Source: Anaerolineales bacterium
GTDB lineage: Bacteria > Chloroflexota > Anaerolineae > Anaerolineales > UBA11579
Direction: 5' to 3'
Assembly: GCA_019637805.1 (NCBI GenBank)
Contig: JAHBVB010000001.1
Span: 969,875 to 1,033,874, forward strand
Length of the DNA: 64,000 bases
Position numbers and translations under genes: made by a program. Within the stretch, counting starts at the first letter, position 1; the number at the start of each line of letters is the position of its first letter. Below, piece after piece: positions 1 through 64,000 of this stretch. The notes under the pieces were generated by a model. That model had not been told where the DNA came from. It saw nothing but the letters and a program-made list of their open reading frames with translations, and did not search any database.

Positions 1-53
1 GCCCTATGCTATACTGATTCCAGTCTGGCAAACGAGCTCTTTTCTTTATTAAC

Positions 54-2162
54 ATGACGATCCCCAACCCTGTAATGGAGGGTGGCCGCACCCAGGCCTC
101 CCTTGACCTGCTCTATCACATCAGCCGCGAGCTTGCCTCGGCGCTTGACTTGCGGGTGGTGTTGGAACGCGTGCTGAAGCTTTCCATGCAGAATGTGATC
201 GCGGAAAGCGGCAGCCTGATCGTGCTGGATGACCATCAAGAGCCCATCGATTCGATCATTATTGTTAGAGACAAAGTCATTCAAGAAACCACCCGCCAAT
301 TGAAATTCACGCTGCAGAGCGGCCTGGCCGGGTGGGTGGCTACCAATCGCAAAGCGGCCCTGGTGCCAGACACGAGCCAAGACGAGCGTTGGCAACCTAC
401 TGCAGAAAGAAACCAATCCAAGGCAGCTTCCAAGTCTGTAGTTAGCGCCCCGCTGATCGTGCGTGACAAGCTGGTGGGCGTGGTCACCCTGACGCACCCT
501 CAGGCGGGCTTCTTTAACGCCGATCATCTAAATCTCGTCCAGGTGATTGCCGACTTGTCCGGCTTTGCCGTGCTCAATGCGCGCTATTACGCCGAAAGCC
601 AACGCCGGGCCGCCATCATGACCGCCGTGGCGGACAGCGCCAAAGCGATTGGCGAGAGCTTGCAATTGGACGACGTCTTGCAGACCATCCTGGAGCAGAC
701 TGCCCGCGCCCTGGAAGTGCAGGCTGTGGCGCTGGCTTTGGTGGATGGCGACAGCGTGGTCTTCCGTGCGGCCAGCGGCGAGCTGAGCAAGAAACTGATC
801 GGCATGCGTATGCAGGTGGGGCAGGGGCTGGCCGGCTGGGTCGCCCAACACAATGAGGGCTTGCTGGTCCCAGATGTGGACACAGACCCGCGCTATTTCC
901 ATGAAATTGATGCGCAGATCGGGCTGCAGGCGCGGGCGATTGCCACCAGCCCGATCCGCGCCCAGCAAACAGTGATTGGCGTGCTGCAGGCGATCAACCC
1001 GGTCAGTGGTGAACTGGACAACAGCGATCTGCTGGTGCTGGAAGGGATTGGCAACCTGGCCGGCACGGCGATCGAGCACGCTCAATTGTTTGAGCAAATG
1101 GAGGCGGCGCGCAGCCGCTACTTGGAGCTCTTCGAAGACAGTATTGACCCCATCCTCATCACGGATCTGGAGGGAAACATTGTCGAGGCCAACCGCCAGG
1201 CCCATTTACTGCTGAACCTGAACAAGAATCATCTGCAGACGATGAATGTTCACCATTTTCACCAAGCCGACAGCAAGGTGCTGGGCAAAGATATGGCTAA
1301 CCTGAAAGATGGCCAAAGCGTATCCTACGAATCCGTTTTGCAGGCCGAGAACAATGCCGATAGCTATGTCGAGGTGTATGTGCGCCGTATTGATGTGGAC
1401 GGCCTGGTGCAGCTGCAATGGATCCTGCGCGACATCACGGAACGCAAGAACCTGGATACCTTGCGGGAAGACCTGGCTTCGATGATCTACCACGACTTGC
1501 GCTCCCCGCTGGCCAATGTGGTCTCCGGCCTGGATGTGCTTGCCATGATGCTGCCCGCCGACGCAGACCCGACTATGCGCTCGGTTTTGGATATTGCCAT
1601 GCGCTCCACCGAGCGCATCCAGCGTTTGGTGAATTCCCTGTTGGACACTTCGCGCATGGAATCCGGCCAGAAACTGGGCAGCCCGGAACCGACGGCGGTG
1701 GCCAGTTTGGCGCAGGCCGCCCTGGAAGCGGTCACGCTGGCGGCGCAAAGCAAGCAGGTGGAACTGGTGGATGCTGTGGTCAAAGGCCTGCCGCGCGTCA
1801 TGGCCGACAGCGAAATGATCCGCCGCGTATTGATCAATCTATTGGAAAATGCGATCCGTTATTCCAAGGGGGGTATGTCTGTGGTGTGTGGCGCCAAGCG
1901 CAGCGGCGACTTTGTGGAGTTTTGGGTGCAGGATCAGGGCCGCGGCATTCCCAAGAGTGAGCACGAGCGCATCTTTGATAAATTTACCCGCGTGCAGCCT
2001 TCCTCCAAATCTGCGGGCAAGACCCACGGGCTAGGCTTGGGTTTGGCCTATTGCAAATTGACCGTCGAGGGGCATGGCGGCCGGATCTGGGTGGAAAGCG
2101 AGCCGGACAACGGTGCGCGCTTTGCCTTTACCCTGCCGATCGCACGCACGGGGCGTCTCTAG
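54..2162 (+). CDS. Sensor histidine kinase (tandem GAF, PAS, HisKA, HATPase_c)
   Basis: 702-aa ORF. H-box 'MIYHDLRSPLANV', N-box 'LINLLENAIRYS', G-boxes 'DQGRGIP' and 'GLGLGLAYC'. Two GAF-like segments and a PAS-like segment lie N-terminal. Confidence 0.9.
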   Translation: MTIPNPVMEGGRTQASLDLLYHISRELASALDLRVVLERVLKLSMQNVIAESGSLIVLDDHQEPIDSIIIVRDKVIQETTRQLKFTLQSGLAGWVATNRKAALVPDTSQDERWQPTAERNQSKAASKSVVSAPLIVRDKLVGVVTLTHPQAGFFNADHLNLVQVIADLSGFAVLNARYYAESQRRAAIMTAVADSAKAIGESLQLDDVLQTILEQTARALEVQAVALALVDGDSVVFRAASGELSKKLIGMRMQVGQGLAGWVAQHNEGLLVPDVDTDPRYFHEIDAQIGLQARAIATSPIRAQQTVIGVLQAINPVSGELDNSDLLVLEGIGNLAGTAIEHAQLFEQMEAARSRYLELFEDSIDPILITDLEGNIVEANRQAHLLLNLNKNHLQTMNVHHFHQADSKVLGKDMANLKDGQSVSYESVLQAENNADSYVEVYVRRIDVDGLVQLQWILRDITERKNLDTLREDLASMIYHDLRSPLANVVSGLDVLAMMLPADADPTMRSVLDIAMRSTERIQRLVNSLLDTSRMESGQKLGSPEPTAVASLAQAALEAVTLAAQSKQVELVDAVVKGLPRVMADSEMIRRVLINLLENAIRYSKGGMSVVCGAKRSGDFVEFWVQDQGRGIPKSEHERIFDKFTRVQPSSKSAGKTHGLGLGLAYCKLTVEGHGGRIWVESEPDNGARFAFTLPIARTGRL

Positions 2163-3025
2163 TGAAGAAGCTTAAAGCCAACATTTATTACGAGAATGGT
2201 TATGCGGGCGTCACCGTCGGCGCCTTGCTGCTGCCGCAGGTGACCCTGCTGGTGGACGCTCCGTTGCAACCCGAACAGGGCCGGCAGTGGCTGGCGGATC
2301 TGGAGCAGGCCGGCGCTGCCCCGCGGCGGCTGGTGCTCAATTTGGACGCTCACCCGGACCGCACCCTGGGCGTGCAGACCATGGAAGCCCAGGTGCTGGC
2401 GCACCGCGAGGTCACCCGCCAAATTCGACGGCGGGCGGCCATCTTCAAGGCGCTTAAGCAGGAAAGCGGCGCGGAGTGGGAAGAGACCTCCGGGCTGAGT
2501 GGCTTGCGCTGGATCCTGCCGCGGCTCACGTTCTCTGAACAAGTGGGCCTGCAGTTCGATGAAGCTGAATTGCGCATGGAACATCGCCCCGGCCCCAGCC
2601 CTGCCACCAGTTGGCTGCTGGTGCCCCAGGATGGCGTGGTGTTTGTGGGCGATACGCTGACCGTGGATGAACCGCCCTTTTTGGCCAATGCAGATATTGG
2701 CGCCTGGCTGGAGCAATTGGATCTGCTCTCGGGCCGGGACTATAAAGACTATACAATTATCGCCGGGCGCGGCGGCAAGGCCGGCGCTGAAGACATCGCC
2801 GCCATGCGGCGCTTTATTAAAGACGTACACAGCCGTTTGCAGCGCTTGGACGGTAAAAAGAGCGCCAACGAAGAAATTGACAAGCTGGCCGCCAAGCTTA
2901 ACGAAAAATTCCGCGCCCCGGTGAAGCGCCAGGTGTTGTTTGGACAGCGTTTACGGCATGGTCTGCACAGCTACTTTGCCCGCTATCACACTGCGGCGGG
3001 GCGCGCCGCTCGACAGGCTGCGTGA
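2162..3025 (+). CDS. MBL-fold (metallo-beta-lactamase-like) protein with a degenerate metal motif
   Basis: GTG at 2162 overlaps the kinase stop TAG (2160-2162) by 1 nt; the track start at 2051 would overlap the kinase by about 110 nt. 'LLVDAP', 'LNLDAHPDR' and 'VVFVGDT' resemble MBL motifs, but HxHxDH is not intact. Confidence 0.55.
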   Translation: MKKLKANIYYENGYAGVTVGALLLPQVTLLVDAPLQPEQGRQWLADLEQAGAAPRRLVLNLDAHPDRTLGVQTMEAQVLAHREVTRQIRRRAAIFKALKQESGAEWEETSGLSGLRWILPRLTFSEQVGLQFDEAELRMEHRPGPSPATSWLLVPQDGVVFVGDTLTVDEPPFLANADIGAWLEQLDLLSGRDYKDYTIIAGRGGKAGAEDIAAMRRFIKDVHSRLQRLDGKKSANEEIDKLAAKLNEKFRAPVKRQVLFGQRLRHGLHSYFARYHTAAGRAARQAA

Positions 3026-3723
3026 ACACAGCAGACCAGTCCGCCCTGGCGGCTCGTTGTTTGGCCATTCACCAACGCCTGGTGGAAGTGTATGGCACGC
3101 CTGAATGGCGCAATCCCCTGCCGCCCATAGACGAGCTGGTTTCCACGATTCTCTCGCAAAGCACCAGTGACACCAATCGAGACATCGGCTTCTTTGCGCT
3201 CAAGGCGCGTTACAAGAGTTGGGAAGATGTGCGGGATGCACCGGCCAAAGACATCGTCGAGACCATCCGGCCCGCCGGCCTGGCCAACCAGAAGGGGCCG
3301 CGCATCCAGCAGGTCTTGCGCCAGATCACCCAGTTGCGCGGCGAACTTTCGATTGACTTCTTGCGCGACCTGTCCGGGGAAGAAGCCCGCGCCTGGCTGA
3401 CCCAATTCAACGGCATTGGGCCCAAAACGGCCGCCATCATTCTGCAGTTCTCGCTGGGGATGCCGGCCTTTCCGGTGGATACGCATGTCTATCGTGTTAC
3501 CGGGCGGCTGGGCATTCGCCCAGCGAAGATGAATGCCGATAAGGCTCACGCCCATTTTGAGGCGCTGCTGCCGCCGGAGACCTTCTTCACTGCGCACCTC
3601 AACATCATCCGCCTGGGGCGTGAGATCTGCCAGGCGCGCCGGCCCAAGTGTGAGATGTGCCCGGTGAGCGATCTGTGTGATTATTACGCCCAGGTGTACC
3701 TGCCCGCCCAACCGGCGGCTTGA
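3022..3723 (+). CDS. nth: Endonuclease III family DNA glycosylase (HhH-GPD with a 4Fe-4S cluster loop)
   Basis: GTGA start/stop overlap with the upstream gene. HhH 'FNGIGPKTAAIIL', 'FPVDTHVYRV', and C-terminal Cys ladder 'CQARRPKCEMCPVSDLC'. Confidence 0.8.
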   Translation: MNTADQSALAARCLAIHQRLVEVYGTPEWRNPLPPIDELVSTILSQSTSDTNRDIGFFALKARYKSWEDVRDAPAKDIVETIRPAGLANQKGPRIQQVLRQITQLRGELSIDFLRDLSGEEARAWLTQFNGIGPKTAAIILQFSLGMPAFPVDTHVYRVTGRLGIRPAKMNADKAHAHFEALLPPETFFTAHLNIIRLGREICQARRPKCEMCPVSDLCDYYAQVYLPAQPAA

Positions 3724-3748
3724 CGTTCGCCTGTTGGCCTCCTATACT
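3720..3748 (+). promoter_or_regulatory. Sigma70-like promoter for the thiamine operon leader
   Basis: TTGACG (3720-3725), a 17-nt spacer, then TATACT (3743-3748). The -35 element overlaps the nth stop codon. It sits just upstream of the TPP aptamer. Confidence 0.45.
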
Positions 3749-3764
3749 TGTAAGACAATTTAGT

Positions 3765-3951
3765 TGCACGGGGAGCTTGCGTGTCAGTCATTTGGCTAAA
3801 CCAAGATTTGGCTAAGCCAAATATCTGACACGCGTTGGCTGAGAGGTGGCACATGTTTCCGGCAGAGCCGAGACATACGCCACGACCCGTACCCAGGCTG
3901 TGCCTGGGAGACCTGATCCGGGTAATGCCGGCGGAGGAATTGCTTAGCGTG
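3765..3951 (+). promoter_or_regulatory. TPP (THI-box) riboswitch aptamer; boundaries and P1 are approximate
   Basis: Conserved aptamer strings occur in the canonical order: GGGGAGC (3770-3776), GGCTGAGA (3837-3844), ACCC (3885-3888), GACCTGATCCGGGTAATGCCGGCGGAGGAA (3910-3939). A long hairpin at 3779-3833 occupies the variable P3 position. Thiamine genes lie downstream. Confidence 0.8.
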
Positions 3952-3961
3952 ACGCGCTCCC

Positions 3962-3992
3962 GCCTCCGGCTACCCACCGGAGGTTTTGTTTT
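3962..3992 (+). terminator. Intrinsic terminator acting as the riboswitch expression platform
   Basis: CCTCCGG (3963-3969), a 7-nt loop, CCGGAGG (3977-3983), then TTTTGTTTT. The 3' arm contains the GGAGG Shine-Dalgarno sequence of thiN. The 5' arm could alternatively pair with CCGG.GGAGG of the aptamer (3928-3937). Confidence 0.7.
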
Positions 3993-4650
3993 GATCGCAG
4001 TCGTCTTCGCCAATGGGGAGTTTGCCCCGCCGCCCGACCTGCAGACGCGGCTGGACGCGGCGGGTTTGCTGATCGCCGCCGACGGCGGCGGCCGCCACTG
4101 CCTGCGCCTGGGTCTGGCTCCGCACCTGCTGGTGGGCGATATGGATTCGCTCAGCCAGGCTGAGCAGGCCGAACTGCAAGCCCGCGGGACGCAGCTGCAG
4201 CGCCACCCAGCGGAGAAGGACCAGACCGATCTGGAACTGGCCCTGCAGGCGGCCGAAGACGCGGGCGCCGGCGCAGTGGTCGTGCTGGCCGGCCTGGGCG
4301 GCCGCTGGGACCACAGCTTAGCCAACTTGCTGCTGGCCGCCCAGGAACAGTTCGCTCACTTGTCGATCCTCTTCTTGCACGGCGACCAACGGTTGTTCCC
4401 CATCCGCGGCGGGCAGGACCTGGATGCCCAGCCCGGCGAACGCGTCTCGCTCCTGCCCCTGGGCGGCGATGCGCGCGGCGTGACCACGCACGACCTGGCT
4501 TACCCATTGGCGGACGAAACCCTGCCACTCGGCAGCAGCCGCGGCGTCAGCAACCTGGTGGCCGGCCCCCGGCCGCGGGTCGAGCTGGCTGGCGGCACGC
4601 TGTTGTGCGTCCTTTCCACCCCTGATTCAGAGATACCAGGAGAGCTATGA
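3991..4650 (+). CDS. thiN: Thiamine diphosphokinase
   Basis: TTG start 7 nt after GGAGG. N-terminus 'LIAVVFANGEF', 'ADGGG', 'LLVGDMDS', 'EKDQTDLELAL'. The track start at 3835 lies inside the riboswitch. Confidence 0.85.
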   Translation: MIAVVFANGEFAPPPDLQTRLDAAGLLIAADGGGRHCLRLGLAPHLLVGDMDSLSQAEQAELQARGTQLQRHPAEKDQTDLELALQAAEDAGAGAVVVLAGLGGRWDHSLANLLLAAQEQFAHLSILFLHGDQRLFPIRGGQDLDAQPGERVSLLPLGGDARGVTTHDLAYPLADETLPLGSSRGVSNLVAGPRPRVELAGGTLLCVLSTPDSEIPGEL

Positions 4651-5690
4651 GACCCCTACTGTTTGCTTTAACCCTGTTTGCCTTGCTATTGGCGGCCTGC
4701 GCCCCGGCGGCTCAGGTCGACGGCCGGACCACGTTGACCGTGATGACCCATGATTCGTTTGCCGTTTCCGAAGCGGTGGTCGCCGCTTTCGAGGAGCAGC
4801 ATAACGCCGAGGTCGTCTTCCTCAAGGTGGGCGATGCCGGCTCTGCGACCAACCAGGCTGTGCTGGCTGCTGGCGCGCCGCTGGCGGATGTCTTCTATGG
4901 CGTGGACAACACCTTCCTCAGCCGGGCGCTGGAGGGCGATATCTTTGAGCCGTACGATTCGCCCCTGCTGGCCGAGATCCCCGACCACTTCAAGCTCGAC
5001 CCGCACAACGGGGCCTTGCCGGTGGACTATGGCGATGTGTGCCTCAACTACGACATCGCCTATTTCGAGGAAAACGATCTTGAGCCCCCGGCCAGTCTGG
5101 AAGACCTGCTCAAACCGGAATATGCCGGTTTGCTGGTGGTGCAAAACCCAGCCAGCTCCTCACCGGGCCTGGCTTTCCTGCTGGCCACCATCGGCCACTT
5201 TGGCGAAGATGGCTACCTGGACTTTTGGCGCGGCCTGGTGGCCAATGACCTGCGCGTGGTCAGCGACTGGGACACGGCCTTCTACACCGAGTTCAGCCGC
5301 TGGGGCGGAGGGCGACCGATCGTGGTCTCTTACGCCTCCAGCCCACCGGTGGACCTGATCTTCGCCGAGGAGCCGCTGGAGCGCCCGGTGACCGCTGCAC
5401 TGGTGGCGGACGACACCTGCTTCCGCCAGATCGAGTTCGTCGGCATCCTGCGCGGCACCCAACAGCGCGCCCTGGCCGAGGCCTGGGTGGACTTTATGCT
5501 CTCGCCCACCTTCCAGGAAGATTTGCCGCTGCAAATGTTCGTTTTCCCGGTCAACCCCAACGCTCAATTGGCTGAGGTCTTCGTGGATTTCCTGGAGGTG
5601 CCCCAGCAGCCGATCCTGGTCAGTCCTGAGGCGATTGCTGCCTACCGCGAAGAATGGGTGGCGGCCTGGACCGATGCGGTATTGCGATAA
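4647..5690 (+). CDS. thiB: Thiamine ABC transporter substrate-binding lipoprotein
   Basis: ATGA overlap with thiN. Signal peptide with lipobox 'LLLAACAP'. Fe3+/thiamine-type SBP fold. Assigned to thiamine from the riboswitch context. Confidence 0.8.
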   Translation: MRPLLFALTLFALLLAACAPAAQVDGRTTLTVMTHDSFAVSEAVVAAFEEQHNAEVVFLKVGDAGSATNQAVLAAGAPLADVFYGVDNTFLSRALEGDIFEPYDSPLLAEIPDHFKLDPHNGALPVDYGDVCLNYDIAYFEENDLEPPASLEDLLKPEYAGLLVVQNPASSSPGLAFLLATIGHFGEDGYLDFWRGLVANDLRVVSDWDTAFYTEFSRWGGGRPIVVSYASSPPVDLIFAEEPLERPVTAALVADDTCFRQIEFVGILRGTQQRALAEAWVDFMLSPTFQEDLPLQMFVFPVNPNAQLAEVFVDFLEVPQQPILVSPEAIAAYREEWVAAWTDAVLR

Positions 5691-5699
5691 ACTGGACCT

Positions 5700-6167
5700 A
5701 TGACCCAGCCTAAAGCCACGCGTCCGTATATGCCGGGTTACGGCATCGCCAGGGATGAGGCTGGCTTGCTGCCCTGGTCGTATGTCGAAGAGCGCATGGG
5801 TGCGGCCCGCAACTACTGGTTGATCACTGCGGCAGAGAACCGTCCGCATGCCGCCCCAGTGTGGGGCGTGTGGCATAAGCGCAATTTCTACTTCAGCAGT
5901 GGCACCAGCTCTCGCAAGGGCCGCAACCTGGCCGCCAATCCCTCGGTCACCCTGCACTTGGAAAGCGGCGATGAGGTCGTGATCCTGGAGGGGCAGATCG
6001 AGACGGTGGCCGAGCCTGATCTGCTGCAAGAGCTGGATCAGGCCTATCAGCAGAAATACCAGGTCTCGATCCTGGGCGGGCAGGTGTATACCTTGCGCGT
6101 CGAGCAGGCTTTTGCTTGGCGCGAGCAGGATTTCCCGCGCACGGCTACGCGTTGGACGCTGCGGTGA
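5700..6167 (+). CDS. Pyridoxamine 5'-phosphate oxidase family (FMN-binding split-barrel) protein
   Basis: 155 aa; 'NYWLITAAENRPHAAPVWGVWHKRNFYFSSG...RKGRNLAANPSVTLHLESGDEVVILEG' is typical of the family. Confidence 0.8.
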   Translation: MTQPKATRPYMPGYGIARDEAGLLPWSYVEERMGAARNYWLITAAENRPHAAPVWGVWHKRNFYFSSGTSSRKGRNLAANPSVTLHLESGDEVVILEGQIETVAEPDLLQELDQAYQQKYQVSILGGQVYTLRVEQAFAWREQDFPRTATRWTLR

Positions 6168-7867
6168 AGCCGCCGCGCAAAGTCCTGCTGGCTTTGCTCT
6201 GGCTGCTTCCCCTGGCCTTTCTGGCCCTTTTCTATTTCTATCCGTTGGGCAGCATCCTGACCCTCAGCATACAGCGCGGCGGCGGGCTGGGGCAAGCTGT
6301 GGCCGCCGTGCTGGGCAGCCCCGCACAGCGCAGCGTGTTGGGCTTCACCTTCTGGCAGGCCACGTTGTCTACGCTGCTGACCCTGATGGTGGGGCTGCCG
6401 GCGGCCTGGCTGCTGGCCCGCCACCAGTTCCGCGGCAAGAGCCTGCTGCGCGCCCTGAGCGGCATTCCCTTTGTGCTGCCCACTCTGGTGGTGGCGGCCG
6501 CCTTTGATGCCTTGCTTGGCCCGCGCGGCTGGGTCAACCAGGCCGCTATGAGCTTGTTCGAGCTTCCGGTTCCTCCGCTGCAATTCGTCAATACTTTCGG
6601 GGCGATCCTGGTGGCGCATGTCTTTTACAACACCACCATCGTGCTGCGTTTGGTGGGCGACTTTTGGGGGCGGCTCAACCCGCGCATCGAACAAGCGGCC
6701 CGAAGCCTGGGGGCCGCGCCCTGGCAGGTCTTCTTCCGCATAAGCCTGCCGCTGCTGGCCCCGGCGCTGGCCGCCGCGGCCCTGCTGGTCTTTATCTTCA
6801 ATTTCACTTCGTTTGGGGTGGTGCTGGTGCTGGGTGGGCCGCGCTTTGCCACACTGGAAACCGAGATCTATTACCAAACCACCGCCTTGTTCAATCTGCC
6901 GGTGGCCGCCGTGCTGGCGCTCCTGCAGCTGCTGTGCACGCTGGCGCTGACCGCGCTGTACACGCGCTTGTCCGCCCGGCTTTCTCGCCCGCTGGAGCTG
7001 GCTTCTACGCGTGTGGCGCCGCGCCCGTTGGGTGCTCGCGGACGTCTGTTGGCCGGGCTGTATCTGGCTGTGTTGGTGGCCTTCTTCTTATCCCCGTTGT
7101 TGGGCCTGGGTCTGCGTTCCATCTCTCGGCTGACCCCGGAGCGCGGCCAGACCCAGGTGCAGGGCGGCGGCCTGACGCTGGACTATTACCGCAGCTTGGG
7201 CGAGGACCCGCGCGGCAACATCTTCTTCGCCACTCCCTCCCAGGCCATCCAAACCTCGCTGCTGTACGCCGGGGCCACCATCCTGGTTTCGCTGGCGGTC
7301 GGGCTGCCGGCGGCCTGGCTGCTGGCCACCCGTCAGCAGGACCTGGGCAGCCGCCTGCTGGATCCGCTGCTGATGCTGCCGCTGGGCACTTCGGCCGTGA
7401 CGCTGGGCTTGGGATTCATCGTGGCGCTTAACCGGCCGCCGCTGGACCTGCGCACCTCGCCGCTGCTGGTGCCGCTGGCCCACAGTCTGGTGGCGCTGCC
7501 CTTTGTGGTGCGCAGCCTGACCCCGGCGCTGCGCAGCATCCGGCCGCGGCTGCGCCAGGCGGCCGCCATGCTGGGCGCCAACCCGGGCCAGGTGCTGCGC
7601 AATGTGGACCTCCCTCTGGTGGGCCGCGCCCTGCTGGTCTCGGCCCTGTTCGCTTTCGCCGTCTCGGTGGGGGAATTTGGCGCCAGCGCGCTGATCGCCC
7701 GGCCGGAGTATCCCACCATCCCGGTGCTGATCTTCCGCCTGCTGGGCCAACCCGGCGCGCAAACCTATGGGCAGGCTATGGCCCTCAGCACCCTGCTGAT
7801 GCTGTTCACCGGGGTTGGCATGCTGCTGATCGAACGCCTGCGCATTGCCGATGTGGGAGAATTCTGA
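6164..7867 (+). CDS. thiP: Thiamine ABC transporter permease (duplicated TM domain)
   Basis: GTG 6164 gives a GTGA overlap with the upstream stop. Two EAA loops, 'EQAARSLGAAPWQVFFRISLPLL' and 'RQAAAMLGANPGQVLRNVDLPLV'. About 12 TM segments. Confidence 0.85.
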   Translation: MKPPRKVLLALLWLLPLAFLALFYFYPLGSILTLSIQRGGGLGQAVAAVLGSPAQRSVLGFTFWQATLSTLLTLMVGLPAAWLLARHQFRGKSLLRALSGIPFVLPTLVVAAAFDALLGPRGWVNQAAMSLFELPVPPLQFVNTFGAILVAHVFYNTTIVLRLVGDFWGRLNPRIEQAARSLGAAPWQVFFRISLPLLAPALAAAALLVFIFNFTSFGVVLVLGGPRFATLETEIYYQTTALFNLPVAAVLALLQLLCTLALTALYTRLSARLSRPLELASTRVAPRPLGARGRLLAGLYLAVLVAFFLSPLLGLGLRSISRLTPERGQTQVQGGGLTLDYYRSLGEDPRGNIFFATPSQAIQTSLLYAGATILVSLAVGLPAAWLLATRQQDLGSRLLDPLLMLPLGTSAVTLGLGFIVALNRPPLDLRTSPLLVPLAHSLVALPFVVRSLTPALRSIRPRLRQAAAMLGANPGQVLRNVDLPLVGRALLVSALFAFAVSVGEFGASALIARPEYPTIPVLIFRLLGQPGAQTYGQAMALSTLLMLFTGVGMLLIERLRIADVGEF

Positions 7868-7869
7868 GC

Positions 7870-8910
7870 ATGTTGAGCTTGGAGAACATCCACAAGGCTT
7901 ACAACGGTGTCCCGGTGCTGCAAGGCATTGACCTGCAGGTGGACACCGGTGAAGTGCTGGCCTTGCTGGGGCCGAGCGGCAGCGGCAAATCCACCCTGTT
8001 GAATATTATTGCCGGCCTGGAAATGCCGGACCAGGGCCGCGTGCTGTGGGATGGGGCGGATTTGACCGAAGTGCCGCCACACCGCCGCGGCTTTGGGCTG
8101 ATGTTCCAGGACTTCGCCTTGTTCCCGCACCGCAACGTGGCGGGCAACGTGGCCTTTGGCCTGCAAATGGCCGGTTGGCGGCCGGGGCGCGCCGAACGGC
8201 GGGTGGCCGAGATGCTGGCACTGGTCGGCCTAGGCGGGTTTGAACGCCGCGAGGTAACTGCGCTCTCCGGCGGCGAGCAGCAGCGCGTGGCCCTGGCACG
8301 CGCCCTGGCCCCGCAGCCTCGCCTGCTGATGCTGGATGAGCCACTGGGATCGCTGGACCGCGCCCTGCGGGCCCGCCTGCAGGGTGATCTGGCGGCCATC
8401 CTGCGCGCCGCAGGCCAGACCAGCATTTATGTAACGCACGACCAGGAAGAAGCCTATGCCGTAGCCGACCGGGCCGCGCTGCTCAACGCCGGTGAACTGG
8501 CCCAAGTGGCCGCGCCGGAGCAGCTTTACCGCCAGCCGGCTTCGGCCTTCGTGGCCCGTTTCCTAGGCCTCAGCAACCTGCTCCCAGGTGAGCTGAGCGG
8601 CAGCGGTGACGATGCCGCAGTCCAGACGCCGCTGGGCCGCTTCCCGGCGCCCTCCGGCGCAGCGCCTGGCCCGGTGATGGTGCTTTTCCGGCCGGACGCT
8701 TTTGTACTGGGCGAGCACGGCCCGGCCCAGCTGCGCGGCGAACTGGTGGGCAAGCAGTTCCGCGGCAGCCAGCTGCAGGCCGAAATCAGCGTGGGTGAGA
8801 CGCGGCTGGCTATTGAATTGCCCTCCAAAGTGGAACTGCCTGCCCTGGGCCAGCCGCTCAGCCTGAGCTTCGACCCGGCGGAGGCCATCCAGCTCTTTCC
8901 CCATGACTGA
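7870..8910 (+). CDS. thiQ: ABC transporter ATP-binding protein
   Basis: Walker A 'GPSGSGKST', signature 'LSGGEQQRVALARAL', Walker B 'LLMLDEP'; C-terminal TOBE-like extension. Confidence 0.85.
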   Translation: MLSLENIHKAYNGVPVLQGIDLQVDTGEVLALLGPSGSGKSTLLNIIAGLEMPDQGRVLWDGADLTEVPPHRRGFGLMFQDFALFPHRNVAGNVAFGLQMAGWRPGRAERRVAEMLALVGLGGFERREVTALSGGEQQRVALARALAPQPRLLMLDEPLGSLDRALRARLQGDLAAILRAAGQTSIYVTHDQEEAYAVADRAALLNAGELAQVAAPEQLYRQPASAFVARFLGLSNLLPGELSGSGDDAAVQTPLGRFPAPSGAAPGPVMVLFRPDAFVLGEHGPAQLRGELVGKQFRGSQLQAEISVGETRLAIELPSKVELPALGQPLSLSFDPAEAIQLFPHD

Positions 8911-9364
8911 GATCACGGTCCTCAAACAAAACCCGGCTGGCGAACTGCTCTACCAGTGGCAGGGGAAGCTGCTCTCCCAGACGTCCAACCAAGTGCTGAT
9001 CGAAGCGGCCTTTAACGCCGAGAGCGGCAAGCTGATCGATATTCAACTGAACCAGGGCGACCGCTTTTTGGAAACCTATTATTTGGATCGCTGGTTCAAT
9101 ATCTTTGAAATTCGTGACCCGCAAGACGACCACCTCAAAGGCTGGTACTGCAACGTGTCCGCCCCTGCTGTGCTGCGCCCTGGGGAGCTGGTTTTCCGTG
9201 ACTTCGCCTTGGATCTGCTGGTTTACCCGGATGGGCGCCAATTCATTCTGGATGAGGACGAATTCGCCGCGCTGGACTGCGCGCCAGACGAGCGCCAGCT
9301 GGCGCTAGATGGGCTGGCCCAGCTGCAAGCGGAGTTTGCGGCACGCTTCCGCAAGCGGTTGTAG
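8903..9364 (+). CDS. DUF402 domain protein (nucleoside di/triphosphatase-like family)
   Basis: 8-nt overlap with thiQ. 'DRWFNIFEI', 'KGWYCNVSAP' and 'FRDFALDLLVYPDG' match my recollection of DUF402. Confidence 0.75.
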   Translation: MTEITVLKQNPAGELLYQWQGKLLSQTSNQVLIEAAFNAESGKLIDIQLNQGDRFLETYYLDRWFNIFEIRDPQDDHLKGWYCNVSAPAVLRPGELVFRDFALDLLVYPDGRQFILDEDEFAALDCAPDERQLALDGLAQLQAEFAARFRKRL

Positions 9365-9437
9365 CAGTTCGGCTTATGCAGGGCGAGGCATGCCTAGCCC
9401 CTACGTGTCTCTGCTCTGACTTCGTCCTCAAGATGTG

Positions 9438-9494
9438 CTCAGCCCAATCAAAAAGACCCGGACAGTTCGTCCGGGTCTTTTTGATTGGGCTGAG
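9438..9494. terminator. Bidirectional intrinsic terminator (about 26-bp perfect stem)
   Basis: CTCAGCCCAATCAAAAAGACCCGGAC / GTCCGGGTCTTTTTGATTGGGCTGAG with a 5-nt loop. A/T runs inside the stem give a U-tract in both directions. It lies between convergent genes. Confidence 0.75.
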
Positions 9495-9498
9495 GCGC

Positions 9499-9720
9499 TT
9501 AGTAGCTGCGCAGGAAGTCAATGATGTAGTCGCCGCCAAACCAGGCTACGACCAGCGTGCACAGACAGCACAGGGCGGAGAAGATCAGCGCGCCGGCGAT
9601 GAACCACAGCACGATGCGCAGGCCGCGGCGGCCGTCGGATTCGGCGTTGGAGGAAACGGAAGTGATTTCAGGTTCTTGGTTGGACATAGTTCTTTCGCTT
9701 TCTGAGCGGGATTGTAACAT
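9499..9720 (-). CDS. Small single-TM membrane protein (hypothetical)
   Basis: Hydrophobic core 'IVLWFIAGALIFSALCCLCTLVVAWF'. Alternative ATG at 9687 ('MSNQEPE'). No recognisable family. Confidence 0.5.
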   Translation of the reverse strand: MLQSRSESERTMSNQEPEITSVSSNAESDGRRGLRIVLWFIAGALIFSALCCLCTLVVAWFGGDYIIDFLRSY

Positions 9721-9798
9721 TCACAGTTGTGCAACTGGGTTGGTTGCTTTTTGCTTTCACCCGGTTATTATAGTTAATCGAAACTGCTTATAGAGGTA

Positions 9799-11277
9799 TT
9801 GGTTATGCAAGTATCGACTTCACTCTCGTCCAATCCGACCCATGCCTGGTTGCGCAAGATTGGCGTAGCTTTCACTCCCGGTCCGATGACACCCCTGCTG
9901 GAAAATTTCCGCCAGGGACTGCTGGAACGCTTCGCCGCGCTGGGCCACCAGGTTAGCGATCCGCCTGCCGAAGATATTGACGTGCTCTTCACCACCGCCG
10001 CATTTGGTGAATCGGTCTCCTGGCGCGAGGCTTTGTTCTTCACCGCCCGCCGCAAATTTGGCCTCAAGCGCTCCCCGGTGGTCTATAACATCATCCAGAT
10101 CAGCCCGGCACAGTTCGACGAATGGATGAACCGTTTCCAGACTGCGCTGGCCAAAGAAACGCCGGCAGCAGAGGATTTTCAGTTCGAGGGCCTGTCGCCC
10201 ACGGCCTACAAGGTGTTGATCGAGCAGGGGCTGCGCGGCGGGCCGATCCTCTCGCTGGCGCGCATGCTGCAGGCGCAGGCCAAGAGCATCCGCATCCTGC
10301 TGTTGGTGGGCGACGAGCGCCCGGAGCGCGTCTACCACTTCGACCTGGTGGGCGCTTACCCGGCCAGCCACAACACCTCGGCCGAGGCCTTTTACAGCGA
10401 CATCGTTTTGCGCATCGTCACCACCGAAAGCACGACCGAGGTTACCAATCACGAATTGATCCAACCCGAGATCAAGTTTCCCGAATGGGAAGCGCTGAGC
10501 AGCCCGGAAGCCATGCGCCGGGCCGGCAACGAGATTGGGGCGCGCGGCTTTTTCACCGATATGGTGCGCATCGAAGACCTGGTGCAGGTACCCGCAGTTA
10601 ATGAAGGTGTGGCCAAGCAATACAGCGAGGGCTGCTTCGCCACCTGGGACCCGCGCCTAAATGCGCTGATCGCCACGGTGACCGGCAGCGCCCGCCCGGT
10701 GCACAAAGGTCGCCTGACCGACGATGACTTGGCCGTGATCATTGGCGTGCGCCCGGATGGTTCCGGCGCGCAGGTGCGCCATGTGGATGGCAAACGCAAC
10801 GACCCGCCTTCATCCGAAGCGGTCGAGATGATGGATATGGACGAGCACCTGCCGCGCATCTCCAAAGAGACTGTAGCCGGCGTCAAGACCGAAGTGCCGG
10901 TGATCCGCTCTAAGCTGCATGGACACCGCGGCGTCAAGGCCTTCAACCCGGAACTGGTGGAATACGTGCCGCTGGACCCGCCCTATTATCACTACCTGGT
11001 CTCGTGCGCCACTGAAGCCCAGGCGCGCGGCATCAAGGCCGCCTTCAGCCGGGCCGAGTCGCTGCTCAACCCCGATGACCCGCGCAAGATTGCCTTCACA
11101 GTGCTGCCTGGCCACGGCGTGGTTATGGCAGAGAAATGGCAGCAAGCCAAGGCGCCTTTTGAGATTATCTGGGAAGCCATGGATTCTGGCGCTTTGGAGA
11201 TCGACCCGCATGTGCCGCAGGGGTTGATGGATTACACGCCTGGCGATGACGGACGGCACCACCTGCAGGAGGGATAA
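9799..11277 (+). CDS. Hypothetical protein; the C-terminal half is class II aldolase/adducin-like by motif only
   Basis: 492-aa ORF with the codon bias of the host. 'LIATVTGS...LTDDDLAVI...DG...PPSSEAVE...LHGHRG' parallels the class II aldolase pattern (liTPSG...PSSE...HtH). The N-terminal ~280 aa is unrecognised. Confidence 0.7.
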   Translation: MVMQVSTSLSSNPTHAWLRKIGVAFTPGPMTPLLENFRQGLLERFAALGHQVSDPPAEDIDVLFTTAAFGESVSWREALFFTARRKFGLKRSPVVYNIIQISPAQFDEWMNRFQTALAKETPAAEDFQFEGLSPTAYKVLIEQGLRGGPILSLARMLQAQAKSIRILLLVGDERPERVYHFDLVGAYPASHNTSAEAFYSDIVLRIVTTESTTEVTNHELIQPEIKFPEWEALSSPEAMRRAGNEIGARGFFTDMVRIEDLVQVPAVNEGVAKQYSEGCFATWDPRLNALIATVTGSARPVHKGRLTDDDLAVIIGVRPDGSGAQVRHVDGKRNDPPSSEAVEMMDMDEHLPRISKETVAGVKTEVPVIRSKLHGHRGVKAFNPELVEYVPLDPPYYHYLVSCATEAQARGIKAAFSRAESLLNPDDPRKIAFTVLPGHGVVMAEKWQQAKAPFEIIWEAMDSGALEIDPHVPQGLMDYTPGDDGRHHLQEG

Positions 11278-11297
11278 AATTGGATCACACCCTGCTG

Positions 11298-11323
11298 TGT
11301 CGCTCTGAGCGGAGCGAAGAGCT
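11298..11323 (+). repeat. REP/MITE-like module, left copy (GTGTC..CTGAGC..GCGAAGAG)
   Basis: gtgtcgctctgagcggagcgaagagc contains the stem GCTCT/AGAGC. An inverted partner lies at 11404-11445. Confidence 0.35.
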
Positions 11324-11343
11324 GTTTTAAACAATTGGTTAAG

Positions 11344-11387
11344 AATCAAACCCGGCTGACAAAGTCTCTTGTCAGCCGGGTTTGATT
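11344..11387. terminator. Bidirectional intrinsic terminator
   Basis: ATCAAACCCGGCTGACAA / TTGTCAGCCGGGTTTGAT with a 6-nt loop, followed by TTTTG. It lies between the convergent 9799-11277(+) gene and acnA(-). Confidence 0.7.
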
Positions 11388-11403
11388 TTGACTACTGTAC
11401 GTA

Positions 11404-11445
11404 AACTTCTTCGCGGCGCGCTGCGCCGCTGGCTCAGAAAGACAC
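11404..11445 (-). repeat. REP/MITE-like module, right copy (inverted)
   Basis: The reverse complement reads gtgtctttctgagcc..gcgcc gcgaagaag, sharing GTGTC, CTGAGC and GCGAAGA with the left copy. It contains the inner palindrome GCGGCGC..GCGCCGC. Confidence 0.35.
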
Positions 11446-11480
11446 AAAGCTAGTCTAGGAAATTTCCAATCTCGTTTCTT

Positions 11481-14180
<2,700 letters not shown>

Positions 14181-14272
14181 TGAAACTCCAAAAATGATTA
14201 TAACGCCTGCCTCTGCGGGTTAGAATAGGTGAGGAGAGGCGCGCTTTCTTTTTATTCGCTTGCAGAGGTGCT

Positions 14273-16492
14273 ATGCCTACATTTTTCCGTAACCGATCGA
14301 TGAAAATTGCTCTAACCCTTTTACTGGCCGTACTGCTTAGCAGCTGTGTGGCTGCCGGCGACCTAGTTTGGTTGGACGAGAACGCCAATGGCATCCAGGA
14401 CTCGGGTGAGCCTGGGGTTGAAGGCGTGACCGTGCGCCTGTACAACACAGAAGACAGCAGCCTAGTCTCCACCGCGCTCACTGGAGCGGATGGGACTTAT
14501 CAAGTCGGGCAGCAGGGAGTAAATTCCGGAGCGTATTATCTGGAATTTGAAATCCCGTTGGGCTATGGTTTTACCCAGCAAGGGCAGGGCAATGACCCGG
14601 CCTTGGACAGTGACGTGGACCCGATCACCGGGCGCACTGAAGTGATGCTGATCAACAGCCGACTCTCGGATGTGGATGCCGGCCTGGTATTGATCGTGCC
14701 CATCGTACCCGAAACAGATACGTCTGAACCAGCCGCAGCCGGGATCACCGGCTTTACCTGGCTGGATGAGAACGCGGACGGCCTCCAGGACGCAGCGGAG
14801 CCGCCCCTGGCTGAAGTGATTGTGCGTCTGCTGGACGCACAGGGCGACATGCTGGATGAGCTAACCAGCGATGCCGCGGGCTTGTATGAGTTCACCGCTC
14901 TGCCGGTGGGTAAGCAGTACCGGGTGGCTTTCCAGCCGCCTGCGGATTACCAGTTCACCCAAATGGATGCGGGCGATGACGCCGCCGACAGCGATGCGGA
15001 CACAAACAGCGGCCAAACCGAAACGTTCACCCTGGATACGGCCGGCGTACGAATGGACGCTGGCTTTGTGTCCACTGCGCCCAGCAGCCTGGGTCCGGAC
15101 GACTTCCCGGCGGGCTACAACCCGCTCACCGGCCAGCCGCTGTGTGTGCCGGAAGCGGCCGAGTGGAGCGTGGTGGGCATTTCCATCTCGCAGTTTCCCC
15201 CGGCCGCCACGCGCCCGCCCACGGGCTTGGAATGGGTCGCTTGGGTTAGCGAATGGTGGATCGGTGAAGGCAGCACGCGCTTGTATGCACAGTTCTACGG
15301 CTGTTACCCTGAGATTGACTTGGACCAGGTCTTGGGCGACCAGGCCGGTTCTGATAGCCCCGAGACCGCTGAGAACCAGTTCATCATCGGCGACAGGGTT
15401 TGGTACGACAACAACGGCAACTCGCTGCAGGATGAAGGTGAGCCCGGCGTGCCCGGCATCGGTGTTGAACTGATCTTGCAGGGCCAGGTGATCGGCAGCA
15501 CGACCACGGACGGCGCAGGCAAATACTTCTTCCAGGTGGAGCCGCAATATGGCTACCGCTACCAGGTGCGCTTCAGCATCCCCAGCAGCATGCAAACCTT
15601 CTACTTCGTGGCTGCCAATGCCAGCGCCGATGACAGCATCGACAGCGATGCCGACCCGGCTACCGGCCAGACCGCCGGCTTTGTGCTGCCGGAGGATGCC
15701 AGCCAGCTGCTGGATATTGATGCGGGCGTGCGGCATGCCATCCGCATCGAGGGCGTGCGCTCCGGCCGCCTGGTTTACGAGACGATGCGCGGCTACTTTG
15801 AGGGCTGCACAGTGATCGCTGGCGCCGACCCTGAAGTGCTGGCCCAGATCCAGGTCTGCGCCCAGGCCTCCAGCACCAATGACGGCGACATCGGCGCGGC
15901 GGGCATCGACGTGACCCGCCTGCAAGAGATCGCTGCCGAAAATGTGGGCTTGCACGGCCCGCCCAACCTGACCGGCAATCTGTTCCAGCAAGCGCCGCCG
16001 GAAGGTTGCACACCGGCCGCCTCGCTGACCATGTTCTACAACGTGGCCAACCAAACCTACTGGAGCTACGATGCCGACCGCGGCGCGTACCTCCGCCACC
16101 AGAACACCAATACCACGCCGGAGGTGCAAGAAGTCAGCACCGAGGCACTGACCGGCCAGCCGCTGCATTTTGAGAACGTGATGGTCTTCTTTGTGGAGCA
16201 CCAACAGCTCAATGAGGCCGGCACCATTTTTGATGTGAGCATGGAAGGCACCATTGGCCGGGTCAAACTGCTGCGAGACGGCTTGGTCTGCGACCTGTAT
16301 TGGTCCACGATCAATGGCGAATACGAGCAAGAGACGGGCCGCCTGCGCCCGATCCGCTTTGTGTATGCCGACGGCACGCCATTTCCGCTCAAGCCGGGCA
16401 AGCTGTTCATGCACATGGTGCACCTGAATGCCGACTTCTTCGAACCGGAGCCTGGTTCGGGTGACTGGCGGGCGCGCTGGTACTTGCCCTAA
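14273..16492 (+). CDS. Secreted lipoprotein: three SdrD-B/Cna-B-type modules fused to a DUF3048-like domain
   Basis: Lipobox 'LLSSC'. Repeats 'GDLVWLDENANGIQDSGEPGVEGVTVRL', 'GFTWLDENADGLQDAAEPPLAEVIVRL' and 'GDRVWYDNNGNSLQDEGEPGVPGIGVEL'. 'NPLTGQPL...ATRPPTGL...GEGSTRLYAQFYG' resembles the DUF3048 N-terminal signature. Confidence 0.75.
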   Translation: MPTFFRNRSMKIALTLLLAVLLSSCVAAGDLVWLDENANGIQDSGEPGVEGVTVRLYNTEDSSLVSTALTGADGTYQVGQQGVNSGAYYLEFEIPLGYGFTQQGQGNDPALDSDVDPITGRTEVMLINSRLSDVDAGLVLIVPIVPETDTSEPAAAGITGFTWLDENADGLQDAAEPPLAEVIVRLLDAQGDMLDELTSDAAGLYEFTALPVGKQYRVAFQPPADYQFTQMDAGDDAADSDADTNSGQTETFTLDTAGVRMDAGFVSTAPSSLGPDDFPAGYNPLTGQPLCVPEAAEWSVVGISISQFPPAATRPPTGLEWVAWVSEWWIGEGSTRLYAQFYGCYPEIDLDQVLGDQAGSDSPETAENQFIIGDRVWYDNNGNSLQDEGEPGVPGIGVELILQGQVIGSTTTDGAGKYFFQVEPQYGYRYQVRFSIPSSMQTFYFVAANASADDSIDSDADPATGQTAGFVLPEDASQLLDIDAGVRHAIRIEGVRSGRLVYETMRGYFEGCTVIAGADPEVLAQIQVCAQASSTNDGDIGAAGIDVTRLQEIAAENVGLHGPPNLTGNLFQQAPPEGCTPAASLTMFYNVANQTYWSYDADRGAYLRHQNTNTTPEVQEVSTEALTGQPLHFENVMVFFVEHQQLNEAGTIFDVSMEGTIGRVKLLRDGLVCDLYWSTINGEYEQETGRLRPIRFVYADGTPFPLKPGKLFMHMVHLNADFFEPEPGSGDWRARWYLP

Positions 16493-16500
16493 GGCATACA

Positions 16501-16527
16501 AAGAGAGCCGCGTTAGCGGCTCTTCTT
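16501..16527. terminator. Bidirectional terminator overlapping the MFS stop codon
   Basis: AAGAGAGCCGC gtta GCGGCTCTTCTT. T-rich sequence follows on both strands. The loop holds the TAA of the minus-strand gene. Confidence 0.6.
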
Positions 16528-17778
16528 AGGCTTCTCCTGGCTGGTCAGACGGCGAATGCGCTCGAACAGCGGCCCGGTGGTGGCCAGCGTGGCCGCCGAG
16601 GCCCACAGCGCGGCCTGCATGGACAGGCTGCGGCCCACGGCGCCCAGGATGGGGCCGCCGGCCAGCTCACCCAGCGCATCGATCTGGCCGGTGATGGACA
16701 AGACCGTGGCGCGCACTTTGGAGTCGATCTGCTGGTTGATCCAAGCGGTGATCAACGGGAAGCTGACTGCGCGCAAGCCATTGAAGGTGATCATGGCGGC
16801 GATCGCTAGGTAGAAATTGCGCGTCAGCGTGAAGAGCAGCATGGCAACCACCATGCCCAAATAAATGCCTTGCAGGCTGCGCAAGATGTTGGCGCCTTTT
16901 TGGGTGTCCACGCGGCGCTTGACAGCGTAATTTGCCGCCAGACTGGCCAGGATGAAAGCTACATTCAGAATCCCCAGCCATTCGATGGCGCCCAGCGACA
17001 GGCCAAACAGGTCCGGGAAGTCAAAGCGTTCCAGCAGGAAGGGCTGCGAGAGCCGGTCCCAGGCTTCACTGTACAAACCGAGCACCAGGCCGATCAAAGC
17101 AAAGGTGACCAGTGCCGGCCGGCCGCGGATCACGGCTAGACCTTTGTTAAAGGTGGTGAACATACTGCGCCAACCCTCACGCTGTTCTGCCGGCACGGGT
17201 TTGAAGCCGGTTTCTGGCATGAAGAGCAGCAGGAACAAGGCCAGCAGCATATACAGTCCGCCGCCCACCAGGTAGGGCAGGCCGAGGCTCATGGACCCCA
17301 GCAAAACGCCAAAGGGAATCCCCAGCAAATTGCCCGCCAGGCTGACCTGGTTGCCGCGTAGGAAGGCCGAACCGGCATTTTTTGTCCCCACCTCGTCTGT
17401 AACCCAGGCCGAGAAAGCGCCGCTGATGAAGGTGGAGCCAAAGCCCCAAACGAACTGCGAAAGAGCGATCACCCAAAACAAGGGCGCCAGAGCTTCGATG
17501 GCGTGTCCCAGGCCAATGAGGAAGAAGCCCGCGATGACCGAGACGCGCCGGCTGTAGACGTCTGCCACCACGCCGGTGGGGATTTCGAAGAGGAAGATGG
17601 ACGCTTCCATGATGGTGCCCAGCAGTACCAGCTGCAGCGGGTCCAGCTGCGCCACATCCACGCGGTAGAGGATGTAGGTGGTCAGCACCAGCTTATTGGC
17701 GAAGCCGCTGGTGAAGTGTGCCAGCAGGTAGACGAACAGGGCCGGAAGTTTGCTTGTTGTCGGTTTTCGGGAGGGCAT
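16513..17778 (-). CDS. MFS transporter
   Basis: 421 aa with about 12 TM segments. The loop 'GVVADVYSRRVSVIAG' resembles MFS motif A. Confidence 0.85.
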   Translation of the reverse strand: MPSRKPTTSKLPALFVYLLAHFTSGFANKLVLTTYILYRVDVAQLDPLQLVLLGTIMEASIFLFEIPTGVVADVYSRRVSVIAGFFLIGLGHAIEALAPLFWVIALSQFVWGFGSTFISGAFSAWVTDEVGTKNAGSAFLRGNQVSLAGNLLGIPFGVLLGSMSLGLPYLVGGGLYMLLALFLLLFMPETGFKPVPAEQREGWRSMFTTFNKGLAVIRGRPALVTFALIGLVLGLYSEAWDRLSQPFLLERFDFPDLFGLSLGAIEWLGILNVAFILASLAANYAVKRRVDTQKGANILRSLQGIYLGMVVAMLLFTLTRNFYLAIAAMITFNGLRAVSFPLITAWINQQIDSKVRATVLSITGQIDALGELAGGPILGAVGRSLSMQAALWASAATLATTGPLFERIRRLTSQEKPKKSR

Positions 17779-17818
17779 AGGCTGGGCAGTGTATCACCGC
17801 TGGGCGGGTCTGCGCAGC

Positions 17819-19543
17819 ATGGCGCGTTATACTCGGAAAATGCTCGCTCGTTTGCGCACCTGGCTTAACCGCCATCCCTTTGAAGTCTTTGTGCTCTTGT
17901 TAGCTCTCCTGCCGCAGATCTACCTTAGCCTGAGCAATCCCAACACCATTCTGGACTGGTACAACTCCGACGATGGCTTCTATTATTTCCAGGCGGCGCG
18001 CAATCTGGCTGAAGGCTACGGCTTCACCTTCGATCGCATTAACCCCACCAACGGCTTCCATCCGCTGTGGTTGTTCCTCATCACGCCGGTGTTCGCCCTG
18101 GCGCAATCAGATGTGCTGCTGCCGCTGCGCGTCCTGATGCTGCTCTCGGCGCTGATCAGTGCCGGCAGCGCCATCCTGCTCTATCGCCTGCTGCTCCGCC
18201 AGGGCGCCGGCCCAGGCGGCGCCCTGGCGGGCTTGCTGTGGATCATTGTGCCGCGCATCCACGACCTGGTATTGCATTCCGGCACAGAGGCCGGGCTGAA
18301 CGCCTTTTGCCTGCTGCTCTTCTGGGCCGCGCTGGTGCGCACGCCCGCTGTCCGCGGTGGGCGGCTGAATCTGGGCGGCTTGCTGGCGCTGGGCGGCCTG
18401 GCCAGCCTGGCGGTGCTGGCCCGCCTGGACAATGTCTTTTTCGTGGCAGCGGGCGGGATATGGCTGTGGCTGCGCTCCTGGCAGCCGCCCAATTCGCCGG
18501 TCCTACAGGGCAACCCCTGGGCTTGGCGCTTTCAGGTGGCCGCCGCCTTTCTGGCCCCGGTAGCGCTGACCCTGGCCGCCTATGTCGCCTGGAACCTGCT
18601 GGCCTTCGGTACGGCCACGCCGGTCAGCGGGCAGGTCAAACTGTGGTGGGGCACCCTGCGCAATACGGCCTATGGCTTCCCGGTCAAGAACTGGGTGGAC
18701 TTTGGCGGCCAATTCTTCACCGATCATCCGGAACTGGGTCCCTGGTCGCTGGCCACCGCCTCGCTGTACGCCGCAGCCGAAGGGCTGCTGACCTGGCTGG
18801 GCCAGGCGGTGTCTGTGCCGGCGCGGCGTATGGCGCTGCTGGCGCTGGGTGGCATACTGGCCGCCCTGGCCGGCGGCCTGGTGTGGGCCGAGCGCAAGTT
18901 TGTGCGCTCGGCGGCGGTTTCCCTGGGTCTGCTGCCGTTCTTTGTGGGCTGTTTCCTGCAAATTGCTTATTACAAATTTGGCGGCTCGGTGGCCCAGCAG
19001 CCCTGGTACTGGATGGCGCAGATGATCTGGCTGCTGTTTGGGTTGGGCCTGCTGCTGGCGGCGCTGCTGCGCTGGCTGGGCCGCGTTCTGCCGGCGGCTG
19101 GCCGCCTCGCGCCGGTGCTGGGCGGCCTGGCCGCCCTGGGCCTGACGCTGTTTTATCTTGGCCATCTGCAGGGCGCCATTCGCCAGCCGGGCGACGGCAG
19201 CAATCACTTTTATCTGCATCGCGCCCGCTGGCTGCAGGCCAATGTAGAGCCGGGGGCGCGGGTGGCCATTACAGGCTCCGGCAACCTGGGCTACTTCAGC
19301 CAGGGGATCACGATCGTCAACATGGATGGGCTGATGAACACGGTCGATTACTTGCATGCCCTGCAAGCTGAACGTGGCGCTCAGTACCTGGCTGAACTGG
19401 GTGTGGATTACATTTTTGGCAACGAGTACATCCTGACCCAAACCAACCCCTACGGGCCGATGCTGGAAGGGCATTTGCAGCCCTACAGCCAATACTTGTT
19501 TGGAGAAGACCGCGTCCTGCCCTTGTGGCGTTTTGTGCCTTAA
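17819..19543 (+). CDS. Polytopic membrane protein, GT-C fold (GT39/ArnT-like) glycosyltransferase candidate
   Basis: Internal ATG at 17819 ('MARYTRKML') avoids overlap with the divergent MFS gene. First loop 'SDDGFYYFQAARNLAEGYGFTF...TNGFHPLW' has a DD/DE-type GT-C motif. More than 10 TM segments. Confidence 0.65.
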   Translation: MARYTRKMLARLRTWLNRHPFEVFVLLLALLPQIYLSLSNPNTILDWYNSDDGFYYFQAARNLAEGYGFTFDRINPTNGFHPLWLFLITPVFALAQSDVLLPLRVLMLLSALISAGSAILLYRLLLRQGAGPGGALAGLLWIIVPRIHDLVLHSGTEAGLNAFCLLLFWAALVRTPAVRGGRLNLGGLLALGGLASLAVLARLDNVFFVAAGGIWLWLRSWQPPNSPVLQGNPWAWRFQVAAAFLAPVALTLAAYVAWNLLAFGTATPVSGQVKLWWGTLRNTAYGFPVKNWVDFGGQFFTDHPELGPWSLATASLYAAAEGLLTWLGQAVSVPARRMALLALGGILAALAGGLVWAERKFVRSAAVSLGLLPFFVGCFLQIAYYKFGGSVAQQPWYWMAQMIWLLFGLGLLLAALLRWLGRVLPAAGRLAPVLGGLAALGLTLFYLGHLQGAIRQPGDGSNHFYLHRARWLQANVEPGARVAITGSGNLGYFSQGITIVNMDGLMNTVDYLHALQAERGAQYLAELGVDYIFGNEYILTQTNPYGPMLEGHLQPYSQYLFGEDRVLPLWRFVP

Positions 19544-20454
19544 TTGCTGCTCAGCTCGCCAATCACCACAATGCGCTGCGTATCCACCCGGTAAGGGTAG
19601 CAGCTGATCAAGGTCAGTGTCGCCTGCGGGGTGGGCGCCAGCACTTCCACAGCTGTGGGGGCGACGATGCGTGTTTCCACGATCTTGTAAGTGTAGGTGC
19701 GGCTGGCGGTGAAAATCACGATCTCGTCGCCGGGCTGCAGTTCATCCAGGTGGCGAAAGACCTCGCCGTAAATATCGTTATGCCCACTCAGCACCAAATT
19801 GCCGGTTTGGCCGGGGTTGGCGCTGCCAATGTGCTGGCCCACGCCGCGTTTGAGCGCTTCCCAATCGTCGCCCAACACCACGGGCGCATTGACCCCGATC
19901 CTCTCGATGCGGATGCCCAGCGCCTGCTCCGGCCCCGGAGTAGGCGCCTGCAGCGAGGCCAGATAGGCTTGCATTTGCGGGCGCAAATGCTCGGGGATTT
20001 CGGCTTCGTTCGGGCGCGCCGCGCCGCTCTGGCCGGGCGGGGTGTGGCCGGAGGGCAACACCACCGGGCCGATGATCGGCGCCGCGCTGGCCTCCCCGCC
20101 CAGCTGAAAGGCGGCCGAGAGTTCTTTGTTCAAGTTGTCCAGCACGCTCAGCCCGTTGAAGAAGATATAGACCAGACCCAGTACCGCCAGGATTTCCACG
20201 ACCAGCAAAGTCCGGTCCAGGCGGCTGGGCCCCCCGCTGGCCAGGCGCAGGCCGGGCGCGGGGTGTACCTGTGGGCCATTCAGCGGGTCGCCTTGCGGCG
20301 GCTCGGCGGCGGCCGCCTGGCTGGCAGCCAGTTCGCCATCCTGACTGAAGCGCTGCAGGCGCCGGGCGCGGTCTGCCCGCCGGCGTTCCAGCAGCTGGCG
20401 GCGCAGTTCGCTTTCACTCAGTTCCGGGGGGTTATTCCTGCCCATCACGGGCAT
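19540..20454 (-). CDS. Sortase family transpeptidase
   Basis: 'LSGHNDIYGEVFRHL' (catalytic His) and 'TLISCYPY' (TLxTC-type Cys), with an N-terminal TM anchor. Start ATG 20454 overlaps the GT4 3' end by 23 nt. Confidence 0.85.
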   Translation of the reverse strand: MPVMGRNNPPELSESELRRQLLERRRADRARRLQRFSQDGELAASQAAAAEPPQGDPLNGPQVHPAPGLRLASGGPSRLDRTLLVVEILAVLGLVYIFFNGLSVLDNLNKELSAAFQLGGEASAAPIIGPVVLPSGHTPPGQSGAARPNEAEIPEHLRPQMQAYLASLQAPTPGPEQALGIRIERIGVNAPVVLGDDWEALKRGVGQHIGSANPGQTGNLVLSGHNDIYGEVFRHLDELQPGDEIVIFTASRTYTYKIVETRIVAPTAVEVLAPTPQATLTLISCYPYRVDTQRIVVIGELSSN

Positions 20455-21652
20455 TATAGCCCTGGGCTTCGACAATCGTTTGCAGCTGGCGGGCCAGCGC
20501 TCTGCGCGAAAAGTGCGCCTGCAGGTAGGCGCGCCCGGCGCGGCCCATGGCACGCGCCCGCTGCGGGTCGACAGCCATCTGGCGGATGGCTGCGGCCAGC
20601 GCGTCCGGGTCGCCGGGGGCTACGAAGACGCCCGCCCCGGCGGCTTCGACCACTTGGCGGATGACGCCGTCGATCGCCAGCACGATCGGTCGGCCGGCGG
20701 CCAGGTAATCGAAGACTTTGTTGGGGTAGACCGTGGCATAGAGCTTGAGCGGCTTGAGGATCGCCAAACAAGCGTCGGCAGCGGCCAACGCCTCGGCCAT
20801 CTGCTCTTTGGGCACCGGCGGCAGGAAGATCAGATTGTCCAGGCCCAGGTCTGCCGCCTGGCTTTGTAGTGCAGGCTTATCCTTGCCATCGCCCAGCAGG
20901 ACGATGCGGATCTCAGGCTGGTCACGCAGCTGGTCGGCGGCCGCCAGCGCCACCCCCAGGTCGTTGGAGAGGCCGTGCGCCCCAGCGTACAGCACCAGGA
21001 ACTTGCCTTGCAGTGCGTGACGCTGGCGGAAAGCCTCCCCGTCCGCCTGGGGATCAAACATAGCTTCGTCGGCCCCATTGGGCACCAATTCGGCTGTGCG
21101 CCCGCTGCGCTGGCGGATGTGCTCCACAAACCCAGGCGAATTGGCGATCAGTACATCGGCTTGGCGATATAGGAAGCGTTCCAGCCACTCCGAAGCCCGG
21201 ATCAGCAGTCGGTTGCGCAGCACGCCGACTTCCACAGCGAAGGCCGGCCACAGGTCGCGCACCTCCAGCAAGAAGCGCGCTCGCTTCAGCCGCGCCAGCG
21301 CCCAGGCGGTGACGGCCTGGAAGATGGGCGGCGTGGTGCCCCAAACCAGGTCTACCTTGCGCACGCGCAAGCCGATAAAGAAAGCACTGGCGGTGAAGGA
21401 GAAGAAGCTGAGCAGGCGGTGCACAAAGCTGCGGTGCAGGGCGCGGTAGGTGGCCGCCCGCAGGATGGTCAGCCCCTCCGGCAGGACCGCCTGGCTGCCC
21501 ACCTGCTCCGCGCCGGTCAGGTAACTGACCGGGCTGGCGATGACCGTGACGCGGTGACCCTGCGCCACCAGGTGGCGGGCGAACTCGGCGTGGCGCGTGC
21601 CGCCAGGCTGGTCCAGGTCTACAAAGGCTTGGTGAATCAGCAGGATGTGCAT
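20432..21652 (-). CDS. Glycosyltransferase family 4 (GT-B)
   Basis: 406 aa; N-terminus 'MHILLIHQAF...GGTRHAEFARHL'; C-terminal nucleotide-sugar binding region 'VYPNKVFDYLAAGRPIVLA'. Confidence 0.88.
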   Translation of the reverse strand: MHILLIHQAFVDLDQPGGTRHAEFARHLVAQGHRVTVIASPVSYLTGAEQVGSQAVLPEGLTILRAATYRALHRSFVHRLLSFFSFTASAFFIGLRVRKVDLVWGTTPPIFQAVTAWALARLKRARFLLEVRDLWPAFAVEVGVLRNRLLIRASEWLERFLYRQADVLIANSPGFVEHIRQRSGRTAELVPNGADEAMFDPQADGEAFRQRHALQGKFLVLYAGAHGLSNDLGVALAAADQLRDQPEIRIVLLGDGKDKPALQSQAADLGLDNLIFLPPVPKEQMAEALAAADACLAILKPLKLYATVYPNKVFDYLAAGRPIVLAIDGVIRQVVEAAGAGVFVAPGDPDALAAAIRQMAVDPQRARAMGRAGRAYLQAHFSRRALARQLQTIVEAQGYNARDGQE

Positions 21653-21653
21653 A

Positions 21654-23630
21654 TTAGTCCGGCAGCGTCCACTGTGTAGTCAGCGTGAGCGGCGCGGCGG
21701 CTTCAATATCCGCCAGCAGGGCCAGCGCCGGTCGCTTGCTGGCGTAGCTGGGGGAATACCAGCCCAGCGTGGGCGCCGCCTGGGCTTTGCCCGCCAGGCG
21801 CCGCCCGGCGCGCAACAAGGACAGCGCCGGGGCCAGCGGCTCGCCAGACACGGCCAGCAGGACCGTGCCGTCCGGACCCTGCAGGGCCAACAGGTTGCCC
21901 TGCAGCTCCCACGGCCAATCCGGCAGCAGCCAGTGCAGGCGCACTTGGTGGCGGTTCGTGGCGGGGTGGGTGCTGTAGACCTCGTCGCGCACACTCCACA
22001 GGCTGCCTCGCACTTGCACGCTGCGGCGGTGGCGCAGGCCCAGGCTGCGGTAGCCGTCGTGTTGGGCGGCGGCGGATACCAGCCGGCCGGCGCGGTCGCG
22101 GCGCTGCTCCAGCACCTCGGCCTGTGCCCAGTCTAGCCATAAAAAGCGGCTGGCGCGGGTCATTTGGTCGCGCCCGTCGATCGTGAGCGTATTGTGCACG
22201 GCGCTGCCCGCCAGTGCATTGTCCCAGGGGACAGCGGCTGTGTAGAAGTAGGTGCCTGGGTCAGCGGCCAGGTTGTGGCCGCGCCACCATAAGTCCAAGT
22301 GCAGCTGGTCGGCGTGGCCGGGGCGCTCTTCAAAGCGAGCGGCGCGCAAATAGGCCCAGGCTCGGCTGCTTTGCAGCCGCAAAGGGCCGGCCGTGTTGCT
22401 GGAGGGCTTGGAGGCTTTGCCTGGCTTCCAGCCCAGCCAGAGCGCCAGGTCATCCCAGGCGCCGCGCGGCAAACTGGCCTGGCCCCTGGTGGCGACATGG
22501 GCGGCTTGCAGCACCGGCCGAAAGTCCGCAAACGGCAGGGCGCTGAGCGGCAGCACATAGGCGCCGTCGTTGGGGCCTAAGTTGGGGACTTGGCCGCTGG
22601 CTTCGTCCAACAAGGTCTGCAGCCAGCCGGCCGCCGCGGCCAGGCGCTGGCTCGTGGCCCGGGGCAGGGGCTGACCGCTGTGTCGAGTGAGTATCTGAGC
22701 CCAGCAGGCCAGGCTGAGCATCAGCCGCTGGTAGTTGCTGCTGTGCTGGGCGTAAGCGCCGTCAGCATGCACCTGTCGGGCAATGCCTTCATTAAAAGCG
22801 GCCCAACCCTGCTGGGCCCAGCGGCCCGCCTGCGGGTGGCTGGGCAGGGCTGCCGCGGCGGTGGCCAGGCCCAGCCCTTCGCTGAGCAGGTGGTTGTTGT
22901 TCTGGGCGCGGGCATAGTCCAAAGTCGGCGGGATGCGCTCAGCGTGCCGGGCCATGGCCTGCACCAGGGCCGCCTGCCGGGCGGGCGTGCTGGCCTCGGC
23001 GCCGGCCAGCAGGCTGTAGCAGTAAGCCCAGTGGATCAGGCGCAGGGCCACCTCCTGCGCCGAGGACCAGTGCGGGCCGCAGTTGGCCGGGTTGGCGGCG
23101 TTGAAGCGCTCGAACAGCCGCCAAAAGCTCTCGGCATGGCTTTCCTCGCCGCTCAGCCAGTAGGCCTGAGCCAGGCGCGTCGCCCAGCCGAAGCGGCCCG
23201 CTTCCCAGACAGGCTTGATGTCGCTGCCGTCCGGCAAATGACTGTGATAGCGCAACCAGTGCCCCAATGGCTTTTTTGGGGTCAGCCTCAAGGATCGTTC
23301 TGGCCCATCAAAAAGGCGGGCACGACCTTTGGCCGCGGCCTGCGCGTCTGCCAACAGCCGCTTTTGTCCGTCTTGGCCCAGGCTGCGGCGGATTTGGGCG
23401 GCGGCCGCGGGCTGCAGCAGCACCTGCGGCGCAGCGGGCAGGGGATCAGGCTGGGGGCGCCCGCCGGGCGGGGTTTGCCTGCGCAGCCAGCCGCTGCGCA
23501 GGCGTAGCTGGTAGCCGGCGTAGGGTAAGACCGCCGCCGGACCCAATTGGCGGGCGGTTTTGACCAGAGTCTGAAGTTTCGGTGTCCGAACCATGCGCGC
23601 GGCCATCTTACCATTTTGGGGCATGACCAA
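21654..23630 (-). CDS. Heparinase II/III-like (alginate-lyase superfamily) protein
   Basis: 'NNHLLSEGLGL', 'HADQLHLDLWWRGHNLAADPGTYFY' and 'HNTLTIDG'. The start may be an internal ATG (23606 or 23594), because 23630 overlaps the divergent FHA gene start. Confidence 0.78.
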   Translation of the reverse strand: MVMPQNGKMAARMVRTPKLQTLVKTARQLGPAAVLPYAGYQLRLRSGWLRRQTPPGGRPQPDPLPAAPQVLLQPAAAAQIRRSLGQDGQKRLLADAQAAAKGRARLFDGPERSLRLTPKKPLGHWLRYHSHLPDGSDIKPVWEAGRFGWATRLAQAYWLSGEESHAESFWRLFERFNAANPANCGPHWSSAQEVALRLIHWAYCYSLLAGAEASTPARQAALVQAMARHAERIPPTLDYARAQNNNHLLSEGLGLATAAAALPSHPQAGRWAQQGWAAFNEGIARQVHADGAYAQHSSNYQRLMLSLACWAQILTRHSGQPLPRATSQRLAAAAGWLQTLLDEASGQVPNLGPNDGAYVLPLSALPFADFRPVLQAAHVATRGQASLPRGAWDDLALWLGWKPGKASKPSSNTAGPLRLQSSRAWAYLRAARFEERPGHADQLHLDLWWRGHNLAADPGTYFYTAAVPWDNALAGSAVHNTLTIDGRDQMTRASRFLWLDWAQAEVLEQRRDRAGRLVSAAAQHDGYRSLGLRHRRSVQVRGSLWSVRDEVYSTHPATNRHQVRLHWLLPDWPWELQGNLLALQGPDGTVLLAVSGEPLAPALSLLRAGRRLAGKAQAAPTLGWYSPSYASKRPALALLADIEAAAPLTLTTQWTLPD

Positions 23631-25500
23631 ATCACCAAAGCCGTATGCTAAAATCGGCGCGTTGAAACGTACTTTACTTGCGCTGGCCGTGGTGCTGGCT
23701 GCCCTGTGGCATAGCCACCCGGCGGCTGCGCAAACGGGGGCAACACTCCACCTAAGCCAGCTCGAAACCGAAGCCTTCCCTACAATTCTCGGCTACTTCA
23801 GCGCACGAGACGCCGCCGGACAGCCCATTCCCGGCTTAACCGTCGAGGACTTCCAGGTTTTGGAGAATGGCCTGCCGCGCCCGCTGTCCCAATTGCGTGA
23901 GGTGCAGCCGGGGCTGCGCATTGTCGTGGCGCTCAGCCCCACCGACGCCTTTACGATCCGCGATGCCCAGGCGCGCACCCGTTTTGACTACGTGCGCGAG
24001 GCCATGCTGACTTGGGCCGGCGGGTTGCCGCCCAATGACAGCGCTATGGGTCTGGTGACCAGCGCCGGCCCGCTGGTCACGGACGTGTCGTTGCCGCAGT
24101 GGTCCGGCGCCCTGACGGACTGGCTGCCTGCGCCCATGCCGGCTGCGGATCTGCAGCCGTTGGAACTGGCGCTGCAAATCGCCGCCCAGCCTGCTCCCCG
24201 GCCGGGAGCAGGCAGCGCCGTGTGGTGGGTAACCAGCTCCCCCTCCCTGGCGGATATGAGCGTGCTGGCCGGTTGGCAGCCCCAATTGGTCGAGCAGGGC
24301 ATCCCCTTGTTCATCTGGCAGATCGGCTCGGTTTCCAGCTTCTCCAGCGAAATCAGCCTGCAGTTGGCAGCCATGGCGCGGGCCACCGGCGGCCAATGGT
24401 TTGGCTTTTCGGGCGGCGAAGTCTTCCCCGCCCCTGAGGATTACTTCCGCGGCTTCCGCTCGGCTTACTTCTTCCAATACGATTCCACATTGCACAGTTC
24501 GGGCGCCCATGAAGTGCAGTTGCGCATGGACAGCCAGGCCGGGCAGGCCACGTCGGCTGCGCACAGCTTCAACCTGGAGATCGGCCCGCCCAACCCGATC
24601 CTGGTTTCTCCGCCGGTGCGCATTGAACGCCGCCCGTCCGAGGCCGACCCGCAGCAGCTGTCGCCCTTTAGCCAGCCGCTGGAAATCATTGTGGAGTTCC
24701 CCGACAATATTGAGCGCGGCTTGCAGCGCACTACGCTTTTCGTGGACGGCATGCAGGTGGCGGAAAACCGCAGTGCGCCTTTCACCCGCTTTGTCTGGGA
24801 CCTGAGCGGCTACACCAGCAGCCAGCCGGTCACTTTGCGGGTTGAAGCCCAGGACACCCTGGGGCTGATCGGCAGCAGTGTCGAGATCCCGGTGCAGATC
24901 GGCGTCAGCATTCCACCCTCCCGGCTGCAAACCCTGCTGGACCGTGGCGGCACCTGGCTGATGGCCGGGGGTGTGGTGTTGGCCGCCGGCGCGGTCCTGC
25001 TGGTCCTGGTGCTTTCGGGACGCCTGCGCCCGCGGCAGCCCGGGGCGCGCCGCCGCAGCCGGCGGGTCACGCCGCTCCCGGCGGCCGGCCCCGACCCGCT
25101 GAGCGATACGCCGTTATTGGATTCGATCGTTCCGCTGCCCTTTGATGGCGGGGAAGCGGCTGACAACCGGCCCCCGGCCTGGTTGCAGCGCCTCAATGTG
25201 CAGGAGGCTGACCAACCCGCCGAGGTCTTCCCGATTTTTGGCAGCGAAACCTTTATCGGGCGGGACGCCCAAAACAGCCTGGTGCTGGAGGATGACTCGA
25301 TCAGTGGGCGGCATACACAGATCAGCCATCAGCCTGATGGCACTTATACTGTGGCCGACCTGGGGTCGGAAGCCGGCACCTGGATCAACTATGCACCGAT
25401 CTCACCGGAGGGCAGCCAGCTGCAAGACGGGGACCTGCTGCATATTGGCCGGGTGGCCTTCCGCTTCTTGATCAATCCGAGCCGGGATGATTCCCTCTAA
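23623..25500 (+). CDS. FHA domain membrane protein (signal/TM, extracellular vWA-like and Ig-like regions, TM, cytoplasmic FHA)
   Basis: Internal ATG at 23623 ('MTKSPKPYAK'). C-terminal FHA 'FIGRDAQNSLVLEDDSISGRHTQI...DLGSEAGTWIN...GDLLHIGRVAFRF'. Confidence 0.85.
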   Translation: MTKSPKPYAKIGALKRTLLALAVVLAALWHSHPAAAQTGATLHLSQLETEAFPTILGYFSARDAAGQPIPGLTVEDFQVLENGLPRPLSQLREVQPGLRIVVALSPTDAFTIRDAQARTRFDYVREAMLTWAGGLPPNDSAMGLVTSAGPLVTDVSLPQWSGALTDWLPAPMPAADLQPLELALQIAAQPAPRPGAGSAVWWVTSSPSLADMSVLAGWQPQLVEQGIPLFIWQIGSVSSFSSEISLQLAAMARATGGQWFGFSGGEVFPAPEDYFRGFRSAYFFQYDSTLHSSGAHEVQLRMDSQAGQATSAAHSFNLEIGPPNPILVSPPVRIERRPSEADPQQLSPFSQPLEIIVEFPDNIERGLQRTTLFVDGMQVAENRSAPFTRFVWDLSGYTSSQPVTLRVEAQDTLGLIGSSVEIPVQIGVSIPPSRLQTLLDRGGTWLMAGGVVLAAGAVLLVLVLSGRLRPRQPGARRRSRRVTPLPAAGPDPLSDTPLLDSIVPLPFDGGEAADNRPPAWLQRLNVQEADQPAEVFPIFGSETFIGRDAQNSLVLEDDSISGRHTQISHQPDGTYTVADLGSEAGTWINYAPISPEGSQLQDGDLLHIGRVAFRFLINPSRDDSL

Positions 25501-26446
25501 AAAACCCCAATACCCCCTCTCGGTGGCTTCCCGCGCCATTGGCCATTTGAATGAGGACCGCTACGCGCTGGAGCACTACACCCTCAGCGAAGCCAACCCG
25601 AAACCCTCGTTGCTGACCATGGTGACCGACGGCATTGGCGCCAGCCGGGCCGGCCAGGTGGCCGCCCAACTGGCTGTGGATGCGGTGACCCGTCTGGTGG
25701 GGCAGAGTGATGCCAGCCAGCCCAGCGGCATCTTGCAGGCCGCCATCATCCAAGCCAGCCGGCTGATCCTGCAGCGTAGCGAAACCCGGCGCGAGTGGAA
25801 GGGCATGGGCAGCACCTGCCTGTGCGCCTGGCTGGTGGGCGACAGGCTGTATGCCGCCTCTGTGGGCAATGCGCGCCTCTACTTGATGCGCGGCGAGCGG
25901 CTGCAGCAGCTCAACCTGCCGCGCCTGCCGGAGAAAAATGCGCCGGCGCCGCGCAAGGACGCCGATGGCCTGCATGGTTATCTAGGCGCCAAAACGCCGC
26001 TGGATGTGGACCTGCGCCTGCACCCGGCTAGCGGCGGCCGGCCTTCCCTGCGCCAGCAAGGCATGCGCCTGCGGCCCAATGACCGCCTGCTGCTGTGCAC
26101 CAGCGGCCTGGGCGATGGCCTGCAGCCGGAAGAGATCGGCGAGACTCTGGCGGCAAGCCCCATCGAGGATGCGGCTGAGGCCCTGATACAGCGCGGCCTG
26201 AAAATAGGCCTGCCTGGGGACCTGACCGCCATTGTCATCGGCATGCCGCCCGCCATCCCGCCGCTGCAGGCGCGGCGCAGCCAGCGCCGGCGGCGCCTGT
26301 GGCGGGCTGGCTTGGTCGCTTTGCTGGTGTTGCTGGCCTTGCTGGCCTGGCAAGGCCAGCCTGATACGCCCGACTTGCTAGGTCCGTCCAGCCCCACCGC
26401 CATCCACACCCTGACCCCGCTGCCCACACACACGCCCAGTCGTTAG
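25487..26446 (+). CDS. PP2C-family Ser/Thr protein phosphatase with a C-terminal TM anchor
   Basis: 14-nt overlap with the FHA gene. 'MVTDGIGASRAG', 'GSTCLCAWLVGDRLYAASVGNARLYLMR' and 'LLLCTSGL'. Confidence 0.9.
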   Translation: MIPSKKPQYPLSVASRAIGHLNEDRYALEHYTLSEANPKPSLLTMVTDGIGASRAGQVAAQLAVDAVTRLVGQSDASQPSGILQAAIIQASRLILQRSETRREWKGMGSTCLCAWLVGDRLYAASVGNARLYLMRGERLQQLNLPRLPEKNAPAPRKDADGLHGYLGAKTPLDVDLRLHPASGGRPSLRQQGMRLRPNDRLLLCTSGLGDGLQPEEIGETLAASPIEDAAEALIQRGLKIGLPGDLTAIVIGMPPAIPPLQARRSQRRRRLWRAGLVALLVLLALLAWQGQPDTPDLLGPSSPTAIHTLTPLPTHTPSR

Positions 26447-26455
26447 CCTCATTGC

Positions 26456-27835
26456 TTGGACTGGCGCCCTGGCCTCGGCTATGATTGGTGGATGGCTTCC
26501 CCCCGCCTGCCTCGAGAGCCGCGTCTGGATGCTGCCGGCCGCCTGCGGCCCAGCTTGACAAGCTGGCTGCGCAAGCCGCTTTCGCCCGCCGCGCGGCGGC
26601 TGCTGGACTGGATCGCGGCCCAGGCGCAAGACCGCCCGCTGTACCTGGTGGGCGGCTTTGTGCGCGACCTGTTTTTGGCGCGCCCCAGCCTGGACCTGGA
26701 TGTGGTCATTGAAGGCGACGCCATTCAGTTTGGGCGTAAGCTGGTCAGGCAGCTGGGCGGTGATTTGCAGACCCACCCGGCTTTTCGCACAGCCGTTTGG
26801 CTCCTGCCCCAGCGTCCGGCGCTATTGGCGGGGATCAAGGGCAAGCTGCCCACCCACATTGACCTGATTTCTGCTCGCCGCGAGCGCTATCCGCAACCGG
26901 CAGCCCTCCCCCAGGTGGAACTGGCCGATCTGGCTGCGGACCAGGCCCGCCGCGATTTCAGCATCAATACTCTGGCGCTGCGTCTGAACGGCGAACAGGC
27001 CGGTCACCTGCACGACCCCTTTGGCGGGCTGGCGGACCTGCGCCGCGGCCTGGTGCGCACGCTGCATGCACAGTCTTTTGTCGACGACCCCACGCGTATG
27101 CTGCGCGCCCTGCGCTTTGCCGGGCGCCTGGGTTTCCGGCTGGCGCCGGCGACCCGCCAGGAGTTGGCCCGCCACCTGCCGGGTTTGGCGCAGGTTTCCG
27201 GTGAGCGCATCTTTCATGAACTGGAGCTTGCTTTGCAAGAGCGGCCGCGCGTGCCGATTTTGCAGGCCATGCAGCGCGCCGGGTTGTTGGGTGTTATCCA
27301 CCCCCAGCTTAGTTTTCCCAAACAGGCTGCTGCAGCACTGCAACCTCGCCCCAAGCCCCCGGCCTACTGGGGATTGTCCGCCGAAAGCGCCACCAGGGTC
27401 GACCTGGCCCTGTGGCTGATGTGGCTGCCGCTGCAGGCGGTGGAAGCCATCGCCGAGCGCCTGCGCTTTGAGGGCGAGCTGCGCCAACTGACCCTGGTCG
27501 CGGCCCGTCTGCACAGCGAACGCCGCCGCTTGGCGCGGTTGTCGCCCAGCGCCCTGGTGAGCCACCTCGAACGCCAGCCTCTGGCCGCCGTGTATGCCCT
27601 ATGGCTGACCGCTGGCAGCCCACTCACCGCCCAGTTGGAAGGCTATGCGCGCCGCTGGCGCCATGTGCAGCCGCACGCCGATGGGCACGCCCTGCGCCGG
27701 CGCGGCCTGCCGCCCGGCCCGGCCTATGCACACATCCTGGCCCGGCTGCGGGCCGCCTGGCTGGACGGCGAAGTGCGCAGCGCCCGCCAGGAAGCGGCCT
27801 TGCTGGAGGAACTGCTGCGTGAAGCTGGCCGCTAG
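26456..27835 (+). CDS. cca: CCA-adding enzyme / poly(A) polymerase family tRNA nucleotidyltransferase
   Basis: 'LYLVGGFVRDLFL..RPSLDLDVVIEG' (GG..DxD head) and 'RRDFSINTLA'. TTG start at 26456; alternative ATG at 26492. Confidence 0.82.
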   Translation: MDWRPGLGYDWWMASPRLPREPRLDAAGRLRPSLTSWLRKPLSPAARRLLDWIAAQAQDRPLYLVGGFVRDLFLARPSLDLDVVIEGDAIQFGRKLVRQLGGDLQTHPAFRTAVWLLPQRPALLAGIKGKLPTHIDLISARRERYPQPAALPQVELADLAADQARRDFSINTLALRLNGEQAGHLHDPFGGLADLRRGLVRTLHAQSFVDDPTRMLRALRFAGRLGFRLAPATRQELARHLPGLAQVSGERIFHELELALQERPRVPILQAMQRAGLLGVIHPQLSFPKQAAAALQPRPKPPAYWGLSAESATRVDLALWLMWLPLQAVEAIAERLRFEGELRQLTLVAARLHSERRRLARLSPSALVSHLERQPLAAVYALWLTAGSPLTAQLEGYARRWRHVQPHADGHALRRRGLPPGPAYAHILARLRAAWLDGEVRSARQEAALLEELLREAGR

Positions 27836-28370
27836 CGTTTACGCCGACCCTGCCTGGCTGCAGCGTGTGGTGATCCGCCTGGTGACCGCGGCCGACCTGC
27901 CCGCCTTGGAATGGGAGGGCGAGTACGTCCATTTCCGCCGGGTGTATGCCCGGGTCTTTGCCCGCATGCAGACCGGCCAAAGCCTGATGTGGCTGGCTGA
28001 GCTGCCCGGCGGCCCCGCCCTGGGGCAGGTCTTCGTGCAGCTGCACAGCGAGGCAGACCCCAGCGCCGCCGATGGCCGCCGCCGTGCTTACATCCATGCC
28101 TTTCGTGTGCGCCGTGCACTGCGCGGCCGCGGCCTGGGCAGCCAGCTGCTGACCCACGCCGAGGCTGATCTGTGGACGCGCGGCTTCCGGGAAGTGTGCC
28201 TGCAAGTGGCCGACGACAACCCGCATGCTCTGCGCTTGTATCAACGCCTGGGGTATGAGATTGTTGAGCCGGTGGCCGGTGATTGGACTTACTACGATCA
28301 CTTGGGCCGCTTACAGCAGATCAGCGAAATCGGTTGGCGTTTGCTGAAGACTTTACACACCGCAGATTAA
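27819..28370 (+). CDS. GNAT family N-acetyltransferase
   Basis: GTG at 27819 (17-nt overlap with cca); the track start at 27645 lies inside cca. Acetyl-CoA motif 'RVRRALRGRGLGSQLLTHAE'. Confidence 0.78.
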   Translation: MKLAASVYADPAWLQRVVIRLVTAADLPALEWEGEYVHFRRVYARVFARMQTGQSLMWLAELPGGPALGQVFVQLHSEADPSAADGRRRAYIHAFRVRRALRGRGLGSQLLTHAEADLWTRGFREVCLQVADDNPHALRLYQRLGYEIVEPVAGDWTYYDHLGRLQQISEIGWRLLKTLHTAD

Positions 28371-28391
28371 GCAAATTGCGTTCGCTTTCCC

Positions 28392-28420
28392 TTGCCATCG
28401 AAATTTTTTGATGCTACAAT
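28392..28420 (+). promoter_or_regulatory. Sigma70-like promoter of the nusA-infB operon
   Basis: TTGCCA (28392-28397), a 17-nt AT-rich spacer, then TACAAT (28415-28420). Confidence 0.5.
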
Positions 28421-28456
28421 TTCCACGTTCGGCAGCACCCCATAGTAGCAACGACC

Positions 28457-28486
28457 GGAAGTGGGCAACCCCCACTTTTCTGCTTA
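28457..28486 (+). terminator. Terminator-like hairpin in the nusA leader (possible attenuator)
   Basis: GAAGTGGG caac CCCACTTT followed by TCTGCTT. It lies between the promoter and the AAGGAG RBS (28502-28507). Confidence 0.35.
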
Positions 28487-28517
28487 ATTAGGGGTGGTCA
28501 CAAGGAGTTATACAGAG

Positions 28518-30425
28518 ATGAAGAAGGAATTTTCCCTGGCTTTTAACGAAGTCCTGGATGATAAGCAGTTGCCGCGTGAGGTCATTGTGCAAGCAGTGCA
28601 AGATGCCCTCATTCAGGCCTATCGCAAGACGGTCAATGCTTCGCAGGCCCAATTGGTGCAGGCCAGCATCGATGACACCACCGGTGAAGTCAAGATCTTT
28701 GCCGAGAAGGAAGTGGTGGAAGATGTGATGGATGAACGCACCGAGGTACTGCTGGACGTGGCTCGCAAATACGACCCCAACGCCGAATTGGGCGACATCG
28801 TCGTGGTGGAGAGCACCCCGGAGAACTTCGGCCGCGTGGCGGCCCAAACCGCCCGCCAAATGATCCAGCAGCGCATCCGCGAGGCGGAGCGTGAGGCGCA
28901 GAAGGAATACTTCTCGCACCTCACCGGTGAGATCGTCAACGGTATTGTCCAGGCGGCCAACCCGCACATGATCACCCTGGCGCTGGACCGCAAGGCCGAG
29001 GGCAAGATGCCGCGCGGCCAGCAGATCCCCGGCGAGCGTTTCCGCGTGCACGACCGCGTGCGCGCCCTGCTGCTGGAGATCAAGGACACCACCCGCGGGC
29101 CGGAGATCATCCTCTCGCGTGCCCATCGCGATTTCCTGCGCCGCCTGCTGGAAGATGAAGTGCCTGAGATCTATCAGGGCCTGGTGGAGATCCGTTCCAT
29201 CGCCCGCGAACCCGGCTACCGTTCCAAAGTAGCCGTCTCCGCGCTGCAGTCCGGCATTGACCCGGTGGGCGCCTGCGTCGGCATCCGCGGTGTGCGCATC
29301 CAAGCCATCGTACGTGAACTTCACGACGAGAAGATCGACGTGATTGAGTGGAACACCGACCCGGCCCAGTTCATCGCCAAGGCGCTCAGCCCGGCGCGTG
29401 TGGCCGGCGTTTACCTGGACGAAGCCGTGGACGGCAACAAGACCGCCACGGTGGTGGTGCCGGAAGACCAGCTGAGCCTGGCCATCGGCCGCGACGGGCA
29501 GAACGCCCGCCTGGCCGCCAAGCTGACCGGCTGGCGCATTGATATCAAGAGCCTGACCGAGGCCGCCGCTGATGCCCTGCATCAGGCGCAGGCCAACGCC
29601 AAGTTCGCCAAAGAACATGCTGATTGGGTCGAGCTCCTGCCGCAGATCGAAATGATCCTGGCTAAGAAGTCCGAAGGCCGCCCGATCACACCCGAAGAGT
29701 ACACGCTGCTCAGCCGCTTTGTGGAACGCTTGGAGCGCGGGGAACAGGACCGCCGCGAGGCCATTCTGGATGCCCAACGCGAAGAGCGCGCCGCCATTGA
29801 GGCGCAGTTGCCCAAGGCGGCCTTCTCCATCCCGTTGGAAGAACTGGGCTTGGCGCCCAGCCTGGCGATGAAGATCAGCGGCGACGGCTTCTCCACCATT
29901 GGCGATCTGCTGCTGCAGCTCAAGCTGGATAGCAGCCTGATCCAGCAGATCGAGGGCGTTGGCCCGGTGGCCATTGCCAGCATCCAGGAAAAGCTGGACG
30001 CCTTTGTTTTCCCCGAGCCCGAGCCGGAACCCGAGCCTGAACCGGCCCCTGAACCGCAGGCTGAGGCCCCGGCTGAGCCGGAGGCCGTGCTGGTCGAGCA
30101 GCCCGAAGCGACTGCCCGTGTGGCGGAAGAGTACGAAGAGGACGAGAAACCGGTCGAACTGACCGAAGAAGACGAGAAGCTGTTGGCCCAGATGCAAGGC
30201 GGCCAGGCTCCCGAAGCCCAAGTGCCGGCGCTTTCTGTGGATGAGGTCTTTGCTCGCACCGAAGAGCAGTTGCTGGGCAAGGCCAAGGTTGCCAAAGGTG
30301 CCGCCCCAGCTGAGCCTGACAAGAAAAAGAAGGCCAAGAAAAAGAAGTACCGCGAATTGGACTACGATCCGGATGAGGACGTCACCTATACGCCTCGCCG
30401 GGACGAATGGGAAGACCTGGCTTGA
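28518..30425 (+). CDS. nusA: Transcription termination/antitermination factor NusA with a long acidic/basic C-terminal extension
   Basis: ATG 28518 follows AAGGAG. N-terminal domain, S1 and two KH domains ('[18 protein letters not shown]', '[23 protein letters not shown]'). An HhH-like segment is followed by [15 protein letters not shown] and KKKKAKKKK tracts. Confidence 0.95.
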
Positions 30426-30482
30426 GCTTAGCGTTCTGGGATGGCCGCTTTGGCGGCCATCCCAGCCGCCCAGCTAGTGATC

Positions 30483-30773
30483 ATGGCGAAAGCGAAACAG
30501 CCTCCCCGCCGAGCCAAGCATGTTCCGCAGCGCACTTGTGTGGCCTGCCGGGCAGTTGAGGCCAAAGCCGGCTTAGTGCGCCTGGTGCGCACGCCTGAAG
30601 GTGTCTTTGTCGACGCCCGGGGCAAGCAGCCTGGCCGCGGCGCCTACCTGCACCTGCAGGAAGCTTGCTGGCAACGCGGTTTGAGCGGCGCCTTGGATAA
30701 GGCCCTGCGCACCAGCTTGAACGAGGCTGACCGCGCCCGCCTGACGGAATTCTTCGCCCAGGCTGCCCCGTAA
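30483..30773 (+). CDS. ylxR: YlxR/RnpM family (DUF448) RNA-binding protein
   Basis: 'PQRTCVACR' and 'GRGAYLH'; conserved position between nusA and infB. Confidence 0.85.
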   Translation: MAKAKQPPRRAKHVPQRTCVACRAVEAKAGLVRLVRTPEGVFVDARGKQPGRGAYLHLQEACWQRGLSGALDKALRTSLNEADRARLTEFFAQAAP

Positions 30774-30883
30774 GAGCCCCTTGCTGCTCTTAAGTCGCAT
30801 TTTTGTATGAACCTGCCCTCGGTTCCAAACTAAGCTTGGTAAAATCTTAGCTTAGGGGATCAGGGGAGAAGGATTGGTGTTTT

Positions 30884-32701
30884 ATGGCTGAGAACCTTAC
30901 TGACAAAGAAATAAAAACGATTGAACTGCCGGGCAGCCTGACGGTACGTGAATTGGCTGACACCCTGCAAGCCAGCCCCATTCAGATCATCAAAACCCTC
31001 ATGTCCAACGGCGTGATGGCCAATATCAACCAGCAGATCGACTTTGATACCGCAGCCATTGTGGCTTCGGAACTGGGCTTTGAGGCCACGATGCAGCAGT
31101 TGGACCAGCTGGAAGGTCAGGACAATACGGGCGAAGTGCCCCTGTGGCGCCAACTGATCGCCAACGAAGACAAGAGCAGCCTGAAGCCGCGTGCGCCGGT
31201 GGTCACCATTCTGGGCCACGTCGACCACGGCAAAACCACCCTGCTGGACGCCATCCGCCAGACCTCCGTGGTCAGTCAAGAGGCAGGCGGCATTACCCAG
31301 CACATTGGCGCCTACCAGGCGACCCACAAAGACCGCCTGATCACGTTCTTGGATACCCCCGGCCATGCCGCCTTTACCGCCATGCGCTCACGCGGCGCCC
31401 AGGGCGCCGACGTGGTGGTGCTGGTGGTGGCCGCCGATGACGGCGTGATGCCCCAGACCAAAGAAGCGCTGGCGCATGCCCGCGCCGCCCGTGTGCCGAT
31501 CGTGGTCGCCATGACCAAAATCGACCGGCCGAATGCCAACGCGGAGCGCGTCAAGCAGCAGCTGGCCGAGAACGGCCTGATCCCTGACGATTGGGACGGC
31601 GACACGATCGTGGTGCCTGTCTCCGCCAAGGAGAAGGTCGGCCTGCAGGACCTGCTGGAGGCCATCCAACTGGTGGCCGACAATACTGAGATTTTGGCCA
31701 ACCCCGCCGGCGAGGTCTTCGGCACCGTCATCGAATCCGAGCGCGACCCCTCGCGCGGCGTGATCGCCACGCTGCTGGTGCAAAACGGCACCCTCAAGCT
31801 GGGTGATATTGTGGTGGTGGGCCAGGCCTATGGCCGCCTGCGCGCCATGTTCGACTTCGCCGGTCAAAAGCTGGAAGAAGCCGGTCCGTCTACGCCCATC
31901 TCCGTCTTGGGCCTTAATGAAGTCCCTGCGGCGGGCGAGCCCTTCCGCACAGTGGACGCTGAGCGCGAGGCGCGCACCCTGGTGAGCGAACGTGCCGAGA
32001 AGGAGAAACAGGACAAGGGCCAGGCCGGCGGTTCGCTGACCCTGGAGAGCATGTTCGCCGCTTACCAGGCGGGCAAAGTGCGCGAGCTGCGACTGGTGAT
32101 CAAGGCCGACGTACAGGGCTCCCTGGAGCCGATCGTGTCCTCGCTGGAGCAAATGAAGGCGGATGACAAAGTCGGTCAGATCGGTGTGCACGTGCTGCAC
32201 ACCGGCACCGGCCACATCAGCGAGAGCGATGTTGCCCTGGCGGCCGCTTCCAAGGCGATCGTGATGGGCTTCAATGTAGAAGCTGATGCGGCGGTGAAGC
32301 GCCAGGCTGAGGCCGAAGGCGTCTCCATCCGCCTCTACGACATTATCTACCGCATGACCGAAGACGTGGAAATGGCGTTGAAGGGCATGCTGGAGCCGGA
32401 ACTCAAGGAGCGCCTGCTGGGCAAGGCTGTGGTGCAGCAGGTCTTCAAGATCAGCCGTTTCGGCAAGATCGCCGGCTGCCGCGTGACCGAAGGCGAACTG
32501 CGCCGTGGGGCGCTGGTGCGCATCGTACGCGACGACAAGGTCATCTTCGATGGCGAGCTCTCCTCCCTCAAACACGAAAAGGACGATGTCAAAGAAGTGC
32601 GTGAGGGATTTGACTGCGGCATTAATCTCAAAGAATTTGATGACTTCAAAGAGGGCGACATCATCCAGTGTTACATTCGTGAACTGGTTGCCGTGCAGTA
32701 A
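30884..32701 (+). CDS. infB: Translation initiation factor IF-2 (short form)
   Basis: G-domain '[12 protein letters not shown]', 'DTPGHAAF' and 'TKIDRP'; 605 aa. Confidence 0.96.
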
Positions 32702-32741
32702 CGGCTTTTGACGTTGCTCGTTTAGTCATTACAGGGTTGCT

Positions 32742-33110
32742 ATGGTTTCACAATCTCGAGCTGCTCGTATTGCCAAAGGGATTCAGGAAATGCTCGCGGA
32801 GATGTTGCTCTTCGAGGTGACTGACCCGCGCCTGCAGGGCGTCTTCATCACGGATGTGCGTGTAGACCGTGAGCTTAGCCAGGCCAATGTCTTTGTTTCT
32901 GCGTTGGAAGGCGTGGAGCGTAGCCAGGAGATTTTGGCTGGCTTGCAGCACGCCTCCGGTTTCCTGCGCACACAGTTAGCCAGGCGCAGCGACCTGCGCG
33001 TCTTCCCCCGCCTGCGCTTTGTCTGGGACCCTACGCCCGAAAACGCAGAGCGCATTGAGAGCTTGATCGCCACCCTCAACAAGGATAGCGACACGGATAA
33101 GAATGGATAG
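32742..33110 (+). CDS. rbfA: Ribosome-binding factor A
   Basis: 122 aa; 'DPRL..VFITDVRVDRELSQANVFVS', and its position after infB. Confidence 0.9.
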   Translation: MVSQSRAARIAKGIQEMLAEMLLFEVTDPRLQGVFITDVRVDRELSQANVFVSALEGVERSQEILAGLQHASGFLRTQLARRSDLRVFPRLRFVWDPTPENAERIESLIATLNKDSDTDKNG

Positions 33111-34065
33111 ATCACTGCTGGATCAGGCGCGCCAGCGTCTGCACGACGCGCAGAGCTTCCTGGTCGTTTCGCATGTGCGCCCGGATGGCGATGCGATCTG
33201 TTCTGTCCTGGGCCTGGGCCTGGCATTGCAGGCGGCGGGCAAGCAGGTGCAAATGGTGCTGAGCGACGGCTTACCGGAAGGCTTTGACCATTTGCCCGGC
33301 GTGCAGCAGATCGCGCGCGCCGCGCAAGGCCCGGTGGACCTGGTGATCACGGTGGACGCCGCCGCCCAGGAGCGCACTGGCGAAGCCCTGCGCCAGCACC
33401 CCCAAGTACATCTGAATATTGACCACCACATTACCAATACGCTGTTTGGCGAACTGAACCTGATCGACCCCGACTCCGTGGCCACCTGCGCCATGCTCGC
33501 CGAGCATCTGCCCGCCCTGGGGCTGGACTTCGCCCCGGGCGTGCCCGAAGCGCTTTTGACCGGCATCCTCACCGATACCATCGGCTTCCACACCTCTAAC
33601 ATGAATCCCCAGGCCCTGCGCATTGCCGCCGACCTGGTGGAGCGCGGCGCCGACCTGCCGGAGCTGTACGAGCGCGCCCTGCTGCGCCGCTCCTTTGAAG
33701 CCCTGCGCTATTGGGGTGCCGGGCTCAGCAGCTTGCAGCGCGAGGGCGAACTGGTCTGGGCCAGCCTGACCCTGGCGGACCGCCAGGCGGCGGGCTACCC
33801 GGCCAACGATGATGCTGAGTTGGTCAACAACATCGCTTTTGTCGAGGGCGCCGCGGTGGTGGTGCTCTTTGTGGAGCAGCACGACAACCAGGTCAAGATG
33901 AGCTGGCGCAGCCGGGGCGCGATTGATGTCTCGCGTATTGCTGCCCAGTTTGGCGGCGGCGGCCATCTAGCCGCGGCTGGTGCCAACCTTTCCGGCAGCC
34001 TGGCGCAAGTACAGGAACAGGTCTTGCAGGCCACCCGAGCGGCCCTGCAAGCGGTTGCAGTATAA
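33103..34065 (+). CDS. nrnA: DHH/DHHA1 phosphoesterase (NrnA-like oligoribonuclease / pAp phosphatase)
   Basis: 8-nt overlap with rbfA. 'VVSHVRPDGDAICS', 'NIDHHITN' and 'FGGGGHLAAAG'. Confidence 0.85.
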   Translation: MDRSLLDQARQRLHDAQSFLVVSHVRPDGDAICSVLGLGLALQAAGKQVQMVLSDGLPEGFDHLPGVQQIARAAQGPVDLVITVDAAAQERTGEALRQHPQVHLNIDHHITNTLFGELNLIDPDSVATCAMLAEHLPALGLDFAPGVPEALLTGILTDTIGFHTSNMNPQALRIAADLVERGADLPELYERALLRRSFEALRYWGAGLSSLQREGELVWASLTLADRQAAGYPANDDAELVNNIAFVEGAAVVVLFVEQHDNQVKMSWRSRGAIDVSRIAAQFGGGGHLAAAGANLSGSLAQVQEQVLQATRAALQAVAV

Positions 34066-34095
34066 AAACAATAAAGGATAAAGGACGACCTTTAG

Positions 34096-35040
34096 ATGCA
34101 AAACAACTTTCAGTACACTTCCGGGGGCGGCCGCGGGGAGCCGGGGCAAAACGACGTGAGCAACCTGGTTTCGGGAGTGCTGGTGGTGGATAAGCCCATT
34201 GGGCTGACCTCGCACGATGTGGTGCAGATCATCCGCCGCGGCACCGGCATCCGCCGCGCCGGCCATACCGGCACGCTGGACCCGCGTGCCTCCGGCGTGC
34301 TGGTGGTGCTGATGGGCCCGGCGGTGCGCTTGAGCGAGTTCGTCTCGGCAGAAGACAAGCGCTACCAGGCCACCATCCGCCTGGGCTCCTCAACCGACAC
34401 CTATGATGCGGAGGGCGCCTTTACCAGCCCGGAAGTGCCGGTGGACATCGAGCGCGAGGAGTTCACCAAGCTGCTGGAACAATTCACCGGCGAGATCGAG
34501 CAGACCCCGCCGGCCTATTCCGCCGTGCGCGTGCAGGGCCAGCGGGCCTACGACATGGCCCGCCGCGGCGAAGACGTGGAACTGCCGCCGCGCATCATCC
34601 AGGTGCACAGCCTGGAGCTGCTGGAATGGGCTTTGCCTGAGGTGGTGGTGGATGTGCACTGCTCGTCCGGCACCTACATCCGCTCGCTGGCCAACGACAT
34701 CGGCGAGAAGCTGGGCACCGGCGCCCACTTGGTGGGCTTGCGCCGCACGCGCAGCGGCCGCTTCACTTTGCGTGACGCGGTCTCCCTGCGCCGCCTGCGG
34801 GAAGCTTTCGAGACCGGCAGTTGGGCGCAATATCTGATCCCCGCGGCCGAAGCGTTGGCTGACTGGCCGGCGGTAGAGCTGGACGCCGAGATGCTGGAGA
34901 AGGTGCGCAACGGCCACCGCATTCCTGCCGCGGCCGAGGCCACCGGCCTGGCCCGTGCCGTCAGCGAGCAGGGCGATCTGGTCGCCGTGATCGAAGTGGA
35001 CGGCGCGGAGTGGCAGCCGCGCAAAGTCTTCATGTCCTAG
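34096..35040 (+). CDS. truB: tRNA pseudouridine(55) synthase
   Basis: 'VVDKPIGLTSHDVV' and 'GHTGTLDPRASGVLVV'. Confidence 0.92.
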   Translation: MQNNFQYTSGGGRGEPGQNDVSNLVSGVLVVDKPIGLTSHDVVQIIRRGTGIRRAGHTGTLDPRASGVLVVLMGPAVRLSEFVSAEDKRYQATIRLGSSTDTYDAEGAFTSPEVPVDIEREEFTKLLEQFTGEIEQTPPAYSAVRVQGQRAYDMARRGEDVELPPRIIQVHSLELLEWALPEVVVDVHCSSGTYIRSLANDIGEKLGTGAHLVGLRRTRSGRFTLRDAVSLRRLREAFETGSWAQYLIPAAEALADWPAVELDAEMLEKVRNGHRIPAAAEATGLARAVSEQGDLVAVIEVDGAEWQPRKVFMS

Positions 35041-35049
35041 GAGGCCTGC

Positions 35050-35979
35050 ATGCAGCACTTCGCCTCGCTGCAAGCCGCCCACATTCAAAATGCCTGGCTG
35101 ACCATCGGCGCCTTTGACGGCGTGCACCTTGGTCACCAGCAGATCCTCAAGCAACTGACTGCCGGAGCGCACGCCAAGGGCGCCCCGGCAGTTGTGCTTA
35201 CCTTTGACCCCCACCCTGAAGAAGTGCTGCGCGGCCCGCGCAGCCGTTTTTATTTGAATACGCCGCAGCAGCAAGCCGAGCAGTTGGCCGCCCTGGGCGT
35301 GGATGTGTTGGTGCGTCACCCTTTCAACCGTGAAACTGCGGCCACCAGCGCCCGCGATTTTGTGCAGCTGCTGAAAGAGCACCTGGGCCTGGAAGAGCTC
35401 TGGGTGGGGCACGACTTTGCCCTGGGGCGTAACCGCGAAGGCGACTTTGCTGCCCTGCAAACTTTGGGCGCTGAACTGGGCTTCAGCCTGCACCCTGTGC
35501 CCGCGCTGGAGCTGGATGGCGCGCCGGTCTCGTCCTCGCGCATCCGCGGCCTGATCGCCGAGGGCGATGTGGCCGCAGCGGCGCGGCTGCTGGGCCGGCC
35601 CTTTGCCCTGGCGGGCGAAGTGGTCGCCGGCGCGCAGCGCGGCCGCAGCATCGGCATCCCCACCGCCAACGTGGCGGTGGATGACAAGCTGGCCCTGCCT
35701 GCCAACGGGGTCTATGTCACCCGGGCGCGTCTCGGTGGGCAGGCATGGGGCGCGGTGACCAACATTGGCCTACGCCCCACCTTCGAAGACGGTACCCTGG
35801 CTTCGGTGGTCGAGGCGCACCTGCTGGACTATGCCGGTGGTGAGTTCTACGGCCAGCAGCTGCAGCTGGACTTCTTCGCCCGCTTGCGCGCCGAGCAGCG
35901 CTTCGAGGGCGTGGAGGCGCTGCTGGCCCAGATTCAGCGTGACATCGCCGCCGCGCGTGAGCTGCTGACCAACCACTAA
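35050..35979 (+). CDS. ribF: Bifunctional riboflavin kinase / FMN adenylyltransferase
   Basis: RBS AGGAGG. 'GAFDGVHLGHQ', 'SSSRIR' and 'GIPTANV'. Confidence 0.93.
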   Translation: MQHFASLQAAHIQNAWLTIGAFDGVHLGHQQILKQLTAGAHAKGAPAVVLTFDPHPEEVLRGPRSRFYLNTPQQQAEQLAALGVDVLVRHPFNRETAATSARDFVQLLKEHLGLEELWVGHDFALGRNREGDFAALQTLGAELGFSLHPVPALELDGAPVSSSRIRGLIAEGDVAAAARLLGRPFALAGEVVAGAQRGRSIGIPTANVAVDDKLALPANGVYVTRARLGGQAWGAVTNIGLRPTFEDGTLASVVEAHLLDYAGGEFYGQQLQLDFFARLRAEQRFEGVEALLAQIQRDIAAARELLTNH

Positions 35980-35985
35980 CCTGTC

Positions 35986-36069
35986 ATTGCGAGGAGTACT
36001 TGCGCAGCAAGTACGACGAAGCAATCTCCGACAACGAATCGGGGATTGCTTCAGCAGCCTGCGGCTGCT
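35986..36069 (+). repeat. Cluster of three REP-like hairpins in the ribF-thyA spacer
   Basis: H1 is ATTGC..GTACTTGC gca GCAAGTAC..GCAAT (35986-36025). H2 is GAAGCAATCTCCGA caacgaa TCGGGGATTGCTTC (36018-36052). H3 is AGCAGCC tgc GGCTGCT (36053-36069). H1 and H2 share 36018-36025 and so are mutually exclusive. Confidence 0.4.
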
Positions 36070-36126
36070 TCGCAAGACGTTTGGAGATTCGTGAAGATGG
36101 AAAATTCCGTATAATCGTATAGACCT

Positions 36127-36921
36127 ATGCAAAGCTACCTCGACCTGATGCGTGAAGTATTGGAAGACGGCGCCGAAAAAGGCGACCGTACCGGCACTGG
36201 CACGCGCTCCGTCTTTGGCCGCCAACTCCGTTTCGATCTGGCGGCGGGCTTCCCCCTGCTGACCACCAAGAAACTGCACCTCAAATCGATCATCTACGAA
36301 CTGCTCTGGTTCCTGCGCGGCGAGAGCAACATTGCCTACCTCAAAGAGCACGGCGTGCGCATTTGGGACGAGTGGGCCGACGCCCAGGGCGAGTTAGGAC
36401 CGGTGTACGGCGTGCAGTGGCGCAGCTGGCCCGCCGCCGACGGTGAAGTGGTGGACCAGATCGCCCAGGTGGTCGAGCAGATCCGCCGCAACCCCAACTC
36501 ACGGCGCCTGATGGTCAGCGCCTGGAACGTGGGCCAGTTGGAGCAGATGGCCCTGCCACCCTGCCACCTGCTCTTCCAGTTCTATGTCGCTGAAGGCAAG
36601 CTTTCTTGTCAGATGTATCAGCGCTCAGCGGACATTTTTCTCGGCCTGCCCTTCAACATCGCTTCGTACGCCTTGCTGACCCTGATGATGGCCCAGGTCT
36701 GCGACCTGCAACCGGGTGAGCTGGTGATCAGCCTGGGCGACTGTCATTTGTACAGCAATCATTTCGAGCAGGCCGGCTTGCAGCTGAGCCGCCAGCCCTA
36801 TGCTCTGCCGCGTATGCAGCTCAATCCGGAAATCCGCTCCATCTTCGACTTCGACTACAGCGACTTTACGTTATTGGATTACCAGGCCCACCCGCACATC
36901 AAAGCGCCGGTGGCCGTCTGA
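36127..36921 (+). CDS. thyA: Thymidylate synthase
   Basis: '[15 protein letters not shown]', '[19 protein letters not shown]' and '[12 protein letters not shown]'. Confidence 0.97.
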
Positions 36922-37409
36922 TGCGGATTTCCCTGGTGGTTGCCATGGACCGCCGCGGCGGCATCGGCCTGCGCGGCGGCATGCCCTGGCACCTGGGCGA
37001 CGACCTGCGCCACTTCCGCCGCCTGACCATGGGCCATCATCTGCTGATGGGCCGGGTGACCTATGAGGCCACGGCGGGCAAGCTCCCCGGCCGGGATCTG
37101 ATCGTGCTCTCGCGTGACGCGGGCTTCCAGCCGGCGGATGCGCAGGTGGCCGGCTCGCTGGCCGCCGGCATCCAGCTGGCCGAGGCCGCCGGCGAAGAGG
37201 AGCTCTTCGTCATCGGCGGCGGGCAGGTTTTCGCCGAGGCGCTGCCGCTGGCGGGCCGCCTGTATCTGACCCGCGTCCACGCCGAGGTCGAGGCCGACAC
37301 CTTCTTCCCCGCCTTCGACGAATCCGACTGGCGGCTGATCTCGCAGCGCGATTACGCGGCGAGCGAACGCAATGATTTCGATTTCAGCTTGATGGTGTTG
37401 GAACGGTAG
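36921..37409 (+). CDS. folA: Dihydrofolate reductase
   Basis: TGATG junction with thyA. 'IGLRGGMPWHLGDDLRHFRRLT' and 'VIGGGQVF'. Confidence 0.93.
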   Translation: MRISLVVAMDRRGGIGLRGGMPWHLGDDLRHFRRLTMGHHLLMGRVTYEATAGKLPGRDLIVLSRDAGFQPADAQVAGSLAAGIQLAEAAGEEELFVIGGGQVFAEALPLAGRLYLTRVHAEVEADTFFPAFDESDWRLISQRDYAASERNDFDFSLMVLER

Positions 37410-37987
37410 ACGAAGCTCGTCCTTGGGGAACATGCACAAACTCAATCGCCGTTCCATCAGGTTGCCAAATTATGATTACAGCCAAACAGGCGCGTATTTT
37501 GTGACCATTTGTGTGCATGGGAAAGAGCACCGATTGGGTGAAGTCATAAACAATGAAATGCGATTGAGCCCATTGGGTCTGGTCGCTGAGAAGCAATGGA
37601 TTGAGTTGGGTGATCGGTATGCCAGTATTGCGGTACCAGTATTTTGCGTGATGCCCAATCATATGCATGCGGTCATAGTAATTGCTGACAGCAGTGAGGA
37701 GCAGAGCCGTGGTAGTAGGGGCGGGGTTACCCCGCCCCTACGCAAACACACCTTGGGTCAGATGGTGGCTTATTATAAATATGCGACCACGAAAGCAATC
37801 AACCAACTGCAAAATACTCCTGGTATACGTTTCTGGCAACGCAACTACTACGAACGTGTCGTCCGAAGCGAACGTGAATTTGAGGCCGTGGCCAAATATA
37901 TCCAAGCCAACCCCCTGAATTGGGAACGGGATGAATATCGATAAGGCGGTGGAGAACCGTTACTCGGTGTAGCCGAGTAGGTTCTCC
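37406..37987 (+). mobile_element. RayT unit with flanking GTAG-bearing hairpins
   Basis: 5' flank: GTAG (37406-37409) plus GACGA agc TCGTC (37409-37421). 3' flank: a 15-bp hairpin at 37951-37987 carrying GTAG at 37969-37972 and 37977-37980. No IS200-type terminal structures were recognised beyond these. Confidence 0.45.
37432..37944 (+). CDS. REP-associated tyrosine transposase (RayT / IS200-like Y1 HUH transposase)
   Basis: 'YFVTICV', HUH-type 'MPNHMHAVIV', 'WQRNYYERVVRS' (catalytic Tyr region). Clearly lower GC than its neighbours. The ATG at 37432 is preferred over the TTG at 37423. Confidence 0.85.
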   Translation: MHKLNRRSIRLPNYDYSQTGAYFVTICVHGKEHRLGEVINNEMRLSPLGLVAEKQWIELGDRYASIAVPVFCVMPNHMHAVIVIADSSEEQSRGSRGGVTPPLRKHTLGQMVAYYKYATTKAINQLQNTPGIRFWQRNYYERVVRSEREFEAVAKYIQANPLNWERDEYR

Positions 37988-39300
37988 TGGCGCTGCGTAG
38001 CAGCGCACATCATACCTGCCGCTTTGCGGCCAATTTCCACGGCGAAGTTGGTGCCGCGGTCCCAGGGGTAGACCTGCGACATGCTGGCGAAGTAAAGCCC
38101 GGGCAGCGGTGTGCGGATGTCGGGAATGTTGGCCGAGTGGTTGACCAGAGGCACTGGCTGAGCGTAGTTCGTCTGGTGCACCCAGACCCCTTTGACCCAG
38201 TCGCGGCGAAAATCAGGATTGACGCGCTGAATGCCGGGGATGAAGCGTGCCAGCAGTTCCTCGTCGCTCAGCGAGAAATACTCGTGGCCGACTTCCAAAT
38301 AATCGCCGCAATACAGGATGTGGTCGCCGCCGAAGTGCTCGGGGGGCACGAAGTTGGTGTGCTCCACCAGGGCCAGGAAGGGGAAGCCGGCGCTCTTGGG
38401 GATGTTGTACCAGTAGTAGCCCTCGTTCGATAGCTGTCGGTCCAGCGCCAGGGTCATCACCACCGCACCCATGCTTTGCAGGTTCAGCAGGCCGCGCAAA
38501 TAATCTTCTGGCAGCTGCGGGGCGAGCCTGGCCAGCAGGCTTGGGGAGGTGGTCGCCAGTATCTGGTCGAAATGCTGCTCGGCGCCGTTCACCGTCAGGG
38601 TCAGGCCGCCGCCATTGGCGCTCTCGATGCGTTCGGCGCGGGCGTTGAAGATGATATGCACGCCCATCTCGCCCAGGCGGGCGGCGAACTGGTCGGCGAA
38701 GGCCTGGAAGCCGCCCTCAAAAGTGCCCAGGCGCGTGGTGCGGGCGTGCAGGCGGGCCCACAGCCAGGCCATGTTGACATCTTTGGCGTAGGGGCCAAAC
38801 TTGCCCTGCACCAGCGGCAGCCACATGCGCTCGTAGACACGCTCCCCGGCCCACTTGCGCATCCAGGCGTCCACGGTGGTCTTTTCCAGCGGCCGCCAAT
38901 TGCTGCTGAGGCGCAGATACAGGCCCACCAGGCCGAAGCGAATCTTGTCCAGCCCCCAGCCCAGGCCGGGGTAGAGCAGGGCGGCCAGGATCGAGTCGAA
39001 GGGGTAAAAGCCGCCCTCGCCATCACGCCCCTCGTGATACATGACCGTGTAAGGCCGCGGGAAGAGCACTTGATCGCTCCAGCCCAATTCTTCGATCAGG
39101 CCCAGCATGTGTCTGTCAGAGGCGAACCAGTGGTGATAGAACTTGTCCACCCACCAGTCCCAGCCCGGCTGCTTGAAGCCCGCCGCCAGCCCGCCGGCCT
39201 GCTCGGCGGCTTCGTAGATGGTGACCTCGTGCCCGGCGCGGCGCAGGTCGTAGGCGGCGGCCATACCGCCGAAGCCGGCGCCGATGATGGCGATCTTCAT
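37960..39300 (-). CDS. NAD(P)/FAD-dependent oxidoreductase (phytoene desaturase / amine oxidase-like)
   Basis: Rossmann 'MKIAIIGAGFGGMAAAYDL...YEA..QAGGLA'; 446 aa. Confidence 0.85.
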   Translation of the reverse strand: MKIAIIGAGFGGMAAAYDLRRAGHEVTIYEAAEQAGGLAAGFKQPGWDWWVDKFYHHWFASDRHMLGLIEELGWSDQVLFPRPYTVMYHEGRDGEGGFYPFDSILAALLYPGLGWGLDKIRFGLVGLYLRLSSNWRPLEKTTVDAWMRKWAGERVYERMWLPLVQGKFGPYAKDVNMAWLWARLHARTTRLGTFEGGFQAFADQFAARLGEMGVHIIFNARAERIESANGGGLTLTVNGAEQHFDQILATTSPSLLARLAPQLPEDYLRGLLNLQSMGAVVMTLALDRQLSNEGYYWYNIPKSAGFPFLALVEHTNFVPPEHFGGDHILYCGDYLEVGHEYFSLSDEELLARFIPGIQRVNPDFRRDWVKGVWVHQTNYAQPVPLVNHSANIPDIRTPLPGLYFASMSQVYPWDRGTNFAVEIGRKAAGMMCAATQRQENLLGYTE

Positions 39301-40310
39301 ACCGGCTCCTCCGTAGGCACTTCGCCCCAGCGGATGCCCTCACGGGCCAGGTAATAAGCCCCGAGCAGGGTGATGGGCAGCCACAGGGCGATGTGCAGAA
39401 CGAAGGTGTAGCTGCTGGCCACCGCGGCCGGCACGCCGTAGGCTTCCAGCACGGCGATGCCCGGCGCGTCGAAAGTGCCGATGTAACCGGGGGCCGAGGG
39501 GATGGTGGTCGCCAGGTTGACCACGCCATTCATCAGCATCAGGGCGAAGAAACTGACCTCGAAGTTGAAGGCGTGCATCACGAACCAATATTTGCCCGTC
39601 TCCAACAGCCAGATCACCACCGAGGTCAAAAAGACCATCAGGATCTCCAGCGGGGAGCGCAGCGAAGCCAGGCCGCCCAGGAAGCGCTCACCCAGGGAGA
39701 GCAGCTGCTGGCGGAAGCGAACCGGAGCCAGGCGTGCCAGGGCGGCCAGCAGGCGCAGGCTGGCGGCCGGGAACATGGCGGCCAGCAGGAAGACCAGCAG
39801 CGCCCCGAAGAAGACCAGGCTGCCCCAAAAGGCGACCTGCTGGATGTTCAGGCCGCCCAGCAGGCTGCCGGCCCCACCCAGTTCGGCCAGTTCGCCCAGA
39901 TTGATGAAGATGAAGGCCAGCATGACCACGCCGTCGAAGATGCGTTCGACGATAATGGTGGCCAACGAAGCCGAGACGGGCACGCCCTCACGGCGTTTGA
40001 GCACCACGGCGCGCAGGATCTCGCCGGCCCGGGCCGGGTAGATGTTGTTGCCCATGTAGCCGATGGCCACAATGGGGAACATGCTTGCGGTGGGCACGGT
40101 CTTCAGCGGGCGCAGCAGGTAATGCCAGCGCCAGGCGCGCGCCCAGACCGCCAGCAGATAAACGCCCACGCCCGGCAGCAGCCACCAGTAGTTGGCGGAC
40201 TGCACCTGCGCCATGAAGTCATCCAAATGCAGGTCGCGCAGCACCAGCCAGAGGAAAAAGGCGCTGATCAACAGGCCAAGCCAAAATTGCCAACGCTTCA
40301 CAATAAACAT
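39297..40310 (-). CDS. Flippase-like / lysylphosphatidylglycerol-synthase TM-region family membrane protein (UPF0104-like)
   Basis: About 8 TM segments; 'GYMGNNIYPARAGEILRAVVLKRREGV'. 4-nt overlap with the downstream oxidoreductase. The start is uncertain (ATG at 40310, or upstream at 40388/40424). Confidence 0.7.
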   Translation of the reverse strand: MFIVKRWQFWLGLLISAFFLWLVLRDLHLDDFMAQVQSANYWWLLPGVGVYLLAVWARAWRWHYLLRPLKTVPTASMFPIVAIGYMGNNIYPARAGEILRAVVLKRREGVPVSASLATIIVERIFDGVVMLAFIFINLGELAELGGAGSLLGGLNIQQVAFWGSLVFFGALLVFLLAAMFPAASLRLLAALARLAPVRFRQQLLSLGERFLGGLASLRSPLEILMVFLTSVVIWLLETGKYWFVMHAFNFEVSFFALMLMNGVVNLATTIPSAPGYIGTFDAPGIAVLEAYGVPAAVASSYTFVLHIALWLPITLLGAYYLAREGIRWGEVPTEEPV

Positions 40311-40602
40311 CCTTGCAGTGGAGAATCGTAAGCGATGCTCAGCAGCGCTAAATTCTCCGACGCGGCGCTTGCGCCGCAAAATTGCCATCGTTTCATACGA
40401 TGTTTGCCCCACCCAAGGCCGCAAGTGATTTATTCATTAAACAGATTGTACTCTTGGCCGCAAAGTATTAATTATTATCATGACGCGAGGGTCTCTTGGC
40501 TTGACAGCCAGCCTGATAAGCTTGGAATCCCAGCAAACTGAAGCCAGTATAGCGGTTAACCCGCCGCGGGTTGTTGTTCGCCTGCCGGCGTCAACCGACA
40601 GC

Positions 40603-41340
40603 TTATACGGGTGGCCACGGTACGCTGCGCTGGTCCTCCGGTTGGGCGGGATAGTGCCCGGCGGCCAACAGGGCCGCCCGCCGAGCCTCCAGTGCGGCGA
40701 TCTCCTCCTGGCTGAGGTAAGGCGCCAAAGCGGCGCTCAGCGGCCCGTCAGGCGCCAGCTGCGGCCCCAGGCGCGCCAGCCCCGCGCTGACCTCGGCCGG
40801 GAACGGCTCGCCGGCAAAGACCCAGATTACGGTGCGCAGTTTGGGTTCGGTGTGGAAGCTGATGCCGTGGTCGATCAGCCAGAGTTTGCCGGCCGGGTCC
40901 AGCAGGATATGACCGCCTTTGCGGTCGGCATTGTTGATCAGCAGGTCAAAAGCCGCCGTGGGACGCAACTGCTGGCGCACGGCGTCGTCAAAAGTGAAGT
41001 AGTGCTGTTCGGGGTCATGAGGGATGTGCAGCTGCAGGGAGCCGGGACCGAGCGGGCCATCGTCTCGAAAGACGGTGGGCGGCACCAAGCCCCAGCCCAG
41101 CGCCTGGCTGACCAGCCAGGCGGCCACTTCGCGGCCGGCCAGGCTGTCTTCGGGGAAGTCCCACAGCGGCCGTTCGCCGCGCTGCGGCTTGTAGACCGCT
41201 TCCAGCGGGGCGCCGCCGGGTTGCGTCACTTCCACCAGGAATGTGTAGTTGCTGCCCCAAGTGAACTGGCCGGTGATGGAGAATTCGCCGCTTTGGAGGA
41301 TGGCGATGGGTGTGACTCGGGCACTAAGTCGCTTGCTCAA
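40603..41340 (-). CDS. SCO1664-family protein (PI3/PI4-kinase-like fold)
   Basis: 'GSNYTFLV', 'VYKPQRGERPLWDFP', 'LINNADRKGGHILLD' and 'WLIDHGISFH' (kinase catalytic- and DFG-like loops). Confidence 0.82.
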   Translation of the reverse strand: MSKRLSARVTPIAILQSGEFSITGQFTWGSNYTFLVEVTQPGGAPLEAVYKPQRGERPLWDFPEDSLAGREVAAWLVSQALGWGLVPPTVFRDDGPLGPGSLQLHIPHDPEQHYFTFDDAVRQQLRPTAAFDLLINNADRKGGHILLDPAGKLWLIDHGISFHTEPKLRTVIWVFAGEPFPAEVSAGLARLGPQLAPDGPLSAALAPYLSQEEIAALEARRAALLAAGHYPAQPEDQRSVPWPPV

Positions 41341-41380
41341 TTGGTTACTCCCAATTGACCAAGCACCGGCTGACCCGTTG

Positions 41381-41408
41381 ACTAATACTCATGCCCATTT
41401 TTGCGGGG
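41381..41408. repeat. Direct repeat, left copy (relic of the DUF3090 3' end)
   Basis: actaatactcATGCCCATTTTTGCGGGg. The 17-nt core is identical to 42871-42887. Confidence 0.8.
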
Positions 41409-41423
41409 CGCAACCGACGCGGC

Positions 41424-42752
41424 TCACTCCCTAGGCCAGACTACGTGGACCCCCTCTATGGTGGGCACATAAAAGTAAGCCGCGTCAGGAAGGGGATATT
41501 CATAGAGTACCTCTGCGGTGGCCAGGTCCACCACCAACGCACTAGCCACTCTGAAAGTCCATCCATATTCATCCGTGCCAGCGAGACGAAAGCCCACAAA
41601 GCTGCTCCCATCCGGGCTGACCGCCATGGGTATCACGTCCGGGAGCGTATTGGCCTGCTCGCCTTCCACTACCGTAAATGGCATTTCACCCGAGGGGTTC
41701 CAGGCGGAGTAATAACGATTTAGCAAGTCACCATCGCTGAATGAACCGGAGCGCTCTTCTACAAAAAGCAGATAGTCTCCGCGGTCCTGCAGCGGAAACA
41801 ACTTCAGCACCTCTATGTTGTACTCCCGCCAGTCTTCCCGTTCCGTATCGAAGGTGGCTACATAGGCAAGCAACTCTACTTTATCAAAATCGTAGAGCTG
41901 ATAATAATATTGCACTGGGCTTTCTTGGCGGGAGATGTAATCGTGCACCATGCCCAGTTGCGGGAGTATGCAGATCTCACACCGATATGAGTCTGGGGTC
42001 AGGCCACTATGCTTAATCAAATCAGAACGCGTTTGGGCGTTTGGCATCGGCCAGACCGTATGCTGGCCGGTGCTGGAATCATAGGAGATGCGCGGGACCC
42101 CATCTGCATCGCGGATATAGCTCACAATGTCATCCCCGGTAGACCAGATGACGGGCGCAATTTGACCAGCAGAATATGCGCTCGTAAATTGATCAATATA
42201 GGTAAGCTGGTCCGTTTGCAGACTGTACAGCCACAGGGAATCACTACTGTGGTAGTTGAGTACACCCAAACTCAGCCATTGTTGGCTGGGCGCCCAAGCC
42301 ACATGAAGGAGGTCAGCCTCCTCGGCTATGATCCCGGAGAGATCAATCACCCGGCTTTCGCCGCTATCCAGGTCATACACGGTGCCGGGGCCTTTACTGG
42401 GGGAGCTGAACAGCATGCTGCCGTCGGGAGAAAGAGCCAGTCTCCACGAGCCCTCTATGGGAATGCTGGCTACAAGCTCTTCACTGCCCAATTCGATCAC
42501 GTCGATAAAACCTTCCCCCCTCTCCCCCACCAGCTCCCATCTAGCTACGGCCAGGCGCGGGTTGGGGCCGCTGTAGGGCAGCTGCGTTGGCGTGGGGCTG
42601 GGCTCCACCGTAGGGCTGGCCTCAATTGTGGCGCTGGCTGCGGGCTGGCTGGTAGCGCTGGGCTGGCTGGCTGAGGCATCCGGCTGGCTGGCCGGCGCGG
42701 AGGCACAGGCGGATAAGAGCAGGCTAAGGGTTAGGAGAATGTGTTTTTGCAT
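41424..42752 (-). CDS. Lipoprotein, probable beta-propeller (TolB/WD40-like), on a lower-GC cassette
   Basis: Signal peptide with lipobox 'LLLSACAS', an S/P/A-rich linker, then repeated 'SPDGS'-type blades ('LALSPDGSMLF', 'MAVSPDGSSFV'). Confidence 0.78.
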   Translation of the reverse strand: MQKHILLTLSLLLSACASAPASQPDASASQPSATSQPAASATIEASPTVEPSPTPTQLPYSGPNPRLAVARWELVGERGEGFIDVIELGSEELVASIPIEGSWRLALSPDGSMLFSSPSKGPGTVYDLDSGESRVIDLSGIIAEEADLLHVAWAPSQQWLSLGVLNYHSSDSLWLYSLQTDQLTYIDQFTSAYSAGQIAPVIWSTGDDIVSYIRDADGVPRISYDSSTGQHTVWPMPNAQTRSDLIKHSGLTPDSYRCEICILPQLGMVHDYISRQESPVQYYYQLYDFDKVELLAYVATFDTEREDWREYNIEVLKLFPLQDRGDYLLFVEERSGSFSDGDLLNRYYSAWNPSGEMPFTVVEGEQANTLPDVIPMAVSPDGSSFVGFRLAGTDEYGWTFRVASALVVDLATAEVLYEYPLPDAAYFYVPTIEGVHVVWPRE

Positions 42753-42860
42753 GATGGGATAACGCCCTCCCTATTGTGATGTTACTCCGGTTTCTGATCA
42801 GCGCCGTAGTCAGGAATGTGTCATGCGATGTGCAGGCGCCCCACTCATTCTAATTTACTG

Positions 42861-42888
42861 ATCAATGCTTATGCCCATTTTTGCGGGC
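42861..42888. repeat. Direct repeat, right copy (functional 3' end of the DUF3090 gene)
   Basis: atcaatgcttATGCCCATTTTTGCGGGc. It encodes '...CARKNGHKH*' on the minus strand. Confidence 0.8.
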
Positions 42889-43386
42889 ACAGAAATGGCC
42901 GGCCGGGTCCATCGGTTGGCCGCACTGCGGGCAGATCGGGCGGCCGCGCGAGGCGATCTCGATGCCCCAATTGGCCAGGGCGCGGATCTGCGAGCGTGTG
43001 CACCACAAGCGCGCCAGCCCCAGCTCATCCGGCTCCTGCTGGCCTTCGGGCAGCTCACGCAGTTCCAGGGCTACCAGGTCGCCGTCTGGGTCGTAGCCCA
43101 AACCCAACTGGCCGACGCGGAAGATGGGGTCCACCGGCGGGTGGATGTGCATCTGGTCTTCGTCGTAGTCGGCCGAGGCGTCGGCCAGGTCGGCGTGCTT
43201 GGTGTTGATCTCAGCCAGGAACTGCTCCACGCCGACCGCCAGGCTCTGGATCTGGGTCTTCTCACAGACCAGGGTGATGATGCGGTCGTCCTTCCAGGCC
43301 TGGATGTAAAAGACGCGCTGGCCGGGGGCGCCAATCGCGTCGGTGGTGATGTGGTCTACAGGGCGAAGCTCGATGGGTTTAGGCAT
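42862..43386 (-). CDS. DUF3090 family protein
   Basis: 'GAPGQRVFYIQA' near the N-terminus and C-terminal 'CPQCGQPMDPAGHFCARKNGH'. ATG 43386 is preferred because it starts after the upstream stop; the track start is 43428. Confidence 0.82.
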   Translation of the reverse strand: MPKPIELRPVDHITTDAIGAPGQRVFYIQAWKDDRIITLVCEKTQIQSLAVGVEQFLAEINTKHADLADASADYDEDQMHIHPPVDPIFRVGQLGLGYDPDGDLVALELRELPEGQQEPDELGLARLWCTRSQIRALANWGIEIASRGRPICPQCGQPMDPAGHFCARKNGHKH

Positions 43387-43402
43387 AGAGGTGGATAGTA
43401 TA

Positions 43403-44023
43403 TCAGCCGGGTTTGGCAGCACCGTCACCGGCGCGCCAGTTTAAGTTGAGCAACTGGGCGCCAGCCTCGCCGATGAAGAGCGTACTGACCGAGGCCGTGT
43501 CCACCGAGAGCCGTTGGTACTGGTCCAGCGGCAGGCCGAGGTAGTGGGCAATGATCAGCTTGATCGGGTCGGCATGGCTGACGCAGGCGATGACGTCTTT
43601 GGGGCCGTGGCCGGCGCAGATCGCTTCGATCTGGTTAGCCAGGCGCAGCTGCTGCTCGGGGATGCTTTCACCGCCAGGGAAGCGGAAACGCGAAGGCGCC
43701 TGCTGCAAGACCTTCCAGGACTTCTCGCGGCGCATGTCCTTGAGCAGGCGACCCTGCCACTCACCCAGGTCGGTTTCCTGCAGGTCACGGCGGATGTGCA
43801 CTTTGAGGCCGTGGGCCTTGGCCAGCGGTGCAGCCGTCTCACGGGCGCGCTCCAGCGGGCTGCTGTACACCGCCGCCAGCGACGGCTTGGCCAGCGCGCC
43901 GGCCAGCGCGGCGGCCTGAGCCCCCCCGCGGGCGTTGAGATGCACGCCCGGCAGCCGCCCGGCGGCGCGCCCGGTTTTGACGAAGTCGTTTTCGCCGTGG
44001 CGAATCAATAGGACAAGCGGCAT
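43403..44023 (-). CDS. Histidine phosphatase family protein (MSMEG_4193-type putative phosphomutase)
   Basis: Internal ATG at 44023 gives 'MPLVLLIRHGEN' (RHG motif). The upstream 117 codons of the track ORF are out-of-frame overlap with rarA. 'VSHADPIK' supplies the second His. Confidence 0.85.
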   Translation of the reverse strand: MPLVLLIRHGENDFVKTGRAAGRLPGVHLNARGGAQAAALAGALAKPSLAAVYSSPLERARETAAPLAKAHGLKVHIRRDLQETDLGEWQGRLLKDMRREKSWKVLQQAPSRFRFPGGESIPEQQLRLANQIEAICAGHGPKDVIACVSHADPIKLIIAHYLGLPLDQYQRLSVDTASVSTLFIGEAGAQLLNLNWRAGDGAAKPG

Positions 44024-44024
44024 G

Positions 44025-45446
44025 CTAGCGGCTCCCGCCGCCCTTGTGGCGGCGTTTGATCTCTTCGGCTTCGTCGTGGCCCGGGGTGGGCAGCTGTTCG
44101 CTGCGAGTGATGTTGAGCGCCAGCCGTTGGGCTTCGCGCCAGCGCGCCAGGCGCGCTTTGACCTCGGCTTCATAGCCTTGCTCGGACGGGTCGTAAAAAT
44201 AGGTGCCCAGCACGTCCTTGGGCAGGTACTGCTGCGGGGCAAAATGCTCCGGCTCGTCATGCGGATAGACATAGCCCTGGCCGTGGCCCAGCGCCTTGCC
44301 GTCCCGGTTCTTGTCGCGCAGCGGGTCCGGCACGTCCACCTTGCCTTCAGCTTCGATCTTCTGGTAGGCGGCAAAATAGCCCAGGGCGCTGTTGGACTTG
44401 GGCGCCGTGGAGAGATACAGCGTGGCGTGCACGATGGGGAAAATGCCCTCCGGCAGGCCGATGAAATCGAAGGATTGGGCGGCGGCGTTGGCCACCACCA
44501 GGCCCAGCGGGTCGCCCAGGCCGATGTCCTCGCCGGCCAGGATCACCAGACGGCGCAGGATAAAGCGCGGGTCCTCCCCGGCGTAGAGCATCTTGGCCAG
44601 CCAGTACAGCGCTGCATCCGGGTCGGAGCCGCGCACCGACTTGATGAAAGCCGAGATCGTGTCGTAATGGGCGTCGCCGTCCTTGTCATAAAGCACGGCG
44701 CGGCGCTGGATCGATTCCTGCGCCACGGACAGGCTGATCTGGATCATGCCGCTGGCATCGGGTGGGGTGCTCTCCACGGCCAGCTCCAGGGCATTGAGCG
44801 CATTGCGCGCATCGCCGCCGGCCACGCGGATGAAGTGGGCGGCGGCCTCGTCGTGCAGGTGGATGCTGCGGCCGCCGTAGCCGCGCTCGGGGTCGTCCAG
44901 CGCCATTTGCATCACTTGGCGCACTTCAGCATCGGTCAGGGGGTGCAGCTGGAAGATGCGCGAGCGGGAGACCAGCGCGCCGTTGACCTCGAAATAGGGG
45001 TTCTCGGTGGTGGCGCCGATCAGGGTGATGGTGCCGTTCTCGACATGCGGCAGCAGGGCGTCCTGCTGGGCTTTGTTCCAGCGGTGCACCTCGTCCACAA
45101 AGAGGATGGTGCGCATGTTGTACAGCCGGCGGCGCTCTTTGGCCTCGTCCAGCACCTGGCGCAGCTCGGCTTTGCCGGCCATCACGGCCGAGAGCGTTTC
45201 GAAGTGCGATTGGGTGTGGTTGGCAATGACCATCGCCAGGGTGGTCTTGCCCACGCCCGGCGGCCCCCACAGGATGATGGAGGCGAACAGCCGGTCAGCC
45301 TCAATGGCCCGGCGCAGCAGGCGGCCTTCGCCGAGAATCTCCTGCTGGCCCACGTATTCTTCCAGCCGGCGCGGGCGCATGCGCGCCGCCAACGGGGCTT
45401 CGCGGTCGAGGCGCTGTTTCAGCGCGTGGTCAAAGAGATCGGCCAA
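44025..45446 (-). CDS. rarA: Replication-associated recombination protein A (AAA+ ATPase)
   Basis: Walker A 'GPPGVGKTT', 'LFVDEVHRWNKAQQDALLP', and a MgsA C-terminal domain. TTG start. Confidence 0.93.
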   Translation of the reverse strand: MADLFDHALKQRLDREAPLAARMRPRRLEEYVGQQEILGEGRLLRRAIEADRLFASIILWGPPGVGKTTLAMVIANHTQSHFETLSAVMAGKAELRQVLDEAKERRRLYNMRTILFVDEVHRWNKAQQDALLPHVENGTITLIGATTENPYFEVNGALVSRSRIFQLHPLTDAEVRQVMQMALDDPERGYGGRSIHLHDEAAAHFIRVAGGDARNALNALELAVESTPPDASGMIQISLSVAQESIQRRAVLYDKDGDAHYDTISAFIKSVRGSDPDAALYWLAKMLYAGEDPRFILRRLVILAGEDIGLGDPLGLVVANAAAQSFDFIGLPEGIFPIVHATLYLSTAPKSNSALGYFAAYQKIEAEGKVDVPDPLRDKNRDGKALGHGQGYVYPHDEPEHFAPQQYLPKDVLGTYFYDPSEQGYEAEVKARLARWREAQRLALNITRSEQLPTPGHDEAEEIKRRHKGGGSR

Positions 45447-45519
45447 AGCAGATGAATTATACAGCGCCGGTTGCCGGGCTGATTTAATTGCCTTTTATAA
45501 TGAACAAGTGAGGGAAACC

Positions 45520-46020
45520 ATGGAACGCCGCATTCGCTTTCAGTTGGATCTAAAAGCCACTCCCGAAGAAGTCTGGGATGCCTGGCTCACAGCGCACACT
45601 TTCTTTGCTCCGGAATCCAAGATAGACGCCCGGCCCGGCGGGGCTTATGAAATGTACTTCGATCTGGCTGCCGCGCCCGGCTCACGCGGCGGGGAGGGCC
45701 TGGTGTTTCTGGCCCTGCAGCGCCCGCATTTGATCTCTTTCACTTGGAACGCTCCTCCGCACTTGGCGGATGTGCGCCCACAGCACACCCACATCACTGT
45801 GCGCCTCGAGCCGTTAGCAAATGGCACTCGTCTGCACTTCTGTGAGGATGGTTTTGGTCAAGGCGGCCAGTGGGAGCAGCGCATTGAGTATTTCCGGCGC
45901 GCCTGGGGCAAGGTCATATTGCCGCGCCTGGCGTATCGCTTTGACAAAGGTCCAGTCGATTGGGCGCACCCGCCCGACCTTGACGCCTATGTGGATTTGG
46001 TGACGGAAATTCGCGAATAA
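45520..46020 (+). CDS. SRPBCC (Aha1/START-like) domain protein
   Basis: ATG 45520 follows GAGGGA. 'PEEVWDAWLTAHTFF...GGAYEMYF'. The track start at 45007 is antisense to rarA. Confidence 0.78.
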   Translation: MERRIRFQLDLKATPEEVWDAWLTAHTFFAPESKIDARPGGAYEMYFDLAAAPGSRGGEGLVFLALQRPHLISFTWNAPPHLADVRPQHTHITVRLEPLANGTRLHFCEDGFGQGGQWEQRIEYFRRAWGKVILPRLAYRFDKGPVDWAHPPDLDAYVDLVTEIRE

Positions 46021-46086
46021 GACGCCAGTCATTCGCTCGTGTCTGGTTTGCAAAAATGCCGAGACTCCACCTAAAGGAAGATTCTG

Positions 46087-46524
46087 ATGGACCGCGTCAG
46101 TGCCCACATCCAGATCCAAGCCAGCCCGGCCAAAGTCTTTGACGTGTTTGTCAACCGGGTCAACGAGTGGTGGCCGCTGCAAGGCTACAGCTTTGCGCCG
46201 GAGCACACCACCCCCGGCCAGATCCACTTTGTTCCCGAAGTGGGCGGGCGTTTTTATGAAACCTTTGCCAACGGCGAAGAATTCCAGATCGGAGAGGTGA
46301 CCGTTTTGCAGTCCCCGGCGCGCTTCAGCTTCACCTGGAAGGGCGAGGCCTACAAAGAGGCCACAGAGGTGGATGTGATCTTGATCGAGGTGGCGGGCGG
46401 CACGCTGCTGACGCTGACCCACAGCGGCTGGGCGGCCGCTGGTGTGCGGGAGTTCGCCCCCAGCTACGCGGCGGGCTGGCCCAAGCTGCTGGCCCTGTTC
46501 GCCGCACTGGCCGAGCGGGACTGA
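46087..46524 (+). CDS. SRPBCC (Aha1/START-like) domain protein, second copy
   Basis: 'ASPAKVFDVFVNRVNEWWP', 'FSFTW' and 'THSGW'. Confidence 0.78.
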   Translation: MDRVSAHIQIQASPAKVFDVFVNRVNEWWPLQGYSFAPEHTTPGQIHFVPEVGGRFYETFANGEEFQIGEVTVLQSPARFSFTWKGEAYKEATEVDVILIEVAGGTLLTLTHSGWAAAGVREFAPSYAAGWPKLLALFAALAERD

Positions 46525-46527
46525 GGG

Positions 46528-46848
46528 TTAATCCGCCCGGCCGATCTCGAGCTTATTGAGCTTGCCCTCGGCATTCAAACCGAAGCGAAAATAGGCTTTG
46601 AAACTGCCCCATTGCTCGGTTTCGATGGTGCCGATCAGTTCATGACCATCCTGGCTTACCGCGTCGATGCTCACGAAACGCTCGTGGCCGATGGCGTTCT
46701 CGAAGAAGGGGCGGAAGGCCAGCGGCTGCCCGTCGTCCAGTAGTTCGGCGTCGTCGCTGAACTGGGCGAACCAGGCTGCTTTGTCGCCGGCTTGCAGGGC
46801 CTCAAAAGCGGCCTGGATGCTGGGATGGCCGAACTGCGGGGTTTCCAT
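46528..46848 (-). CDS. NTF2-like / SnoaL-like small protein
   Basis: 106 aa with an alpha+beta cone pattern: an N-terminal helix 'IQAAFEALQAGDKAAWFAQFSDDAEL', then beta strands. It lies 17 nt downstream of the NTase-like gene. Confidence 0.65.
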   Translation of the reverse strand: METPQFGHPSIQAAFEALQAGDKAAWFAQFSDDAELLDDGQPLAFRPFFENAIGHERFVSIDAVSQDGHELIGTIETEQWGSFKAYFRFGLNAEGKLNKLEIGRAD

Positions 46849-46865
46849 TCTGGGTAGCCCTCAGG

Positions 46866-48179
46866 CTAGCTTCCCAAACCGTCCATGTATTCTTTGATGG
46901 TCGGCACGCCGGTCATGCGCTCGTAATAGAAGTTGTTGACCAGGTTGATCAGCTCGGCCCGGGCTGACTCAGCCTTGGGCGAGAGCTGCTCGTGGACGCG
47001 CTCACGTGAGAGCACGTCGCGCAGCTGCAGCAGCTCGCGCACGATCTCCTGCTCTTCCGGGCCTTCCAGCGCCTGCACCACACTCAGGATCAGTTTGTCT
47101 GTCTGGCCCAGCAGGGTGTCCAGTTCGATCGACGAGTCGGGCGTAAAGCAGTCGTCAATCGTGCGGATCAGCGACCAGACCTGGTAGAGCACCGTAGCGG
47201 GTTCGTCGAAGAGCTCGCGGAGGAAGGCGGCTTCCTCATAGCGCCCGGTCAGGCGGAAGATGTTGTACATGCGCTTGGCGGCTTTGCCGAAGTTGGGGTC
47301 CTTGGTGGTGTACTTGCGCACCTCTTTTTCCAACTGGCGCACATATTCGTCCAACGCGTCGGCGTCCACCTGCTTGGCCAGCTTGGTGAACAGCGGGATG
47401 GAGCTGGCTTCCAAATAGACCTCTTGGAAATACGGGTCCAGGTAGCCGTCCAGCGGCGTGATCGTGCCGTCCGGCGCCTCCCAGGTGGCGTCCAGCATGT
47501 TGCTGGCGTTCACCAGTTGGCGGTGGGCCTTGTCGGCCACCACCCAGTCCAGCTTGCACCAGCCTGGGTCTTGCACAGCCTGCTGCCAGGTCAGTGTCAG
47601 CGGGGTGCCTTCGGCGTCTTGCAGTTCGATCTGCCCGGCCTGCACCTCGGCCGCATTCCAGGAGATCGGCGATCCAGCCGGCAGTTTCTTGCCCTCGCGC
47701 TGTACATCCTGCGGGTAGTTGCCCATTTTGATCTCGATCAGTTCGTAGCCCGGCCCCCTCAGCGTGCTGAGCGCCTTGTCACGGATCAGCTTGCCGAGGA
47801 TATCGCAGGCCTCTTCACGGGTGGGGGCGATGATGTTGACGCGCTCAAAGAAGTCGGCGTCGCCTGGGTAGGTTTGGATCTTGGACTGGGCCGCCGATCC
47901 GGAGAGCGCCAGGGCGGTCTCCACCTGGCCGGGAACGTCTTCAAACTCGACCAGCTTGCCCATTTTGCGGAAGTGGGCCAGCTCTTCCGAACTGAAGTCC
48001 AGCATGGTCAGGCGGTGGCCGAAGACGCCTTCCTTTACATCCACGACCACGTCGCTGTCCTGGCCGTCGCCGGCGGCGACCGCCGTGAGCCATTGCAGGG
48101 CGGCGCTCTCGTCCAGCTGTACGCCCAGGCGCTGGGCGGATTCGATGATACGTTGCAGGGCAGCAGAAGGTTCAGGCAT
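46866..48179 (-). CDS. Uncharacterised protein with a Pol-beta/cGAS-type nucleotidyltransferase motif
   Basis: ATG 48179 lies 7 nt after AAGGAG and overlaps the upstream stop by 8 nt. 'LSGSAAQSKIQTYPGDADFF' (nt 47853-47905) fits hG[GS]-x11-DxD. A later acidic strand reads 'KLDWVVAD'. The C-terminal half is helical. No named family was recognised. Confidence 0.7.
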   Translation of the reverse strand: MPEPSAALQRIIESAQRLGVQLDESAALQWLTAVAAGDGQDSDVVVDVKEGVFGHRLTMLDFSSEELAHFRKMGKLVEFEDVPGQVETALALSGSAAQSKIQTYPGDADFFERVNIIAPTREEACDILGKLIRDKALSTLRGPGYELIEIKMGNYPQDVQREGKKLPAGSPISWNAAEVQAGQIELQDAEGTPLTLTWQQAVQDPGWCKLDWVVADKAHRQLVNASNMLDATWEAPDGTITPLDGYLDPYFQEVYLEASSIPLFTKLAKQVDADALDEYVRQLEKEVRKYTTKDPNFGKAAKRMYNIFRLTGRYEEAAFLRELFDEPATVLYQVWSLIRTIDDCFTPDSSIELDTLLGQTDKLILSVVQALEGPEEQEIVRELLQLRDVLSRERVHEQLSPKAESARAELINLVNNFYYERMTGVPTIKEYMDGLGS

Positions 48180-48723
48180 GGCGGCTCTCCTTGATTTCAG
48201 CCAGTATAGCGGCAAACATCACTGCAGTTTGGCGCGCATCATCCAACGCATTGTGATTGAGCATCTGGGGCAGGCCGTAGCGCTGGCTGACCTGCTGGAA
48301 GCTGGCCTCGGCCCACGGCCCGCCGTGCAAGCCCATGTAGACGGCCTTGATGTCTATGGCGCGGTGGCCGAAGGGGTTGTTGTCCAGGTAGTGGTGAAAA
48401 TAATCGGCCACGAACATCCAGTCGAAGGGTGCGTTAAAGGCCACGAGGACTGGCGGCTGCCCCTGGCAGACTTGGGCCAGCCAATCAGCGAAGCGCTGCA
48501 TCCCCTCAGCCGGTTCCAGGCCGGTTTGGGCCAGCGCCTCCAGTGACAAACCGTGCACGCTCTGCGCTTCGGCGGTGTTGTTCATGTTGATTGGCTTGAA
48601 CTCGGCATAGAACTCTTGCTGCACATCGCTGACCAGCACGGCGCCCAGCGAAAGCATCGAATAATCGGCCGGGTTGGGGCCGGCGGTTTCGACATCCACA
48701 CAAATAAAGCATTCGTTTGGCAT
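48172..48723 (-). CDS. DEDDh 3'-5' exonuclease (DnaQ/RNase T-like)
   Basis: ExoI 'CVDVETAG', ExoII 'AFNAPFDWMF', ExoIII 'HNALDDARQTA'. Start ATG at 48723 or 48741; the longer track ORF would run into the divergent SBP gene. Confidence 0.85.
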   Translation of the reverse strand: MPNECFICVDVETAGPNPADYSMLSLGAVLVSDVQQEFYAEFKPINMNNTAEAQSVHGLSLEALAQTGLEPAEGMQRFADWLAQVCQGQPPVLVAFNAPFDWMFVADYFHHYLDNNPFGHRAIDIKAVYMGLHGGPWAEASFQQVSQRYGLPQMLNHNALDDARQTAVMFAAILAEIKESRHA

Positions 48724-48790
48724 AGAGGGCGATTCTAGCATGGGCAGGGGGCCAGCCCGCAAGTCCAGGCCAGCCGATATAATCCCCTGC

Positions 48791-50671
48791 ATGCCTATCG
48801 CCAAATCTCCCTGGTCCTTGATTGTATTCATCATTTTCGCCCTGCTGCTGGCCGCTTGCGCCGCCCCCGGCCCGGTAACCCCGCCGGAGCCCAGCGTCAC
48901 ACCTACCCCGGCTGGCCCGCAGACCCTCAATATTTGCGCGGCGACCGAGCCGGCTTCGCTGTACCTGTATGCGGACAATTCCGCCGCAGCGCGCCTGGTG
49001 CGCCAGGCGATCTACGACGGCCCCTTTGACACCCAGGGCTACCAACCGCAAGCGGTGATCTTGCAGAGCGTGCCCAGCCTGGATAATGGCGGGGCGACCC
49101 TGCAAGCGGTCAGCGTGGGCCGCGGCGCCTTGGTGGTGGACGCCGACGGCCAGGTGCGCCCACTCGAGCCCGGCCTGCGCATCCGCCCGGCGGGCTGCCG
49201 GGACGGCAACTGCACTATCGAATACCGCGAGGGCGAGGTGCAGATGGACCAGCTCAGCGTGACCTTCACGCTGCTGCCCGGCCTGACCTGGGCGGATGGG
49301 GCGCCGCTGACCGCCGCCGACTCGTTGTATTCCTTTGAACTCGCCGCCGACCCGGCCACGCCGGGCGACAAAAGCCTGGTGCAGCGCACCGCCAGCTATA
49401 CCGCCGAGGGCGAGCGCGCTGTGTGGCAGGGGCTGCCGGGCTACTTGGACCAGGGCTACCAAACTCACTTTTGGACGCCGCTGCCGCGCCACGCCTGGGG
49501 CGGCAGCTCTGCCGCCGACCTGCTCGCCGCCGAGGCCAGCAACCGCCAGCCGCTGGGCTGGGGCGCCTACAGTCTACGCGAATGGCAGCCCGGCCAGCGC
49601 ATTGTGCTGGAGCGCAACCCTAACTACTTCCGTGCTGCGGAAGGGTTGCCCAAGTTCAGCACCCTCAATATTATTTTTGGCGTGCACAGCGCCGCTGACC
49701 TGCAAAATGGCAATTGCGATTTGCTGCTGCCCGACGACGCTTTGGCCGACCAGGCCGAAGCCCTGCAGGCGGCAGGGGCGCAGCTGCATTACGTTTCCAG
49801 CGGGCGCTGGGAGCAGCTCAGCTTCGGCATCCGTGAGATCAGCCATGACGATGGCTTTAATGTCTTCCAAGACAACCCGGATTGGTTTGGCGATGTGCGC
49901 ATGCGTGAAGCCATCGCCATGTGCATCGACCGCCAGGCGCTGGTGGACCAACTGGCCTTCGGCCAGGGGCAGGTGCTTAACAGCTATCAGCCGGAGCATC
50001 TGATTGCGGTCGGCTACGGCATTCCCTACTCCCCCAGTGAAGGCAGTGCCTTGCTGGAGGAGATTGGCTGGCTGGCCGGCCCGGAAGGCACGCGGGTGAA
50101 CCAGTTCTACCCCGGCGCCGCCTTTGGAGTGCCGCTGCAGCTGATCCTGATCACCAGCGACAGTCCGGGAGCGGCGGCGATCGCCGGCCTGCTGCGCTCC
50201 AGTCTGGATGACTGCGGCATTGCGCTGGATGTGCAAACCGGCCCGGCCGCCGAGTCCTTTGCGCCCGGGCCGGATGGGGCCGTCTTTGGCCGCCGCTTCC
50301 AGCTGGCCCAGTTCGCCTGGCCGCACAGCGACCGGCCGGCCTGCTACCTGTACCTGAGCGAGGCCATCCCTGGCCAGGACCTGTTGACCTATCGCTACAG
50401 CTGGGGCGGCTGGAACATTACCGGCTGGGCGGATGCGGAGTACGATGCCGCCTGCCAGGCCGCGCTGAGCAGCCTGCCGGGTGAGCCCGGCTACGCCGAA
50501 GCCCAGGCCCTGGCGCAGAACATCTTTGCCCAACGTATTCCTGCATTGCCGCTGTTCGTGCCCTATCAGCTGGCGGCCGCGCGGCCCGATTTCTGTGGTT
50601 TCAGCAGCGAAGCGGGCAGTCAGCTGCTGCAGAATATTGAAAACTATGGTTATGCGGAGTGGTGCGACTAG
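48791..50671 (+). CDS. ABC transporter substrate-binding lipoprotein, family 5 (peptide/nickel type), orphan
   Basis: ATG 48791 gives 'MPIAKSPWSLIVFIIFALLLAACAAPG' (lipobox). About 625 aa of SBP_bac_5-like sequence. There are no adjacent permease or ATPase genes. Confidence 0.82.
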   Translation: MPIAKSPWSLIVFIIFALLLAACAAPGPVTPPEPSVTPTPAGPQTLNICAATEPASLYLYADNSAAARLVRQAIYDGPFDTQGYQPQAVILQSVPSLDNGGATLQAVSVGRGALVVDADGQVRPLEPGLRIRPAGCRDGNCTIEYREGEVQMDQLSVTFTLLPGLTWADGAPLTAADSLYSFELAADPATPGDKSLVQRTASYTAEGERAVWQGLPGYLDQGYQTHFWTPLPRHAWGGSSAADLLAAEASNRQPLGWGAYSLREWQPGQRIVLERNPNYFRAAEGLPKFSTLNIIFGVHSAADLQNGNCDLLLPDDALADQAEALQAAGAQLHYVSSGRWEQLSFGIREISHDDGFNVFQDNPDWFGDVRMREAIAMCIDRQALVDQLAFGQGQVLNSYQPEHLIAVGYGIPYSPSEGSALLEEIGWLAGPEGTRVNQFYPGAAFGVPLQLILITSDSPGAAAIAGLLRSSLDDCGIALDVQTGPAAESFAPGPDGAVFGRRFQLAQFAWPHSDRPACYLYLSEAIPGQDLLTYRYSWGGWNITGWADAEYDAACQAALSSLPGEPGYAEAQALAQNIFAQRIPALPLFVPYQLAAARPDFCGFSSEAGSQLLQNIENYGYAEWCD

Positions 50672-50677
50672 CCTGGC

Positions 50678-50706
50678 TTGACAAGCCTTGCTTTCGCCCG
50701 CATAAT
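50678..50706 (+). promoter_or_regulatory. Sigma70-like promoter of the trpS leader
   Basis: TTGACA (50678-50683), a 17-nt spacer, then CATAAT (50701-50706). Confidence 0.55.
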
Positions 50707-50712
50707 CCTTAC

Positions 50713-50925
50713 TCAATAAGCAAAGACCGCGAAGCGGACAAGTACACGCCGAAACGAAGGCACAGAGAGCAGGAAGCGCTGAAAGCCTGCCCCCACGCCG
50801 GCTTGGAATGGACCGCCGAGTTGCGCAGTGAACGGATTTCCAGTAGCTGCCGCCGGTTCGCCCCCGTTAGCGGGCTTCAAGCGAATCAGCCAGTACGGCT
50901 GGTTAACTGAGGTGGCACCGCGGAT
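50713..50925 (+). promoter_or_regulatory. T-box riboswitch leader (Trp specifier)
   Basis: AGAGAG (50764-50769) and GCTGAAAGC lie in the Stem I distal region. The specifier context is GAA-TGG-A (TGG 50809-50811). The T-box sequence AACTGAGGTGGCACCGCGG (50905-50923) is followed by a terminator and trpS. Confidence 0.85.
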
Positions 50926-50929
50926 CCCT

Positions 50930-50981
50930 ATTCGTCCTCAATCACAGATTTCAATCTGTGATTGAGGACGAATTTTTATTT
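50930..50981 (+). terminator. T-box terminator hairpin
   Basis: ATTCGTCCTCAATCACAGATT / AATCTGTGATTGAGGACGAAT (about 20 bp) followed by TTTTTATTT. The 5' arm abuts the T-box sequence, allowing antiterminator competition. Confidence 0.85.
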
Positions 50982-50997
50982 CTCTGGAGGTAGAGCA

Positions 50998-51984
50998 ATG
51001 GCACAGACAAAAGGGCGCATTCTTACCGGGCATCGCCCCACCGGCCCGCGGCACATAGGCCACTTGGTAGGCACCCTGGAGCAGTGGCGCAAGATGCAGG
51101 ACGACTATGAGTGCTATTTCCTCATTGCCGACCTGCATGTACTGACCACTGACTTTGAGCACCCCGGCCGCATCCAGTCCAACATTACCGACGTGATGGT
51201 GGACTGGCTGGCTTCGGGCCTGGACCCGGCCAAGGCCACCTTCGTGCGCCAATCGGCGCTGATGGAGCATGCCCAGCTCTCGCTGCTGTTTGGCATGCTC
51301 ACCACGGTGGCCCGCCTGGAGCGCGTGCCGACCTATAAGGAGCAGATCCAGCAGCTCAAGCTCAACCCCTCGCTGGGGTTGCTGACCTACCCGGTGCTGC
51401 AAAGTGCCGACATCCTGATCTACAAGGCCAATCTGGTGCCGGTGGGTGAGGACCAGCTGCCGCACATCGAGCTGACCCGCGAGATCGCCCGGCGCTTCAA
51501 TACCCAGTACGGCGAAACCTTCCCGGAGGCGGAGGGGCTGCTGACCAAGACCGCCCGTTTGCCCGGCACCGACAACCGCACCATGCATAACTCCTATGGC
51601 AACACCATTCGCCTGGGCGACACGCCGGAGGAGACCACCAAGAAGGTGATGAGCATGTACACCGACCCGACCCGCCTGCGCGCCACCGACCCCGGTACAG
51701 TGGAGGGCAACCCGGTCTTCGAATACCACGAGGTTTTCAACTCCAACACTGACGAGGTGGAGGACTTCAAAACGCGTTACCGTGAGGGCAAGGTGGGCGA
51801 TGTGGAAGTCAAACGCCGCTTGGCCGAAGCGCTCAACGACTACTTGGCGCCCCTGCGCGCCCGCCGTGTGGAGCTGCAGAAAGATGCCGGCTATGTGGTC
51901 AAAGTGCTGGATGAAGGTACCGAGCGCGCCCGCCCGCTGGTGCAGGCCACACTGCGCGAGGCGATGGAGAAGATGGGGCTATAA
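50998..51984 (+). CDS. trpS: Tryptophan--tRNA ligase
   Basis: ATG 50998 follows GGAGG. 'TGHRPTGPRHIGHLVG' (HIGH-type motif). About 329 aa of class I TrpRS. The track start at 50962 lies in the terminator. Confidence 0.95.
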   Translation: MAQTKGRILTGHRPTGPRHIGHLVGTLEQWRKMQDDYECYFLIADLHVLTTDFEHPGRIQSNITDVMVDWLASGLDPAKATFVRQSALMEHAQLSLLFGMLTTVARLERVPTYKEQIQQLKLNPSLGLLTYPVLQSADILIYKANLVPVGEDQLPHIELTREIARRFNTQYGETFPEAEGLLTKTARLPGTDNRTMHNSYGNTIRLGDTPEETTKKVMSMYTDPTRLRATDPGTVEGNPVFEYHEVFNSNTDEVEDFKTRYREGKVGDVEVKRRLAEALNDYLAPLRARRVELQKDAGYVVKVLDEGTERARPLVQATLREAMEKMGL

Positions 51985-52016
51985 TCCAGTTTTAGATATT
52001 TCAATGGTGAGGGTGA

Positions 52017-53672
52017 ATGATCAAAAAGATAACTAGCTTTCCATTTTTTTGGTTACTTTTAATAGTACTTGTCGGCCTCGCCATACGACTGATTTTGTTC
52101 ACTGGGCAGATTCGTGGTGATGATTACTACTATGCAAAATCGGCCTTTGAGCTAACTCAGGGACGAACGCATTTCGGCGTGTGGTCTTTTGGGACTTCTC
52201 GTGTTGGCCTTTATGCCCCTACAGCACTGCTGTATACGGTTTTTGGTGTATCTCCATTGACAACAGCTGCATTTCCGCTCCTAACCTCTCTTGGCACGGT
52301 TGTACTGGTTTATCTGCTTGCAACCTTGTATGCGCCACCCAAAGCTGGGCTTATCGGCGCCATGCTTTGGGCCGTATTTCCGCTCGACATCTTTTTGGCC
52401 ACTGATCTAATGCCAGATGCACCAACCGCTTTCTTTTACACAGGTGTAATGTATTTCTTTTTGCGTGCTTATCGCGCCACTCCATTGCGTGAGCGTTTGT
52501 TTTGGAACTTAGGAGCACTTGTTTGTTTAATTTGGGGGTTTTACGTAAAGCCAACCATCATAGCTGCACCCTTGGCTATTGGTATTTTTATCAGCATCCA
52601 GATGGCCAAGTTGGTTTACCAGCGATTTCTTGCTCGAAGGATAGCAGTTCGATTTCTTCTTAAGAGCTTTTTGCTCACATTTGCTCTTTTGCTACTCGGA
52701 ATCATTTTGTTTTCTGGCACATTGCCGATTAAATTAGCTCGGGCCGGCACGGATTTCTCAATGTTGTTGACTATTGGCAAAACCAATATTCATAGCAGTG
52801 GATTCATTGTTACGTACACTCCCTTGTTTTTGCTGTTCGGTCCACTTTTCCTGATATCTGTCTTTCATTTGCTCATAAACTCAACGAAACGTGCTAATGA
52901 TTTGTTGGCCTTAGTTTTGATTGGCCTTGCTTATTTTGAGTGGGGCTCTTTTGAGACAAATATTTTCAAGTACAACCCACTTTGGGATTGGGGTGAAGCC
53001 CGTTATGTTATCTATTTGTTGCCGGGATTAGTCGCTCTGGCTGCGATGTACTTGGCGCGATTTGTGCAGGAAGATGTGCTTCGTAGGCTAATACTTATCT
53101 GGGCACCACTTATCATCGTGTTAGCAATCATCATGTCAAACCCGGGATCAGAAGCTTTAGGCAACCGATTCAGTGAAACCGCGGTAGTCTTGTCACTAAT
53201 AGGAATACTAGTTTCCGTTCTTTGGAGGCCATCTAAAACCCAGTCTTTGGTTAATCCATGGTTCGGTGCTGGATTGATATTGCTGATCAACCTGGGAGCC
53301 ATGGCCCCGGTGCAACCCTCAGATTGGCGCTTTTTTGCACCACGACTGGCAATGTTGGCTAACTTGCAAGAAGCGGCACAAGCCTTCGATATTGAAAGTG
53401 ATGGTCTTGTTTTTACTGATCACCCAAACATGCAGCTAGAATTTTCTTTTGACTTTGCCTTATCTGTGGATTGGGAAAATCAATTTCCTGCTGACCCTAA
53501 TGGACGTCTGCGTTTGGTAACTTCAACAAGCAATTTGGTATTGCCCTCAAATAGCTTGCTCTTCCTCTTCAACTCAGATAATCAACCACCGCGGGACGCT
53601 CAACTAATCTCGGAGCATTATTTTGAAAGACAGTTGCTTTTCCGTGTTTATGGGCCTTTGGATGCAGAATGA
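52017..53672 (+). CDS. GT-C fold (GT39/ArnT-like) membrane glycosyltransferase candidate
   Basis: 551 aa with more than 10 TM segments. First loop 'GQIRGDDYYYAKSAFELTQG' is a DD-type motif. Low GC. Confidence 0.7.
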   Translation: MIKKITSFPFFWLLLIVLVGLAIRLILFTGQIRGDDYYYAKSAFELTQGRTHFGVWSFGTSRVGLYAPTALLYTVFGVSPLTTAAFPLLTSLGTVVLVYLLATLYAPPKAGLIGAMLWAVFPLDIFLATDLMPDAPTAFFYTGVMYFFLRAYRATPLRERLFWNLGALVCLIWGFYVKPTIIAAPLAIGIFISIQMAKLVYQRFLARRIAVRFLLKSFLLTFALLLLGIILFSGTLPIKLARAGTDFSMLLTIGKTNIHSSGFIVTYTPLFLLFGPLFLISVFHLLINSTKRANDLLALVLIGLAYFEWGSFETNIFKYNPLWDWGEARYVIYLLPGLVALAAMYLARFVQEDVLRRLILIWAPLIIVLAIIMSNPGSEALGNRFSETAVVLSLIGILVSVLWRPSKTQSLVNPWFGAGLILLINLGAMAPVQPSDWRFFAPRLAMLANLQEAAQAFDIESDGLVFTDHPNMQLEFSFDFALSVDWENQFPADPNGRLRLVTSTSNLVLPSNSLLFLFNSDNQPPRDAQLISEHYFERQLLFRVYGPLDAE

Positions 53673-55657
53673 GAGAATTTTTTAAACGATACTCTGACTT
53701 GCTGCTTGTGTTAGCTCTTGCTTTGCTTGTGTGGGTGCTTTTTTTGCCAGGTGTAGCTTATGGTGAAACGGTCGAAAATGCATATCGTGCCTGGCAAATT
53801 GCGAATGGGTTGGGTGAACTTTTGGGCACACACTCACCTGCGAGCCTGTTTTCTGAACTGCGTGCCGAATTTGGTGGCCGAATATTGTTGGTTAATGGGC
53901 CCCTAGCTTTGCTCTATTTCTTGTTTGGGGTCAAGGATTGGACAACATTCTTTTTTCCGTTTGCCATGTCGCTAGTAAACATTATTCTAGTCTATCGTAT
54001 CACTTATTTTTTGGTTGGTCGCAAGGCGGGTTTCTTTGCTAGCTTGATCTGGGCATTCCAACCCAGTCAGGCATTTTTTGCCGGTGCGCATGCTGCTTGG
54101 CCTTGGCTGGTGACCGTCCTTCTTGCTGGCCTTGGCTGGCTCGCCCTCCATAAAACCCAATCCTTGCCACCAAAACTTATCCCCTGGTTCAAAGGCCTCG
54201 CAGTCGCTGCCATCGGACTGTTCTTAATGTTTGCAGATGGTTACATAGCGGTGCGCAGTTTCCTGGCTTTGCCGGAGTGGTATCTGCTTCTACCCGCCAG
54301 CTTCCTTGCTTTGCTGATCAGGCCGGCAACAGTCGAAGAGTTGCTCAAGAATTCTCGCTTCTGGTTTGCCTGGGTTTTGGGTTTGCTACTGATTAGTGGC
54401 CTGACCCGCGTTGACATCTTCATCTACGCTCAAGTATTAATCCCCCTGCTATTCCTTGGGCCGGCTTTGCTTGTAGCGGGCTACTTATCCTCTGTTCTAA
54501 TTGGGGATTTGCTGAAGCGGACGGTGATTGTGTTGTTGCCGTTCTTGGCTATTTGCGCTTGGCTAACTGGCGGGTTATCTCGAATTGCAATACCTGATTA
54601 TGGGAATGCAGAATGGTTAACTACTGGCCAGTTTGCGGTGGTTTTGCTGATTGGCTGTGGCTTGACCTTTTTGACCCTATTTGTAATTGCATGGCAATCG
54701 CACCACAAGATTGTTTGGTTGCATCTCCCACTCCATGTGATATTGGTGCTTGGTGTGATTTTTTCGCTCCTCTTAGTCATCCAGAGCCAAGGACGCAGTT
54801 ATGCCGACGCTTCTGCTCGCTGGCGGCTTGCAGATCAATGGCTTGGGTTAGAGGGTGCCGAGGGAATAGTAGTTGATTCACAGAGGCAGCGGTTACTCCT
54901 AGGATATGCCAGCGGATTCACCAAGCCAATAACTCGGCTGCCTGGAGATTTTGCCGAGACGCTCCCTGGTAGCTTGGTGATTCTGCCTGAAGAAGACGTG
55001 CTTCGGGTTCAGCTTCCTGAGAATTGGATTCGAGTCCAAAGCTTCGGACGCCCGGAAACTCCTCGCCTGATTGCATTCAGGGTTCTGGAGGAGTCGCTGG
55101 ACTGTAATGCTTTATCTGGCCTTGCCGAGAGGTTGGCAACTCCTTTGGCTGTTGTGGATTGTGATCAGCTGACTATTGGCTCAAATTTAATGGCAAACAT
55201 GATTCAAGATAAGGCTCTTCCCAAAGATTCCTCGGAAAACGCTGGCGGATTGTTGCTTTCAGAACTGCTTTCTTATGATGGTTTTCTGGATTCAGATAGC
55301 TTTCTTTGGGTGCAGCAACGTGACCAGCAGGGTGAGCACTTCGGCCTTTTTCAGAAATACTTCTTCTTTTACGACGGGCGGACGGTAGAGTTCCAGCAAG
55401 AGTTAGAACCGGATTCTTTGTATTACCTGCACGTTAAACTGAAAACCGAGCATGCTATTAGTGCGCTGTATTTACGTATAAGGGACGAGGAATACAGTTA
55501 TGGCTGGGTGTATCCGGAAGAATGGGGCACTTATGGACTATTGATCTCCACGGCTGGTTTTGAGGCCGTTCAAGAGGTTAGCATTTCTCCTGTGCTTATC
55601 AGCAACCATGCTCAGGTAGAAATATCACATTTTGGTCTTTACAAGCTGAAGCCCTGA
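53669..55657 (+). CDS. Polytopic membrane protein with a C-terminal soluble domain (GT-C-like, weaker)
   Basis: ATGA overlap with the upstream gene. About 11 TM segments, then a roughly 270-aa non-membrane domain. Low GC. Confidence 0.65.
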   Translation: MREFFKRYSDLLLVLALALLVWVLFLPGVAYGETVENAYRAWQIANGLGELLGTHSPASLFSELRAEFGGRILLVNGPLALLYFLFGVKDWTTFFFPFAMSLVNIILVYRITYFLVGRKAGFFASLIWAFQPSQAFFAGAHAAWPWLVTVLLAGLGWLALHKTQSLPPKLIPWFKGLAVAAIGLFLMFADGYIAVRSFLALPEWYLLLPASFLALLIRPATVEELLKNSRFWFAWVLGLLLISGLTRVDIFIYAQVLIPLLFLGPALLVAGYLSSVLIGDLLKRTVIVLLPFLAICAWLTGGLSRIAIPDYGNAEWLTTGQFAVVLLIGCGLTFLTLFVIAWQSHHKIVWLHLPLHVILVLGVIFSLLLVIQSQGRSYADASARWRLADQWLGLEGAEGIVVDSQRQRLLLGYASGFTKPITRLPGDFAETLPGSLVILPEEDVLRVQLPENWIRVQSFGRPETPRLIAFRVLEESLDCNALSGLAERLATPLAVVDCDQLTIGSNLMANMIQDKALPKDSSENAGGLLLSELLSYDGFLDSDSFLWVQQRDQQGEHFGLFQKYFFFYDGRTVEFQQELEPDSLYYLHVKLKTEHAISALYLRIRDEEYSYGWVYPEEWGTYGLLISTAGFEAVQEVSISPVLISNHAQVEISHFGLYKLKP

Positions 55658-55660
55658 CCG

Positions 55661-55693
55661 TTCTATTCGTACAAAAACAGCCGCGCACACGCG
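55661..55693. terminator. Bidirectional intrinsic terminator
   Basis: ACAAAAACAGCCGCG caca CGCGGCTGTTTTTGT, with A-run and T-run flanks. Confidence 0.72.
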
Positions 55694-55721
55694 GCTGTTT
55701 TTGTTGGGTTGGTCTGTGGGC

Positions 55722-56138
55722 TTATTGTACTTGGAAATTCAGCGTGGTGTCCAGTTCGCCGTTCAGGTAGATCTCCACCTGATAGGCGCCGGCTGGCCAC
55801 AGGAAACCGACTTCATTGGCCAGGTCGAAGACCAGCACCGTGCTGCCGCTGGTGATGGAGACTTCGTCGATCAGCAGGTTAGGCTCTTCACCCTCCGCGT
55901 CCGCCGCGATCCAGGCTGCCGTCACTTCTGTGCCGTCGGGTGCGTTGGCCAGGTCCACAATCGCATAGAAGACGGCTTCGTCGCTGTACACGCTGGTGCT
56001 TTGGGTGCCTTCACTGTCCAGGCTCATGTAGGCGTCGGCAATGTTGGCAGAGCTGTAGTTGAAACCACAGGCGATCTGCGCAACAACCAATACGGCCAAA
56101 ACAAGCATCAAAATAGATTTCTTTTGCATGGCATTCAC
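55722..56138 (-). CDS. Small secreted/lipoprotein-like hypothetical protein
   Basis: Signal peptide 'KKSILMLVLAVLVVAQIAC', followed by beta-rich sequence. No family was recognised. Confidence 0.6.
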   Translation of the reverse strand: MNAMQKKSILMLVLAVLVVAQIACGFNYSSANIADAYMSLDSEGTQSTSVYSDEAVFYAIVDLANAPDGTEVTAAWIAADAEGEEPNLLIDEVSITSGSTVLVFDLANEVGFLWPAGAYQVEIYLNGELDTTLNFQVQ

Positions 56139-56175
56139 TCCTGATTACAGAACGAAAAGTGGAAAGAATTGATAC

Positions 56176-56730
56176 TTAGGAATCTTGCAAAAAGACGGGC
56201 AGATGGCCCAGGGCGATGATGTGCGCCCACCTGGCCTGGTCGCCTTCGGTGAAGATGGCGGCTTCGGCTGCGATCTGCGCCCCGGCTTTTTCCATCACCG
56301 CCCGCATGCCCTGCTGGGTGGACCCGGTGCTGACCACATCGTCCACCAACACCACCCGCTTGCCGCTCACCAGGCCGCGGTCCTTGGCGTCCAGGTACAA
56401 GGTCTGTGGGGCGCCGGTGGTGATGGAGACCGTCTCGGCTTGTATCGCGTCGCCCATGTAAAGCTTATAGCTCTTGCGCAGCACCACGTACGGCTTTTTG
56501 GCCACTTCAGCCAGCACATGGGCCAGCGGAATGCTTTTGGCTTCGGCAGTGACCAGCGTGTCGTACTCCACGCCCGCCAGTTTTTCGGCCAGGGCTTGGG
56601 CGCTGGCGCGCACCAGGGCCGTATCGCCCAGGATATTGAGCAGCGCAATCGTTACGCCGGGGGCCACTTCCACCAGGGGCAGTTCCCGGGTCAGCCCGGC
56701 GATCTCTACGGAATAGGTCTGGTTGTCCAT
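56176..56730 (-). CDS. Phosphoribosyltransferase (purine PRT-like)
   Basis: PRPP loop 'KRVVLVDDVVSTGST'; 184 aa. Confidence 0.82.
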   Translation of the reverse strand: MDNQTYSVEIAGLTRELPLVEVAPGVTIALLNILGDTALVRASAQALAEKLAGVEYDTLVTAEAKSIPLAHVLAEVAKKPYVVLRKSYKLYMGDAIQAETVSITTGAPQTLYLDAKDRGLVSGKRVVLVDDVVSTGSTQQGMRAVMEKAGAQIAAEAAIFTEGDQARWAHIIALGHLPVFLQDS

Positions 56731-57808
56731 TGTCAGTGGGCCTCATTATAATGTTGGCTTGCGTACCTACACCTGCCTTTTTGCCTTGTTCGCCCTGCTG
56801 CTGGCTTGCAGTCCCCAGCCCGCCGCGCCTCAGCCGGCGGCTGCCGCCGACGAGGTGCCTCTGATCAGCGTGTATTTTAGCGATCCGGAAAGCCCTCACG
56901 CCCAGAGTGTGCGCGGCGGGCCGGATGCGCATTTGGCGGCGGCCATCGCTGCCGCCAAAGTCAGCGTGGACATGGCCATCTACGACCTGGATTTGTGGAG
57001 CGTGCGCGACGCCCTGCTGGACGCCCACCAGCGCGGCGTGCTGGTGCGCCTGGTGGTGGAGAGCGACAACCTGCGCCGCAGGACGGAACTGCAGGAGCTG
57101 CGGGCCGCCGGCATTGCCGTGGTGGATGACCGCCACCAGGATTTTATGCATAACAAGTTCACCATCATAGACCGCCAGGAGGTCTGGACCGGGTCGATGA
57201 ACTACAACGTCAGCGGTGCTTACTTCAACCGCAACAACCTGCTGCGGATTGTTTCGCCCGAGCTGGCCGAGAATTACCTGACCGAATTTGAGGAAATGTT
57301 CCTCGGCTTTGACTTTGGCGATCTTTCTCCCGCCAACACACCCTATCCGCAGTGGTATTTTGGCGAGATGCGCGTGGAGACGTACTTTGCCCCGGAGGAC
57401 GGCGTGCTGCGCCGTTTGGTGGCTCTGGTCAATGCCGCCGAGGAGAGCCTATATTTCATGGCCTTTTCCTTCACCTCAGACGATCTGGCCGCTGCGGTGC
57501 ACACCGCCGCCCAGCGCGGTGTGCAGATCTACGGCGTGATGGACGAGGAGCAGGGCCTCAACAACACGGGCGGCGAATATCATGGCTTCATTGAAGCTGG
57601 CTTGGATGTGCGCCTGGATGGGGAGCGCGGCGCCATGCATCACAAAGTGCTGATCATCGACGAGAGCATTGTGGTGACCGGTTCGTACAACTTCAGCAAC
57701 AGCGCCGAGCGGCGCAATGATGAGAATGTGCTGGTGATCGAAAGCCCGCTGCTGGCGACGGAATACTTAGGCGAGTTTGAACGCGTTTGGGAGCTGGCCC
57801 TGCCATGA
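56723..57808 (+). CDS. Phospholipase D-like protein with two HKD motifs; secreted lipoprotein
   Basis: 'HNKFTIIDRQEVWTGSMN' and 'HHKVLIIDESIVVTGSYN'. Lipobox 'LLLACSP'. The start is TTG 56723 or TTG 56759; the former overlaps the divergent PRT start. Confidence 0.82.
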   Translation: MSIVSGPHYNVGLRTYTCLFALFALLLACSPQPAAPQPAAAADEVPLISVYFSDPESPHAQSVRGGPDAHLAAAIAAAKVSVDMAIYDLDLWSVRDALLDAHQRGVLVRLVVESDNLRRRTELQELRAAGIAVVDDRHQDFMHNKFTIIDRQEVWTGSMNYNVSGAYFNRNNLLRIVSPELAENYLTEFEEMFLGFDFGDLSPANTPYPQWYFGEMRVETYFAPEDGVLRRLVALVNAAEESLYFMAFSFTSDDLAAAVHTAAQRGVQIYGVMDEEQGLNNTGGEYHGFIEAGLDVRLDGERGAMHHKVLIIDESIVVTGSYNFSNSAERRNDENVLVIESPLLATEYLGEFERVWELALP

Positions 57809-58413
57809 ATGGATCCTCCGCCGGGTGGATCTTGCTGGCCTTTGGCTTGTATGCAGTGCTGCACTCGCTGCTGGCAGGGGCCGGCGTCAAAGATTGGGCA
57901 ACCCGGCGCTTGGGCGCCGGGGCTGAGCAGCGCTACTATCGGCTGTTCTTCAATATGGTCGGCGTGGTCAGCCTGCTGCCCGTGCTGGCCTTGGCCGCCT
58001 GGCTGCCGGACGGCCTGCTGTACCGCCTGCCGGTCTGGGCCTTGCCTTTCAGCTTGCTGGGCCAGTTGGCCGGGCTGGGGCTGCTGGCCGCCTCGCTGCG
58101 CCAAACCGGCATCGGCGACTTCCTAGGCCTCAGCCAACTGGCCGGCCCAGCCGGGCCGGGCGGCTTGGTGACCAGCGGCGTGTATGCGCATGTGCGCCAC
58201 CCGCTGTACACCGGTAGCCTGCTGGTGTTCTGGCTGCTGCCGCGGATGAGCGGCAACAGCCTGGCGCTGATCTTTGCCATCACGCTGTACTTCGTGATCG
58301 GCTCCTGGTTTGAAGAGCGCAAGCTGGAAAAAGCCTTTGGCCAAGCCTATCGAGACTATCAAGCGCGCACGCCGGCTTTCATCCCGCGCTTAACTGCGCC
58401 GCGCAATTCTTAG
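57805..58413 (+). CDS. ICMT/PEMT-family membrane methyltransferase
   Basis: ATGA overlap with the PLD gene. 'TSGVYAHVRHPLYTGSLL', 'EERKLEKAFGQAYRDYQARTPAFIP'. 4-5 TM segments. Confidence 0.82.
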   Translation: MNGSSAGWILLAFGLYAVLHSLLAGAGVKDWATRRLGAGAEQRYYRLFFNMVGVVSLLPVLALAAWLPDGLLYRLPVWALPFSLLGQLAGLGLLAASLRQTGIGDFLGLSQLAGPAGPGGLVTSGVYAHVRHPLYTGSLLVFWLLPRMSGNSLALIFAITLYFVIGSWFEERKLEKAFGQAYRDYQARTPAFIPRLTAPRNS

Positions 58414-58481
58414 ACTTCTCCAATATCGGGCCGATAGCATCTTCATGGGAGCGCTCGTTGGCTCCCATGAAGGAGTTCATT

Positions 58482-58736
58482 ATGGAACTCGGCGAATTGT
58501 TTTTGATCGAAGACACCAGTATGAGTCCGGAGGCCCGGGTGCTGTGGGCGGCGGAACGCTATCGCCGCCGCTATGGGCAAGATCCCAGTTTGTGCCTGGT
58601 ACACCCCAGCCTGCTGCCCGCCGCCGGCGGGCGCATTGCCGGCCTGCGTGTGGAGGCCAAGCCTGCCTTGCTGCCCAATTATCTTTGGTTGGGTTCGGTG
58701 GCCCCCGAGGGCCGGGTTAAGCCGTTGGCACGCTGA
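58482..58736 (+). CDS. Hypothetical 84-aa protein
   Basis: ATG 58482 lies 6 nt after AAGGAG. No family was recognised. It overlaps the holA 3' end convergently by 20 nt. Confidence 0.4.
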   Translation: MELGELFLIEDTSMSPEARVLWAAERYRRRYGQDPSLCLVHPSLLPAAGGRIAGLRVEAKPALLPNYLWLGSVAPEGRVKPLAR

Positions 58737-59694
58737 GCGCGGCCACAAAGGTTTCCATCGCCAGGCCGGGTTCGATCTTTCCCGTCTTCATTTCCTGATC
58801 GAGTGTAAATAAGCGCTGATAAAGTGCCTTGAGGGCCCGCGCCGAAAAACGGCGCGCCTGCCCGGCCAGCTTTTCCGCCCGGAAGGGGTGGATGCTCAAC
58901 TCCTTGGCGATCTCTGGCGCTTTGAGGCCTGTGTCCATCAGTTGGCGGGTTTGCACCAGCAGCCGAAAATGGCCCACCAGGCTGAAGAAGAACAGAATAT
59001 GGTCGCGCTCTTGCAGCAGGGTTTCCAGCCGGTTCATGGCCTGGGCCGGGTTGCCGCCCACTAGGGAATCGAGCAGGCCGAAGAAGTCGCCTTGCTCGCC
59101 GATCGGCTGGCACAGCAGCTGCACGTCCTGCGCCTGGATCGGGCGGCTGTAGTTCACATAGGCCAGCAACTTGGCCAGTTCACCGTCGGCCGCCAGCTTG
59201 TCGCTGCCCAGCAGCTGCACCAGCGCCGCGGCGGCCTGCGGCTGCAGCGTCCCGCCCAGTTCGGCGGTGCGTTGCTGCAGCCAGGTCGCCATTTGCGGCC
59301 CCTTGGGCAGTTCGAACAACTGGGCCTGGGCGCGTGAGCCGGCAGCCTGCACCCACTTCAGCAGCCAATGTTTGGCGTCCAGTGCGGCAAACTCCTGGAT
59401 CACAAAGGCCGTGCTGGCGGGAATTTGTTCCAGAAAGCGGATGAAGGCGGCACGCGGCTCGGCGGCGTTGAAGGTTTTGGCGGCTCCCAGCACGCTGACC
59501 ACACGCCGGGCGCTGAGGAAGGGCATCGCCATGGCGGCCCCGGTCAGCGCGTCCAGTGACAGGCTGCCCTCGAAATGGGCTGTGTTCATCTCCGCCGTGC
59601 TAGGGTCGCCCAGTTCGGCGACCAAGGCGGCTACCGCCGCCTTGGTCGCCGGCTCGTCCTCTCCGTGGAACAGGTAGATGCTGGGGGCGCTCAT
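58717..59694 (-). CDS. holA: DNA polymerase III delta subunit
   Basis: 'IYLFHGEDE', 'AMPFLSARRVVSV' and the C-terminal helical domain typical of HolA. Confidence 0.82.
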   Translation of the reverse strand: MSAPSIYLFHGEDEPATKAAVAALVAELGDPSTAEMNTAHFEGSLSLDALTGAAMAMPFLSARRVVSVLGAAKTFNAAEPRAAFIRFLEQIPASTAFVIQEFAALDAKHWLLKWVQAAGSRAQAQLFELPKGPQMATWLQQRTAELGGTLQPQAAAALVQLLGSDKLAADGELAKLLAYVNYSRPIQAQDVQLLCQPIGEQGDFFGLLDSLVGGNPAQAMNRLETLLQERDHILFFFSLVGHFRLLVQTRQLMDTGLKAPEIAKELSIHPFRAEKLAGQARRFSARALKALYQRLFTLDQEMKTGKIEPGLAMETFVAALSVPTA

Positions 59695-60206
59695 GAACTG
59701 AAGGTTTCGACGCGGTGCAGGGTGGTGCGGCCGCGCTGGCTGCGCCGAATGCTGATGACTTGCAGGTCGCCCATGTCGGCGCTGGTGGTGATGTATTTTT
59801 GCAGCCAGCCGCCCAGCGGGCGGGCCAGCAGCAGGCCAAGCACGCTAGCCAGCAGGGCCAGCGGCAGACGCAGAGCCCAAGTGTTGCGCTGGCTGCCGCG
59901 CAGGGCCAGGTTGCCCATGCCGCCGGTGACCGCCGCGGCAGTCACCAGGTTGGTGCCGCAGTTGGGGTGCACCGCCAGCCCGGCTTGGCCGGCGCGGAAA
60001 CGCTGCAGGGCTTCCTGCACGGCGGCTTCCACCGCTTCGGTCTGCACCTCACCTATCAGCCAGAAACCGCCGGCATCCGAATGCCCCGCCAGGCCGCTAT
60101 GGCTGCGCCGGGCGGTCAGGATGTGAATGCTGGCATGCTCCAGCCCGTGGTTGCGGCGGGTGCGCAGCAACCACGGGATTTGGAGCAGAGATTGCAGTGG
60201 GTTCAA
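59691..60206 (-). CDS. Conserved hypothetical protein with HGxEH and HPxCGT motifs plus C-terminal TM segments
   Basis: TTG 60206 lies directly after the upstream TAA (TAACTTG). 'RRNHGLEHASIHIL' and 'AVHPNCGTNLV'. 4-nt overlap with the holA start. Confidence 0.55.
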   Translation of the reverse strand: MNPLQSLLQIPWLLRTRRNHGLEHASIHILTARRSHSGLAGHSDAGGFWLIGEVQTEAVEAAVQEALQRFRAGQAGLAVHPNCGTNLVTAAAVTGGMGNLALRGSQRNTWALRLPLALLASVLGLLLARPLGGWLQKYITTSADMGDLQVISIRRSQRGRTTLHRVETFSS

Positions 60207-60207
60207 G

Positions 60208-61173
60208 TTACGCGGCCGCCTTCGGGGTGCGCGGACGGCGCGGTTTGGGCGCCGGCTCCACGATCTGCGGAGCAGCCGGGGTGTCCAATTCCAGGTAGCC
60301 CAGCGTCCAGGCACTTTGCACATAGCTGGTCAGGATGCCTTGCAGCAACAGCACCAGCGGCAGCATCAGTACGAACAGGCCAATCGCCACCAGAAAGCTC
60401 TGGCCCAGCGTGTTGGCGTCGTTGAAGATGGTGAAAAAGAAGGGGATGAAGATCACCAGCAGCGGCAAAGCGATCACCACGCCGGCCACCAACCCCACAA
60501 TGAACAGAATCACCGCCAGCATGATCACCGGTCCGGGCTGGCTGCGCAGCGTCTCCCAGGCCTTGCTCAGCGCGGCGCTCACGCCCTGGCGGTCTTTTAC
60601 CAGGGCCACATTGGCCAGTTCGCTGTAGATGTTGAAGGCGATCGCCAGCGGCACGGCCAGACATACCAGGCAGATCAGGCCGATGCCCAGGGTCAGAATC
60701 CCCAGCGGCAGGCCGATGGCCACGATCGCCAGGGTGCCGCCCAGCGCGATCAGGGCCAGCAAGAGGTTGAGGCCCAGAGCAGGCATCCACTCCACCTTGG
60801 CGTCTTCGACGATGGTGCCGAAAGAGATCGGGCGGTCGCTTTCGGCGCGCAGCACGGCGCGGATCAGGCCGACCTTGCCAAAAATGCCGATGGCCCAGGC
60901 GATCACGCTGATCAGCACGATCAGGCAGACCAACCCCACGATCAGCACCCAGCCGCCGTTGGTGAAGAACTCCTCCACACCGCGGCCGAACTGCTCGAAT
61001 TGGGGCGGCAGTGTGCCTGGGGTTGTATCAGCCTCCCAGCCGGAACCGCCTCCAAATCCACCGCCCCCACCACCGCCGCCGCTGGCGCAGGAGGCCAGGA
61101 TGCCAAACAGCCACAGCACCTTGTTCTTCCAAATAATTTCCCAGGAACGGGTTAGTACTCTTCCAAAATCCAT
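60208..61173 (-). CDS. Polytopic membrane protein (paralog A) with a poly-Gly loop
   Basis: ATG 61173 follows AAGGAGA. N-terminus 'MDFGRVLTRSWEIIWKNKVLWLFG', 'GGGGGGGGFGGGSG' loop, and about 6 TM segments. Confidence 0.75.
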   Translation of the reverse strand: MDFGRVLTRSWEIIWKNKVLWLFGILASCASGGGGGGGGFGGGSGWEADTTPGTLPPQFEQFGRGVEEFFTNGGWVLIVGLVCLIVLISVIAWAIGIFGKVGLIRAVLRAESDRPISFGTIVEDAKVEWMPALGLNLLLALIALGGTLAIVAIGLPLGILTLGIGLICLVCLAVPLAIAFNIYSELANVALVKDRQGVSAALSKAWETLRSQPGPVIMLAVILFIVGLVAGVVIALPLLVIFIPFFFTIFNDANTLGQSFLVAIGLFVLMLPLVLLLQGILTSYVQSAWTLGYLELDTPAAPQIVEPAPKPRRPRTPKAAA

Positions 61174-61343
61174 GTTGTCTCCTTGCTTCCGGCAGTACCG
61201 TAAGAATACTTGTGTATATCTACTAATACGGAGTCTGCTGGACAAAAGTTACAAAGGGCTATTGTGGTTCTAGCATAGCACAGCCCGCTCGCCAAGTTAA
61301 CCACAAAGGCCGCCATCCGGCGGCCTTTGGATTGATGGCAGGA

Positions 61344-62264
61344 TTATTCGGTCTTTTTGCTTCGGCTGGGGCGTTTCGCCGGGGGCCGCGGGGCGTCCCC
61401 AGCCGGCTTTAGAGCCGTATATTGCAGCAGGATACCGGCGTAATAAAACACACTGAGCGGGATGCTGAGCAAGTATTGCGGCAGGTAAAGCAGACGCAGC
61501 CACCAGGCCTGGCTGAGGTCCATGATCGCTTGCGGCGAGCTCACGTCCATTGAGCCGAATGCGATGAATTGGGCCGAGAGCGGGATCAAGGTCAACACAA
61601 AGCTGGCGCCCATGGTAATGAACACGAACAGGAACACGAAACCAATCACCGCGCCCAGGTTGGCGCGGATCAGCTTGGCACTCTGCGTGAAGGCTTCGAC
61701 TATCCCCAAGTCGTCCACTACAATCGCCGCAAAGGCAAACACCATCACAACAGAAGCGAGCATGATCGCGATCAGACCCAGGCACAGAAAGCAGAACAGC
61801 GGGATGATCATCAGGCCGGCTGCTGTGGATGTGTCTGCATTGGAGATCAATAAGACCAGGAAAAATACAAACACCAGATAGAGCAAAACGCCCAGCCCGG
61901 TCAGTAGCAAGGGCAGCAGCAACAGCCGCCAGTAGTATGGTTTGGTCTTTTGAAAGACGTCTTTAATCGAGAGTGATTGCCCTTGCTCGCTAAGGGCCAC
62001 GCCCTTCAAGATGCCCCCTATGCTGAAGGGGAACAGCAGATAAGAGGCAATCCCCAAAATGCATTGCAACCCGATGGCGGCGAACAAGACCGAAACCATC
62101 TCCGCCGCTTCGCGCTCTGACAGCATCCCCGGGTTTGTCGGCAAGGGGAACGAGAAGAACAGCGTGGGAAGCAAAGCCAAAAGTGGCAGTGCGGCGAACA
62201 GCCACAGCACCTTCTCTTTCCAGGCGATTGCAAAAGATTTGGAAATGATGTTGCCAAGTGTCAT
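61344..62264 (-). CDS. Polytopic membrane protein (paralog B)
   Basis: N-terminus 'MTLGNIISKSFAIAWKEKVLWLFA' is homologous to paralog A. About 6 TM segments. Somewhat lower GC. Confidence 0.75.
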   Translation of the reverse strand: MTLGNIISKSFAIAWKEKVLWLFAALPLLALLPTLFFSFPLPTNPGMLSEREAAEMVSVLFAAIGLQCILGIASYLLFPFSIGGILKGVALSEQGQSLSIKDVFQKTKPYYWRLLLLPLLLTGLGVLLYLVFVFFLVLLISNADTSTAAGLMIIPLFCFLCLGLIAIMLASVVMVFAFAAIVVDDLGIVEAFTQSAKLIRANLGAVIGFVFLFVFITMGASFVLTLIPLSAQFIAFGSMDVSSPQAIMDLSQAWWLRLLYLPQYLLSIPLSVFYYAGILLQYTALKPAGDAPRPPAKRPSRSKKTE

Positions 62265-62309
62265 GATGCCCTCCCTGTATTGAGCTTACTTATAACACGC
62301 CGCGCCACA

Positions 62310-63842
62310 TCACTCCCACTCGATGGTGGCCGGCGGCTTACTGCTGATGTCGTAGACCACGCGGTTTACGCCCTGCACCTCGTTGACGATGCGGCTGGAG
62401 ACGCGCGCCAGCAGGTCCTCCGGCAGCCGGGCCCAGTCGGCGGTCATGTAGTCCTGGCTGCTCACCGCCCGCAAGGCCACGCATTCCTGGTAGGTGCGCT
62501 GGTCGCCCATCACACCCACGCTGTACACCGGCAGCAGCACGGCGAAGGCCTGCGCCAGCGCCGCGCCTGCCACGCCCAGCAGCCCGGCGGCCAGCAGCTC
62601 ATTGGTGAAGATGGCGTCCGCCCCGCGCAGGCGCTCCAGGCGTTCGGCGGTCACCTCGCCCAGGCAGCGCACCGCCAGCCCAGGCCCGGGGAACGGCTGG
62701 CGCCAGACCAATTCGTCGGGCAAGCCCAACTGCAGCCCCACCTGGCGCACTTCGTCCTTGAACAGGTAGCGCAACGGCTCCACCAGCTCGAACTGCATAT
62801 CCTCTGGCAGACCACCCACGTTGTGGTGCGTCTTGATCCGTTCGGCGTGCTGGCGCTCCGGCGCGCGCGATTCGATCACATCCGGATAGATCGTGCCTTG
62901 CAGCAGGAAGGGCGGTTGGCCCAGGGTCTTGGCCCGCTCTTCAAAGATACGGATGAAGCGCTCGCCGATGCGGCGGCGCTTTTCCTCCGGGTCTGTGACG
63001 CCGGCCAGGTCCGCCAGGAACTGTGCGGCGGCGTCCACCACCACCAGTTCGATCCCCAGGCCGCTTTGCAGCGCCTGGGTCACCTGTTGGCGTTCCCCCT
63101 GGCGCAACAGGCCATTGTCTACAAAAATGGCGACCAGTTGGTCGCCAATCGCGCGGTGCACCAAGGCCGAGGCCACGCTGGAATCTACGCCACCGCTGAT
63201 GGCGGCCAGCACAGCCTGCCCGCCGACCTGCCGGCGGATGGCGGCCACAGACTGCTCCACAATTTCCCCGGGGGTCCAGTTGGCCGGCGCGGCGCACACC
63301 TGCACGGCAAAACGCCGCAACAGCTCCTGGCCGCCTGGGGTGTGCTGCACCTCGGGGTGGAACTGTACGCCAAACAGCTTGCGCTGCAGGTCGGCCATGG
63401 CCGCCACAGGGGCGTTGTCGCTGCTGGCGATCGGCACGAACCCGGGCGGCGCCTGCTCGATCCGGTCTCCGTGAGACATCCACACGCGTTGCGCGCCATC
63501 CAACAGCGGGTTTTCCGTCGTGCTGTGGATCTCGGCTGCGCCGTATTCGCGCTGCCCGGAAGCGGCCACTGTGCCGCCCAGCGCATGTGTCAGCGCCTGC
63601 ATGCCGTAGCAGATGCCCAGCACGGGCTTGCCGCTGGCCGGCACGTAGTCCGGCAGCTGCGGGGCGCCGGGGGCGTACACCGAAGCTGGCCCGCCGGAGA
63701 GGACAAAACCCAGAGGCTGCGCGGCCAGCACCTCTTCCGCCGGCGCATCGCAGGGGAACAGCTGGCAGTAGACCTGCGCTTCGCGCAAACGCCGGGCGAT
63801 CAACTGCGATGTCTGTGAACCGAAATCCAGGATCACGATCAT
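62310..63842 (-). CDS. guaA: GMP synthase (glutamine-hydrolysing)
   Basis: GATase 'VLGICYGMQ', PP-loop 'SGGVDSSV', and C-terminal 'KPPATIEWE'. Confidence 0.97.
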
Positions 63843-64000
63843 TCGGCAAACTCGATGATCTCGTCTTCCATGCGGCTGATGGCCGCCAGCGAGTGGATCG
63901 GCACGCTCAGGCTTTGCAGCACCTGGCGGCCGCCTTCAAAGGTCTTTTCCACCAGGGCGCCCACGCCCACGATCTGGGCCCCGGCGGTCTGCGCCAGGCG
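63839..64000 (-). CDS. xpt: Xanthine phosphoribosyltransferase, C-terminal fragment (5' end lies outside the window)
   Basis: My manual reverse-strand translation gives '[53 protein letters not shown]', which resembles the Xpt C-terminus. ATGA overlap with the guaA start. This ORF is not in the track. Confidence 0.75.

Follow-up and report, generated by a model that had tools for sequence, protein, structure and literature searches.

How did a single lipoprotein gene come to lie inside a conserved three-gene operon, and does the direct repeat on its two sides, one copy of which forms the end of the upstream gene, mark an integrative element? Integrative elements and prophages insert in the 3' end of tRNA, tmRNA or protein genes and carry a replacement end, as in the att sites of tyrosine recombinases. 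The first-pass annotation of this locus had taken a site-specific integrative element as its leading analogy and a product of illegitimate recombination as its fallback. Our comparison with related genomes argues for the fallback class, and makes the locus, from an uncultured Chloroflexota, a worked example of accessory genes being accommodated in a conserved operon of unknown function.

A lipoprotein gene between two copies of a gene end

The locus lies within a 64-kb window, the whole stretch of DNA analyzed here, and its genes are all on the minus strand. The first gene of the trio (43403..44011) encodes an MSMEG_4193-like histidine phosphatase, for which TIGR03848 is the best model match although its 183.5 bits fall below the cut-off of 203.85. 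The DUF3090/TIGR03847 gene (42862..43428; PF11290, 1.7e-45; TIGR03847, 149.8 bits, cut-off 117) forms the upstream flank of the insert, and the SCO1664-family gene (40603..41340; TIGR03843, 266.8 bits, cut-off 172) the downstream flank. The TIGR03848, TIGR03847 and TIGR03843 genes are adjacent in relatives too, and the DUF3090 C terminus, HFC[APV][RK]KNGHK[HQY], is conserved in 30 loci. A search of the literature turned up incidental mentions only of DUF3090 and SCO1664.

The gene between these flanks, here called LIPO (41424..42752, minus strand; 442 amino acids), is the sole open reading frame between the repeat copies and has the same orientation as its neighbors, which agrees with the first reading of the insert as one lipoprotein/beta-propeller gene. 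Its N terminus (MQKHILLTLSLLLSAC) contains the lipobox LLSAC, in line with the pattern L-[AS]-[GA]-C, and both Cys16 and Leu13 are invariant in 17 homologs; on this basis LIPO is predicted to be a bacterial lipoprotein. The lipoprotein signal is followed by a disordered Ala/Ser/Pro linker of ~45 amino acids and a putative beta-propeller body. The AlphaFold model is all-beta (pLDDT 75, pTM 0.76), and the Foldseek matches are many generic WD40/TolB-type propellers (TM 0.4-0.5, 10-15% identity), a likeness at the level of the fold only. There was no match to a Pfam or NCBIfam family, nor to a Pfam repeat. Among 5.8 billion proteins the LIPO family forms 19 clusters, all from Anaerolineales; the gene is restricted and native to the genus, where paralogs also occupy other loci. 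Within clade A its dN is 0.07-0.11, compared with 0.002-0.07 for DUF3090, and as a genus-specific, fast-evolving predicted surface protein LIPO may be of ecological interest.

The visibly lower GC of the insert was borne out by calculation. LIPO has a GC content of 0.564 (9th percentile of the ~1350 long open reading frames of the genome) and a GC3 of 0.637 (12th percentile), compared with a GC3 of 0.81-0.86 in its neighbors. As a sign of import, however, this difference did not hold up: all members of the LIPO family have a GC content of ~0.57 and a GC3 of 0.62-0.67, whatever their locus or genome, so that low GC is a trait of the whole family and not evidence of recent import.

A repeat search of the window recovered the direct repeat as 29 nt flanking this single gene (41379-41407 and 42859-42887; 25/29 identical, 86%; spacing 1480), and an exact match search placed the identical 17-nt core, ATGCCCATTTTTGCGGG, at 41391-41407 in the left copy and at 42871-42887 in the right one. 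With an indel allowed, the homology extends over ~32-34 nt (41379-41412 versus 42859-42891). The right copy (42859..42891, minus strand) is the live end of DUF3090, comprising its last 9 codons and stop (TGT GCC CGC AAA AAT GGG CAT AAG CAT TGA; C A R K N G H K H stop) and 3 nt past the stop. The left copy (41379..41412, minus strand) is a non-coding pseudo-3' end, TGC GCC C CGC AAA AAT GGG CAT GAG TAT TAG TCA; in register with the live end it would give R K N G H E Y stop, and it carries one extra C. Live end, decayed relic, 1-nt insertion and identical core are all as first described, and so are the spurious plus-strand open reading frames that begin with MPIFAG (MPIFAG and MLMPIFAG).

Allowing ≤2 mismatches, the 17-mer has 2 matches in the window, where 0.04 were expected from shuffles, and in the whole 2.34-Mb genome it matches at 2 places only. 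Local alignment of the two junction regions gave a score of 38, the maximum over 300 shuffles being 27. The copies differ at 6 of 34 aligned sites and share a 17-nt identical run, which is compatible with a single duplication of uniform age (run-length test, P = 0.064). A post hoc Fisher split had hinted at heterogeneity, and the claim of a far younger age for the 17-mer than for the remainder of the repeat was dropped after this fairer test. Searching the genome for more copies, as had been proposed, returned neither the 17-mer nor the cassette at any other place, and the same was true of the repeat, filler and spacer.

The spacer between DUF3090 and LIPO (junction 1; 42753..42861, minus strand, 109 nt) is composite. 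Its last ~45 nt (GGAGTAACATCAC..GGGAGG..ATG) belong to the block that is conserved among cassette copies, and the GAGTAACATCAC motif upstream of LIPO is conserved as well; the first ~65 nt of the spacer match the related genome G002, not the sister genome G020. The spacer between LIPO and SCO1664 (junction 2; 41341..41423, minus strand, 83 nt) contains, in order, GTGAGC, the filler CGCGTCGG, the left repeat copy, a native-looking spacer (TCAACGGGTCAGCC...), the Shine-Dalgarno sequence GGGAG (41348-41352) and the TTG start of SCO1664. Across the LIPO stop lies an inverted repeat of 13 bp (12/13; 41416..41486, with arms at 41416-41428 and 41474-41486 and a 45-nt loop), which is completed by the filler bases CGCGTC beside the left repeat copy; in G020 and G008 the palindrome is shorter, the filler lengthening a quasi-palindrome of 7 bp to 13 bp. 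Neither junction contained a promoter, a terminator or an Rfam match.

Occupied and empty slots in related genomes

LIPO truly is an insertion in this conserved trio. In 16 loci of the same genus, and in 8 of the 9 that represent other families, SCO1664 comes immediately after DUF3090, so that the uninterrupted junction to be looked for in relatives was found in most of them. These loci have a single DUF3090 end, then a spacer, then SCO1664; the spacers vary from an estimated overlap of 16 nt up to ~290 nt and share no element. LIPO occupies the slot only in this genome (G000), G020, G008 and G002, where two tandem copies are present, and in the JGI metagenome contigs L045 and L046. A metagenome scan with the LIPO protein found nothing, and a DNA-pattern scan returned one contig, L046, whose junction is the same as that of L045 (the repeat-less type of G002). 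An empty slot was not seen in any clade-A genome, and the native end and spacer are thus not directly readable. The slot takes different cargo by lineage, with an MFS transporter gene in G011 and MITE-like repeats in G004, G013 and G022; DUF3090 and SCO1664 need be neither adjacent nor translationally coupled.

The repeat is private to this genome and is no cassette border in the three other carrier genomes. Alignment of junction 1 with junction 2 scored 17-19 in G020, G008 and G002, which is the null level (null 95th percentile, 21), versus 38 here. Instead, the block conserved among cassette copies runs from ~45 nt upstream of the ATG to GTGAGC past the stop and does not end at the repeats. 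The left copy is missing at the same junction in G020, G008, G002, L045 and L046, save for a short relic in G020 and G008, AAACATTAG followed by TCA (Lys-His-stop), at the aligned position. All three clade-A relics have the stop TAG, like the live gene ends of the sister clade B, and all live ends adjoining LIPO have TGA, which fits a displaced native end. The forms of junction 2 make up a nested deletion series, the longest being that of this genome, followed by G008, G020 and G002/L045. The SCO1664 start is a GTG overlapping the LIPO stop in G020, G002 and L045 and a TTG further downstream in G008.

Several further readings of this region were considered and set aside. A short flanking repeat in G008 (AGTAATATCATTAG versus AGTAAAAACATTAG, 12/14) scored 18, below the null 95th percentile, and was taken as chance. 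For the GTGAGCAGCAA of G002 and L045, a microhomology deletion is a better explanation than shared ancestry of AGYAA. The idea that overlapping genes forced the duplication is unsupported, the clade-B SCO1664 start being uncertain and G017 having an in-frame stop in the putative overlap. Among the empty-site spacers of clade C, the best match to the post-relic spacer (G005) gave P ~0.03, a marginal value uncorrected for 10 tests and a hint only.

Exchange of the cassette through conserved flanking genes

The only traceable transfer is that into G002, where homologous recombination brought in the cassette, the crossovers lying within DUF3090 and SCO1664. The G002 DUF3090 gene is of clade-B type at 35/38 informative sites from -523 to -57 and of clade-A type at 5/5 from -26 to the stop; its SCO1664 gene is mostly A-type over the first ~110 nt, and from about nt 364 it is B-type. 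The breakpoints thus lie at -57 to -26 of DUF3090 and at about nt 110-360 of SCO1664.

Mosaic ancestry extends to the other carriers. Between this genome and G008, fourfold-site divergence is 18% in LIPO versus 28-33% in the upstream flanking genes, and along LIPO itself the site patterns conflict. Between this genome and G020, SCO1664 differs at 12% of fourfold sites (4/34) in codons 1-80 and at 33% thereafter, codons 1-80 being of vertical descent relative to this sister genome and the part from about codon 80 to the end a recombinant tract. A joint import of the relic and a divergent SCO1664 allele, by one-sided illegitimate recombination, was rejected because the divergent tract starts at about codon 80 and codons 1-80, beside the relic, are vertical.

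With presence or absence in relatives, conserved flanks and breakpoints within these flanks, LIPO behaves as a flexible gene exchanged by homologous recombination. Flexible genomic islets are presence/absence genes, often for surface or exported proteins, that occupy a fixed slot between conserved genes and are exchanged in this way among related strains. The locus resembles them in its conserved flanks, its lineage-varying cargo (LIPO, MFS transporter, MITE-like repeats), its mosaic signal and its fast-evolving secreted lipoprotein. Unlike them, it lies inside a tightly conserved three-gene operon and not between operons or beside a tRNA gene. Cargo moves here by homologous recombination, and duplicated gene ends remain as decaying scars.

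Origin of the duplicated gene end

We consider the left copy, with a probability of roughly 0.75, to be a non-functional scar of recombination or replication linked with the placement of LIPO between DUF3090 and SCO1664. The cassette has no machinery of its own; it would be an accessory gene for which a conserved operon offers a permissive slot, and would move between lineages via homologous recombination through the conserved flanking genes. For the scar itself, whose lack of function we infer, two courses of events may be envisaged.

In the first, which we rate at about even odds, incoming DNA would have brought its own DUF3090 end (...CAT TGA), with a crossover inside the 17-mer or immediately 5' of it. 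Thereby the native end (...CAT TAG with the native spacer, in the form ...CAT TAG TCAACGGGTCA) would have been pushed to the far side of the new gene, leaving a relic of ~32 nt here. After trimming, G020 and G008 would have kept only AAACATTAG of this relic, and G002 and L045 would have lost it by deletion. A known counterpart is homology-facilitated illegitimate recombination, or Campbell-type integration via short homology, which is described for Acinetobacter, Pseudomonas stutzeri and Streptococcus pneumoniae. Common to both are foreign or homeologous DNA anchored by a conserved flanking gene, one junction at a short identity or microhomology, and small duplication or deletion scars with few filler bases (here CGCGTCGG); the difference is that the mechanism at our locus is read from the scar alone. 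Campbell-type or one-sided illegitimate events are rare when the shared identity is ~20 nt, and no intermediate was seen.

In the second, to which we give about one chance in four, only the short relic would be old, and the ~23-nt part that holds the 17-mer would be a templated patch private to this genome, for which the live gene end served as the source via template switching or short ectopic conversion beside the quasi-palindrome. As in template-switch mutations at quasi-palindromes, CGCGTC extends the palindrome from 7 to 13 bp, and the adjacent ~23 nt match same-strand sequence 1.48 kb away. However, one genome cannot demonstrate such an event, and an old duplication explains the in-register stop and the shared short relic more simply. 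In the species tree, G020 is the sister of G000, yet it has its short junction in common with G008, which favours a private patch unless recombination swapped that junction. No polarity can be assigned to the 26-nt difference from G020 and G008, because local trees conflict and the outgroups lack the region; likewise, a species-tree parsimony argument that made the left copy derived was abandoned because site patterns along LIPO conflict.

Compared with a scar, a site-specific integrative cassette, minimal or decayed, with the two copies as its attL and attR, seems quite unlikely; such a cassette would have targeted the DUF3090 3' end, brought a replacement end and either lost its integrase or relied on one in trans. 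The locus does share much with tyrosine-recombinase elements: insertion at a gene 3' end, direct repeats with an identical 17-nt core flanking the insert, a proximal copy that keeps the target gene intact, an in-register distal copy that represents the gene end after displacement or duplication, and relatives with empty sites, in which the single DUF3090 end looks like an unoccupied attB. The distribution of TGA in the live ends adjoining LIPO and TAG in the relics would also suit such an element, and the A-type tract of G002 begins at -26, exactly the 5' edge of the 17-mer. However, positions -57 to -27 of DUF3090 have no informative sites, so that this crossover is not actually resolved to the 17-mer, and the right boundary of the G002 import is inside SCO1664, as for homologous and not site-specific recombination. 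Furthermore, the repeat is found in 1/4 carrier genomes, the 17-mer and the cassette are confined to a single locus with no second copy, the insert is a single 1.3-kb cellular gene, and its family is native to the genus, with paralogs elsewhere. As had been pointed out at first, the insert has no integrase; the PF00589 matches in the genome are at C1:921784, at C1:1132656 or further, and the cassette is at C1:1011253-1012765, which places the nearest recombinase gene ~89 kb away. The initial analogy is thus not upheld, and a direct repeat that regenerates a gene end is in itself no proof of an integrative element.

Other mobile elements were rejected. Transposons, insertion sequences and MITEs with target-site duplication would be expected to have terminal inverted repeats just inside duplications of 2-14 bp, and many copies, whereas here 29-34 nt are duplicated, the insert occurs once and the repeat search found no terminal inverted repeats pairing the insert ends; a PF01797 (Y1 transposase) search of the genome gave a single match, which is on contig C2 and outside the window. 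An integron cassette is not indicated either, there being no attC-like palindrome at either junction, where the 13-bp repeat across the LIPO stop is the sole inverted repeat close by, and no integrase nearby, and the neighbors forming an operon and not a cassette array.

Two unrelated inserts in the same operon have a duplicated gene terminus: LIPO here, with the DUF3090 3' end, and the MITE-like repeat of G022, with a 43-nt duplicate of the SCO1664 5' end (36/43). It is conceivable, if hardly probable, that the genus uses an unrecognized mechanism or a trans-acting enzyme that duplicates 30-45 nt of the terminus of a target gene, in effect a very long target duplication regenerating the gene end.

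Retention of the left copy for a function after the operon was split, either as a mini-ORF for translational coupling or as an RNA or DNA signal for SCO1664 expression, is very improbable. A mini-ORF of 17 codons (ATG GGC ATG ... TAA) can be read upstream, ends 4 nt before the SCO1664 start, itself a weak TTG, and is accompanied by the GGGAG Shine-Dalgarno sequence at 41348-41352. However, no Shine-Dalgarno sequence precedes the mini-ORF ATG, no Rfam or terminator match was found, the segment is missing in G020, G008, G002 and L045, and the spacers of empty-site relatives vary widely with no shared element.

We regard as most remote of all a chance match or an assembly artefact of a mixed-strain metagenome. 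An exact 17-mer pair somewhere in 64 kb was estimated at ~0.1 per window, and the genome is a metagenome-assembled one with mosaic signals at the locus. Yet the contig is 1.16 Mb long, the alignment score of the two junctions exceeded all 300 shuffles, and the copies lie exactly at both ends of a known insertion, with register and stop position kept over 32-34 nt of homology. Moreover, a short homologous relic is present at the same place in two independently assembled genomes.

An inserted lipoprotein gene in a conserved operon

Every gene between 37960 and 45446 is encoded on the minus strand. Here, a histidine phosphatase matching His_Phos_1 (43403-44011; TIGR03848 as its best NCBIfam model) and DUF3090 (TIGR03847; 42862-43428) precede a 442-amino-acid ORF (LIPO; 41424-42752), which is followed by an SCO1664-family protein (TIGR03843; 40603-41340) and, next in gene order, an LPG_synthase_TM protein. 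LIPO itself matched no Pfam family. Its N terminus (MQKHILLTLSLLLSAC) is a lipoprotein signal, with Cys16 invariant among 17 homologs, and leads into a disordered linker rich in Ala, Ser and Pro. The remainder is predicted to fold as an all-beta propeller (AlphaFold model, pLDDT 75, pTM 0.76), for which Foldseek returned WD40/TolB-type propellers (TM 0.4-0.5). The family is very small, comprising 19 clusters among 5.8 billion proteins, all named ones coming from Anaerolineales MAGs.

The lower GC of this gene, reported in the first-pass annotation, was confirmed: among the long ORFs of the genome, its GC (0.564) ranks at the 9th percentile and its GC3 (0.637) at the 12th, versus a GC3 of 0.81-0.86 in the adjoining genes. 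Every family member, including paralogs at other loci and in other genomes, has a GC of about 0.57 and a GC3 of 0.62-0.67. Low GC is thus a family trait, uninformative on recent arrival.

Using DUF3090 as a query against 41 related genomes and mapping the neighboring genes, we found SCO1664 directly after DUF3090 in 16 same-genus loci and in eight of nine loci from other families, with estimated gaps of -16 to about 290 nt at empty loci. This bears out the earlier view that LIPO was inserted into the trio. At the ninth locus (G028), about 700 nt separate the two genes. Among the genomes searched, LIPO occupied the slot only in the window's own genome (G000), its sister G020, G008 and G002 (two tandem copies); it was also in the slot of two JGI metagenome contigs, L045 and L046, with identical junction sequence. 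Flank-gene trees gave three clades in the genus: clade A (G000, G020 and G008), occupied in all; clade B (eight genomes), in which G002 alone is occupied; and clade C, whose ten genomes have slots without LIPO and no LIPO homolog.

Recombination at the locus

In the DUF3090 gene of G002, 35 of 38 informative A-versus-B sites from -523 to -57 are B-type, and 5/5 sites from -26 to the stop are A-type. In SCO1664, A-type sites prevail over the first ~110 nt and mix with B-type ones to about nt 290; the gene is B-type from about nt 364 on. These switches are sharp: G002 received the DUF3090 tail, LIPO and the SCO1664 head by homologous recombination from a clade-A-like donor. LIPO diverges by 16-19% at fourfold-degenerate sites in all three clade-A pairs, and the upstream flanking genes by 13-15% between G000 and G020 and by 28-35% between either genome and G008. 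Along LIPO, site patterns favor each of the three topologies in succession, and the DUF3090-LIPO spacer of G000 closely matches G002 and is largely unalignable to the sister G020. The locus is a mosaic. It behaves as a flexible, recombination-exchanged islet within a conserved operon, bearing a recombination or replication scar; this is a known kind of arrangement, of which the present instance is newly documented. DUF3090 and SCO1664 are separable by 1.5-2.9 kb, which may be of interest for work on the uncharacterized TIGR03847/TIGR03843/TIGR03848 trio.

SCO1664 of G000 differs from that of G020 by 12% over codons 1-80 and by 33% beyond. Window positions 40530-41100, comprising SCO1664 from ~codon 80 and the spacer after it, are much more diverged from G020 than the flanks (33% versus 12-15% at fourfold sites), identity dropping to 66-82% with gaps. 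This stretch forms a recombination tract of its own.

The direct repeat and its origin

A repeat search of the window returned a direct repeat of 29 nt, with copies at 41379-41407 and 42859-42887 (86% identity, 1480 nt spacing). Read along the coding strand, the right copy forms the live DUF3090 end (C A R K N G H K H, TGA), and the left copy, in identical register, gives R K N G H E Y, TAG, with TGCGCC and one additional C upstream. Homology covers ~32-34 nt with 6 differences, and the 17-nt identical run is compatible with a divergence of 6/34 (P = 0.064). The repeat's core, an exact 17-mer, has two occurrences in the window (0.04 expected, allowing ≤2 mismatches), and a search of the entire 2.34-Mb genome found these 2 occurrences only. 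Local alignment of the two junction regions of G000 scored 38, above all 300 shuffles (maximum, 27). A duplicated DUF3090 3' end, with a left copy that is a relic carrying a 1-nt insertion, had indeed been proposed from the sequence, and both points hold.

The LIPO-to-SCO1664 junction reads GTGAGC-CGCGTCGG-TTGCGCCCCGCAAAAATGGGCATGAGT-ATTAG-TCAACGGGTCAGCC... in the window and GTGAGC-AGTAAAAAC-ATTAG-TCAATGGGTCAACC... in G008. That of G020 equals the G008 junction minus the next 49 nt, and in G002 and L045 GTGAGCAG runs straight into the sequence coding for the SCO1664 N terminus. At the position aligned with the left copy, G008 and G020 retain only AAACATTAG followed by TCA (Lys-His-stop), a 9-nt DUF3090-end relic. 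TAG is the stop in all three relics and in the live DUF3090 ends of the sister clade B, and TGA is the stop in every live DUF3090 end adjoining LIPO.

The left copy is most plausibly an inert scar, a DUF3090 pseudo-3' end made during or after the placement of LIPO in the slot. Two versions of its origin fit the data. In the first, to which we assign a probability of about one half, incoming DNA would have brought along a DUF3090 tail (...CAT TGA) and crossed over inside the 17-mer or immediately 5' of it, perhaps by Campbell-type integration of a ~1.48-kb circle or through a one-sided illegitimate join. Together with its spacer, the native tail (...CAT TAG) would then have been left distal to LIPO, decaying there. 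The TAG/TGA contrast, the in-register stop and the short relic common to G008 and G020 agree with this version, as do the nested deletion series running from the window through G008 and G020 to G002/L045 and the 18% divergence of the two copies, which is like neutral divergence within clade A.

The second version, possible though clearly less probable, is a templated patch private to G000, in which a junction of the G020/G008 type would have gained a 32-nt insertion and a 6-nt deletion. The window junction differs from the G020/G008 junction by exactly these two changes, with zero substitutions in the other bases. The filler CGCGTC lengthens a 7-bp quasi-palindrome to 13 bp (inverted repeat I15), which is a template-switch signature, and on the species tree the short form is common to the sister G020 and to G008. 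The indel is not polarizable, as local trees conflict and the segment is absent from outgroups.

That the repeat copies are the att site of a site-specific element, as the first-pass annotation had considered, is improbable. The geometry mimics that of elements integrating into gene 3' ends, and the insertion and the regenerated gene end both stand. Unlike such elements, however, the LIPO locus has neither a recombinase nor repeats at every occupied site: between the two junction regions of G020, G008 and G002, scores were 17-19, which is chance level (null 95th percentile, 21), so that the direct repeat is private to G000. Moreover, the block conserved among cassette copies, from ~45 nt upstream of the ATG (GGAGTAACATCAC...GGGAGG) to GTGAGC past the stop, does not terminate at the repeats, and G002 imported the cassette by homologous recombination. 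The absence of an integrase was also borne out, the nearest PF00589 genes lying about 89 kb and 120 kb from the cassette. A PF01797 profile search of the whole genome (E ≤ 0.001) gave no match in the window, including 37406-37987, and one on contig C2. No promoter-like, terminator-like or Rfam signals were found at either junction on the gene strand.

A functional left copy, for example as a mini-ORF of 17 codons that ends 4 nt upstream of the TTG start of SCO1664, is more improbable still, being missing in every other carrier genome. Chance or an assembly artefact is the least credible explanation, given the register and position of the copies and the presence of a short homologous relic in genomes assembled independently.

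Other inserts in the slot and other LIPO copies

The DUF3090-SCO1664 slot is an insertion hot spot. In G011 (clade C), it holds a gene for a 397-aa MFS transporter (L036 3137-4327, minus strand of the locus; PF07690, 5e-52), at whose junctions no relic of a gene end was seen by eye. In G028, it contains about 700 nt of palindromic repeats and a small membrane ORF, and in G004, G013 and G022 MITE-like repeats of a dispersed family. The core of this family (TGTCATTCCGAGCGG ... CAGCGAGGAATC), seen at loci L007, L008 and L011 and genome-wide in G022, G004, G013 and G000, has 87 copies with ≤1 mismatch in G022, 25 in G004, 14 in G013, 9 in G008, 7 in G000 and 4 in G020 (reversed control pattern, 0-1 matches).

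In G022 (L011), the MITE-like repeat lies ~90-430 nt downstream of the DUF3090 stop in gene-strand orientation. It is bounded by imperfect direct copies of 43 nt (36/43), a duplication of the 5' coding end of SCO1664; the relic and the live 5' end are mutual best matches among 13 genomes. This is a second case of an insert with a duplicated gene end in the same operon, and the parallel leaves a small chance that the lineage has its own insertion mechanism, one that produces very long target duplications.

LIPO-family genes at all loci (window 42753-42800; L037-L042) have a common motif ~30-40 nt upstream of the ATG (GAGTAACATC, CTGTAATATC, AAGTAATAGC). It was not called by a consensus promoter scan and may be a -10-like promoter element travelling with the gene. 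On the 2.9-kb contig C4 of G000 (L043), positions 1640-1869 hold only the last ~60 codons of an other-locus LIPO paralog, with internal stops. Because the sequence downstream of this fragment matches the locus at which G015 and G006 have the paralog intact, a second LIPO copy seems to have been lost or broken in G000, or contig C4 would be a strain variant. Finally, the two tandem copies in the slot of G002 (L035 2161-4926) share 57% and 68% identity with the LIPO protein of the window. By eye, they are nearly alike in their upstream and signal-peptide regions, a likeness that suggests a tandem duplication and subsequent partial homogenization.

Follow-up and report, generated by a model that had tools for sequence, protein, structure and literature searches.

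The window that we analysed, a 64,000-nucleotide stretch of DNA from an Anaerolineales bacterium, carries three co-directional genes, all on the minus strand as read from the sequence. Gene 1 (48172–48741) encodes an exonuclease of 189 amino acids when read from the ATG at 48741 to the stop codon TGA at 48174–48172, with a second, alternative ATG at 48720. Gene 2 (46866–48179) encodes a protein of 437 amino acids (ATG at 48179–48177; TAG stop at 46868–46866), and gene 3 (46528–46848; ATG at 46848) encodes a protein of 106 amino acids. A translational coupling region (48172–48192, minus strand) can be read directly from the sequence: the start of gene 2 (ATG, 48179–48177) overlaps the exonuclease stop (TGA, 48174–48172), the 8 nt common to both genes being ATGCCTGA, and an AAGGAG at 48192–48187 precedes the gene 2 ATG with a spacer of 7 nt. 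Gene 3 follows gene 2 after a gap of 17 nt and is preceded by GAGGG at 46862–46858. The three genes are bounded by an AHSA1/SRPBCC gene on the plus strand (46087–46524), which is convergent with them, and by a divergent SBP_bac_5 gene, whose open reading frame is listed from 48674 and has a lipoprotein-like start at about 48791. This layout, comprising the co-directional genes, the overlap, both ribosome-binding-like motifs with their spacings and the two flanking genes, is as a first-pass annotation of the same DNA had described it, and every motif quoted there (CVDVETAG, AFNAPFDW, HNALDDAR, LSGSAAQSKIQTYPGDADFF, and KLDWVVAD) is present. A scan with Rfam identified a T-box before trpS as its only match, with no other regulatory RNA, and scans for promoters and terminators returned nothing informative.

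Conservation of the gene pair

Comparison with related genomes indicated that the exonuclease gene lies directly upstream of, and co-directional with, gene 2 in 66 of the 80 Anaerolineae genomes listed as relatives. In the 65 pairs for which the distance between the two genes could be measured the median gap is 26 nt, with 16 pairs overlapping and 60 separated by 100 nt or less, and the exonuclease is the sole conserved neighbour of gene 2 among the 80 loci. An adjacency that recurs in so many related genomes is far beyond what chance would produce, and it marks the exonuclease and gene 2 as a pair that is both conserved and tightly coupled. The arrangement differs in other clades, where the exonuclease gene is found downstream and co-directional at three loci (L086, L090, and L110) and convergent to gene 2 at two (L127 and L135). 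An adjoining exonuclease is absent from the Thermomicrobiales and from a clade at 50–55% identity, amounting to 39 loci when only those with both flanks of at least 700 nt are counted. Thus the protein encoded by gene 2 does not need a neighbouring exonuclease, a finding that we count against the explanation favoured below. In the sole candidate for a fusion of the two proteins, P0174, the N-terminus of the exonuclease runs into the middle part of gene 2; it has the look of a chimera created during assembly, and we did not retain it.

The first-pass annotation had treated all three genes as one unit. The exonuclease and gene 2 keep their place in it; gene 3 does not, as its synteny ends with the nearest relative. 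We found gene 3 in only 1 of 167 related loci, that of a 98%-identical relative (L001), and obtained no match to it in L002, where the first tblastn match past the gene 2 stop (from 7318) is an SRPBCC gene on the opposite strand. Absent from 166 of the 167 loci, gene 3 was rejected as a member of the module; its presence in the closest relative only indicates that it is probably a lineage-specific passenger. The acidic protein that it encodes had been called NTF2/SnoaL-like, and it does bear a weak resemblance to SnoaL_2 (E = 0.0022; 19 bits against a Pfam cutoff of 27, and so below threshold); its match in the PDB to a steroid delta-isomerase is not significant (E = 0.19). Neither gene 2 nor gene 3 matches any model in PADLOC.

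An exonuclease of the Cap18 clade

Gene 1 matches the Pfam family RNase_T (E = 3e-10) and, far more strongly, the PADLOC model PDLC00753 'Effector/Exonuclease' (1.7e-61, compared with 2.4e-22 for a Cas-associated DEDDh model). Its best chain in the PDB is that of 7t2s, deposited as a 3'-5' exonuclease (E = 4.5e-38), followed at a distance by the PolC exonuclease (1e-7) and RNase T (5e-4). Thus, although gene 1 has the DEDDh motif and the RNase_T Pfam domain in common with exonucleases of the RNase T/oligoribonuclease type, it is far more distant from these than from Cap18 (E = 5e-4 versus 4.5e-38). Gene 1 is 41% identical to Cap18 (7t2s) and 45–48% identical to plasmid exonucleases that are encoded within CBASS operons, beside a presumed CD-NTase. 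Residues D16, E18, D107, H163, and D168 show no variation in a set of 91 orthologues, so that the DEDDh site is intact and the earlier reading of gene 1 as a DEDDh exonuclease is borne out. Judged by its sequence, gene 1 is a DEDDh 3'-5' exonuclease of the CBASS-associated Cap18 clade. This clade membership, which was absent from the first-pass annotation, lends further weight to the view that the substrate of the nuclease is what its nucleotidyltransferase partner produces.

In a 2026 preprint, an exonuclease (Exo) of the Cap18 clade is reported to be selective for 2'-5' linkages, cleaving the linear intermediate that cGAS-like enzymes form with such a link as well as 2'-5' oligoadenylate, with no activity seen on long nucleic acids; the substrate-pocket residues reported for VcExo are P15, V55, and a stacking F120 (bioRxiv 10.1101/2025.03.04.641389). 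According to a review (PMC10419184, which cites Liang et al. 2022), Cap18 degrades ssDNA and ssRNA generally in the 3'-5' direction, a description that counts against the explanation favoured below. Gene 1 contains P22, V62, and F124 (within NPFG), aligned with Cap18. We infer that the phenylalanine of the NPFG motif, which is common to Cap18, corresponds to F120 of VcExo, and P22 and V62 may correspond to P15 and V55, a match made only by residue offset from the catalytic aspartate.

The resemblance to CBASS systems that contain Cap18/Exo, such as those of E. coli upec-117 (7t2s) and the P. aeruginosa plasmid pBJ86 (L168), extends to the pairing itself, in that an exonuclease of the same DEDDh clade is encoded beside a nucleotidyltransferase (NTase) of the Pol-beta superfamily, a predicted one in the window. 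In contrast to those systems, the pair in the window comes without an effector, HORMA/TRIP13, or E1/E2/JAB components, and we found no CBASS genes near gene 1, whose partner is instead the predicted, Mg662-like NTase described below. Here a Cap18-clade enzyme is joined to an NTase of another family, in a context that is core and non-mobile. This is a new setting for the exonuclease, and it suggests that a checkpoint consisting of a synthase plus an exonuclease either predates phage defence or reaches beyond it.

Predicted fold and putative catalytic residues of the gene 2 family

The first-pass annotation could name no family for gene 2, and the sequence searches agree with it: gene 2 has no match in Pfam, NCBIfam, PADLOC, PHROGs, or the PDB (by phmmer), and searches of the PDB and Pfam with a gene 2 profile or with family members gave nothing significant. 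Neither Pfam nor NCBIfam has a model for the family, and the sources consulted all call it 'hypothetical protein'. It is large: clustering its sequences at 90% identity gives over 6,000 clusters, and clustering at 50% gives 587. In the AlphaFold2 (AF2) model of gene 2 (pLDDT 85.9; pTM 0.85), a small N-terminal domain (residues 1–62) is followed by a predicted NTase core (~63–256) and by a helical domain (257–437), the last of these matching the long helical C-terminal half noted before. The core is built of H64–77, E86–92, H94–97, E108–117, H121–138, and E145–154, which is the alpha-beta-alpha-beta-alpha-beta arrangement of an NTase core. Foldseek, with a probability of 1.0, matched the model both to the Mg662 nucleotidyl transferase of Megavirus chilensis (4ams/4xul/4amq; TM 0.52–0.60, normalised to the PDB target) and to proteins of virophages and giant viruses, the BFVD search returning 15 significant matches (lowest E = 9e-15; TM 0.37–0.69 normalised to the target and 0.37–0.59 normalised to the query).

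Beyond Mg662 and these viral proteins (from Zamilon, Sputnik V21-like, mavirus, and a Pithovirus 'nucleotidyl transferase'), gene 2 has no strong structural relatives. They resemble it in having an NTase core and then a helical domain. However, they are only 9–17% identical to gene 2, the PDB profile search detects no relation at the level of sequence, their hosts and context are entirely different, and gene 2, unlike Mg662, has extra beta-hairpin insertions and the 62-residue N-terminal domain. Mg662 is the only solved relative of gene 2, and PDB titles, one of them for a complex with GTP (4xul), indicate that it binds NTP. The structural link could help to assign a function to such giant-virus and virophage ORFans (Mg662, V21-like).

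In gene 2, LSGSAAQSKIQTYPGDADFF occupies residues 92–111 and KLDWVVAD residues 209–216. In an alignment of 33 homologues reaching down to ~30% identity, S95, D107, D109, D230, and D244 do not vary, whereas G94 is kept at a level of at least 90%; all six residues are invariant in a second alignment of 67 sequences. The two motif aspartates, D107 and D109, are thus invariant in both alignments, and the predicted fold together with the invariant GS and DxD motifs supports the assignment to the Pol-beta superfamily that had been made from a short motif. The suggestion that KLDWVVAD supplies the third carboxylate fared less well. Since D211 and D216 vary among distant homologues, D230, which sits on the strand formed by residues 221–234, or D244 is more likely to be the third carboxylate. 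Gene 2 is therefore predicted, from its AF2 model, to be a Pol-beta-superfamily NTase with a helical C-terminal domain. A large family that lacked annotation can thereby be given a fold with confidence, together with a defined catalytic signature and a conserved partner gene.

We tried gene 2 as a CD-NTase and rejected it. Profile comparison with two presumed CBASS CD-NTases (that of L168, which is annotated as a nucleotidyltransferase, and that of L169, presumed from gene order) gave an hhalign probability of 0.2, no cyclase model of PADLOC was matched, and a comparison with the CD-NTases (cGAS/DncV-like, SMODS/Mab-21) gave Foldseek probabilities of at most 0.41 and no Pfam match. More generally, gene 2 has in common with OAS, cGAS, MiD51, and FAM46 NTases a core followed by a helical domain and the GS...DxD signature, but these are secondary and weak Foldseek matches (E 0.01–0.3; TM ~0.2), and gene 2 does not match OAS1_C, Mab-21, or SMODS in Pfam. 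The low values of the structural matches to OAS1 and CD-NTases (probability 0.25–0.57; TM ~0.2), like the negative profile comparison with CBASS CD-NTases, are counted against the explanation that we favour. There is likewise no match of the DUF1814/NTP_transf_2 type in Pfam, NCBIfam, or PADLOC that would relate gene 2 to toxin NTases of the MenT/AbiEii or MNT type. Distant members of the gene 2 family vary in architecture: P0212 and P0245 have signal-peptide-like N-termini, P0257 is fused to AbfB, FBA, C-type lectin, and PLAT domains, and P0177 is fused to a PQQ propeller.

Inheritance and possible function of the pair

Relatives of gene 2 are present in 470 species genomes, and the 80 listed are all from Chloroflexota. 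The identity of gene 2 between genomes tracks that of RarA (r = 0.98; means of 75.9% for gene 2 and 77.8% for RarA) and follows TrpS as well. A mobile-element origin of gene 2 was rejected, as we found no match to it in a collection of 50,697 phage records or in one of 72,556 plasmid records. Its genomic context is of a housekeeping kind (trpS, rarA, an ABC substrate-binding protein, and ilv/leu genes), with no conserved effector or sensor beside it among the 80 loci. The distribution is thus not that of a patchy, mobile gene of defence islands. Divergence at the rate of RarA, together with the lack of phage or plasmid matches and of a conserved effector neighbour, makes a defence role of the pair unlikely, and the first-pass framing of the locus as a defence module is not supported by these findings. 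Instead, the pair, which evolves slowly and is inherited vertically in Anaerolineae, looks like a housekeeping module that would make and break a nucleotide product.

The explanation that we favour, while giving it slightly less than an even chance, is that the two genes form a module in which an active, template-independent NTase makes a short nucleotide product and the Cap18-type exonuclease degrades it, in a housekeeping or signalling role. The G94-S95 loop, D107/D109, and the third carboxylate of gene 2 would bind two metals and NTP, and the conserved residues K299, R303, Y305, N306, and R309 of a C-terminal helix may hold the second nucleotide or the triphosphate. Working without a template, the enzyme would link nucleotides to form something short, such as a di- or oligonucleotide, possibly through 2'-5' bonds. 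The steady-state level of this product would be set by the coupled exonuclease, which would hydrolyse either the product itself or a linear intermediate that the NTase releases. A role of this kind has been proposed for the Cap18-clade Exo that accompanies cGAS-like enzymes in CBASS (bioRxiv 10.1101/2025.03.04.641389). The strong acidity of the two proteins (pI 4.6; net charges of -28 and -14) fits substrates of nucleotide size better than polymeric RNA or DNA, and that a slowly evolving chromosomal pair has no linked killing effector points to housekeeping or signalling rather than to abortive infection.

The same vertical, housekeeping-like conservation would also suit a pair engaged in RNA maturation or quality control, with the NTase extending tRNA or other RNAs at the 3' end without a template, in the manner of poly(A), CCA, or TENT enzymes, and the exonuclease trimming them like RNase T. 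The weak structural matches of gene 2 to FAM46/TENT5 and to a tRNA-processing NTase, the presence of RNase T among the weaker PDB matches of gene 1, and the description of Cap18 as an exonuclease of ssDNA and ssRNA (PMC10419184) are in keeping with this idea. We nevertheless consider it unlikely, given the acidity of both proteins, the lack of any RNA-binding domain detected by the family libraries, the lack of a sequence relation of gene 2 to PcnB/CCA class II enzymes, the low probability (at most 0.35) of the structural matches to RNA-tailing enzymes, and the lack of activity on long nucleic acids reported for an Exo of the Cap18 clade (bioRxiv 10.1101/2025.03.04.641389). It is distinctly unlikely, in our estimation, that gene 2 is an NTase-fold transferase of the ANT/LicD/FKRP type acting on a small molecule, protein, or glycan, with the proximity of the exonuclease meaning something else. 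The acidity of the family, the signal-peptide-like N-termini, and the carbohydrate-binding or extracellular-type fusions of P0257 and P0177 would be explained in this way, but the adjacency of the exonuclease is kept across three different gene arrangements, the nearest characterised relatives of the exonuclease work beside enzymes that join nucleotides, and neither Foldseek search of the PDB has an ANT, LicD, or FKRP structure among its 50 listed matches.

The smallest chance goes to the framing of the first-pass annotation, a CBASS-like anti-phage or toxin-antitoxin system in which the NTase makes an alarm or toxic nucleotide upon infection and the exonuclease serves as threshold or antidote. 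Systems of this sort do pair an NTase with a nuclease, gene 1 has its PADLOC match and its relatives inside CBASS operons, and the genes around the pair vary. The absence of a PADLOC match for gene 2 and of a conserved effector or sensor gene nearby, the vertical, clade-wide distribution, the RarA-like rate of divergence, the lack of phage and plasmid matches, and the housekeeping context all argue against it, making it very unlikely. Returning to the make-and-break module that we favour, a more specific form of it can be proposed, to which we assign a low probability: Chloroflexota may have a vertically inherited, non-defence signalling NTase, from a family without earlier annotation that is linked by structure to the Mg662-like proteins of giant viruses and virophages. 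It would make 2'-5'-linked oligonucleotides and be policed in Anaerolineae by a dedicated Cap18-type 2'-5' phosphodiesterase, so that the NTase-Exo checkpoint of CBASS would have here its housekeeping equivalent, or the source from which it evolved. The exonuclease–gene 2 pair is carried by Bellilinea caldifistulae GOMI-1 (L028), a named strain with a RefSeq genome, which makes the hypothesis tractable.

Genes 1 and 2 as a conserved pair

The ORF table and the sequence place the DEDDh exonuclease gene (gene 1) at 48172-48741 on the minus strand (189 aa; TGA stop at 48174-48172) and gene 2 at 46866-48179 on the same strand (437 aa; ATG at 48179-48177, TAG stop). ATGCCTGA is common to the end of gene 1 and the start of gene 2, as read from the sequence, and AAGGAG lies at 48192-48187, 7 nt 5' of the gene 2 ATG. 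The small gene 3 (46528-46848, minus strand) begins 17 nt past the end of gene 2 with GAGGG before its start. This block lies between a convergent AHSA1/SRPBCC gene (46087-46524, plus strand) and a divergent SBP_bac_5 lipoprotein gene. All coordinates of the first-pass annotation proved right on the minus strand, and every peptide motif it quoted was found in the sequence. We note that rarA is separated from the NTase module by an insertion comprising the AHSA1/SRPBCC gene and a tandem paralogue (45550-46020, plus strand); rarA lies approximately 15-80 nt after the NTase gene in several relatives that are more distant (L015, L041, L080).

A scan of one genome per species indicated that 470 genomes encode close relatives of gene 2, the best 80 of which are all Chloroflexota, mostly Anaerolineae, including the named strain Bellilinea caldifistulae GOMI-1. 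In 66 of these 80 best loci the gene immediately upstream of gene 2, read from the same strand, encodes a Cap18-type exonuclease, with a median gap of 26 nt (16 pairs overlap, and the gap is 100 nt or less in 60 of 65 measurable cases). When all flanking ORFs were clustered, the exonuclease was the sole neighbor of gene 2 conserved across the set. Gene 3 is present in a single relative (L001, 98% identical); at L002 (87% identity) we found no match to it, and past the gene 2 stop the next match is to the SRPBCC gene, which is encoded on the other strand. The NTF2-like match of gene 3 scores under the Pfam threshold, and gene 3 has no significant relative in the PDB. Gene 3 is therefore a passenger, and of the three-gene unit proposed at first, genes 1 and 2 stand: the pair is a predicted nucleotidyltransferase with a cognate DEDDh exonuclease, a conserved partnership of two genes, not three.

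The exonuclease is often absent in more divergent metagenome clades (39 loci whose flanks reach 700 nt or more on each side), and three Thermomicrobiales-like loci also have no adjacent exonuclease. Elsewhere it is downstream and co-directional (L086/L088, L090 and L110) or downstream and convergent (L127 and L135); the L086 protein is 32% identical to the window exonuclease and still scores 5e-31 on the Cap18-type PADLOC model. Because the adjacency outlasts changes of order and orientation, there is good evidence for a functional linkage between the two genes, and the many solo NTases show its role to be that of an accessory partner for the exonuclease, as in CBASS. A close sub-lineage (L003, L004 and L009; about 77-79% identity to gene 2) has kept the NTase gene intact and lost its neighboring exonuclease. 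Upstream of the NTase gene, the SBP gene is found at a distance of about 110-270 nt in L003/L004 and about 1.6 kb in L009.

Gene 2 and its predicted nucleotidyltransferase fold

As first described, gene 2 matches nothing nameable: no family library or PDB sequence search recognized it, even with a family profile, and its homologues are 'hypothetical protein' in every source that names one. Its family is large: the 8,000 candidates scored gave over 6,000 clusters at 90% identity, and there are 587 clusters at 50% identity (E <=1e-3). An AlphaFold model built from close homologues reached a pLDDT of 78.5, and one built from a more diverse alignment 85.9 (pTM 0.85). The model has a small alpha/beta N-terminal domain (residues 1-62), a core in the helix-strand-helix-strand-helix-strand order typical of Pol-beta-like NTases, several beta-hairpin insertions, and a C-terminal domain made up entirely of helices (257-437). 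In the core, G94-S95 come after strand 1, and D107-x-D109 sit where strand 2 begins or slightly ahead of it.

The sole significant PDB structural matches of both models were three entries for Megavirus chilensis Mg662 (probability 1.0, E 1e-6 to 1e-5, TM 0.52-0.60 on the target), two of which are titled 'a new nucleotidyl transferase' and one of which is a GTP complex. The next matches, each weak, were OAS1, the CD-NTases ClCdnE and DwCdnB, FAM46A, MiD51, and a tRNA-processing NTase; apart from a scatter of unrelated proteins, the weaker matches are NTase-fold enzymes. Among predicted viral structures there were 15 matches at E <=1e-3 (best 9e-15), all from virophages (Zamilon, Yellowstone Lake and Qinghai Lake virophages, mavirus, and a 'V21 virophage-like protein') or giant viruses, with one protein of the latter annotated 'Nucleotidyl transferase'. 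Judged by its modeled fold, gene 2 is a predicted nucleotidyltransferase of an unannotated family that falls structurally in the little-studied Mg662-like group, with which it shares no detectable sequence similarity.

Residues S95, D107, D109, G153, W174, D230, W233, D244, Y279, R303, Y305, N306, and R309 are invariant down to ~30% identity, and G94, K209, D248, Q252, and K299 nearly so. The match to Mg662 and the conservation of G94, S95, D107, and D109 uphold the NTase assignment of the first-pass annotation. Its suggestion that KLDWVVAD could supply the third carboxylate is not supported: several distant homologues carry G, S, A, N, E, R, or V in place of D211 and D216 of this motif. D230 or D244 is the likelier third catalytic carboxylate. 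We rejected gene 2 as a CD-NTase, since profile comparison of its family found no relation to two presumed CBASS CD-NTases (one annotated as a nucleotidyltransferase, the other inferred from gene order).

Distant homologues P0212 and P0245 have signal-peptide-like N-termini, P0177 has its gene 2-type domain after a PQQ/BamB-like propeller, and P0257 (1291 aa) has it after AbfB, F-box-associated, C-type lectin, and PLAT domains, an arrangement of eukaryote-like appearance. All four keep the catalytic residues, and such distant members look extracytoplasmic. P0174 (213 aa) joins an exonuclease N-terminus (residues 6-69) to the equivalent of gene 2 residues 242-384 (70-212) and is probably a chimera produced by assembly or gene calling, not a genuine fusion.

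The Cap18-clade exonuclease

Pfam assigns gene 1 an RNase_T domain, and the PADLOC model PDLC00753 ('Effector / Exonuclease') covers its full length (1.7e-61), with the Cas-associated DEDDh model weaker (2.4e-22). Its closest solved relative by far is 7t2s (E 4.5e-38, 41% identity), deposited as '3'-5' exonuclease'; next is the PolC exonuclease (1e-7). We take 7t2s to be the structure of E. coli upec-117 Cap18, that is, the solved EcExo cited in the preprint 10.1101/2025.03.04.641389. Gene 1 is thus a Cap18-clade DEDDh exonuclease, in agreement with the original DEDDh call. Across 91 orthologues D16, E18, D107, H163, and D168 are invariant, and the NPFG phenylalanine common to gene 1 and Cap18 is 98% conserved.

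Cap18 received its name as an accessory gene in a type III CBASS operon, where a catalytically dead form left phage protection unaffected (bioRxiv 10.1101/2022.01.04.474952). Enzymes of the Exo clade are reported to have little activity on long nucleic acids and to hydrolyze selectively both 2'-5' oligoadenylate and the linear intermediate with a 2'-5' linkage that cGAS-like enzymes form (2026 preprint, 10.1101/2025.03.04.641389). The pocket-shaping residues named there for VcExo, P15, V55, and F120, have putative counterparts in P22, V62, and F124 of gene 1, placed by offset from the catalytic residues. By tblastn, exonuclease homologues occur in 96 plasmid records (the 15 listed at 45-48% identity). 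The copy on Pseudomonas aeruginosa pBJ86 adjoins genes for JAB, E1/E2, a nucleotidyltransferase, and SAVED, making up a type II CBASS; a Bradyrhizobium plasmid copy comes after three genes that may form a type III CBASS operon, judging from their sizes and order, with 'ATP-binding protein' as the sole annotation among them.

Inheritance and possible function of the pair

Shown here is the co-translation of two proteins, one predicted to be an active NTase and the other an active Cap18-type exonuclease. The NTase would join nucleotides without a template, and the exonuclease would remove its product or an intermediate. That product would be a short oligonucleotide rather than an RNA tail, given that each protein is highly acidic (both pI 4.6, with net charges of -28 and -14; pI 4.6-5.1 for most of the gene 2 family), that neither carries a recognizable nucleic-acid-binding module, and that the exonuclease clade reportedly prefers 2'-5' dinucleotides. 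The same observations weigh against a serious rival, in which the NTase tails RNA 3' ends and the exonuclease trims them. Another possibility is that gene 2 encodes a transferase with the NTase fold whose acceptor is of a different kind, consistent with the signal-peptide-like N-termini of some distant members and the fusion of others to carbohydrate-binding or propeller domains.

Least supported is a defense or toxin-antitoxin system, the former being the original framing. At loci also carrying rarA or trpS, the identity of gene 2 to its window counterpart tracks that of RarA nearly one to one (r 0.98; means 75.9% and 77.8%) and that of TrpS (r 0.98); the exonuclease evolves faster than gene 2 (mean identity 51%). 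Gene 2 had zero matches among 50,697 phage and 72,556 plasmid records, and no effector-like gene is linked to the pair among the flanking ORFs of related loci. In the window and at other loci alike, the genes around it are unremarkable: trpS and its T-box, an ABC substrate-binding protein, rarA, histidine phosphatase, DUF3090, ilv/leu, and SelB. This pattern fits a vertically inherited core function rather than a defense island, and the pair is probably not a defense system.

The pair would work most like the CD-NTase-Cap18 couple of CBASS. We rejected membership of the pair in CBASS itself, from which it differs in NTase family, effector requirement, and distribution, the three tests applied. 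A literature search found no description of the NTase-exonuclease pair or of the family to which gene 2 belongs.

Other features of the window are of note. A DUF3090 gene (42862-43428, minus strand) lies 3.4 kb downstream of gene 2; DUF3090 is within the flanks of 9 related loci, and in one of these, the distant, Thermomicrobiales-like L082, it lies at 5073-5669, directly upstream of the NTase homologue. Its recurrence could reflect residual synteny or a weak functional link. The T-box leader (50720-50942, plus strand; Rfam RF00230, 108 bits) directly upstream of the tryptophanyl-tRNA synthetase gene trpS (50962-51984) is ordinary regulation. Between 52001 and 56000 the G+C content falls to 0.445-0.51, compared to about 0.62 elsewhere; this stretch, which carries the gene for a membrane glycosyltransferase of the PMT_2 type (52017-53672) and a 662-aa ORF that matches nothing in Pfam (53669-55657), may have been horizontally acquired.
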